DNA of 60,389 bases, counting the filler, from Dugesia japonica (Eukaryota), in assembly GCA_001938525.1 (NCBI GenBank). It is 5 parts of 5 records of this genome, joined end to end, with 100 filler letters (N's around TTAATTAATTAA, not from the genome) between each part and the next. Parts side by side here need not be neighbours in the genome. Positions count along the whole stretch, not along the records: positions 51,346 to 60,389 come from MQRL01505024.1; 4 more parts are not named here. One strand, given 5' to 3'. Under the pieces are notes generated by a model, which saw only the letters and a list, made by a program, of their open reading frames with translations, searched no databases and had not been told where the DNA came from. How positions within the stretch are numbered: the first letter of the stretch is position 1; each line of letters opens with the position of its first letter. A program made the position numbers and the translations under genes. This document shows positions 1 through 60,389 of the stretch, piece by piece.

Positions 1-27
1 CAATGCTTCTAAGAAATACATAAGAAC

Positions 28-600
28 ATGTGTAAATGTTCGATGAACCATGATCAACCAAAGGTAGGTCGATTAAAAACGAGATTATTAACCATCATGA
101 AAGAAGTTTATGGTGAAAATTGGCAAAATAATTTTGAAGAAATTCAGAAAATAATTACGGGGTTTAATAGACAGAAAACTGCTAACATTATTGTGGAAAA
201 CGGCATTGTTTGCACAAACCATAAGATATGGGTTCCAATGTTTAATAGACAAGAAATGATTAAAAAGACTCATGTATTATTGTGTCACACATGATCAGAA
301 AAAACAATGAAATATATTCAAAATAATTTTGATATGAAAGATTTGGTTGCTGAAGTAAAAAATATTATATCAGAATTTGATGAATGCCAAAAGACAAAGA
401 TAGTGACAAAGGTAAAAGACACTAAAGTAATAGTGGCAAATGAAATATTCGAGAAAAGATATATAGATATATGTAGAACATGGAAAGAAATACTAAAAAC
501 AGAGAGATATATTTGTGAAATTATCGACAATAGTCAAAGTTTTACTGAATAATTGGATATTAAACTTTCGGGCACCAAAGGAATTACACGGAGATTGTGG
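28..600 (+). pseudogene. Ty3/gypsy pol remnant (tether, integrase Zn-binding domain, start of core)
   Basis: KIWVP...KKTHVLLCH(stop)EKTMKYIQNNF...ECQKTK resembles the HHCC integrase Zn-binding domain, followed by a degenerate core start (IFEKRYIDIC). It is broken by stops. Confidence 0.65.
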
Positions 601-1743
601 GAAAAGGTTTGAAGAAAAAGGTGTGAAGGAAGTGACAAGTGCAACATGAATTGAGTTAATATTCTTCAGCCCTTTATTGAGGAAAGTAATGCAAATATTT
701 AAACAAATTTAAAACAGCAATTCAAGCAAATTTATAATTCCGATGTGTATTTGATAATTTAATCTTATTCAATGAGATAAATCAAAATTAACTTTGCAAG
801 TAATGTTATTATTAGACTGATATCGGTGAAAAGACAATTTGAATATATACAGTTAATATAGTGAGTTTTTAAGAGGTAATAATCTTTGATATGAAGTTTA
901 GTTTGAATCCAGATTCTGATATAGAAGAAAGTGATAGGTAAACCTTTGTTGATATTAAAATAAAAACCAACATCACACATACTTGTAAATATAAAAACTT
1001 GTAAAAAAAAATTAAAATATTACATTTTAATTACATTTATACAATTCGTCAGAAAAATATTAATTAAAATAAATAGGAACGCTTCTGATTTATTTTTTAA
1101 AAACGCAATTTGCAGTAAGTGATAATCGAAATGATTTTTAAATCTAACAAACCTAATTTTGAGTATAATNNNNNAAAAAAAGCAAAAAGATTGAAAAACA
1201 ATCATAATTTCTCGATTTTACTTTTAACAACTAAAGGATTTTGTTTGGTAAGTTCCTTTTTTCCTAGAGCTATGTAGTCAAAATTACAATGATGATCTAA
1301 TGGATATCTATGTTTACCACAGAAAATGCCCTGACAACGACAGTACATATTTTCTAAAATGAAAAAATTGCTTTCATATTCATAATTGAATAATGAATAT
1401 TAAATTGATATTTATAAAATAGTAATTGCTTGATAACTTCAAATAAATTGTAAAATTTGTTTGTATAAAATTATAAGTTTTACATGCAATTGTGAAAAAT
1501 TATTACCGTCATTTCCCTGATTAGTTTGCGCACGCCAATTAATCGAATAATATGCGCACTGTGCAAACTAATTAAATAATTTGCGCACGAACATTATTCA
1601 AATTTTCAAAGGAAACTTTATTAAAATTTTCTTAAATAATTTCTAATAGACAAAAAAATAAAGACTCATTTTATGCAATTTTCATCAAATATTAAAATAA
1701 ATACTGAATATCTCAGCGTATAATACGTTCGTTTACTTTATGT

Positions 1744-2255
1744 TAATTGACCAGACGTCCCGCTTTTAGCGAGACAGTACTGATTTTTATCAATTCATCC
1801 CGTGTTTCGCGGGGTTTTAAGAAAGTCCAGATTTTTAGGAAGAATACACTACAAGCTCAAGAACAGCGAGAGAACGGGAGGGGAATATACGGTTTTTGGC
1901 TTCCATGTAGCTTTTTCACCAGGATATGGGTTTTATATTACTTTTGTACATTTTAATGTTAAACATTAATAATAAAAATAATTGCTGAAAACTGATCTTC
2001 ATGACCTTTTAAACAACGATAGCAATTTACTAAAAATATTCACTCAAATAAGAAATATGCCGAATAATAAAATAATACTTAACATAATTTTTTTATGTAT
2101 TTGTAAATTGTACTTGTGTTGAATCAAAAATATATTAAAATACTATTTTTTGCGTTCTAAATTTTTCTTGCTCATCATAAATTAAATTCTTAATAAAAAA
2201 CTCCTACCCAGTCAATGGTGCCAAGCTTTACGATTGATAAAATCTGGTCACTTTA
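1744..2255. mobile_element. Non-autonomous DNA transposon (MITE), probably hAT-like
   Basis: Imperfect terminal inverted repeat TGACCAGA(CGTCCCG) at ~1748 and TCTGGTCAC at 2243-2251. No coding capacity and no clear TSD. Confidence 0.4.
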
Positions 2256-3409
2256 AATATGTGCCAACTGAAATTGTAATTCAAAAATACATGATTGTCA
2301 TACAAAAAAAAATTAAAATAAGAACCTCCAAGGAGAACGTCATACGTCAATCTAAGTCAAAATATTATTCTTTAAAACCACAAAAATACCATAATAATTT
2401 AAATGAGCGAGAGTTTTTATAAAAATTTAAGTTTAAGTTCAATGGTTGAGAATTTCTTTCCTTTTTCGACTCACTGTCAGCTTGTAAGGCATTTTGCCAA
2501 TTGTAGCCTGTTTTCGGAGCAACTGCAAGTGACTAGTTATAAATACACTTGGGTGGATGGGTTCCAAATTTTCTATGGATTCAGAGGACAGATCGTGATC
2601 CGTCTTTAGTTTAGAATCTGGATAATGAATGTTATCAATAATTGATAGCTAAGAAATTTACCAAAATAGTTAATCTTAACAATTAGTCAATCAGATTTAG
2701 TTTCATTTACTTCGCAAATTTTTTTTTGTTTAATGAAGAAACTAATAATTTTCAACAAAGCTACCTTGCATTCTGTGTATGACCTAATTACGTCAAAAAA
2801 GACGTCTGTGATGTTGTAATGTCTGCTTTCGGTATTTCAAAACATCCACTCGTTTCTTTTTATCTTTAGGCTTTGAAATCTCTTCCTCTTTTAAAGTTTT
2901 TATATCAGTTATTTCTTGGTAAATAAATTCATTAAATTGAATACCAATGAAATTGTTTGTTATACAATTGCGGAAACCACAAAATTTCTCGAACATATCT
3001 AAAATGCCATCATTTCTAGTTTTGGAACCGGGTTTTAAGTTTTTTCCTTTCAAAAAAAGTTCATCATGTTTTTTGAGAATATCATTTTTATTCTTTGATG
3101 CCTGAAACAATTAGATAACATTTCTAATATTATTTCCAGTTTCCCTTATTAGATGATAGTATAATTAATATATTTTCCACTATAAAGATTACTTGCTTTG
3201 ATTTATTACTGTCTTAATCCCTGAAATTATTTTCGATTTTTGAAAATATTTTGGCAATTTTTTTGTATTTTCATTTCAATCAGAACAAGGATGGTCATTG
3301 CCTTGTGTATTATAATATAGCAATCCTATTACAGCTACATGTCTTCCATACCCAAAACAATGTTGATGTGTATCGATAAATGATCGAACTTTCTCATTAC
3401 TGATGTATC

Positions 3410-3514
3410 TGTTAACGATAAATTACTACAATAATATTTATTGAAATAAACAGGTTCAAATTATCTTCTTCAAATTATGAATGTTTAAACAATTCATTTT
3501 TATATTATATCACA
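3410..3514 (-). repeat. 3' LTR (~105 bp)
   Basis: Direct repeat of 5802-5907 with TG...CA termini. Confidence 0.9.
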
Positions 3515-5801
3515 TCCATCTTTTAATCATTTGAATTCCCGGAATCTTGTTGGTTTACGTCTTTATCTTGTAGGATTTCTTTTTCCTTGTCTCTTGGTTG
3601 TTAATTGATACGGTTTGATATTTGAACTTCTTTTTGATTGCCTTATTATTGTTGTATTCCTAAGACTCTTCTTCTTTCTCCTCTAGCTTTTTTATTGTGA
3701 ATCTTTTAATTTGATTAGCATTAAGAATTAGCGATTTCTCTTTGTAACTCATTCTTATATTATCGTATGATAATATATATACAGTAACTTTCCAGTCATA
3801 ATAATTCTGAACTAATTCCTTTGTCTCTATAAATCCTGGATGGCCCATATTGTTATGATTGCTAGTTAAATTCAAAATCTCACAACTCTCCTTAAGTTTT
3901 TATTGTTTATTAGAAGTTTATTAGAAAAAAAGATGAAGATTAACTCATAGTATTCAAACAAATAATCTGAGAAATTTTAATAAAATAATTAAAAAAATAT
4001 CAATTTTAATTTAGGAAATGCTTTATTTTACATATATCTTTAAGTGCTTTCAAACATAATTTCACAAAATAATCTTTATACTTTTATAATTTTGCCTAAT
4101 ATAATATATAAAAATTATTTAAATAATCTGTTTTTAAAAAATGTTTATATATTTAAAATTTGTTTTAAGTTTTTACATTTAATATTTGAATGTTTTAAAA
4201 AATAAATTTTAATATAATAAATACCAAAATTAAAAAAATCTCTCAGATATTCAAAATCTATGAATCAATCTTAAATGAAACGCTTCCATTATTTCCTTTT
4301 TTCTTTGAGACGTGAAATCATTTTTTAAAACTCGAATAATTGGCTTCTCATCATTTTCTTTTTCGATCAGTTTCACATTTCTTCATTTTTTGTTTCTTTT
4401 TATCTGAGTTCACATTCCGGTCGGCTCATATAGTCTGCGCTTATGTGTAATCTGCAAAGTGGGTGTTCAATATCAAAATTATACTCCTTTAATTCTTTAA
4501 TCCGAGTAAAATACTGTGATGTATTTGGATTTTTCCAACTTTTTAGCCACAATAATGCTTTATGATCAGTTCTTATTTTGAAATTTCTCCCCAGTAAATA
4601 ATGCCTAAATCTTTTGACAAAAACATAGACAGCTAATAATTCCTAACTAGTAACACAATATTTCAATTCTGAATTTGTCAGCTTCCTCAACGTATATGCG
4701 ATAACCTTTTCACCTCCATTTTGAACTTGGCTTAAGATTCATCCAATATGACTGTGACTTGCATCTTTGTATAATATGAATATACATTCTTTCAGAGGAT
4801 AAGCTAAAACTGGGGCTGCTATCTGTATCTTTTTAAATGCTTCTTTTCCTTCAGCATCCCAAAATATTTGTTTTTTTATGTATTTTCCATTTATGTTTTG
4901 TTTGTCTTGTTTCAGTAAAGTTTTTAAAGGTTGAACGACATAAGAAAAATCTTTTATAAATTTTCTATAATAGTTACAGAAAGCTATAAATGAATGCAAA
5001 TCTGAGTAACACTTTAGTTCTGACGAATTTCAAACTTTTTCTATCTTTATTGAATCTGTTTTTATACCTTCTGCCGTTATTCTATTTCCCAGATAACAAA
5101 CTTCCTTTAGCAAAAAATTACATTTACCAGGTTTCAATTTAACTCCCAATTCTTCTAGTCTAGCTAAAACTACTTTCAATCGACAGAGCTGCTATTCATA
5201 CGAGTTTCTAAATATCAAAACATCGTCCAGATAAATAAGACACTGTTTGCAATTTTTATTTTGCAATATCAGATGCAGAAGTTTTTGAAATGTTGCTGGA
5301 GCTGAACTCAAGCCAAATGGCATTCTATTAAATTCATACTGCTCTCACCTAGTAGAGAATGCTGTTTTTTGTTTATTTCCCTGATTTATTTCGACATTAT
5401 AATATCCATAAGATAAGTCTAAAACGCTAAATGTCTTTGCTTTACCCAGTGCATCAAAAGCTGAAAATTTTCCGGAATTGAATATATTGGTCTGATTGTG
5501 ACTAAGTTTAACTGCCAGTAATCACCATTGGCTTTAGTGATACATACTAAAGGTATATTCTATGGGCTTTCACTTTTCCTGATTATCTTATTTTTCAAAA
5601 AACTTGCAACTAAATTATCAACGTTGTCCTCAAGTCCTATCGGTATTCGTCTAGATGGAACAGCGATTGTCGCTTCTACTTTAGTGACAATGTAATGCTT
5701 TAGTTTTGTTACAATGACCAATATCCGTGTCGAATTTACTAAATATGTTAGCATGTTAAATAAATCTGATAAAAATATACTAAACCCTAATCGTGATGCC
5801 A

Positions 5802-5907
5802 TGTTAACGATAAATTACTAAAACAATATTTATTCAAATAAAACAGGTTCAAATTATCTTCTTCAAAGTCTGAATATTTAAACAATTCATTTTTATATTA
5901 TATCACA
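5802..5907 (-). repeat. 5' LTR (~106 bp)
   Basis: Direct repeat of 3410-3514, next to the PBS-like TGG motif. Confidence 0.9.
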
Positions 5908-6091
5908 GTATCATAAGCTGTGTAAGCTATTAACTAATCAATCACAGTATACAATAAGTTCTATTTTGTCATTAATATCTCAAAACTTTTTTGTGTTGGG
6001 ATCAGATCATAAATTCTAGCAAGACCAAGATTCTACTTTATATGAATATAAAAATTCATATATTTACAATTTTTATTTGAAGACTGTTTAA

Positions 6092-7190
6092 TTAACACTA
6101 GATTTACGGACATTGATTATGCACCTTTATTTATTGAAACCAATCTTTTTGACGGATATATTAAAATGTAAATTATTTATTTAAAATTTATAGATTTTAT
6201 TAAATGATGTTTTTAATACACTTTCTACCTGTAAACTCTATCTTGAATGTACACTTTCCGTTTGTATATAGTTCTTACATTTGATGCAAATATTGTTATT
6301 CTTATTTTTTTACATAACCCAATTTTGTAAGATATTCTCACATTTGGTTTTCGAACATCAAAAAATGAAATAAAGTTAGTATTTTATTAGTTGTTTATGG
6401 TCACTGACAAATTATTCAGTTAATTGAAAGAGAAAATTCTTTCTGGATATGTTTACTCCAGTGGCATATTTGTACAATATCCAGGCATTGATTGCCAAAT
6501 CTAAAATGTTATAAAACACGTGAAAGAATTATCTATTGGATCCTGCATTCACGGTATATTTTCTAGCCATTTGGTCGAGAATATCAACGCTACACTTGAT
6601 TTTGTAAAATACGATTGCTTCACGACGCATTTGGTATTTTTTTTATTTGCAAATTTTTATGTTTAGAACTGATAATTTTTATAATAATAATTTTTTATTT
6701 CGTTTTAATTTGTAAATTGTGAGAATGTACTTATCTAATTTATACAGCTTTGTAGAATATCGGATCATTTTAAAGCCTTTGCAATTTTTGTCAATTCCTT
6801 TCTATTTTCTCGTAAAGTTCCCACAAGGATTGTTTTTATTTCAAGCACCTTTTTGCAAGGGAAATAATAGTGAAGAAAATGTTAGTAGTTATATTTCGGC
6901 CACAGCATAAATATGCAAGCAAGTTTGAGCTCAACGAATTCGTCCAAAGATATGTCTGTTGATCGTTTTTTGTCTTTCTCTAAAATGCCAGGGCAGTTAT
7001 TAGATATTTGTTTATAACGTGCGATGCCAACAAAAACTGTATGGCAAATTTATCGGGCTTATTTGGTATTTACTGTGTAAAACAGTATTGCTAGTTTTTC
7101 TTAGGAACAATTGCTCATCAATTGTAAGATTCCCGCTTTGCTTGTAACAAGCCTGATATTTTGGAATAAATCTGTCCAATATTGTAAAGA
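6092..7190 (-). mobile_element. piggyBac transposon remnant (3' part of transposase plus one terminus)
   Basis: Minus-strand LTIDEQLF and SVDILDQMARKYTV...HVFYNILDLAINAWILYK are piggyBac DDD-domain motifs, followed by a Cys-rich tail. TTAA then CACTAGATTTAC at 6092 looks like a terminus. Confidence 0.85.
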
Positions 7191-8702
7191 TTAAAGCATA
7201 TTTAAATAAATAAAGCAGATAAACAGAATCATTAACTAAAAAGTATATAAAACATGTAAAGTTAATATAAAACGAAACATTCATTCAAAAATTATAAAAA
7301 TGATAGTAAAAAAGAAATGAATTAAAATTTTTAAAATTCATTCAAATCAATTTTAGTGAAATAAGAAAATGATTTAGTTCAATAATCCCAGGAAATGTTA
7401 CCACTATGCTTTTCGAAAAATAAAACTTGTTTTTTAAAACGATTAACCTGACTCTCAATTTCCTAAAAATTACCCACAAGTCTATTAAATTGATAAGGTC
7501 AATTTCAGTGGCTGATTATAATGAGTTAAACTCTGCGATTTAGAAAATCTTTATTTTTATTTCTGAGGAAATTAATTTAAGACCAATTGCAAATAAACTT
7601 CTTTTTGTTTTGTCAAAGTCTTAGAGCAATTAAAAATTCAATATTGATAAGGGCTTGGGTTTTCATTGAAGAAGCCCTATGATATTTAGATTAATTTTTA
7701 CTTTATCTTAAATTTGGTTTTTTTCTTCATCTTGTGGTATTTTAAAGTTTATAATCAAGTTTGTGATAAATATAGTCTTAACAATAAATTTGGTCATCGT
7801 TTTCAAAAATCTGCCACCTGTGCGGTGCAGCTGATTGATGTATCACAAGTGTGAAAATTCACACCTGAATCCGTGAGTTTTCACACCTTAGATCTAGATA
7901 TTTCACACCTACTTTGTTCTAAGGCAAACTTAGTGATGAGCATCAATAATTATATATTTTTTACTTGTCAACCTTCCTGTGTTGTGGGAATTTTCACACT
8001 TTTGACGAATATTTGTTTCTTGGTTTATTTGAAAATTTATTCAAGTTTAGAAAATTTAATGCAATTTGTTAGATGAGTTTGAAGTACTCATCGGGTAATT
8101 AATGTCAAAACTCGTTTTCATAAAAGATTTATTCACAAAAAAAAACTATATCCATCACTATTGGTTTATTCAAAGAAATTAAAACTCTATGCTCAAATTG
8201 GGAATCATTTTTCAAAGAATTTAAAACTTTAGATTAAATTTTCATTTAAAATAATTTTGAAAATTCAAAGAAAATAATCAAAATCTCATTTAAAATTCTT
8301 TCGAAATTTTAAAATAAAATAATCATTTGTTATTAAAATTTTATTTAAAATTCTTAAAATCTACAATAAATTTTGTATAAAATTATTTAAATTAATCCTT
8401 ATGTTGAGATACTTTGGGGATTGTTGCCAAAATAAATNNNNNNNNNNNNNNNNNNNNNNNNNNNNNNNNNNNNNNNNNNNNNNNNNNNNNNNNNNNNNNN
8501 NNNNNNNNNNNNNNNNNNNNNNNNNNNNNNNNNNNNGATATATTGCTATTATATAAATATACTATATAACCGACCTTAATCAATTAAACAAAAATATTTA
8601 CTTACGAGTTTTACTAAGGGTGAAAATACATTAAAATGCAATATTATTTATACTCTATTGCTACCAGGTACATATATACATATAAATTGATTCAGCAAAA
8701 CA

Positions 8703-8802
8703 NNNNNNNNNNNNNNNNNNNNNNNNNNNNNNNNNNNNNNNNNNNNTTAATTAATTAANNNNNNNNNNNNNNNNNNNNNNNNNNNNNNNNNNNNNNNNNN
8801 NN
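8703..8802. other. Artificial contig linker (N44-TTAATTAATTAA-N44); also at ~33205-33304, ~41556-41655, ~51246-51345
   Basis: An identical 12-mer with stops in all six frames sits in the centre of each 100-nt N block. Confidence 0.9.
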
Positions 8803-9056
8803 ATAATTTTAAAAAAGAAATAAATTTCAATAATTCGAAAGAATAAAAATATAAAGAAACAATAAAAGTTCTGTCATATTAACAGAAATACGTAATATAA
8901 AATAGATTGCTGACAAATTGAACTTAATATTAAAGTTTTACAATGAAAACTATTGCAAGAATTATTACTGGACTTAACTATTGATCGCATTTGAGATTAC
9001 ATTATTATAACAGCTTTGGTCAAAATGATGTTTTTTTATTTTTATTTCTTTTTTTG

Positions 9057-9100
9057 TAGATATTCAAATTTTTGAATATTGTCTTCTTCAGGAATATCTA
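9057..9100 (-). ncRNA. Minimal type I hammerhead ribozyme motif (degenerate) in a solo Penelope pLTR fragment
   Basis: Minus strand reads TAGATATTC-CTGAAGA-A-GACAATATTC-AAA-AATT-T-GAATATCTA. Stem I is a perfect 9 bp and the CUGAnGA box is intact, but GAAA is mutated to AAAA. Confidence 0.65.
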
Positions 9101-9611
9101 ATATAAAAGTTGTCAAAAGAAAAAAAGATTCTTATATAAAAGGGTATTTTAGTTTCAATTTATTTATAGGATGTTTCAAAACTAATTCAATTTGACATAA
9201 ATTGTGTTGTCATAATTCTAAGAAAAATAATTGTTTTTTTAAATTACTTATAACTACAATTTTAAAAAACTTTTATTTCAAGTCAGTCTAGTATCATAAT
9301 TTTCAATTTCATTAATAAATATCAGTAAATGAGATATAACTATCAAAAGAGAAATAATTATATCTTAGCTTTATAATGTAAAGTGTATTTTCATGCTTTA
9401 TCCAATACTGTCAATTTTAATTAATTTGATAATTTACAATGTTGTAATTAATTTAATTAAACTGTAATTTAATGTTAGATTATTTATAATTCACGAAGTA
9501 TAATTTCTCATTGATAACTTTAGAAAATCTAATTTTTTAATAAGTATGATTTTAACAATGGACATTTGAAAAACATAAATGATTATTCCGTTAACAGTAA
9601 GTACATTTGAC

Positions 9612-9860
9612 CAGTGCCAGATTAACTATGGTGCATTTGCGCTAGGCCTACTATTTGTTTTTACTGGCTATATACGAAATTATAAATAAACTGTAAATCA
9701 TTGTTTTAATTTATTTTATTTTCCGTAATTATATTTCCTTTTGCTTTTAGGCAACATTAATTTTTATTAATTTTTTTGAATCGGTTATAGAGCCTTAGAG
9801 AATCTACTTTAGTTTATTCCGTTATTTGTGTCAGGCCAGCAAAAAGCTAATCCGGCACTG
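9612..9860. mobile_element. hAT-type MITE
   Basis: 13-bp TIR CAGTGCCAGATTA / TAATCCGGCACTG (1 mismatch), flanked by a near-match 8-bp TSD CATTTGAC / ACTTTGAC. Confidence 0.8.
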
Positions 9861-11849
9861 ACTTTGACTTTAACACAGATTTAAACATTTTTACGTATCG
9901 CGGTACACCAAATCACGTAAAATCTTTTCTCTGCATAACTGTAAAATAAATCCTATTAATTTCTAAAGTATGAGAAACAAATTTAATAAAGAGATTTGTA
10001 TTCAATAACATGGAATAAATATATTTTGATCAGTGAGAACGCTAACATTGTTTATCTGCATAAATATGAGTATGCATATAGGTCCGCACTGCCTCAAATG
10101 CATTAAGTCTTATTTTTATTTATTTATTTAGTCTTATTTTTTTTGATAAGTCCGCACTACACCACATGCTTTTTTTGTTTAAATGAGGTGAAATTATTTA
10201 TTTTGTTTAAATGAAGTAAAATTATTGATTTTTTCTTTAATTTAAGTACAATAAATTGTTTTTGTTTAAATTGAGTGCAATTATTGAATTAACAAAATTA
10301 GTGATTCTTTGTTTAAATTATTCGAAATTTAATGATTATTTGTTTAAATTTTACGAAATTCATTAATTTCCAGTTTCTTCACGGAAAGGTTATTGAAAAG
10401 CTTATGTTTATTTAAATTAAACAAAATTAGTCGAATGTGATTTTTCCCCAACAATAATAATCTAAAATAATCTCCATGGCAATATTAACATTAATTGCTC
10501 AAGTTTTATACTAATGGATGTTTCTGTGTTAATACTATCAGATGTTAGTTGGAAACATTAGTTGTTACATGGTACAAACTATGAGATGTCTCTGCGTACG
10601 CACTCTTGACTGTAACCGACATTAGATGATCCCTGAACAAAACTATTCAATGCTCCTGACATTAGATGTTCACAGTTCCATTAATATTAGTTGCTCACCA
10701 AAAGAAACGATTAATATCCCGAGGAAAATCACTCTCAATATTTATATGTTTAAGTAAAATTATTCTGTCTTAGTATAATTAATGAAATCAGTATATTATT
10801 GGCATTCGAATTAAACTTATTATTGATAATATCATTGAAAATTATTTTCATACATTGTTTCATTAACAGTTTTGATTGAATTCCATACTACTATATTACC
10901 TTAAAATACAAATTAAATTAATATTAATATTGCCCAGGGCATATTGACGTTAACATTAATAATGCCTTGAGAATATTAACATAACCATTTATATTACCCG
11001 GAGCATATTAACATTAACAGAAATAGTTGAGTTTGGAAAACTAGTCGTATCATCATTATCAATATTCGAATTCATTACAACACTTTTTTAAAATCAAAAC
11101 TATAATTAACATTATTCGTTTAACAAATTAATTAAAATCATGTGTTTTAATTGGTGATCATTTTTTCATAAATTTAAAAATTGAAACTTTTATTTATTAA
11201 TATTAATTTTAACATTTTATTTATTTCATTAATTTTTATTTAAAAATTTTCGACACAATTTTAACTACTTTTAAATATTTATTTATTAAAATTAATTTTA
11301 CCTACTTGAAAACATTTTATTATTTACTTAAATTTTCATTTAAAAATTTATGACAAAATCTCAGCTTACTTTTAAAATTTTATTAATTAAAAAGTTAAAC
11401 TTTATTATTCAATAAATTTAATTTATCCTTAAACCAATATTTGTTTATTTACATTTTTTATCAGAAATTTAATCTCTCTTTTAGACAAAAGATTTTAAAA
11501 ATAAGATCACCAATCACATAAAAATTTCCACTTGCTTTTCAAAACTGCTCACATTGTCCGGAGGATATTAACGTTAACATTAATATTGCCCGGAGGATAT
11601 TAACGTTAATATTAATATTGTCCGGGTGACATCTAATCTTAATATTATCTGGGGAACATTAATAATAATATTGTCCTGGGAACATCTAATATCACAGGGG
11701 AAAAAAGTATATGTGTATATAGTTTTAAGGGTTTTCTATGGTTTTATAAGTGTTCTATGGTTAGAATTAACTAAATTTTAAAGAATTATAGAGAATATTT
11801 AGGGTTAATGTAAACGTTTATATTCAATAATATAAGTATATACGTCAAT

Positions 11850-13440
11850 ATATAAAATCTATAATCCATTACATTAAAATTGCATTCAATAACTCATGAA
11901 AATTTCTAAAATCAATAATAAAAGATGTAATCCAGCTCAAAAATTTATATTCCATCACACAAAATATTTACTCAACTCATGAAAATTAAAACTGAACACA
12001 AAAAGATTTCATATAAGTCATAAAAATGTTTCATAAATTACATAGAAGTAATCGATAACTTTCAAATTCTTAAAACATTACATAGAAATCAATAAAAACT
12101 TTCAAAGATTTACTAAAAGTCAATTGAAGTCTTCAAAAATTACATAGAAGTAATTAAAATTATCATTCATTACACTAAAATTGCATGCGATCATATTAAA
12201 ATTACAATTCGTCAAACAAAAATTAACACTCAACATGTAAAAAGTACATTTCATCATTCAAAAATTACATTTCCCCACTTAAAATTATAACTCTAAAATT
12301 AGAAATAAGTCATGAAAGATTATCATTAATTAGATGGAAATCAAGAAACACTTCAAAAATTACAAAGAAGTTAATAAAATGTTTAAGTCAACACAAAAAT
12401 TCTAACCAACTAAATAAATTGATAACCCACCACATTGAACGTTTAGAAACAAGACTCTAAAATTATAATTCAAGCATTAAAATAACATTTTATCACACAA
12501 AATTCTTTTACAACTCATAAAAATTCTACACCAACACATCATTTAAAGTTTTTAACAAAATTCTTAGTCAACACATAAAAGTTTAAATCTAAAATGTTAA
12601 ACATATAATTTTCCACACTAAAATGTAGTTCATCACATTGAAATTTCTAAGTCAACGCTTTAAAATTTTAATCCGTCTCACAAAAGTCTAATTCAACCCA
12701 TAAAAAATTAACACTGAACAAATAAAGTTTCTCAGTCAACACACAAATTATAATCCATCACACTAAACATATAGTTCATCACATTAAATTTCTAAGCCTT
12801 CGTTTTAAAACTATAATGAATAGACAAAAATTAGATTCCGTCACATAAAATATATAAGCCAACACATAAACGTTTAATCCAACCCATATAAATTAACGCT
12901 CAACAAGTAAAACTATAAGTTTTAACGCATAAAATTTCTAAGTCAACACATAACAATTATAATCCATCGCACTAAAACTAATACATTACTCTAAAATTAT
13001 AATCCATCACACAGAATTCTAGCACATTACACTAAAATTTTCATTCTATCAAAATAAAACTCTAAGTAGACACATTAAATTTCTAAAGCAGTACATAAAC
13101 ATTATATATCTTGGTGTTACAATTATATAGAAGTCATTAAAACTATTTAAAAATACATATAAGTCAATAAAACATTTCAAACATTGTATATTTCTATTAA
13201 AAAGCTTTATAAATTACACAGACGTATTCAATAATATTCACACATTACATAGAAGATAATTAAATCTCTAAGACATCAGATAAAACTTTAAACCAACCAG
13301 TTAAACTTATATTCCATCACACTAAAAATATAGTTAATCACATTGAAATTTCTAAGTCAACTCTATAAAATTACATTTCATCACACAAAATTCTAAAACA
13401 CACTAAATTTCTAAGTCACCATGTAAAATATAAAATTCAT
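11850..13440 (+). repeat. Degenerate ~21-22-bp tandem repeat, A/C-rich and G-poor
   Basis: Recurrent units such as AAAATTATAATCCATCACACT and AAATTTCTAAGTCAACACAT. Confidence 0.7.
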
Positions 13441-13659
13441 TATTGAAAAAAAACATTTAAATATGGAAAGTAATCATTTCGTCATGGCAAATTATAGTTT
13501 CATCACAAAACATATACACATCATCATAGAATATACAGGTATCATCATGGTAAATACATGAATTGTCAAAGGAAATTAGAGACAACTACATAGAAAGTAT
13601 AGAACTCATCATTGAAAATACAAGTTACATCATCATAAATCTTAAAATTCATTAGATTT

Positions 13660-14020
13660 TAACATATAAATTTAACAGTTTAAATTCAATAAGAATCAAA
13701 TTTTATCAGCTTAAATTTCATAAGAATCAAAATTATGCAGTTTAAAATTAATACAAATCCAAATTTAACAGCTTGAAATTGATATGAATCAAAGTTTAGC
13801 AGCTTATAATTATTATAAATCAAAATTTATCGGTTTAAATTTAATAAGAATCAAATTAAACATTTTAAAATTAAGATAAATTAAAATTTATCAGTTTGAA
13901 ATTAATATGAATCAAAATTATCAATTTAAATTTAATATAAAATCAAATTTTATCCTCTCAAAATTAATACAAATCAAAATTAAACAGTTTAAAATTAATA
14001 TAAATTAAAATTTAAAATTG
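13660..14020 (+). repeat. ~29-30-bp tandem repeat
   Basis: About a dozen units like AAATTTAACAGTTTAAAATTAATATGAATC. Confidence 0.75.
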
Positions 14021-15639
14021 ATCAGTAAGAATTAATGGTTTTTGAAATTGATTTTGCTAAATCATATTAATTAAAATATTTCAAACAATTAAATATTATT
14101 AAATAATTGTGTTTAAACATATTAATTAAATATGGCTTGAATGGAATAATTTCATATTATTTTATCATTATTTCGCCATTTTAACAATATAAAGTAAGAT
14201 TTTATTTAATTTTACGATATTATTAATTTTATTTTAGATTATTTAGATTATATATATAATACGGAAATTTATTGTTATCAATGTTATTATAAATTTGATA
14301 AATTATGAAAATAAGTTAGATTTTATTGAAAGTAAACGGTAATGATTTTCTTAAATTGTAATAATTTTTGTAATGCTTTTATTCTAAGTTAACAATTTTT
14401 AATATTAATAATTTCTTTTAAGTTGATAAATTGATTTTCAGATGATAACTATATACATTAAAAAATATTATTGAAGTATTGGAGATATAGTAACTTATAA
14501 CGCATTATATTCATTATTATGAACTTTGATAATAAGTAAGGATTTATTTTTATTCAAATTAATCGGTAATAATTTTATTTAAATAGTAATGTTTTTAAAT
14601 GATTTAACTTTATAAACTTTTAATAATGCTTTTCTTTAATGATAATAAGTAATGATTTTCTGTAATGATTTAATTTAAAGATTTATTTAATAACAGTTGA
14701 CTTTGAATTATTTACCATTTTGAAGATCTGGGTCTAGCCAAATATTGGCGTTGTGAACTAATTGTTTGTATCTTATAAAGGTTATACAGTTATAGCAATG
14801 CATATTTGAGACCGAATGCGAGTGGTTGAAAGCATTGCTGCTAGAGATACTGTAATCGAGCTAAGTCTAGTTAAAACTACACAAACTGATCGATAAGTTT
14901 AATTATGAACGGACTCGTTTGGATGCTAACGGACTATGATAGATTCGTTCCGTCGTACGGTAAATGTCGGAGGAAGTAATGTAATCATATTGAATTCAAT
15001 CAAAACTGTTATTGAAACAATGTATGAAAATAATTTTCAATGATATTATTGATAATAAGTTTAATTCGAATGCCAATAATATACTGATTTCATTCATTAT
15101 ACTAAGACAGAATAATTTTACTTAAACATATAAATATTGAGAGTGATTTTCCTCGGGATATTAATCGTTTCTTTTGGTGAGCAGCTGATATTATTGGAAC
15201 TGTGTAAGGGGACTAAAAGCATGTAAGGCAGTGCGGAACTATCAAAAAAAATAAAAATAAGAAACATGTGAGGCAGTGCGGACCTAACATAAAAAAGGGG
15301 GAGGGAGTATAGGGGGGGCTAAAAGCATATGAGGCAGTGCGGACCTATCCTCCTACTAACAAGGCTCAATATTTGAAAGATATACATGCATTTTCTCATC
15401 GAAACTGATAGTCTAATCTAATAAATACATTTTCTACTTATGTATGTGAATTGATCGAAATCCTTAAGTTATTAAGTTAATTAAAATAAAATAAATAATT
15501 AGTTAAAATAAAAATTATCTAAATGTTCACAATTTCAAAAATTTATTAAAATCATAAATAAAACAGGAAACTGCTGAAACATTTGATAAATATCAAGGGA
15601 TTTATAAAGTTGTATTTGACTAAAAAGAAAGTTTCTATG

Positions 15640-16130
15640 TATTCTCAATTGTTGGACTTAACCATTGATCGTATTTGAGATTTCATTAAAATAAAGAAAA
15701 TGCGTCGATCAAAATAAAATGTATTAGTAAAGAAATTCAAATTTTCAACACTTGTCTTCTTCAGGAATGATGAATTTTTGATAGATTCAATAGGAATATA
15801 GATCTTTGCTACAAAATTCCTTATCTTTCGTCGCAATTTTATTGGTCTAATTAAACTATATTTTTTTTCTTTTAAAATTAAATCTCAAAACATCTTTTTT
15901 GTGCACATTTAAATATTACAATATTAAAACTCTAATTTTCTACTATTCTTTTTAAAGTTTATTAATTATTTTAATTATTTAAAATCTTTAAATCTCAAAA
16001 ATGTATTTTTTCATTATTAGGATATTACAGTATTAAAACTCAAATTTTTTAATAATATTTTAAAATATTTTAATAATTATTTTAATTGTTGAAAATCCTT
16101 GAAATTATTTTTTATAATTATTGAAAAAAA
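15640..16130 (-). repeat. Inverted Penelope pseudo-LTR upstream of the ORF
   Basis: 15875-15950 is the reverse complement of ~18040-18120, which lies just downstream of the GIY-YIG ORF. Its TTGGACTTAACCATTGATCG motif recurs at ~8970, ~51210 and, inverted, at ~19280-19310. Confidence 0.7.
15735..15768 (-). ncRNA. Minimal type I hammerhead ribozyme motif in Penelope pLTR
   Basis: Minus strand reads ATTC-CTGAAGA-A-GAC(AAGT)GTT-GAA-AATT-T-GAAT. Both catalytic boxes are intact, stem II is 3 bp, and palindromic AAUU replaces helix III. Confidence 0.75.
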
Positions 16131-16249
16131 GATTTTAATTATTGCAATTATTGAAAATCACGTTAACATTAGGTTTCTCCTATTTAATTAATATTTGTTT
16201 ATGTTGTTTTCTGTGAAGTGTAGAAATGTTGCCTAGATGGAGTATCAGA

Positions 16250-17965
16250 AACTTACAACTATAACAAGAATATTAAATTTAAAAGCATTGAAACGAAATC
16301 ATTAAAGAAATAAAAAATTTGCAATCAATCATCATCAGTCCAACAGACAACACAAATAAGTTGGTAGCTTTACCTGAACAAACATACAAGGATTTCTTAT
16401 CTGAACATCTGAATAATTATGAGACTATCATCTACAAAAGACTACCAATTACTGAAGAGAATAAATTTAATAAAGAATTGATTAAAATTGCAGAGAAATA
16501 TGAAGACNNNNNNNNNNNNNNNNNNNNNNNNNNNNNNNNNNNNNNNNNNNNNNNNNNNNNNNNNNNNNNNNNNNNNNNNNNNNNNNNNNNNNNNNNNNNN
16601 NNNNNGAAGACCTATTGTCAATGCTTCTGATACTCCATCTACATCATTATGCAAATTTATGGCAGATTATTTGAGACTAATATTGAGTTTTATTTCAGCA
16701 AATTTGAAAAATAGTTATGAATTTGTTTAACGAATTAAGAATTATGACTGGAAAAACGATAATCGATTTGGTTCATTGGATGTAAAAAATCTTTATGGAT
16801 CAATTCCCATTGAAGGACCAAAAATTTTTATTGATATTGTAAGTGATTTCTTTGAGAGATATAAAGAACATACAGATATTCCTGAAATCAATAAAAAAAT
16901 ATTTCAGATCTCTTATCAATTTGTGTCTGTTCTCTGACAGCATTTTTTAACGATAAACAACTTTTTAAACAAAAAAGTGGTCTGGCAATGGGTAACAATT
17001 TGTCTCCTATTTTAGCGATAATTTTTATGAACTTCATTAAAAATAAAACTATTCTCAAAGCTTAAAAGAATATGCATTTATGGTTCATATATATAGACGA
17101 TATTTTCTTTGTTACTTATTCTCTTTTAGAAAGTATTTTTGACCTAGTCAATAGTATTAATAATAACATCAAATTCACTTTAGAGAAGTCAATCGACTTT
17201 CAGATTCTTTTTCTGGACACCTTAATCCAAAAAAAACCTGGTGAATTATTAACTACCCAGTTATATATGAAAATATTTCACAGTGGACATATATTACCCC
17301 AGAATAGTAATACTGCAATTAGACAGAAAATTAGAATAATCAAGGGTGAAAGAATAAGAGCTGAAAGACTATCTTCAAATGAAGAAATGAGATTGACTTT
17401 TCTCAAGTTAATAAAATTTTTTTAAATAATGGTTATCCAAATAGAATTGTATCTAAATATCTATCCTTAAATACAGAATTTAATAAAATCAAACAAAAGA
17501 CAAACACAGTAATTAAATGGCCTTTTATTATTGAGAAATGTAGCCAAATCATGCAAAATATAATAAAAAATCGACACTCAAACACAATCCAAAAACTCCA
17601 AACACGTATCCCATTACAGACACCAAGACAGAATTTTTCTGATCCAAAATGCATTTGTGATGGTAGAAATATATGCAATAAAAAATATTACTTTCAAAAT
17701 AACATGCAATTTATGTAAGGATACATATATAGGAGAATCATTCAGAACCATCCGCACAAGAATTAAAGAACATCTCAAACAGAAAGAAAGGGAAATCTTC
17801 AAACACTTTCAAAACAAACATAATTTTTTACCAGAAAATCATCATATTATATGGAAACATTAGGAACAGGCAACATTTCTACACTTCACAGAAAAAAACA
17901 TGAACAACTATTAATTAAAGAGAAGAATCCTAAGATTAACGTGATATTCAATAATTACAATAATT
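16250..17965 (+). mobile_element. Penelope-like retroelement (RT + GIY-YIG endonuclease), pseudogenised
   Basis: RT motifs RPIVN, SLDVKNLYGSIP, GLAMGNNLSPILA, YIDDIF, IKFTLE and FLDTLI. C-terminal FKITCNLCKDTYIGESFRTIRTRIKEH is a GIY-YIG domain. Stops and frameshifts are present. Confidence 0.93.
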
Positions 17966-20539
17966 AAAATAATTTAAAATTTTTTCAATAATTAAAATTT
18001 TTAAAGATTTTTTTCAAAAAAAATAAATAATAAAATATTTAAAAAAATTAGTAAAAAATTAGAGTTTTAATTTTTGAATATTTTAATGTTAATAAAAAAG
18101 ATGTTTTGAGATTTAAAATTTGAATTTCTTTACAAATACATTTTATTTTGATTGAAGGTTTTTTTATTTTAATTAAATTTTCATATATTGTTTTAATTAT
18201 GTATCGTTGTTTAAAGTAAATTAAAATGTCTTAAATTAATAGTTGTGATTTTGAATGTTTACCTAATGTTTACCTTTAGAATATTTACCTAATATGGCGG
18301 CAGCGGTAAATACAGATTCAATTACAGATAGATTCTTACCAAATGTATTCTGTAGAGGAGATGACATTACAAAATTTACAAAGCCCTGTGAATTATATTT
18401 TGATGCTAAAAGCATTCCCCAGAAAAACAACAGGAAAGATAAGTTTCTTGTTTGTTAGATGACGATTTTCGGAAAACATATGCAGAGATGAAAAAAATGA
18501 GTGAAGAATTTCAAGCTCGTTTGCGTTTGGCATTTGATAAATTGAAAGATGTTTTAAAATGTTTTCAAAATTTTATTAATACCTGCATGAAAATGAGGAG
18601 ATTAAAGTTTATTTTAAAAATGTTAAGAATTTAGTAAAAAGATTAATTACAAATAAAGATTTTACAGAGGCAATTTTAATAGCAAAGATGCTATATTATA
18701 ATAAAGTTGAAGAAGAAGTAACTTTGCATAAACGACAGAATACAGAATAAATTAAATAAACAGGTTATTTTTTTGTGTTCAACCACCAGGAAAAGTTTTA
18801 TTTAAAAAGTCTTAAACAATTTTCTCCAATTATGCGGTGTGCAATTCTGCTGAAAGATAATATTATGCTGTAGCTCTTTCAATTGTGCATTCATTGCACA
18901 ATAAATATTATATAATATAAATATAAATATAATATTAAATAAATATTATATAATATATAATAAATATTTAATTAACTTATATTATCTTCTTAAAATTGCT
19001 TTAATTCTTTATAAACACATTGTATACAAATTTAGTTTATTTTTTTAGACCATTATGGAATTTTAAAACTACTAAAATTTCACATAAAAACTGTTATTTT
19101 TGACGGATCATATCTTAGTAAGTAAATATTTTTAAACTGCAATTATCATTTGCTTTTAATTATATTAGAAATTTCTTTAAAATAAAAGCTTCGATCAAAA
19201 ATTTTTTTTTTTAACTATTTCAATTTCAAAATACAATGAAAAACAAAAGCAATTTGATTGTAGTTTTTTTAAAATAAAATCTCAAGAAGAATCAATAGTT
19301 AAGTCCAATAATTATTCTCGAAATAAGTTTAATTATAGAACTTTCGGTTAAAAATGTTTAGTAACAAAATTTAAGTAACATTGTTATGTTTCAATAAGAA
19401 TTTACTCTATATAGAATAAATGTAAAATCAATTACAATTATTGGAAGAAGAATTTTTGAACTTTGAGATTTCATCAAATTAGAAGCTTCGATCAAAATAT
19501 TGTGTTTTTTATATTTTTGTTTATAGTTTTTTAGTTGGTGTTAATATTTCAAAATTTCAACCTTTTTCTTCTTCAGAAATTTAACGTTTTAATTGATTTA
19601 ATCAATATTAGAAAATTTTCAAAATTGTTTGGATTTTATTGAAATTCTATTGGATAGTTTTAATTTGATTTTATTATCCAATAAAATTTCAATAAAATGC
19701 AAACAATTTCATTTTATAATATTGAAAATTCGAAAATTGAACACTAATAACAACTGAAAAATTATAGAAAATATATAAAAAAAACACAGTATTTTGATTT
19801 TAGCTTTGAATTTAATGAAAGGTAAAATCTGTTTGAATAAAGAAGGATATTTTATTGTTTTATGACTTTATTTAATAATTTTCGAATTATGATAACCTTT
19901 CAAATATTACAATGAGTTCGAGTAATTCATTTATTGAATGAAATATTGACTTCTTTGCGTTGCTCTAAAATCAATTAGGTATATTTATAAATTCATTTAA
20001 AATTTCTATTAAATTGACATAAAAATCAATAATTAATTTAGAAAATTTCATTGAAAATCATTGAAATTCAATGACTGCTTGATTCTCAGACTTATAAATC
20101 AATAATAAATTGTTTGAGAATATATTTTGATATTTTCTGACCAAATGACTATTTTACACAGATTTTTTACAGATTAGAAAAGCAACATTAAAATTTTAGG
20201 TAAAAAAAATTGTATAATTTATATTAGAATTTCTATCTTTTGTCTTTACAAAGAATTAATATTCTGAACCATTTTTTAAAATTGTTTTATTAATTAATGT
20301 GGTAGTTAAGGATTGTAAAATCTGGCAGATGAAAACAGAGAACCTTGATATCTGTGATGATAATGAAAGTTGAGACCCGGTTCACAAAACTCTTAAAGAA
20401 CCAGATTTTCAGTATTCTAAGAATTTCAATTATTTGAAAATTAATAAATTTTTAAAATATTTACAAGATTTTGCAGAAATATATTTGCTAAGTTTTAAAA
20501 TATATTTAAAATTTGTTTGAATTTACATGAAACAGCAAC

Positions 20540-20830
20540 AAAAAATCTTGGAACTCATCAAATTTGTAGCAGGGAAATTCAATTTGTTTGGAATGAGAAC
20601 TTAGTCTTCCTTGATAAAATCGGTACGAATATGCAACTATCAATAATTATGGTTATTCACAAAAAAATGTGAAAGCTTATAAAATTATAAAGACCAATAG
20701 AGGTATACTAATCAGCTGCATGGTTGCTATAAACAAAAGTGACCAGATTCAAGATGGATCATTTGGATTGATGGAATATTTGATCTTCTTATATTTTGAA
20801 CATTTTACAAGATTATTTTTCTAAATATAT
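20540..20830 (+). pseudogene. IS630/Tc1-like transposase fragment
   Basis: NLVFLDKIGTNMQLS.NYGYSQKNVKAYKIIKTNRG..ISCMVAINK resembles the first catalytic Asp region of Tc1/IS630-type DDE transposases. Confidence 0.6.
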
Positions 20831-21172
20831 TTTTAAGCGTTTTAAATATAATTCTGTCAAAACCATTAATTCTAATACAAAAGTATTATGACATTTGGTG
20901 GGAAATAATTCTTATTAATAGTATTTATTTTCAAAAATTCTATTATTGTATGTCAAAACACATTATTTATATTTATGTTTTTCAAATGAAACTGAAAGTA
21001 CATGATGTTATTGAAAAATATTTACCTGCTTTCCTTGAAAATAAGACCAAATCTTATTTTGAAGGAAAACCGGTTTTTACTTACAAAAACCATTTTAAAA
21101 CAAGAAATAAAAAAATAATAAATTGTCTATATGTCAAAGAAAATCTGTCAGTTAGAAACTCTTAATTCAAAT

Positions 21173-21345
21173 TTATACCATTTTGAGATATACCAGAAAT
21201 TCGAAAAGATTGCACCACATCTGCATCTTGAATTTACAGGACTGATTGTGAATAAACCTTGTTTTCTGATAACCAGTCATTAATACTTCTGAATTTTTCT
21301 CACCTTTAAATGAGATCAGTGTTTCATCCATATTATATATATATA
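21173..21345 (-). pseudogene. pogo/Tigger-like transposase fragment
   Basis: YNMDET...KGEK...TGYQKTRF matches the pogo DDE N-terminal motif. Confidence 0.5.
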
Positions 21346-22043
21346 TATATATATATTTGAATATATTTGAATATAAAATATTTAACACATGAGATAAATA
21401 GAGGTTGCTAACAATTTTGAAAGAAAATTGAGTTATTTTAAAATTTTATGGGATTCGATCTCAAACCCTCTGTTGATAGCAATAATAAAAAGTTAATGTG
21501 CGACCAGTAGGATTTTGATGTGACCAAATCACTTGATTTGAAAATCATTCTTGAATTTTATTAGTTGAAATATTTTATTTGAAACATTTGTAAAAGTCAA
21601 CTTTGAGTGTGCTGAAATATAATTTGTTGATGCAGTTATTTTTAGAGATTTTTGTAAAAGTAAAAAGAAGAAATGTATTGATAGAATTGATAGAGTTATT
21701 TGTGTTAATAGAATAAAGATTATTAGAGAAAAGTCTATCATGATTTAATTCCATTCAAATAAAGTAATTATCATTTAGTTTTGAAAATGTTTTGTCACAG
21801 AGTCGCAACCTATTAGATCAGAACCAGATTATTAACGAAATTAGAGCTCAAGTGTCGTGTATACCCAGACAATTTTAAAATATTAAAATTTAAATATTAC
21901 ATTTAACAAACATGTGATTATTAATACCAATTTAAGTTTTATAAAACTCATACTCAAACAATACATATTAAACATTTTACCCTAAAATTAAGGATTTTCA
22001 AAAAATGAAAAAAAATTCATTGTTTAAAATCCGCCATTAGGTG

Positions 22044-22421
22044 TATCAATCAAGCAGTATCAATATTGCGGTATCAACCAAGCAGTATCAATCCAGCAGT
22101 ATCAATCAAACGGTATTAATCAAGCGTTATTAATCCAGCAGTATCAATCAAGCGTTATTAATCAAGCAGTATCAATCAAGCGGTATCAATCAAGCAGTAT
22201 CAATCAAGCGGTATCAATCAAGCAGTATCAATCAAGCAATATTAATCAAACGGTATTAATCAAGCGTTATTAATCCAGCAGTATCAATCAAGCGTTATTA
22301 ATCAAGCAGTATCAATCAAGCGGTATCAATCAAGCAGTATCAATCAAGCAATATTAATCAAGCGGTATCAATCAAGCAGTATTAATCAAGCAGTATCAAT
22401 CAAGCAGTATTAATCAAGCAA
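22044..22421 (+). repeat. 14-bp minisatellite (ATCAATCAAGCAGT), ~27 copies
   Basis: Directly visible tandem array. Variant units recur with a 140-bp period. Confidence 0.95.
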
Positions 22422-22619
22422 TTAAACTAAATAATTTTTACTGTAATTTTATTATCATTACATTATCACTTAAATAATTTACTAATTCAGTAATATAATT
22501 ACATCATTTTAATACTGAATTTTTCTGTTATTAGAAATTTAGGTTTATTATAAAATATATTTAACATCATTAACAATAAATATTTCAAAAAAATGTTCCA
22601 ATATTCCCATTTATTTTTC

Positions 22620-23720
22620 TAATTTTTTTACCACGAAGTATTGATTTACCAATTTGGCAGTTGTCCTGTAAGCTTTTATGGAAATATTTATAGTTTTTAA
22701 TATTAACTTTTAATATAAAGATAACTTGCAACTTTTGCAATTATTTTATCATTATTCACAACATTTTCTACAATAAGTTCTCTCATTTCATTGGTTAAAC
22801 AGAATATTTCATTGAAGGCTGTTGCTTTGGAATGATTTGACGTAATTAATTTTTATGTTGCAGCTTCAACCCCTATATTTCTTAACTTATCTTTATAAGG
22901 ACTAAATAAAACTTCTTTCAAACAAAAAATATCGCTATCTACACTCGCTAAAACAATTACTTCCTCTTTTCTCAAAATTGTAACAGTATTGTCTGATATA
23001 ACTCTTACTGTACACATTTGAGGTCCATTCACACTTCTCACACTATTATCAGATACAGTGGTCTTTATTTTTCCGTTAGCTCTCTTATTTTGGATATGAA
23101 AGGTATTTTTATTTCATCTACAGATATACAGTCTAGTTTTGGTTAAAATCGAAATGTTCATCTTTTTCATATCTCTTATTCCTATTATGACTTTTGGGAA
23201 AAATTTATCTACAAAAGTCATCCTAATTCTATTACTTTTAATTCCTAAAGTTTCATTTATAAAAGAATATGCAAAAACCTTAATAGCAGATTCATTTGCA
23301 CATGTTAACGTCTTATTTGATCGAAACAGCTTGACTTTTTCTTTATCTCGGATCATTTGAAATAGTTTTAAATCCATTATGCTGATTTCTGCTTCTGAAT
23401 CTATAAAAATTTTCACTTCTTTGTGTTCTACTTTGCCCTTGATTATCGGTTTGTTTGCTGAGGGTTTGCTTCTTGTATCTGATATCATTTTTCTTTGTGA
23501 ATTGGAAGTTTGTGTCTTGAAATTAAGATATACGTCCGGATTTGTTAGTTTGTTACTATTTCAAGTTATATGAACTTCCCATTGCAATTATTACATTTTA
23601 TTTCTTGTTTGATTTTTTTAAACTGGAAACTTTGGATAATCTGTTTCGTGGTTTCTTTCTTAATACTTTAAGTTCCTCCAGCAATGATTTGTAAAGCCCT
23701 ATTATTGATAAGCAAAAAAG
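22620..23720 (-). pseudogene. Ty3/gypsy gag/aspartic protease remnant
   Basis: ORF 23114-23488 has IFIDSEAEISIM (degenerate DSGA) and VIIGIRDM, the retropepsin signatures. Confidence 0.75.
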
Positions 23721-24686
23721 TAACTTGGGAAACTAAAATATATTTAAAAACTGCATTAATTAATTAATATTATTAGAACACATCACATATTGCTTGCAGT
23801 AAATTAAGTAATATTTTAATTAATAGTAATTATTTATTTGAAATTTAAATTAATTACAAAGTTTAATTTAAAAAAATTTTTTTATTAAAAAAATTAATTT
23901 ATACACTTTGATATCTTACAGAAAACAAATATTAATCTACTAAAAATATAAAATGAAACCTATAATCAAATTATAATTAAAAAAAACATAAATAAAATGC
24001 TTGTAATTACTAAAATCTATCAATTATTATCACAAAATATTTTTTGTAAATTATTTTCTAATTAATTTTGAGAAAAATATTTAATAAAAATTGTCCATTC
24101 ATAGTAGAATTCTAGAATTATTAGATGTTATTTTCAATCATTGAGACAACAATCCAGTCTGTTGTCTTGTCATTGGGTTTAATTGACAACGCTCTATTTA
24201 ATTAATGACAATTTTTCTGTTCATCAAGCAGTCAAAGGAAATCTCAGTGAAAAATTTCGTAATTCTCAGCAACAATGGATTATTAAATTGTAACACACAA
24301 TTTGTTACAGTTCAGTGATTAAGAGAATCGGATAAGTGGAACTGATTTGCTATCAAGTTGAATTTTACTGTGTCCTAATTCTGCATCAACTTAAATGGAA
24401 TAAAATGTTTTTGTATTGTTCATATTTTTTATTAATAAAATAATGTTTTAAAATTTGAATGAAAATTAAAATTAATAATAAATTAACTCATGAATTCTTT
24501 TATTGATGATTAATAATAATAATAATGATAATAATAATAATTAATACATAGTAATAATAATAATAAATAATAATAAAAAAAATATTAATAATAATAATGT
24601 TAATAATAATAGTATATATTAATTATTAATAATAATTAATAATAATAAAATTAATAGTTATAATTATAATAATAATTAATAATAAT

Positions 24687-27600
24687 AGTTACAATATCCT
24701 TGTCTTCTATCATATTACAATAATAACTAAGATTAGAAACTTTATTAAATATAAATTATAATGTTAATTCGTATTATTCAAACAACGTTATTTAGAATTT
24801 CCATAACTCCTCTCCTTCAAAACGTTTTCCATCTTTTTACCCATTCTATTCTTCTGGTTTTTAAACCATTTGGAAACTTAATTTAAACTTGATGTGCTGA
24901 TACAAATACCACTATCTGATATGGGCCTTCATACAGCAAATGGTTTTTCTTTTGTTTGTGTGGTTCTACTCTGACTAATACCTCTCCCTCTTTAAAGTAT
25001 CTTTGTCCTCGTTTATCTTTTTCGAAATTTTCTATTTTCTGAGCTGCATTCTCCAAATTCTGTCGCACTATCTCTTCTCTGTCTGTCCTTCCTTTTGAGA
25101 GCAATTCCTATTTTGGTATGCAGATTTATCTTGCAATTAAATACGATTTTGAAAGGAGAGAATTTTGTTGATTCTTGTATTTTAGCATTAATACTAAATT
25201 TTACTCTCGGTAATAATGTCTCCTAATCTCTCTCATTATATTTCTCTTTTATTGATATCGTAATCATATCTCTCACTGTTCGGATCATCTGTTCTACCAA
25301 ACCGTTCGACTGGGTTTGATACGGGGAACTAAATTCCTGTACAATTCCAAATTTTCCTAGTTTCTTTGCCATCACTTGACTTTCAAACACTTTACCTCTG
25401 TCAGTCAGAATGTATTTTGGTTTGCCAAAACGGTGTATCCATTTGTTCAAAATTATCATAAAAATCGTCTCTTCATCCATTTTTGAAACTGCAGATAAGC
25501 TGACTAGTTTGCTACAACGATCAATAATTACCACTATATATTTCTTTCCAGGCTTGCTCTGTTCCATGTAGGCTATGTCCACTACGATTTGTTCTAAAAG
25601 ATTTTGGCTTCTCCACGGTATAAGTGTTTCTTCTGTACGCCTCTGAACTACTTTCCTTTTGGCATACATCTCGGATATATCAATACTTGTATTAATTGTC
25701 TCGCGCATCCCTGGTCAGAAATAACCATCTTGTACGTATGCAATTAACTTTTCCTTCTCACATGACATAAATATTTTTGAATTTCTTTTATCACTTTATC
25801 AACTATGCTTGTTGGAACTACTAACAAAAATTTATTTCTTCTTTCCACTACTAACAAATCATCCACCATTTTCAATTCGTATTTCAGTTTATTCCAGTAA
25901 TTTCCTTGATCACTCTTTTTAGTCTCTAAACCTTCTTCTTGCAACATTGCTACACAACTTTGTATTTCTGAATCTTCTGTCTGAATCTGTCAAATTATAT
26001 CGGTATCATGTTGAATTCCATTGATGTGTTTCACTCGCTCCTTTTCTCCTTTTGCGTCTATGTTTTTCATGCTACATTGTGAACATAAACTCACCTTTAG
26101 CCTCGAAAACTCATCCGCATTGCTGTGTTCTTCGCCTTTTCTATACTTGAGTTCAAAATCATACTTTCCTAAATTCGCCATCCACATCTGGAATTGTGGA
26201 CTGATTGGTTTCTTTGTGTTGTTCAGAAATACCAATGCTTTGTGGTCCGTTCTTACTAGATATTTTTTTCCATACACATATTGTTTGAAATGTTATACAA
26301 ATTCGTGTATAGTTAATAGTTCTTTCCTTGTCACACAGTATCATTTTTCATGAGCTGTCAAATGTCTGGATCCATATGCTATCACCACTACCTTTTTTTC
26401 TTCGCGTTGATTAAAGAATGCACCGATGGCCCAAAACTAGCATCAGTGTCCCAAATGAACATCTAATTCTCGCTGGGATATTCTAATACTTGAGCACTAC
26501 ATAGCTTGTCTTTTAACGCATTTGAACTGTTCTGGCATGCTTCTGTCTAGACTAACGGTTTGTTGCAACCTAAAGTTGCTTCATATAAAGGAGCTATTAT
26601 TTTTGCATAATCTTTTATGAAACGTCTGTAGTAGTTTGTTAGTCCAAGAAACGAACGGAGTTTTGAAAACCACCTGCAACTATAGCATTCTTAATCTCCT
26701 GAATCTTAACTTCATTAGTGCGTATACCACTGCACTAACTGTATATTCCAAGAATAACACTTCTTTCTGATAAAACTTACATTTCTTCGGGTTTATTCTT
26801 AACCTCGAGTCTCTGATTCTGTAAAAGACTGTCTCTAACATTTTGTTGTACACCAGAATATCGTCCAGATATACAATAACTCCTTTGAAAAATAATCCCC
26901 CCCAATAGCTCGTGCATTAAATTTTGAAAAGTTTCCGGTGCTGTAACTAATCCAAAAGGCATTCGGTTAAATCTTAACTGCCCTTCCTTTGTACTGAAAG
27001 CAGTGACATCCCTTGATTTTTCTAATAACTTCACTTGGTAATAAGCTTGGCTCAGAACAATCAATGAAAATACTTTTGAACCAGATAAACAATCTAATAA
27101 CAACTGTGTTCTATCTTCCATCATCGTTGGTTGTGTGTTCTTCTCATGTACTCTTTTTACTGGTAAATTATTTAAACGCACTTTATGTCTATCCTCTTCA
27201 ACTCTATTTATGTACGATTTCACTACATTTGCCTAACATTTTTTGTATCATACAGATATCTTTCATTTTGGCGATTCATTGATTATGTTCCTTATCCTCG
27301 TAAATCTTTGCTAGGGATCTCATTTTCGTGATCTTGATATCAAGACGTGTTGTCAATGTTTCTCTCAACTTTGTATTTTTAACCGTCTTTGAGAGTACGG
27401 CATTAATTATTTCATCTTTACTTAGTCCTGAATTCATGACATTATCTATCAGATTTCTTACTCTGATTTCGAATGTTGCGAATCTTTCTTTGGTCTCTTA
27501 TTTTGTCATTGTTAATTCTAAAATTAACTCTGAAAACAATTTTTTTTATCATCTTTTAGCTTCATCCGTTGTGATCTCAGTCTTTTTAAAATCTTTCCAA

Positions 27601-27960
27601 AGAATTCCTGTTTCGTCTGACAGTAGTAAATCAAAGATATCCATCAAATTAAAATCGTTAACGATAGTCCACTCTTCGATATCCTTAAACCATTTTGAAG
27701 CTTCTTCTGCACCTATTCTGTCATATTTTCTGACGTTAAAATTTATTAACTCCTGTTTTCTTTTGGTAACGCATCTAAAATTGCTTTCCGTTGATACTGT
27801 TGCCTTGTTACTGCATTTACAGTTTTGGCGTAGTTGTCAGTTACAATATCCTTGTCCACTATCATATTACCATTACAACTAAGATTAGAAACTTTATTAA
27901 ATATAAATTATAGTGTTAATTCGTATTATTCAAATAACGTTATTTCGAATTTCTATAACT
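24687..27960 (-). mobile_element. Internally deleted Ty3/gypsy retrotransposon with 122-bp AGTT...AACT LTRs
   Basis: LTRs at 24687-24808 and 27839-27960 with 5-bp TSD ATAAT and PPT GAAGGAGAGG. Coding remnants: RT (RMPFGLVTAPETFQ), RNase H (RTDHKAL), integrase (VDIAY, TDRG, QSNGLVE, YEGPY). No protease is visible. Confidence 0.93.
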
Positions 27961-28259
27961 ATAATAATTAAAAATAATAATAAATTATTCTTTCAAACAT
28001 TTAAATGCAAATTAATCTTTGATCGAAAATCTAACATTATTATACTCCGTAGTGGCTATATAATAACTTCTTACTACCATTTTTGCATGTTTCATTTATC
28101 TCTGCAGGTTTTCAATAATATAGCTCAGTAACTAAGTTTGATACTCAGTAAAATTTTAAATGTAAATTTCTTTAAAAAGCTGTTATATTATATACAAGAC
28201 CTTGAATAAACTATAACAAAACCCTTTGTTGGAAAAAGGTCTTTAAACGTATAATCGGA

Positions 28260-30035
28260 GCAATTATATATTTATCTGAACATAATTTAGCTTTCCGAGG
28301 AAGTAATGATACGCTATATTCATCGCACAATAGAAACCTTTTAGGTTTATTAGAACTGATTGCTCGATTTGATCCGGCTTTAAAAGATCATCTTAATCGT
28401 ACTACCATTCAAAATGTCATGGAAAAAGTAGAAACTGTTATTTGTCTCATTTCATTCAAAATGAATTAGATAATTCTTTGGGAAAAAAAGTTAAAAACAA
28501 AATAATAGAATTGATAAAGCGTTACATGTATTATTCTATATTACTTGATTGTACTCATGATATAAGTCATCAGGAGCAACTATCAGTTATCTTACGCTTT
28601 GTTGACATAAAAGAAAGGGAAGTAAAAATTCTGGAAAATTTTAAAGCATTTGTAAGAGTAAATCCACACTACGGGAAAGGGCTTATCTGAGACAATAAAT
28701 GATGTTTTAAATACCACAGGTCTAAAACTATCTGACTGCCAAGGCCAAGGATACGACAACGGGATGAATATGAAATGAGTGTATAAAGGAGTGCAGGCAT
28801 ACATTTCAGGCATACATTTGCCATAATCCGAATTTACTCTTAGGAGATATCGCAAAATGTTCAGTCATAACAATTAAAAAATTTTTGGCGTCTTACAAAT
28901 GATCTAGACGAAATAGAAAATTTTTTGAGTATGAAGGGTATGATGAACCATCCGATGATTCTAAAGAAAGTTTCAGAAAAAACTATTTTTTAAAAATTAG
29001 TGATACTGCACGTATCTGTTTTCAAAAAAGATTCGAATGTTATGATAAACATAACAATATTTTTGGGTTTTTATACAATTTAAATAAATTAAAATTGAAA
29101 GATGATAGTTACATTTCAAATTGATGTAAGGACTTACAACTAGCAATAAAAGGAAATATAGATGCTATGGATTTATATGAAGAAATTAAGTTAATTATGA
29201 ATATCGTTCCTGAAAATAGAATTGCTTTAGAATTATTAAAATATATTATTAAAAACTACTTGCTGGAAATTTATCCGAATTTAATTACAAGTCTGCAAAT
29301 ATTGTCGACGATGCCTGTTACCATGGCTTCAGCAGAACGATCATTTTCAAAGCTGAAAATCATAAAAAATTATCTACGGTCAACAATTAGTCAAGAGAGG
29401 TTTACTTCATTATCAAAATGAAATTGCAAGAGTAATAAATTACAATGATATAATTGAAGAATTCAGTACAAAAAGAGCTCTTAAAATAAAAAAGATTTAT
29501 TTGTATACATATAATATTCTGACATTTACTATTGTTTTAAGTAAAAAATCTATTTAACATGATCATTTTGTTTATATTTTTCTTATGAAATTTACTTAAA
29601 TTCATAAATTCTTTTTCAAAACTATAATAAATTTACTTAATTCTGAGCATTTTAAATAGATCAGTCATCATAAACTTAAAGTACATACAAGTTAATATTT
29701 GTGTTTTTATTTCAATAAAATAAAGATACTAATGATTTCCATTTTTCAAAATTATGATTACATTGCAATTTTCAGAATACTGATATTATCCATATAAAAA
29801 TGAAATCAGAAATTTTTTATATATGTATATATATTTTTCTTTAAGTTATGCCAGTTAAAAAACTTATTGGAATATGTTATATATGGAACGATGGATGTCA
29901 ATTATATTTTATAATAGTAAATTATTTTCGCAGATTTCAATCTCTTAGGTTGAAAAAAAGCAAAGAAAATTAATAAACAAAATAGCCCCGTGGTTAATTT
30001 CGCACAAGGCCCCGCAAATGTTCAAGCAGGCGCTG
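28260..30035 (+). mobile_element. hAT transposon remnant (ZMYM/Charlie-like transposase) with probable 3' terminus
   Basis: LSEHNLAFRG, YYSILLDCTHDISHQEQLSVILRFV, GQGYDNG and the dimerisation motif PVTMASAERSFSKLKIIKNYLRSTISQER. A GC-rich end ...GCAGGCGCTG sits at 30035. Confidence 0.9.
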
Positions 30036-30621
30036 ACAAATCAATTTAATATGGATTGTAATATTAATATATCAAATATAACAAAACAACACAGAAGAAT
30101 TGCATAAAGGTGGCTAGATGAGTTTAAAGTGCTTAGCGGATAATTAATGTCAAAACTCATTTCCATAAAAGATTTATTCGCTAAAGAAAACAATAAATAA
30201 AAATTTGCTTTTTTTAAAAGAAATTTTAATATTTATATTCAAAACGAAAAATATCAAATATCAGAATATTGTAAAATGTTTTAATTTAAAATTTTATTAA
30301 TTTAAAATTTAAAAATACAGTAAAAAACAAATTTCATTGACAATATTTTATACTGTATTTTATTTAAAATTTATTATATTTTATTTTATCTAAAATAATA
30401 ATAATGTAAAATATTAGAAATGCAATTTCAAATGCAAATGAAAAAGTATATTTCATTGACAAACCGAAATTTGGAAATATTAAGAATATTAACTAAATTA
30501 CAAAAAGTTCAATATATATTTAGTTATTTTTATAAATAATGAAAAGGATAATTTATTTATTATGAATTATGTTTTTAATACAAATTTAAATATTTAACAA
30601 AACTATTTCAATAAATATCGG

Positions 30622-33204
30622 TTAAAACCCAGAAAATTCTAATCTGCTTTTAAAAACATTTTCACATCCACTTTTAGAAGAAATTTTTACTTGCTCTTTT
30701 CCTCTTGCTCTTTGTGCAATCTTTGTTTTATACCATTTTTCTTTTCTCATTCTTTTCCTAAATACGATTTCAGCAGGGCTTTTCCCGATGGTTTTTAGTT
30801 TTCTAGCATTTATGGTAAATTCTATCTCTGGCAATCTAAGGTTTTCATTTCTTTAAGTGTCGCATTTATCATATCGCACATAGTTCTAAAATGTCTCTCG
30901 ATTTCTTCATTTGTGTTCTGATGGAATAGACTCAAACACATGAGGATAATTCCATGTTCAGCTGCAAAATCTTTCATTGATTAAAAATCAAATGCAAACA
31001 GCTTTAATTTCTCTCGGACAAATGAACTTTAATATCCACTTCTCCGTTTTTGCCTTCCGTTGGTATCTTCATCTTTTTTTGCGATTACTATCAAGGCTAT
31101 ATACTTATTGAATTTATCTATTATACCGAGAACATATATTTTTTTACCTCTTGTCTCCAGCAGTGGTCCGCATACATCTATAAATAACAGTTCAAACATT
31201 TCGGCTGGCTGTGTCTTTTTCGTTTCTTCCTTCGTTTTTGTTTTTAACATTTTAACTTTCTGGCATGTTATACAGCTTCAGATAACCTCTTGTACTTTGC
31301 TCCACAAATGTTTCGCGGTAAATTTATGCTTCGTTTACGCTGCTACCATTCCTGCTCCAGCATGATATAATAGATGGTGTATCCTCCTTATGGCCTCTTA
31401 TAATTTATCATTAGATATCCATGTTTCTTCATCATTTTCTTCAAAGTTTTCTTGCTTCTTTTGGAAATCTTCTGTATTTAACATCATTATTTTTACGTTT
31501 CCACTCTTGAGATCTTTATGCAAAATTTAAAATTGTTCGCATTTATTCTTTGACAACATATCCGCATTTGTGATCCTTTTCTATGTTCAAATTTTATATC
31601 TAAATTGCTCAAATAATCAATCCAAGTTTGAAACTGTGATGTGATTGGTTTCTTGTTATTTAGCATAAAAATGATAGCTTTATCGTCTGTTCTAAGCATA
31701 AATCTTTTTCCATATAAATAATATTTGAAATAAATAAAAAAGTAGTAAATAACGAGCAATTTGTTTTCGCGCAGTAATATATCCTTTCACATGACTCGTC
31801 ATTGTGTGTGCAATTACTCTTTCTTGCCCATTGTTGTCCCTTTGAGATAATACTGTCCTAATCGTGTCGAAACTCACATCTGTGTTCAAAATTAATCCTC
31901 TATTTATATCTGGAGAACATAATATTGGGTACATCATAAATGCTTCTTTCATTCTTTCAAAACTTCTAATTCGTTCGTCCATTCAATCTTCTTGTTACTC
32001 GACACTTGGCCTCTTCAATCTTCTTTTCTGGACTCATTGGTAGGCGATACGGGTTCATGTTGATTGGACTTCCTTAAGTGATTATTCAATGCTTTGTAAG
32101 TATGTGAATTCAGTGTTCCATTTATCTGCCATAAATACATCCTTATTATTTTGAAAAATCGCAGTGAATCTATGATCTTTGTTAATTTTTAGAATATCCA
32201 TTGCTTGTCTCAATCGTTCAACCGTATGTATCTACCTTCAAAACTTTCTCTTAATGTTGAAAAAACAATTCTCGAGGTTTAATGATGTCTACCATACACT
32301 TTTTTAGAAGACGATACCCAAAAATACTCTGAAATTACACTTCGCCAATTAAATCTGGCATAAATTTCTCTACTTTTATAAATGCTACTTCCTTGCACAT
32401 CTCTGAAACTACAACTTTGACACGCATCTTTCCAATCGTCTTCAATAAGATGTTATTCGCGCAATACAATCGTTCCTCACTTTTCTCTAACATTGTTTCT
32501 CCGAGTCTATTAAATCCTTTCATGCTCATCACATGTATTCTTGCTCCTGTATCTAACAAACAATCAATCTGTTTGTTCTTGATCATCACTGAAATGCTCG
32601 GTCTCACTTTCATCCTATCATATGAAACTTCTACGTTCTGCTTCTCTTTAATTGTTTCTATTATTTCTTCTTTGTTAACTTCCGCATCATTAAAACGTAC
32701 TCTTTTTAGGAATCTGTAAACCTTTTATCTCACTTTACTCGTCTCATTCCATTTATAGACCTCCTAAAGATAATCAAATAGTATTTCGAATAATGAATGG
32801 TTCCGACCAACTCCTCTACCGATGTAGCCTTTCATTTTGGGTATTCTCTTCTCGGATCTTCATTTCCTATTATGCTCTCAGAAAAAATCTCTTTATTCGC
32901 ATTATCATCCTTTTCTTGAATGGCATTGATTTGTTTTTGACCGCTTTTAAAATTGTATCTTCTGTCTTCTAGTCTTGGTTTATTAATTTTCGAATAACAT
33001 TCTTCCGCTTTGTGACACGGTCTTTTACATCTACTACATAAAATTTCTGTGCACATCCTTGTAATATAACCAATCGTACCAAACCCAAAATATTTTGGTG
33101 GTTTCTTGTCTGAATAATTTCTACTTAAATGCCATTTTTTGTGACAAGTTCAACATTCCACATGGGAATTTTCGGACACTCTCTTTTTGTATGCCCATAA
33201 CTTT
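30622..33204 (-). mobile_element. Ty3/gypsy remnant (gag Zn knuckles, protease, RNase H, integrase; RT mostly deleted)
   Basis: CSRCKRPCHKAEEC knuckle, CLLDTGA protease, LNTDVS/LRTDDKA RNase H, FELLFIDVCGPL integrase. Many frameshifts. Confidence 0.88.
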
Positions 33205-33304
33205 NNNNNNNNNNNNNNNNNNNNNNNNNNNNNNNNNNNNNNNNNNNNTTAATTAATTAANNNNNNNNNNNNNNNNNNNNNNNNNNNNNNNNNNNNNNNN
33301 NNNN

Positions 33305-33960
33305 GAAATAATATTTGGTACTGAAATGAGATTAAGTACTAGGATCGCTTCAGGAGAAATAAAAAATCAGAAAACCAACGAACAGGCAAAGAAAGAGTTT
33401 GCAGATAGCAATATTAAAAAGAAAAGAAACCAGCTAAAAATACCGGAAGAACCACAAACAAAACAAAACAAAGCCAAAGTATGGGATTTGGTTATTGTAA
33501 AATGGAACGAGAGGGGTATGCTTACGAGGAGATTCTCAGGACCATGGAAAGTTAATAATATTTTACCTTATAATAATTTAGAGCTTTTACTGAACAATAA
33601 AAGAATAACAAGGAATATTCACCTAGTAAAATGGTTCAAGGGAGAGATTTGTCAAACTAATTACAATTCTGAATCTATCATCAGTATAGCAACGAGACCT
33701 AATACATTAGAGTTGCAGAAAACCGAAAGTAAAGACAAGCGCTACCCAATTCGAGAGCGAAAAGTAAATCTTAAATACAAACAATAAATTCGAGAAGGGG
33801 ATGTAGTTTAGTCGAACTAATATGTAATTGGCAGTTATTTATAATATATTTTGTCTATTTAGTTTCTTTTATTTATAAAACAACAGTGTTCAATAAAGAT
33901 TAACTATGTATTGAAATAAATCTTGTTATATCAATAATGTCTTTATTTTTCACTTGAACT
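33305..33960 (+). mobile_element. Ty3/gypsy 3' end (integrase C-terminus, PPT, LTR start)
   Basis: ORF 33326-33787 has RRFSGPWKV and RYPIRERK. PPT GAGAAGGGGA is followed by TGTAG at 33802. The LTR right end is uncertain. Confidence 0.75.
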
Positions 33961-35657
33961 ACTTTAAACAATGTATAGGTAACTTTTTATTCTGATTTTA
34001 ACGGAGTAAAAGTAATATGATGATTTAATTATAATTATAAATATAATCAATAATTATATATGATTTCGAGAACCAAGCTTATTTGTACAGTAAGCCCTAT
34101 ATAACAATGTTCGTTTTTTTCTAAGACGATTTGTACAAATTTTAAAACCATACCATCAATATTGACTGAGAAATTTATAACACAATGTTCAAGTTATTTA
34201 GTGCTGCACTTTTATCTCAAAGAACGACACATTTTTATACAACAAACCATAAAATATGTTCATTTTGTTATTCTGAGTTCAAAGATACTAAATTTGTTTG
34301 ATTATCATAAATAATGCTAGAGTCAATAATTTTTTTTATCTAAGGTGGGATAATGTATCAAGCAGTTTTCTATCTTGAGAATGAACCATATCTTTCAAGC
34401 AGCCTTTACATAAAATTTGTTTATTTTAAACCGAATAATACTATTTACTACGCGATACAATACGTTTTGGCTGAGAAATTTATAAAACAAGTCAAAGAGA
34501 TTCACTGCTGCACACCATTTTCTTAGAGAACCTTACATATTAATACAGCAAACTCTATAAAAAAATGTTCAACTTTTAATTCTAACACAATTAGTATGAA
34601 ATTTGAAACAATACAATCATTTTTGACCGAAAAATGTGGTTGACACAGAAATCAGAGATCCTGACCATAACGTTAACTTTTGCCGCCTTATAGTCCTCAA
34701 CTAATTGAGGAACTTTTTCCAAGTGGAAATCATTGATTAAGAGTTTAGGTTGTGCCAGTTTAGAGCAGATAATAGCAGCGTTTACCATCACACCGAATAA
34801 CTCAAGAAGACTGCACTTAAGTGAAAGAATTTACAAGAGCATTGCAAAGCAAGAATTTTAATAATTTTTTTATAATCTTGATTTCATTAATGTAATTTTA
34901 TTTAAACTTGTTTGTGTATTTTTATACTGCAATTTAATTTGTTTTCAGAGAGTTTAATATTTTAAAACAGGATGTAGTATTTTGCAAAGATAATTTAATT
35001 TTTTGAGAAAAATATCTAATATTTTGAAATATCCTGCAATTCAACTAATATAAACAATATACTCATTTATTTCGTGCATCATCTAAATAATTTAATTCAT
35101 CATACTTATTTACAGACATTCCTTTCATGTGGCTAAGTGGGGTTTGTTCTAGCTCTACAGATTTATCAATCCATTATGACTTGTGACACCAGTTTAAATT
35201 GAATATAAAAAACAAGACTAAATATTATTTTCAAAAATCATTTTAAAACTCTACTTCAAAAGATCTGTCAAATTAAACAATTTAGAATGTTAAAATATTT
35301 TAAAAAAACACATTTTTTAAATAATATTTTTAATTATTTTAACATTTTAAATGTTTTTAAATTTATTCATTTTAAGTTTAAATATGTATTTATTTAATTC
35401 AATTTTGATTTTAATGGAATACTTTTTAAATTAATTTTTAAAAATTTGTATTTGAACATAGAATGAACGAAAAGAGGTTATAGAAGCACTAAAATATTAT
35501 ATTATTATTTGTTTGAATATTCGATAAAAATCGGCATATAATTTTTAAAATGAAATTTGTTGCAATTAATAAATTCTAATGGAAAACTTTGTCGACACTT
35601 TTGCAATAACTAATAAAAGTAAAAATAACAAAATGAATTTCTCCAAAATTTTAATAT

Positions 35658-35803
35658 TTAATTATTAACACATTTTACAATTTCAGTTTGATTCTGTATC
35701 TTCGTTTTCCATGGAATAAACATTAGTGCACTTCCAAAAATATAGAGTAATCCACAAAGAACAAAACCTCCACAAAACTTTCCAGTAGATAAATAAATGA
35801 TAC
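35658..35803 (-). CDS. Last coding exon of MFS monocarboxylate transporter (SLC16-like)
   Basis: Acceptor TCTTTAG| at 35804. A phase-1 join to the upstream exon gives GPIGSIIYLSTGKFCGGFVLCGLLYIFGS, the TM11-TM12 region, followed by a stop. Confidence 0.82.
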
Positions 35804-36175
35804 CTAAAGAATTACCATTTATGATTAAAATACAATGCATTAAAATTAATTATTTAGTTAGTTAGTTATTGAATAACTAAGTGTTTTGATCTTATTGTAT
35901 ATAAGAACAAGCTATATTTCTAAATAAAATTGTGGTGTAATAACAATGAATTCTCTTTTTTAGTGTATCTAAATTGTAATATTCTATCTGTCTTAAGATA
36001 ATATTATATATTAAAAATAATTGATAAAATACAATTATAAAAACATTTAAAAATTACAATAATTACATTTAATTTTATTCTGAACTAACTTTTATTAATG
36101 CATCATATTTTTACAAAAGTAAAGATACATACTTAGCGCCGACATAGCATGCAAATGAAATCTACTAAAAAGGCT

Positions 36176-37705
36176 CCAACAACAACCCATCTTTGAGGGA
36201 TTTCATTTTTGTTTTATTCTTTCGTTTGCTGAAGAGTTTTTTTTACTCGAAATCAATGTCTTTTGCCTGCTCTCTTTCTTCCTGTTGTCTATGGATCTCA
36301 TGCTCAATTTGATTTTCTCATCAACTACCCACCTTATTCGGTACATCAATTACTTTAGGAAGTTGCCTGATCATGTTCACTTTGCATGTTTTTGTCTTTT
36401 AGTTTTAGTTTAAACTTGAAAATTTTGAGCATATGCACAAATAAACAAACACCACTGAGTTTTTAATATATTAATTGAAAATTTTAAAAGCTATAATAAA
36501 AAATCACAATTTTTGAATATTAATAATTGTTTTTCTATTAATAGTATTATAAAATTAATACTATAAAATAATACTACATAATACTATAAAATCTAATTGT
36601 GTACAACTAGGGAATGAGAAATTTAGAATGTGTGTTGAATATAAAATTTCAAGGTGTTTAAAATTATTTTAAAATGAAATGTATTTTTTAGTTTATTTTA
36701 AAATTTGTTCATAAAACTTTAAAATTAAAAAATTTAACAACTGCTGATATTTGATATTTTTCGCTTTTAAATATGAATTTTTAAATTTGTTTGTAAAAAG
36801 CAAATTTATGTTATTAGTTTTGTTTTTGAATAAATTTTCCTATGGAGTTGAATCAAAACTTATCTAACAACATATTAAAAAAATTTGAGAAACACTAATT
36901 TTGATTATTTATGAATTATGAATTTTTAATAAATTTTCAAATTNNNNNNNNNNNNNNNNNNNNNNNNNNNNNNNNNNNNNNNNNNNNNNNNNNCAACAAC
37001 AACCCATCTTTGAGGGATTTCATTTTTGTTTTATTCTTTCGTTTGCTGAAGAGTTTTTTTTACTCGACACCAATGTCTTTTGCGTGCTCTCTTTCTTCCT
37101 GTTGTCCATGGATCTCATGCCCAATTTGATTTTCTCATCAACTACCCACCTTATTCGGTACATCAATTACTTTAAGAAGTTGCCTGATCATGTTCACTTT
37201 GCATGTTTTTGTCTTTTAGTTTTAGTTTAAACTTGATAATTTTGAGCATATGCACAAACAAACAAACACCACTGAGTTTTTAAAGCTATAATGAAAAATC
37301 ACAATTTTTGAATATTAATAATTGTTTTTCTATTAATAGTATTATAAAAATTAATACTATTAAATAATACTACATAATACTATAAAATCTAATTGTGTAA
37401 AACTAGGGAATGAGAAATTTAGAATGTGTGTTGAATATAAAATTTCAAGGTGTATAAAATTATTTTAAAATGAAATGTATTTTTTAGTTTATTTTAAAAT
37501 TTGTTAATAAAACTTTAAAATTAAAAAATTTAACAACTGCTGATATTTGATATTTTTCGCTTTTAAATATGAATTTTTAAATTTGTTTGTAAAAAGCAAA
37601 TTTATGTTATTAGTTTCGTTTTTATCTAACATACATATTAAAAAAATTTGAGAAACACTAATTTTGATTATTTATGAATTATGAATTTTTAATAAATTTT
37701 CAAAT
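36176..37705. repeat. ~750-bp direct duplication across an N gap (intronic)
   Basis: 36176-36943 is nearly identical to 36994-37705 apart from SNPs and small indels. Confidence 0.9.
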
Positions 37706-37903
37706 TGATCTCAACTCTAATTTTTGAAATTAAAACTAATTCAAATCATATTAAATTTTAAATTTAAATTAATTTAAAATTAAAAGTTTGTTAAATCTAA
37801 ATTTTACAAGAGAAAACATTAAAAAAANNTTTACAGTTTTAAAATATCTTATAAATAAACTTAATGCATTTTCTATCGTAAAAATCTTTAATATTTAACT
37901 AAC

Positions 37904-38794
37904 TTCCAATGGGCCCACAAAGGAAAAACCCGATCGCTTCAAAAATCATCAAATAACTAAAAGCCAAATTGAAATTCTTTTTTCCAACAATTTCAATAAC
38001 AACATCTGGCAGAAGACAACCAGACGGCGCATTAAATAATCCAATAATACTTGTCAGAAATACTATAAAATGGTATTCTTCAACAAATGGAAGTATTAAT
38101 ACCATAATTCCCGTAACTCCCAATGAAATACTGTAATTAAAAATGGCATTTGTAAATAAAAATTTGTTGATAATGCCGAATAGAATTCGACCTAATAAAT
38201 TCGAAATACCGAAAACCGATATGAGAAATGAATTCAATAAATTACTATTTCCTTTCGACTGTGAATAACGATTTAAGAACAACAATATTATCGATTGACC
38301 TCCATGAATACAAACATTATTTATTCCTAGAACAAAAAAGTTCAAATGATTGAAAATTTCAAATGCTGAAAACCAATATTTAATAATTATAAATAGTTGA
38401 TCTATTTTCGATTTGTTTTCGCAAGAATTTTCGTAATCTTTACTATTTTCATTTTCTAATAAATAAGATTGGTTTTCTTTTTCAAATGATTTTTTGATTG
38501 GAACAATGGAATTTTTACTAAATTTCAATTGGACTTCATTTGTGGAATTTTCTGAAGAAATACAAATGTTTAATGCGAAACCCACTACAAATAAATTCAT
38601 TGTGATTCCAACAACAATTAACAGACAGGATCGCCATCCATAAGTTCTGAGCAATATTTCTAGCATTATTGGATAAATAAATGTTCCCATTCCAACACCT
38701 GATACTGCTATTCCAACTGTTATACTACGCCATTTCTCAAAGCGTAAACTAACAACTGAAATTATTGGAATGTATGATAATCCTAAACCGACTC
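37904..38794 (-). CDS. Large internal exon of MFS monocarboxylate transporter (SLC16/MCT-like)
   Basis: Bounded by TTCAG| and |GTTAGT. Encodes GLGLSYIP...FEKWRSITVGIAVSGVGMG, YGWR and NLLGRILFG, the MCT family motifs. The 5' exons were not located. Confidence 0.9.
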
Positions 38795-41520
38795 CTGAAT
38801 TTGAATTGAATTAATTAATAATTTCAAATATTATTTGATGATGATAATAATGATACAAATAATACTACAGTCAATAAGAACACAGCTAACTTTACAAATA
38901 ATTAAAAGTACAACGTAAATAGGAAAACAAGAGTTTAATGAGTGACAACGAGCGATGCGAGAAGAAGGATTATGATGACACTGAAACGACAAAGTAAGGG
39001 AAGGAGCGAAAATGAGAAGAGTTTAAGTGAAGAAATAAATTACAAGATCAAAATAAGAGCAAGAAAAATAACGATTAAAGATAAAATTTAATCTAAAATA
39101 GAGAATTAATTATTTAAAGTAGAAACAGATTTATTTTATTAAATAACTAAATTATTTTCGAAAAGATATGATTTAATAATTCACTGAATCATTTAATTCC
39201 ACCAAAAACAAAAACTTAAAATTTACAGGTTCAGATTTTTGGAACAAAAAAGTCTTCGATGAAATCAATGATAGAAATCTAGAAAATCAAGTTTAGAATG
39301 TTAGGAGTATATTAATCTCTCCACCCTTAATTTTAGATGGTTTTTGTAGTATCCTGTTACATTAGCTGATCAGACTGTTCTAGTTTCTAAATTTGTTATG
39401 CTTGTAGTTGGGCTGTTTATGTTGAGACGTCTACGAAAATCCTTTTTCTCTATTATTATAGGGTATCTGTTAAATAAAACTTCAATAGTCAATGATATTC
39501 CTGCATGTCATTGCGCTGGTTTTTATGATAGATAGTTAACCCATGTGGATATAGTAGAATTTTAAAATTGGTTCGGTTTATAATTAGGATCTACTGTTAG
39601 GGGGAACATATTTTATTTTTCCGCGTAATTTATCCAAGCCTATCTAATAACCTGTTTTATTAGTTGAACTTTTCCCGGTTTAGTTTTATTTGACTTTATT
39701 GCATGGTAGTAACTAGATGCTTCCATTACACTTCCAAATTTTTATTTGAACTATCATCACTGTCATTGCTGTTATTTCGATTCATACGACTTTGACTGAA
39801 TCAAAATATTATGTTTTTTCCTTTTCTTTCTCATCTATTCAAATAAAAGTCTAATCTGCACTATTAATTCCAAGAAAAACAAGGAACCAAAATCAGCAAA
39901 ACTTTTCATTGATAACCTATTAAAGACCAATGTCACAAGGGCTTTTATTGTCAACAATCAATTTTGTACCTATCAATTATGGCTTTAACTCCTAAGCCCA
40001 ATCACAGTCTTTTCTGAGTATTGAATTATCAGTATCGGAACCAAATCTTGATAAACAAGTCAAAAGTGATTATGAAAAAATAGAAAGCAATATATCAAGC
40101 CAAAACAATGAATAACAAGCTAGTCTCCAACGTATGCATTGGCACCCAAATAAGTCAGTTATTACTACTTTAATTGAACCAATTAATTCTGCAATCAAGC
40201 ATTATGATCAAATAACCGCAACCTCAACAATAGCCGAACAAAACAATCAGGTAGGAAAATAATTGAGACTCAATCCCAACAAAGTTAAGTTAAAAATTTG
40301 GATCTAATCCAGGCAACAAGTAACTATATTAACTAAACAGTTATCCTAAAAAAACATTAACTATTTGATACAAAGGAAGTAACATTAAATTGATGTTTTT
40401 ATTTAAATGTATAAACGCATAATGGATGATATCCGATTATTGATGTTATGTATCTTTCATGACATAATAGTATTCTTATTATTGGAAACCTTAAGGTTTA
40501 GCCAGACAAAACCGCAATAAAAAACAATAAGTATGAAGCAAACTATAAGAATAAAAAAGAATACCCAAAGTGAAAAGCTGTGAATAAAGCTAACGAATTC
40601 CGAAACGGAACTTTGTCAGAAGAGGGAATAATTTATAAGGGTAGAACACTATGTAAAACAACTACAAGAAGGCAATAAATTAGCTAAATTTAGAAGCATA
40701 CAGAATAATGATAAAATATTACTAGATTAATGAGATTAACAATATTAAAGAACAATAATGAAATTATCAACACTCAATAAAAAGAACAAACACAAAATGC
40801 ACAAAAAATAATCATCAATCAACATATTGAATAAAATAAATGCCGAAAAGCATGAAGTGGTTACATGTAGAGTAATGGGAGTTGGTTATCTGAAGAAATA
40901 ATTGAATTAATTGTTACGGGAAATAATTAAAATAGTAGAGTAATTATAGTGATAACAATTGCAAAAACTATTAGCAAGTGAATACTCATAGAGACAAAAA
41001 TAATTTCTACTTAATTAAGCATTACCAAACAAAATTAATGAAAATTAACTGCAACAGTTAAGGAATAATAAAATAAATGGCGAGAAATTTCACATTACTC
41101 AGTTGACCTCATTTTATTGTATTCTAACCATTGGAATTTTATTTCTTATGATAAATTTCAGTCATGAAATCGTGAGAATTTTCGAACTTTGCGCACTGAG
41201 AATAACTATTATTTAAATGTTTTCATAGATGTTAATTTTCACACCGGAATCTAAACAATGCATTTTTCTATTAAATTTAAATTTATTTTTTTTATAAGCA
41301 TGTGAAATTTTAAAAACATATTATTTTCATTAATATTGTTATTATTATTAAAAAATGTTTTATTTATAACGTGTGAACTTTCACACCTCCGCACTGAACT
41401 TTTGCACCCTAAACTTTATAAATTTTTTTTTAAAATTCACATGAAAAACGATGAGCCTCAAATTATTTATTCCTCGTGTATACTTCATACTGTGAACATG
41501 AATTTTCTCATAATATATTA

Positions 41521-41555
<35 letters not shown>

Positions 41556-55700: not shown

Positions 55701-55920
55701 TTTTATAAATTAAATTTTGAAAGTATTTTATTTCACATATTATTTCACTCCTTTCTTCTATTAATGCTTCTAATTCCATTTCAAGACATTTATTTTCTTC
55801 TTTACTATTTCTTATTTTATTTTTGTTTTATATATTTCATAATTTTTTTTAATTGAGTATCAACATCATCAAGATAAAGAAAATGATCAAAAGCCTCCAT
55901 TTTAATATTTTTTATTTTAA

Positions 55921-56529
55921 TCATAACACCTCATTAATCATTTTAAAATTTAATGTAATCTTTTGAAATGAAAAATTACTAGTTAATATCTTTGGAAACT
56001 TATCTACTAATTTACTAAATTGAATTAATTTATTTATATGTCTAAATGAATAATTAATTTTTTTTTCAACTAAATAATTTTTAAAGTTTGAAATATTTTT
56101 ATATTTCGATTTTAACATTAAAAGTAATTTTCCTAAATTTGAATAACCAATTAAACCAATTTGATTACTTTTAGTTATTACTTCATCCCACTGATAAATA
56201 TTTTTTATAATTTCCTCTTTATTTATAATCTCAGGAATTTCATATGTTTGAAAATCTGGAAGTGGTTTGAAAGATTTTAAAAGTTCTTGGTTAAAACTTT
56301 CTGGTTTGGATTTGTGTTTTTCTTTCTTAGGAATTATTATTTGCTTAGGAATTATTTTCCGTGGTTTTCTTGGTTTGCTCCGCTGTTTAATATTTTCTTT
56401 TTCTTCAATCTCTGTTTTAATTAATATTAATTTTAATATGATTTCCTTATAAAGTTTTTCATGTCTTGAAATACCCTTTTCAAACAAATCTGAAATAGTA
56501 GAATCTAAACGATTTACAACCCTACGCAT
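55921..56529 (-). CDS. Hypothetical viral protein (202 aa), basic linker plus helical C-terminal domain
   Basis: Intact ORF co-oriented with the integrase and ATPase. Its C-terminus aligns by eye with 54083-54964. Confidence 0.75.
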   Translation of the reverse strand: MRRVVNRLDSTISDLFEKGISRHEKLYKEIILKLILIKTEIEEKENIKQRSKPRKPRKIIPKQIIIPKKEKHKSKPESFNQELLKSFKPLPDFQTYEIPEIINKEEIIKNIYQWDEVITKSNQIGLIGYSNLGKLLLMLKSKYKNISNFKNYLVEKKINYSFRHINKLIQFSKLVDKFPKILTSNFSFQKITLNFKMINEVL

Positions 56530-56564
56530 TTTTATTGTTTATTTATTTAATCATAACCTTCTTT

Positions 56565-57857
56565 TTATAATAATGTTTTTTGTAATTCATTAGAATAAAA
56601 TCTTCCCAATATTTTGTTGCCGTTAAGATTACTGATTTCAAAACTAAAAGGTTTTTGATGATAAATTTTAGTAATAATATAAATTCTTTTTGACCATTTA
56701 AATTTATAACCTTTAGGAAATGTTTTTCCAATTTTAGTAATTCTTACTCTATCTCCAATTTTAAACTTTAACTTTTTGGTGTAAGGTTTTTCAGATTTAA
56801 GAGAAATACTTTCTGAACTTTTTGTTGCTTCTTGAGGTGTATTGTTAATTGTTGAATGTTTTGTGTTATTGTAATCATTTACAATTTTATCTATTAAATC
56901 TTGAGTGATATCCTGATTTCCAACAGCAGCAAAATGGTGAAAAAGCTTACTTTTAAATGTTCTATTAAATCTTTCAATAACAACTGCTTTTCCTTGATTT
57001 AAAGTTGAATACATTTCAATATTATTATTTTTACAAAAAGATTTAAATTTTGAATTATAAAACTCTTTACCTTCATCAACCCATAATTTATTTAGAGTTC
57101 TAAAACTTTTAGCTAAAATTCTTTCAAATGCTTTTGTTATTGATACTCCAGTTTTATTTTTAGAAAGTTCGACAAAAGCTAATCTTGTGTAAAGATCTAT
57201 AACTGTTAATATTACATTTTTCCCTTTTCTTTCCACACCTTGAAATATTAAATCTGCAGACCAAATATCATCTTTATCATTTACAATTACTTTTCTGAAA
57301 TGTTTTGGTTTTCTATATTCTTTATGAAGTTCTTTACTTTTTATAATATTTGCTTCAATCTCATCATCAGATTCTTCTTTTATAATTTTACTTTTTTTTA
57401 ATCCCTGGCCAATCATTATTTTACCTTTNNNNGCTAATTTTACAAGAGCTCTTTGAAATTTTTCTGTTAATGTTGGATTTTCAATATTATTCAAATCGTG
57501 TATTAAATTTACATCTGCAATATGTCTATCGCGGATATCTTCTGAATTATATGCAATATCATGTTTTAATGCTGCAGCATCAACTTGATTAATTGGTTCT
57601 TCACCTGGATTTGGTTCTTTATTTTCATTTAAACGAATATCTAATCTTGTTCCAGGACCAGTATAATTATGTTGAAATAAATGTCTTTCACCTGGATATT
57701 TTTTTGTTGTTATTGGTTTTAATAATGACGTTATTACACTTGAATTTTGTAAGTCACCTCCAGCTCGCTTACGCTCGCATATTTTTAAATGTCTAGCTTT
57801 ATTTTTCTTTAAAAGTATTTTACCACATTCTTCACATATAAAGTTTTTAGAGGACAT
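56565..57857 (-). CDS. Zn-finger / parvovirus-type phospholipase A2 / retroviral-like integrase fusion protein
   Basis: CEECGK...RHLKIC finger. PLA2: YTGPG Ca-loop, PINQVDAAALKHDIAY, RHIAD. Integrase: ELHK, WSADL, WVDEGKEFYN, IERFNRTFK, KFKIGDRVRI, GRFYSNELQK, typical of Polinton integrases. Confidence 0.93.
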   Translation of the reverse strand: MSSKNFICEECGKILLKKNKARHLKICERKRAGGDLQNSSVITSLLKPITTKKYPGERHLFQHNYTGPGTRLDIRLNENKEPNPGEEPINQVDAAALKHDIAYNSEDIRDRHIADVNLIHDLNNIENPTLTEKFQRALVKLXXKGKIMIGQGLKKSKIIKEESDDEIEANIIKSKELHKEYRKPKHFRKVIVNDKDDIWSADLIFQGVERKGKNVILTVIDLYTRLAFVELSKNKTGVSITKAFERILAKSFRTLNKLWVDEGKEFYNSKFKSFCKNNNIEMYSTLNQGKAVVIERFNRTFKSKLFHHFAAVGNQDITQDLIDKIVNDYNNTKHSTINNTPQEATKSSESISLKSEKPYTKKLKFKIGDRVRITKIGKTFPKGYKFKWSKRIYIITKIYHQKPFSFEISNLNGNKILGRFYSNELQKTLL

Positions 57858-57888
57858 TTATTATAATAAATAATTGCTTGTTAATCTT

Positions 57889-57942
57889 TAATATTTAAGA
57901 GGTAACATTTAACATTTAAGAGGTAATATTTTACATTTTTAC
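57889..57942. repeat. Short direct repeat (ATTTAAGAGGTAA x2) upstream of the integrase ORF
   Basis: Two ~21-bp tandem units in the MCP-integrase intergenic spacer. Confidence 0.6.
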
Positions 57943-57973
57943 CTAAAACAAGACCACTTTGTGATCATTTCTT

Positions 57974-59279
57974 TTATTTAATATCAACTCCTCTTACATT
58001 TTCAATCATGACAATTTTATTATTAGCTAATTTCATTTCTATATGTTTTTATTCAAGTATACACCAATAAACACTTCCTCTAAAATCTGGATCTTTATTT
58101 ATATGAAGTATTACATCAACATTATTAATGTTCATTTTATTATCATGAGCACTAACATCAAAACAAAATATTGGATATAAATTACTAAAATCTAAAAATG
58201 ACAATTGAGGTTCTGTAAAGAAATCACGACAACATTTTACATAATTCAAATAAGGATAAACCATTTCATTATTTTCTTTATTAAATTTACATTCATTAAT
58301 TGGATAAAAAGTATTATTTAATTGTATCTGCATAGATTTTAAATAAGAATGTTTTGGAACCTCTACATCTGGATTTCCTTCTTTGACTTTCTTGGTAGAT
58401 TTTTGTATAAATAAACTATTATTAATTTGATATGAAATTTCATTTTCTTTAAAACAAATTAAAATATATCTAGGTTGATATGCTAAACTACTAATTTTAA
58501 TTGAATAATATCCACCTGAATCTACATTTGATTTTGCAGTTATTCTATTTAAATATGAAACTTTAATAGGTTTATTTGTTACAATTCTTTCTAAAAGAGT
58601 TAATTTTGTTTTTGGTAATAATCTATATTCTGGAATGTGTAATTCAAGTGTAAAAAGTTTTAATGTTCCAGTTGCATCTTCATCTCCATAAAATAATAAT
58701 TTAGCAATCATTTGTCTATTACATCTAAACTCAATCATTGTATTATATAAAAGTCTATTATAATTTTGCATGAAACCAAATAAATTTCTTAATTGAAAAT
58801 AACCTTCAAATTTTTTACTTTCATAAAGTTTCTTTCTATAATAATATCCAAGATTATTTTTCCAACTTTTTACTTCAGTATCTCCTTTATTTATATCTGG
58901 TAACCAACCTGATATTTGTCCATATTCTTTTTTCCATATTTCAGTTGTGGTTATAAAATTTAACATTGTAGATATTACACCTGGATCATTTATAGTTTCT
59001 ACCCAAAGTTAATCTCATTGATTTAAATAAACTAGGTAAAAAGTTATTTTCTAATGTTATTTTATCTTTATCTTTATCTGGAATTGTAATTTCAATTCTA
59101 AAATATAACATTGAATTACAGATATCAAGTGGGTTTGTAGATTGAAGAGATTGAAATACAATATCACCACTTGGATTTAAATTATTTATTGATCCTGATG
59201 AAGGTGAAATTTTAAGGATATCATTTTTAATTGCTGTATGTGAAAATTCAATATTATTATCTAAATCCATTCCTGCCAT
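57974..59279 (-). pseudogene. Polinton/adintovirus major capsid protein (double jelly-roll), with one frameshift and a late premature stop
   Basis: N-terminal NLNPSGDIVF...LDICNSMLYF...LENNFLPSLFKSMRLTL. After a frameshift near 59000 it continues to QPRYILICF, IQLNNTFYP and FSNLYPIFCFDVS, about 435 aa in total. Confidence 0.88.
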
Positions 59280-59399
59280 TTTATAAAGATAAAAATTAAT
59301 ATTATACATAAAAAAGTATACCCCCCAGGGTTTTACTCGTAAATTACCTAATTCTTACATATATGCAGTTCGTGGGGTTATAATGTATTTTCAAAATTA

Positions 59400-60389
59400 A
59401 TTTTCCTTCTATAGATAACTTATATCGGATAGAATCCGGTCAAATTTGATATCGTGTAATTGAATGATAATTGAACTTTTGGAAGAATTTCATCCCAACA
59501 CTTCTCCTTTCCTCCAGATTTCAAAGATGTCTCTATCATATCTCTGACAATTCTAATTGAGCGTTCTGCTAAACCATTGGACATATGCAGAAATATGAAA
59601 TTTTGAAGCAAACTCTTGTAAAAAACCTTCATATATTGTAAATCCAGTTATTTAATAAGGCACTTTTGATCGTGTTTTCCTTTTGATTTGTAGTTCTAAT
59701 AAGACTAACTAACTTACTGAACTGATCAATTATGACTATCATGTTTTTATGCTGGATTTACTGTTATCCATATATGCAACATTTATCACGATTTGTTCCA
59801 TCGGTTTATTGCGTATCTTGTTATAAATTTGTCCTTAACATTTTCACTACTAAACTTCCTGTGCATACAAAAATGACATTCGCTGATAGCATTCTAAATA
59901 TCCGTAATCATATTCAGCCAGAAGAAATAATCAGATATATTTTGTTTTTTTTCTTTATTCTAACATGGCATAAATCTTTCTGTTCACAAAATTAGTTACC
60001 ATCTTTATTACTCATCTTTTGGGAACCATTATATTTTGCTCATCTTCTAACTTAATTAACAGCATATCGTCTTCAATTAAAAACATCTAAATATTTAAAA
60101 TACTGAGAGGTTTTTACCGTTTCTGATAATTTAACAGATTTGTCAATCAAACAAATTAGATTTCTTTAAATAATTCGTCTTCTTTAAATTTCTTTATGTA
60201 ATTGAGCGAATCACTTCTGAAAACGTTCATAATATTAAAAATATTTTACCTTAGACAATTTAGACTTGGCATTTTGTCTGGAATTGTGAACAATAACGAA
60301 AAGTCAGTCTTGACATACCATCAGCATTGAAATGATGATCCCCTTTTCTATACTTCAATACAAAATCATATTCTGATAACTCGTTTATC
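59400..60389 (-). pseudogene. Ty3/gypsy integrase remnant abutting the viral segment
   Basis: YRKGDHHFNADGMSR, a degenerate HHCC region and SNGLAERSIRIVRDMI...WDEILPKVQLSFN. Confidence 0.82.

Follow-up and report, generated by a model that had tools for sequence, protein, structure and literature searches.

The window, as we call the whole stretch of 60,389 nt from Dugesia japonica that was analysed, contains on its minus strand, from 57857 to 56565, a single open reading frame (ORF) of 430 aa that joins a zinc-finger-like module, a parvovirus-type PLA2 domain and a DDE integrase. This fusion gene is placed between a capsid gene and an A32-type ATPase gene, both of which are broken, and the surrounding eukaryotic scaffold is AT-rich and contains fragments of retrotransposons as well as an ORF for an MFS transporter. 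The features of the locus are as follows:

53316..53897, plus strand: gene of a predicted membrane protein, with an in-frame stop at 53418-53420 (ORF reading)
53953..54964, plus strand: ORF of ~311 aa, acidic at its start and with the 5' part apparently in another frame (no Pfam match above cut-off)
54961..55700, minus strand: gene of an A32-type packaging ATPase, containing one stop and one assembly gap (L028, a related locus, has a Pox_A32 protein that matches in BLASTP at E 2e-10)
55921..56538, minus strand: ORF of 205 aa following the fusion, without assignment to a known family (ORF scan; no Pfam match)
56565..57857, minus strand: PLA2-integrase ORF (ORF scan, Pfam, AlphaFold model)
56574..56777, minus strand: integrase C-terminal beta domain, aa 361-428 (end of the ORF)
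56820..57338, minus strand: integrase N-terminal helix and catalytic core, aa 174-346 (PF00665; D202, D261, E295)
57392..57399, minus strand: A-run at the site of the relatives' slippery heptamer (sequence)
57402..57410, minus strand: Gly-Gln-Gly, aa 150-152, where PLA2 ends, a candidate GX|G site (conservation)
57402..57701, minus strand: parvovirus-type PLA2 domain, aa 53-152 (PF08398 and conserved Ca-loop and catalytic columns)
57429..57432, no strand: four Ns, aa 142-143, last PLA2 helix (letters of the window)
57753..57761, minus strand: Gly-Gly-Asp, aa 33-35, candidate GG|X protease site ahead of PLA2 (conservation)
57777..57836, minus strand: Zn-finger-like module, C8-x2-C11...H23-x3-C27 (sequence; two strands and a helix in the AlphaFold model)
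58049..59274, minus strand: gene of the double-jelly-roll major capsid protein, broken into two frames near 59,010 (PF21738, E 6.8e-11)

Three genes that characterize Polinton/Maverick elements are present in the window: the rve-family DDE integrase, the double-jelly-roll major capsid gene (as a broken copy) and the A32-type ATPase gene, whose pieces gave no Pfam match of their own. No protein-primed DNA polymerase B was found among the window ORFs, and the copy is apparently cut near 59,320; the fused relatives L001 and L033 do carry this polymerase. Neither an adenain-type protease nor a minor capsid protein was identified among the window ORFs, while in L028 a protease lies just upstream of the fusion (E 4e-4). 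Long arms of terminal inverted repeats were not detected in 47,000-60,389, where there are assembly gaps and probable truncation. Pfam detects no Chromo domain in the window ORF, which terminates with the beta domain, and a chromodomain is present in one of the 120 best homologues. Because its integrase has no C-terminal chromodomain, we file the element as Polinton-type and not as an adintovirus in the strict sense of Buck et al. (2024). Taken jointly with the packaging, cleavage and frameshift steps proposed below, it is probable that the element is an endogenous Polinton/Maverick virus and the ORF its integrase gene, in a lineage that makes integrase as the tail of PLA2.

Further left, at 51,750-53,260, three diverged copies of a ~540-nt unit were observed that are coding in a 327-aa ORF (52329-53312) without Pfam match; this repeat region is possibly the left part of the element. 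Retrotransposon fragments comprising integrase Zn-binding and core parts and an aspartic protease are located at 59420-59647, 43232-44397 and 32335-33149; the one at 59,420, identified by its motif only, borders directly on the element end. The window also contains a host MFS transporter ORF at 37899-38810 (minus strand, E 4.8e-17), a weak match to an Ulp1-type protease at 45132-45644 (plus strand, E 4e-4) and, at 51291-51302 within an N gap, a 12-base palindromic filler which is an assembly artefact.

The original prediction had proposed that one 430-aa frame carries a Zn finger, a PLA2 domain and a DDE integrase with all catalytic residues intact, and both points were borne out. The chance of an open frame this long is ~5e-20 at the local base composition, and a frame check of 56565-57857 revealed no open frame on the plus strand. 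When the PLA2 and integrase parts were checked separately against profiles, both were found above cut-off: PF08398 matches aa 59-124 with 37.3 bits (E 3.3e-9, cut-off 23.9) and PF00665 (rve) aa 196-282 with 35.2 bits (E 1.6e-8, cut-off 32.6). The PLA2 domain comprises YTGPG at 65-69 (Ca loop YxGxG), H99-D100, Y103 and D115; in an alignment of the 120 best homologues H99 is conserved in 118/118 occupied rows and Y103 and D115 in 119/119. The integrase triad is conserved likewise, with D202 and D261 in all 120 homologues and E295 in 119 of them. At 20 conserved PLA2 columns the window protein shows 0 departures. At 25 conserved columns of the integrase C-terminal domain it shows 7, where the maximum among 104 homologues is 5; this domain is unusually diverged in the window copy.

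The AlphaFold model of the protein, in which two codons are read as X, has a mean pLDDT of 87.6 and a pTM of 0.59, with low-confidence joints between the modules at aa 32-34 and 152-158. In Foldseek the whole model gave foamy virus integrase as top match (E 2.4e-13); against PDB and BFVD it returned integrases only, which is not evidence against the PLA2 part. A phmmer search of the PLA2 part against PDB gave nothing significant, AAV VP1 matching at E 0.42 or higher. For the modelled PLA2 domain of the relative L045, 42% identical to that of the window, the best match was rice PLA2 (Z 8.1, rmsd 3.5, 88 aligned), and bee PLA2 reached Z 6.2, values in a range common for helical bundles; the likeness to rice PLA2 is suggestive only. 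A viral-contig scan with the window protein as single query gave no match.

Among the 120 homologues the Zn finger is of C2H2/C2HC type in 12 and of C4 type in 8; it is an optional N-terminal module of the PLA2-integrase family. The PLA2 domain itself is flanked by conserved glycine motifs. Ahead of it stands Gly-Gly-Asp (G in 90/103, G in 81/103 and D in 95/101 occupied rows), and at its end Gly-x-Gly, with G150 in 120/120 and G152 in 98/120 homologues. GG|X and GX|G are cleavage sites of the mavirus protease (PMC6048507, available part), and by analogy cleavage at GG|D and GX|G might release the domain. Yet separate PLA2X genes close their PLA2 domain with Lys..Gly-x-Gly as well, as in the window ORF, and thus Gly-x-Gly may be structural. 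For the MIGQG site proposed earlier, relevance of the strict adenain consensus is not supported: its Met occurs in 1/120 homologues, and the conserved part is Lys146 together with Gly-x-Gly, Lys being found at P4 in 83/120.

The four Ns had been assigned to the linker, while they actually fall into the last PLA2 helix. The length of the homologues is constant at this position (119-120 of 120 rows are occupied), and for three DNA runs no indel at 10% share is listed inside the ORF. Shortly behind the Gly-Gln-Gly lies the A-run; the ORF is AT-rich and has 7 in-frame heptamers, of which this is one. The sequence downstream of it forms no predicted stimulatory hairpin (z -0.47), and the -1 frame closes at once, the integrase continuing in frame. 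The window gene is consequently not regarded as a programmed -1 frameshift site, with the heptamer present, the integrase in frame and no hairpin, and we read its A-run as incidental or vestigial.

To place this copy within its host, three DNA runs from three studies were used. Each provided ~17,000 contig records matching 56,300-59,400, most of them 90-95% alike, and the summed depth, which is not copy number, was far higher over the capsid and fusion genes than at both ends. The element is a large, high-copy family of diverged copies in its host, and the shared part ends near 59,320. None of the listed contigs covers the stretch in full. In one paralogous contig 72 linker bases are replaced by 24 with the frame kept. 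The 205-aa ORF has low depth over its covered part (56,300-56,507) amid high-copy neighbours, and thus may be a variable gene of the subfamily.

That the fusion ORF is open while its neighbours are broken could be taken as a sign of special retention. The breaks in the capsid, ATPase and membrane-protein genes were confirmed, but the retention was not: three breaks in ~5.3 kb correspond to ~0.56 breaks per kb, and at this rate a 1.3-kb gene remains open with P ~0.48, so the open frame needs no special explanation. Among the differences from the majority of paralogous depth inside the ORF, 9 of the 16 displayed (drawn from the 40 best-supported of 214 differing sites) fall on first or second codon positions, near the proportion expected under neutrality. 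Together with the 7/25 departures in the C-terminal domain this makes the copy look old, and it is probably an ageing member of the high-copy family. From one RNA run came 46 partial reads, none of them 99% alike and most in the sense orientation of the gene; they are no evidence of expression of this copy.

Beyond this host, a protein search with the window ORF gave 685 matches. Both Pfam domains, PLA2 and rve, are present in 102 of the best 120 of these homologues (37-52% identity; the length filter of the search favours fused forms); one of these comes from the coral Oculina patagonica. The PLA2-integrase fusion is a common trait of the family and had already been labelled in a published supplement (PMC11071296, examined part), and consequently the suspected novelty of the fusion has to be given up. 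The linker between PLA2 and integrase comprises 10 aa or fewer in 41 of 113 fusions, with a minimum of 3.

An integrase tree was computed by a quick method from 153 rows; it covers 37 of the 102 aligned fused proteins and omits 39 near-duplicate loci. The window falls into a 33-row clade of in-frame fusions (SH-aLRT 100), which is nested in an 80-row clade (SH-aLRT 95) with all fused rows and 12 of the 13 rows labelled -1; L063 wrongly carries the label +1 in the tree, as its junction is -1. This PLA2-linked clade is sister to a clade with a separate PLA2X gene (SH-aLRT 99). The -1 label undergoes 7 changes on the tree, at least 4 of which are forced by well-supported branches. Switches between the fused and the frameshifted state, in whichever direction, thus probably took place more than once. 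Polinton-type integrases were also seen in 79 loci (L125-L203) whose genomes are catalogued under bacteria or archaea, with many of the loci in a single assembly; these are probably eukaryotic contigs binned by mistake.

The most informative relatives are those in which PLA2 and integrase are split. Among 35 PLA2-integrase junctions from the first 106 loci, 17 are one ORF, 13 are -1 (L063 counted twice), 3 are in frame with a stop and 2 are +1, and all five +1 or in-frame-stop junctions come from copies with further stops. An alternative genetic code was considered for loci with in-frame stops and rejected, since all three stop codons occur; these are decayed copies. For the overlap statistics, intact integrase ORFs and unique junctions from all loci were kept, a filter that dropped the degraded +1 and in-frame-stop copies. 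Overlapping PLA2-to-integrase ORFs are in the -1 frame in 14 of 14 cases, compared with 22 of 46 overlaps of other ORFs with the integrase. An in-frame X XXY YYZ heptamer is found in 12/14 against 4/46, and a Met ahead of the integrase start motif in 3/14 against 45/46. The corresponding Fisher P values of 3e-4 (frame), 1e-7 (heptamer) and 1e-8 (Met) are inflated, as the loci are related.

The split loci number 16, two of them truncated by contig ends; in 13, the first Met lies downstream of the first catalytic Asp, and thus an AUG-started product would be inactive. The heptamer lies close behind the conserved Gly-x-Gly, and 32-89 nt separate the PLA2 and integrase domains in 11 of 12 -1 loci. 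Four loci (L049, L050, L051 and L128) share an 11-bp stem, with a spacer of 6 nt after the heptamer in all four; 44/44 cells pair, three columns covary on both sides, and the loop ranges from 12 to 36 nt. A separate hairpin (z ~-4.7) occurs in L077, which belongs to a different integrase clade. Strong hairpins were predicted at 5 of the 14 folded junctions, pseudoknots being outside the folding model. L002 and L003 are without canonical heptamer, and the L002 junction looks like a small indel. Apart from these two, the split relatives combine the -1 overlap and the in-frame heptamer of a programmed frameshift site. Furthermore, a search for short PLA2-only proteins gave 1177 matches, in clusters of up to 2359 members; 108 of 117 such proteins end no more than 20 aa past Gly-x-Gly, and Lys-Lys/Asn follows directly after this motif in 109/117 of them, compared with 5/116 fused proteins. 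The frame statistics, the heptamer and the position of Met point to a candidate programmed -1 frameshift that would join PLA2 and integrase in the sister lineages.

Several other gene arrangements were seen among these loci. In L063:72-5983 a unit of ATPase, PLA2 and integrase is tandemly repeated, and two copies have an identical -1 junction. Fusions of an N-terminal adenain-like protease domain to the integrase were observed at L013:2740-4248, L043:4458-5957, L054:274-1803 and L056:128-1471, with Pfam support for the protease domain that is weak and limited to L043 and L056. In L043 a pX-like ORF overlaps the protease-integrase ORF in the -1 frame with an in-frame heptamer. On the minus strand of L005, L009, L010 and L011, PLA2X overlaps the protease ORF, in 3/4 cases in the -1 frame and with A-run heptamers, and the protease has its own Met; in L006:340-1371 and L012:471-1535 PLA2X and protease are fused in frame.

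How might these observations fit together? PLA2 would be an internal virion protein, and the N-terminal part of the fusion would tow the integrase into the particle. There, the virion protease could cut at GG|D and GX|G and yield a free Zn finger, PLA2 and integrase. After uptake PLA2 would breach the endosome, and the freed integrase might insert the incoming genome ahead of any viral gene expression. In the sister lineages a programmed -1 frameshift like that of retroviral Gag-Pol would set the ratio of PLA2 to integrase. In the lineage of the window the link is fixed in frame, and PLA2 and integrase would be made 1:1. Since a large clade lives with such a 1:1 fusion, dosage control is not essential. 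The simplest common reading would be that integrase is tied to a virion protein for packaging and then released by the protease, the frameshift setting the dose. Resting on sequence comparison and analogy, this explanation as a whole, from PLA2-tethered packaging over protease release to frameshift dosing in the sisters, appears probable to us. The wider proposal reaches a large Polinton branch with a Gag-Pol-like programme, in which PLA2 is abundant and integrase exists only as trans-frame PLA2-integrase that is packaged at a set ratio and freed by protease, with repeated switches between in-frame and frameshifted forms and with other lineages hitching integrase to protease; we rate it as moderately likely. 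The virion-packaged, protease-processed polyprotein of the original prediction thus keeps its plausibility, given the virion content of mavirus and the GG|D and GQ|G motifs that flank PLA2, while a strict adenain consensus is not followed. The candidate -1 frameshift link of the relatives had been overlooked, and it would explain the joining of the domains better than a coupling of membrane penetration to integration.

Such a direct coupling would be given if the fusion were functional but uncleaved, PLA2 tethering the integrase-genome complex to membranes of the endosome or the nuclear envelope. The very short linker in many fusions (10 aa or fewer in 41/113) speaks for it, as does the fact that the strict adenovirus P4 rule is not kept, Lys occupying P4 in 83/120. 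However, the mavirus protease requires GG|X or GX|G only (PMC6048507, available part), conserved glycine motifs stand on either side of PLA2, and the integrase is fused to a protease elsewhere, which argues for packaging and not for a lipase-specific role. We therefore consider an uncleaved fusion unlikely. It is likewise rather improbable that the split forms have no frameshift link at all, with an integrase start of its own (by non-AUG initiation, splicing or reinitiation) or homopolymer errors behind the overlaps, and with the fusion as mere gene compaction. A-runs are indeed error-prone, a Met precedes the first Asp in 3/16 split loci, and 9 of 14 folded junctions are without strong hairpin. 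Yet errors predict +1 shifts too, while the intact loci are -1 in 14/14, and a covarying stem recurs at fixed spacing. The short PLA2 product also recurs, in clusters of up to 2359 members, and the 32-89 nt between the domains in 11/12 -1 loci leave little room for an intron.

Two further alternatives concern the window copy itself. Its in-frame state could be an accident of assembly or mutation at the Ns or the A-run: the A-run sits where the relatives slip, Lys-Lys after Gly-x-Gly is rare in fusions (5/116), and none of the listed contigs spans the whole stretch. Given that the window is nested in an all-fused clade, that no indel is listed inside the ORF and that the linker of a paralogous contig is shorter by a multiple of three, we regard such an accident as very unlikely. 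Still further from what we expect, and barely credible, is domestication of the gene by the host, which would account for an open frame beside broken neighbours and for the 0 departures at 20 conserved PLA2 columns. Chance alone would leave such a frame open in about half of the cases, the 9/16 displayed differences at first or second codon positions are near the neutral share, and no RNA reads are 99% alike.

The question addressed by these results is how Polintons bring integrase to the incoming genome and whether they form infectious particles in animals. If integrase is linked, covalently or by a frameshift, to a virion entry protein, this indirectly supports a transport of integrase in the particle. 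The in-frame fusion alone carries modest weight, being common and already labelled; the new part is the candidate -1 frameshift of the sister lineages. If it is true, public annotations of the split forms would show integrases without the first catalytic Asp, and such annotations would be corrected.

In retroviral Gag-Pol an upstream structural protein is joined to an enzyme that is encoded downstream in the -1 frame; the slippery heptamer is followed by a short spacer and a stem, and a protease releases the products. The split PLA2-integrase relatives differ in that they belong to a DNA virus with a lipase as upstream partner, and in that in-frame fusions occur in many lineages. For this virus group frameshifting had been suggested before. 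As far as the available part of PMC11071296 goes, Buck et al. (2024) predicted -1 frameshifts at adintovirus Penton ends and at Hexon-Adenain (section 16), and 'PLA2X-Adenain' labels stand alongside 'PLA2X' in the supplement; these are other gene pairs, and section 16 is without integrase, frame statistics or covariation. The term 'PLA2' is absent from the main text, but in supplementary file 2 proteins of Adinto15303 and Adinto6405 are labelled 'PLA2-Integrase' and have the in-frame architecture of the window ORF, to which the window protein adds the N-terminal Zn finger. Judged by eye, the Gly-Gly and PLA2 motifs of the window family can also be recognized at the visible start of Adinto6405. 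None of the 59 PLA2 labels in the examined part of this supplement denotes a PLA2-integrase frameshift isoform. Its entry for Adinto13074 has an 'Integrase' behind a short PLA2, and the Met with which this 'Integrase' begins lies, judged by motif, past the first catalytic Asp, as the frameshift reading predicts. In the consulted parts of the Polinton literature, mostly open-access and with Repbase outside the scope (including PMC3671162, PMC11296320, PMC11131425 and PMC8547959), we found no description of a PLA2-integrase frameshift.

Other known systems resemble individual parts of the window gene, according to the available portions of the respective reports. Mavirus virions contain an rve integrase and two hydrolase fragments with a GK|G site between them (Born 2018, PMC6048507), while in this virophage the genes are separate and an alpha/beta hydrolase takes the place of PLA2. 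PLA2 is reported to be common in group 2 Mavericks (10.64898/2026.06.19.733378), and the PLA2 domains of Polintons were proposed to be packaged for membrane entry (PMC4642659, PMC8502044). Alpha adintovirus PLA2X (Starrett 2021, PMC8502044) and insect Maverick CAP (Geisler 2018, PMC5803895; Yutin 2015, PMC4642659) share the PLA2 catalytic motifs with the window protein; in contrast, both are separate genes with a pX-like tail, and in the window the integrase replaces that tail.
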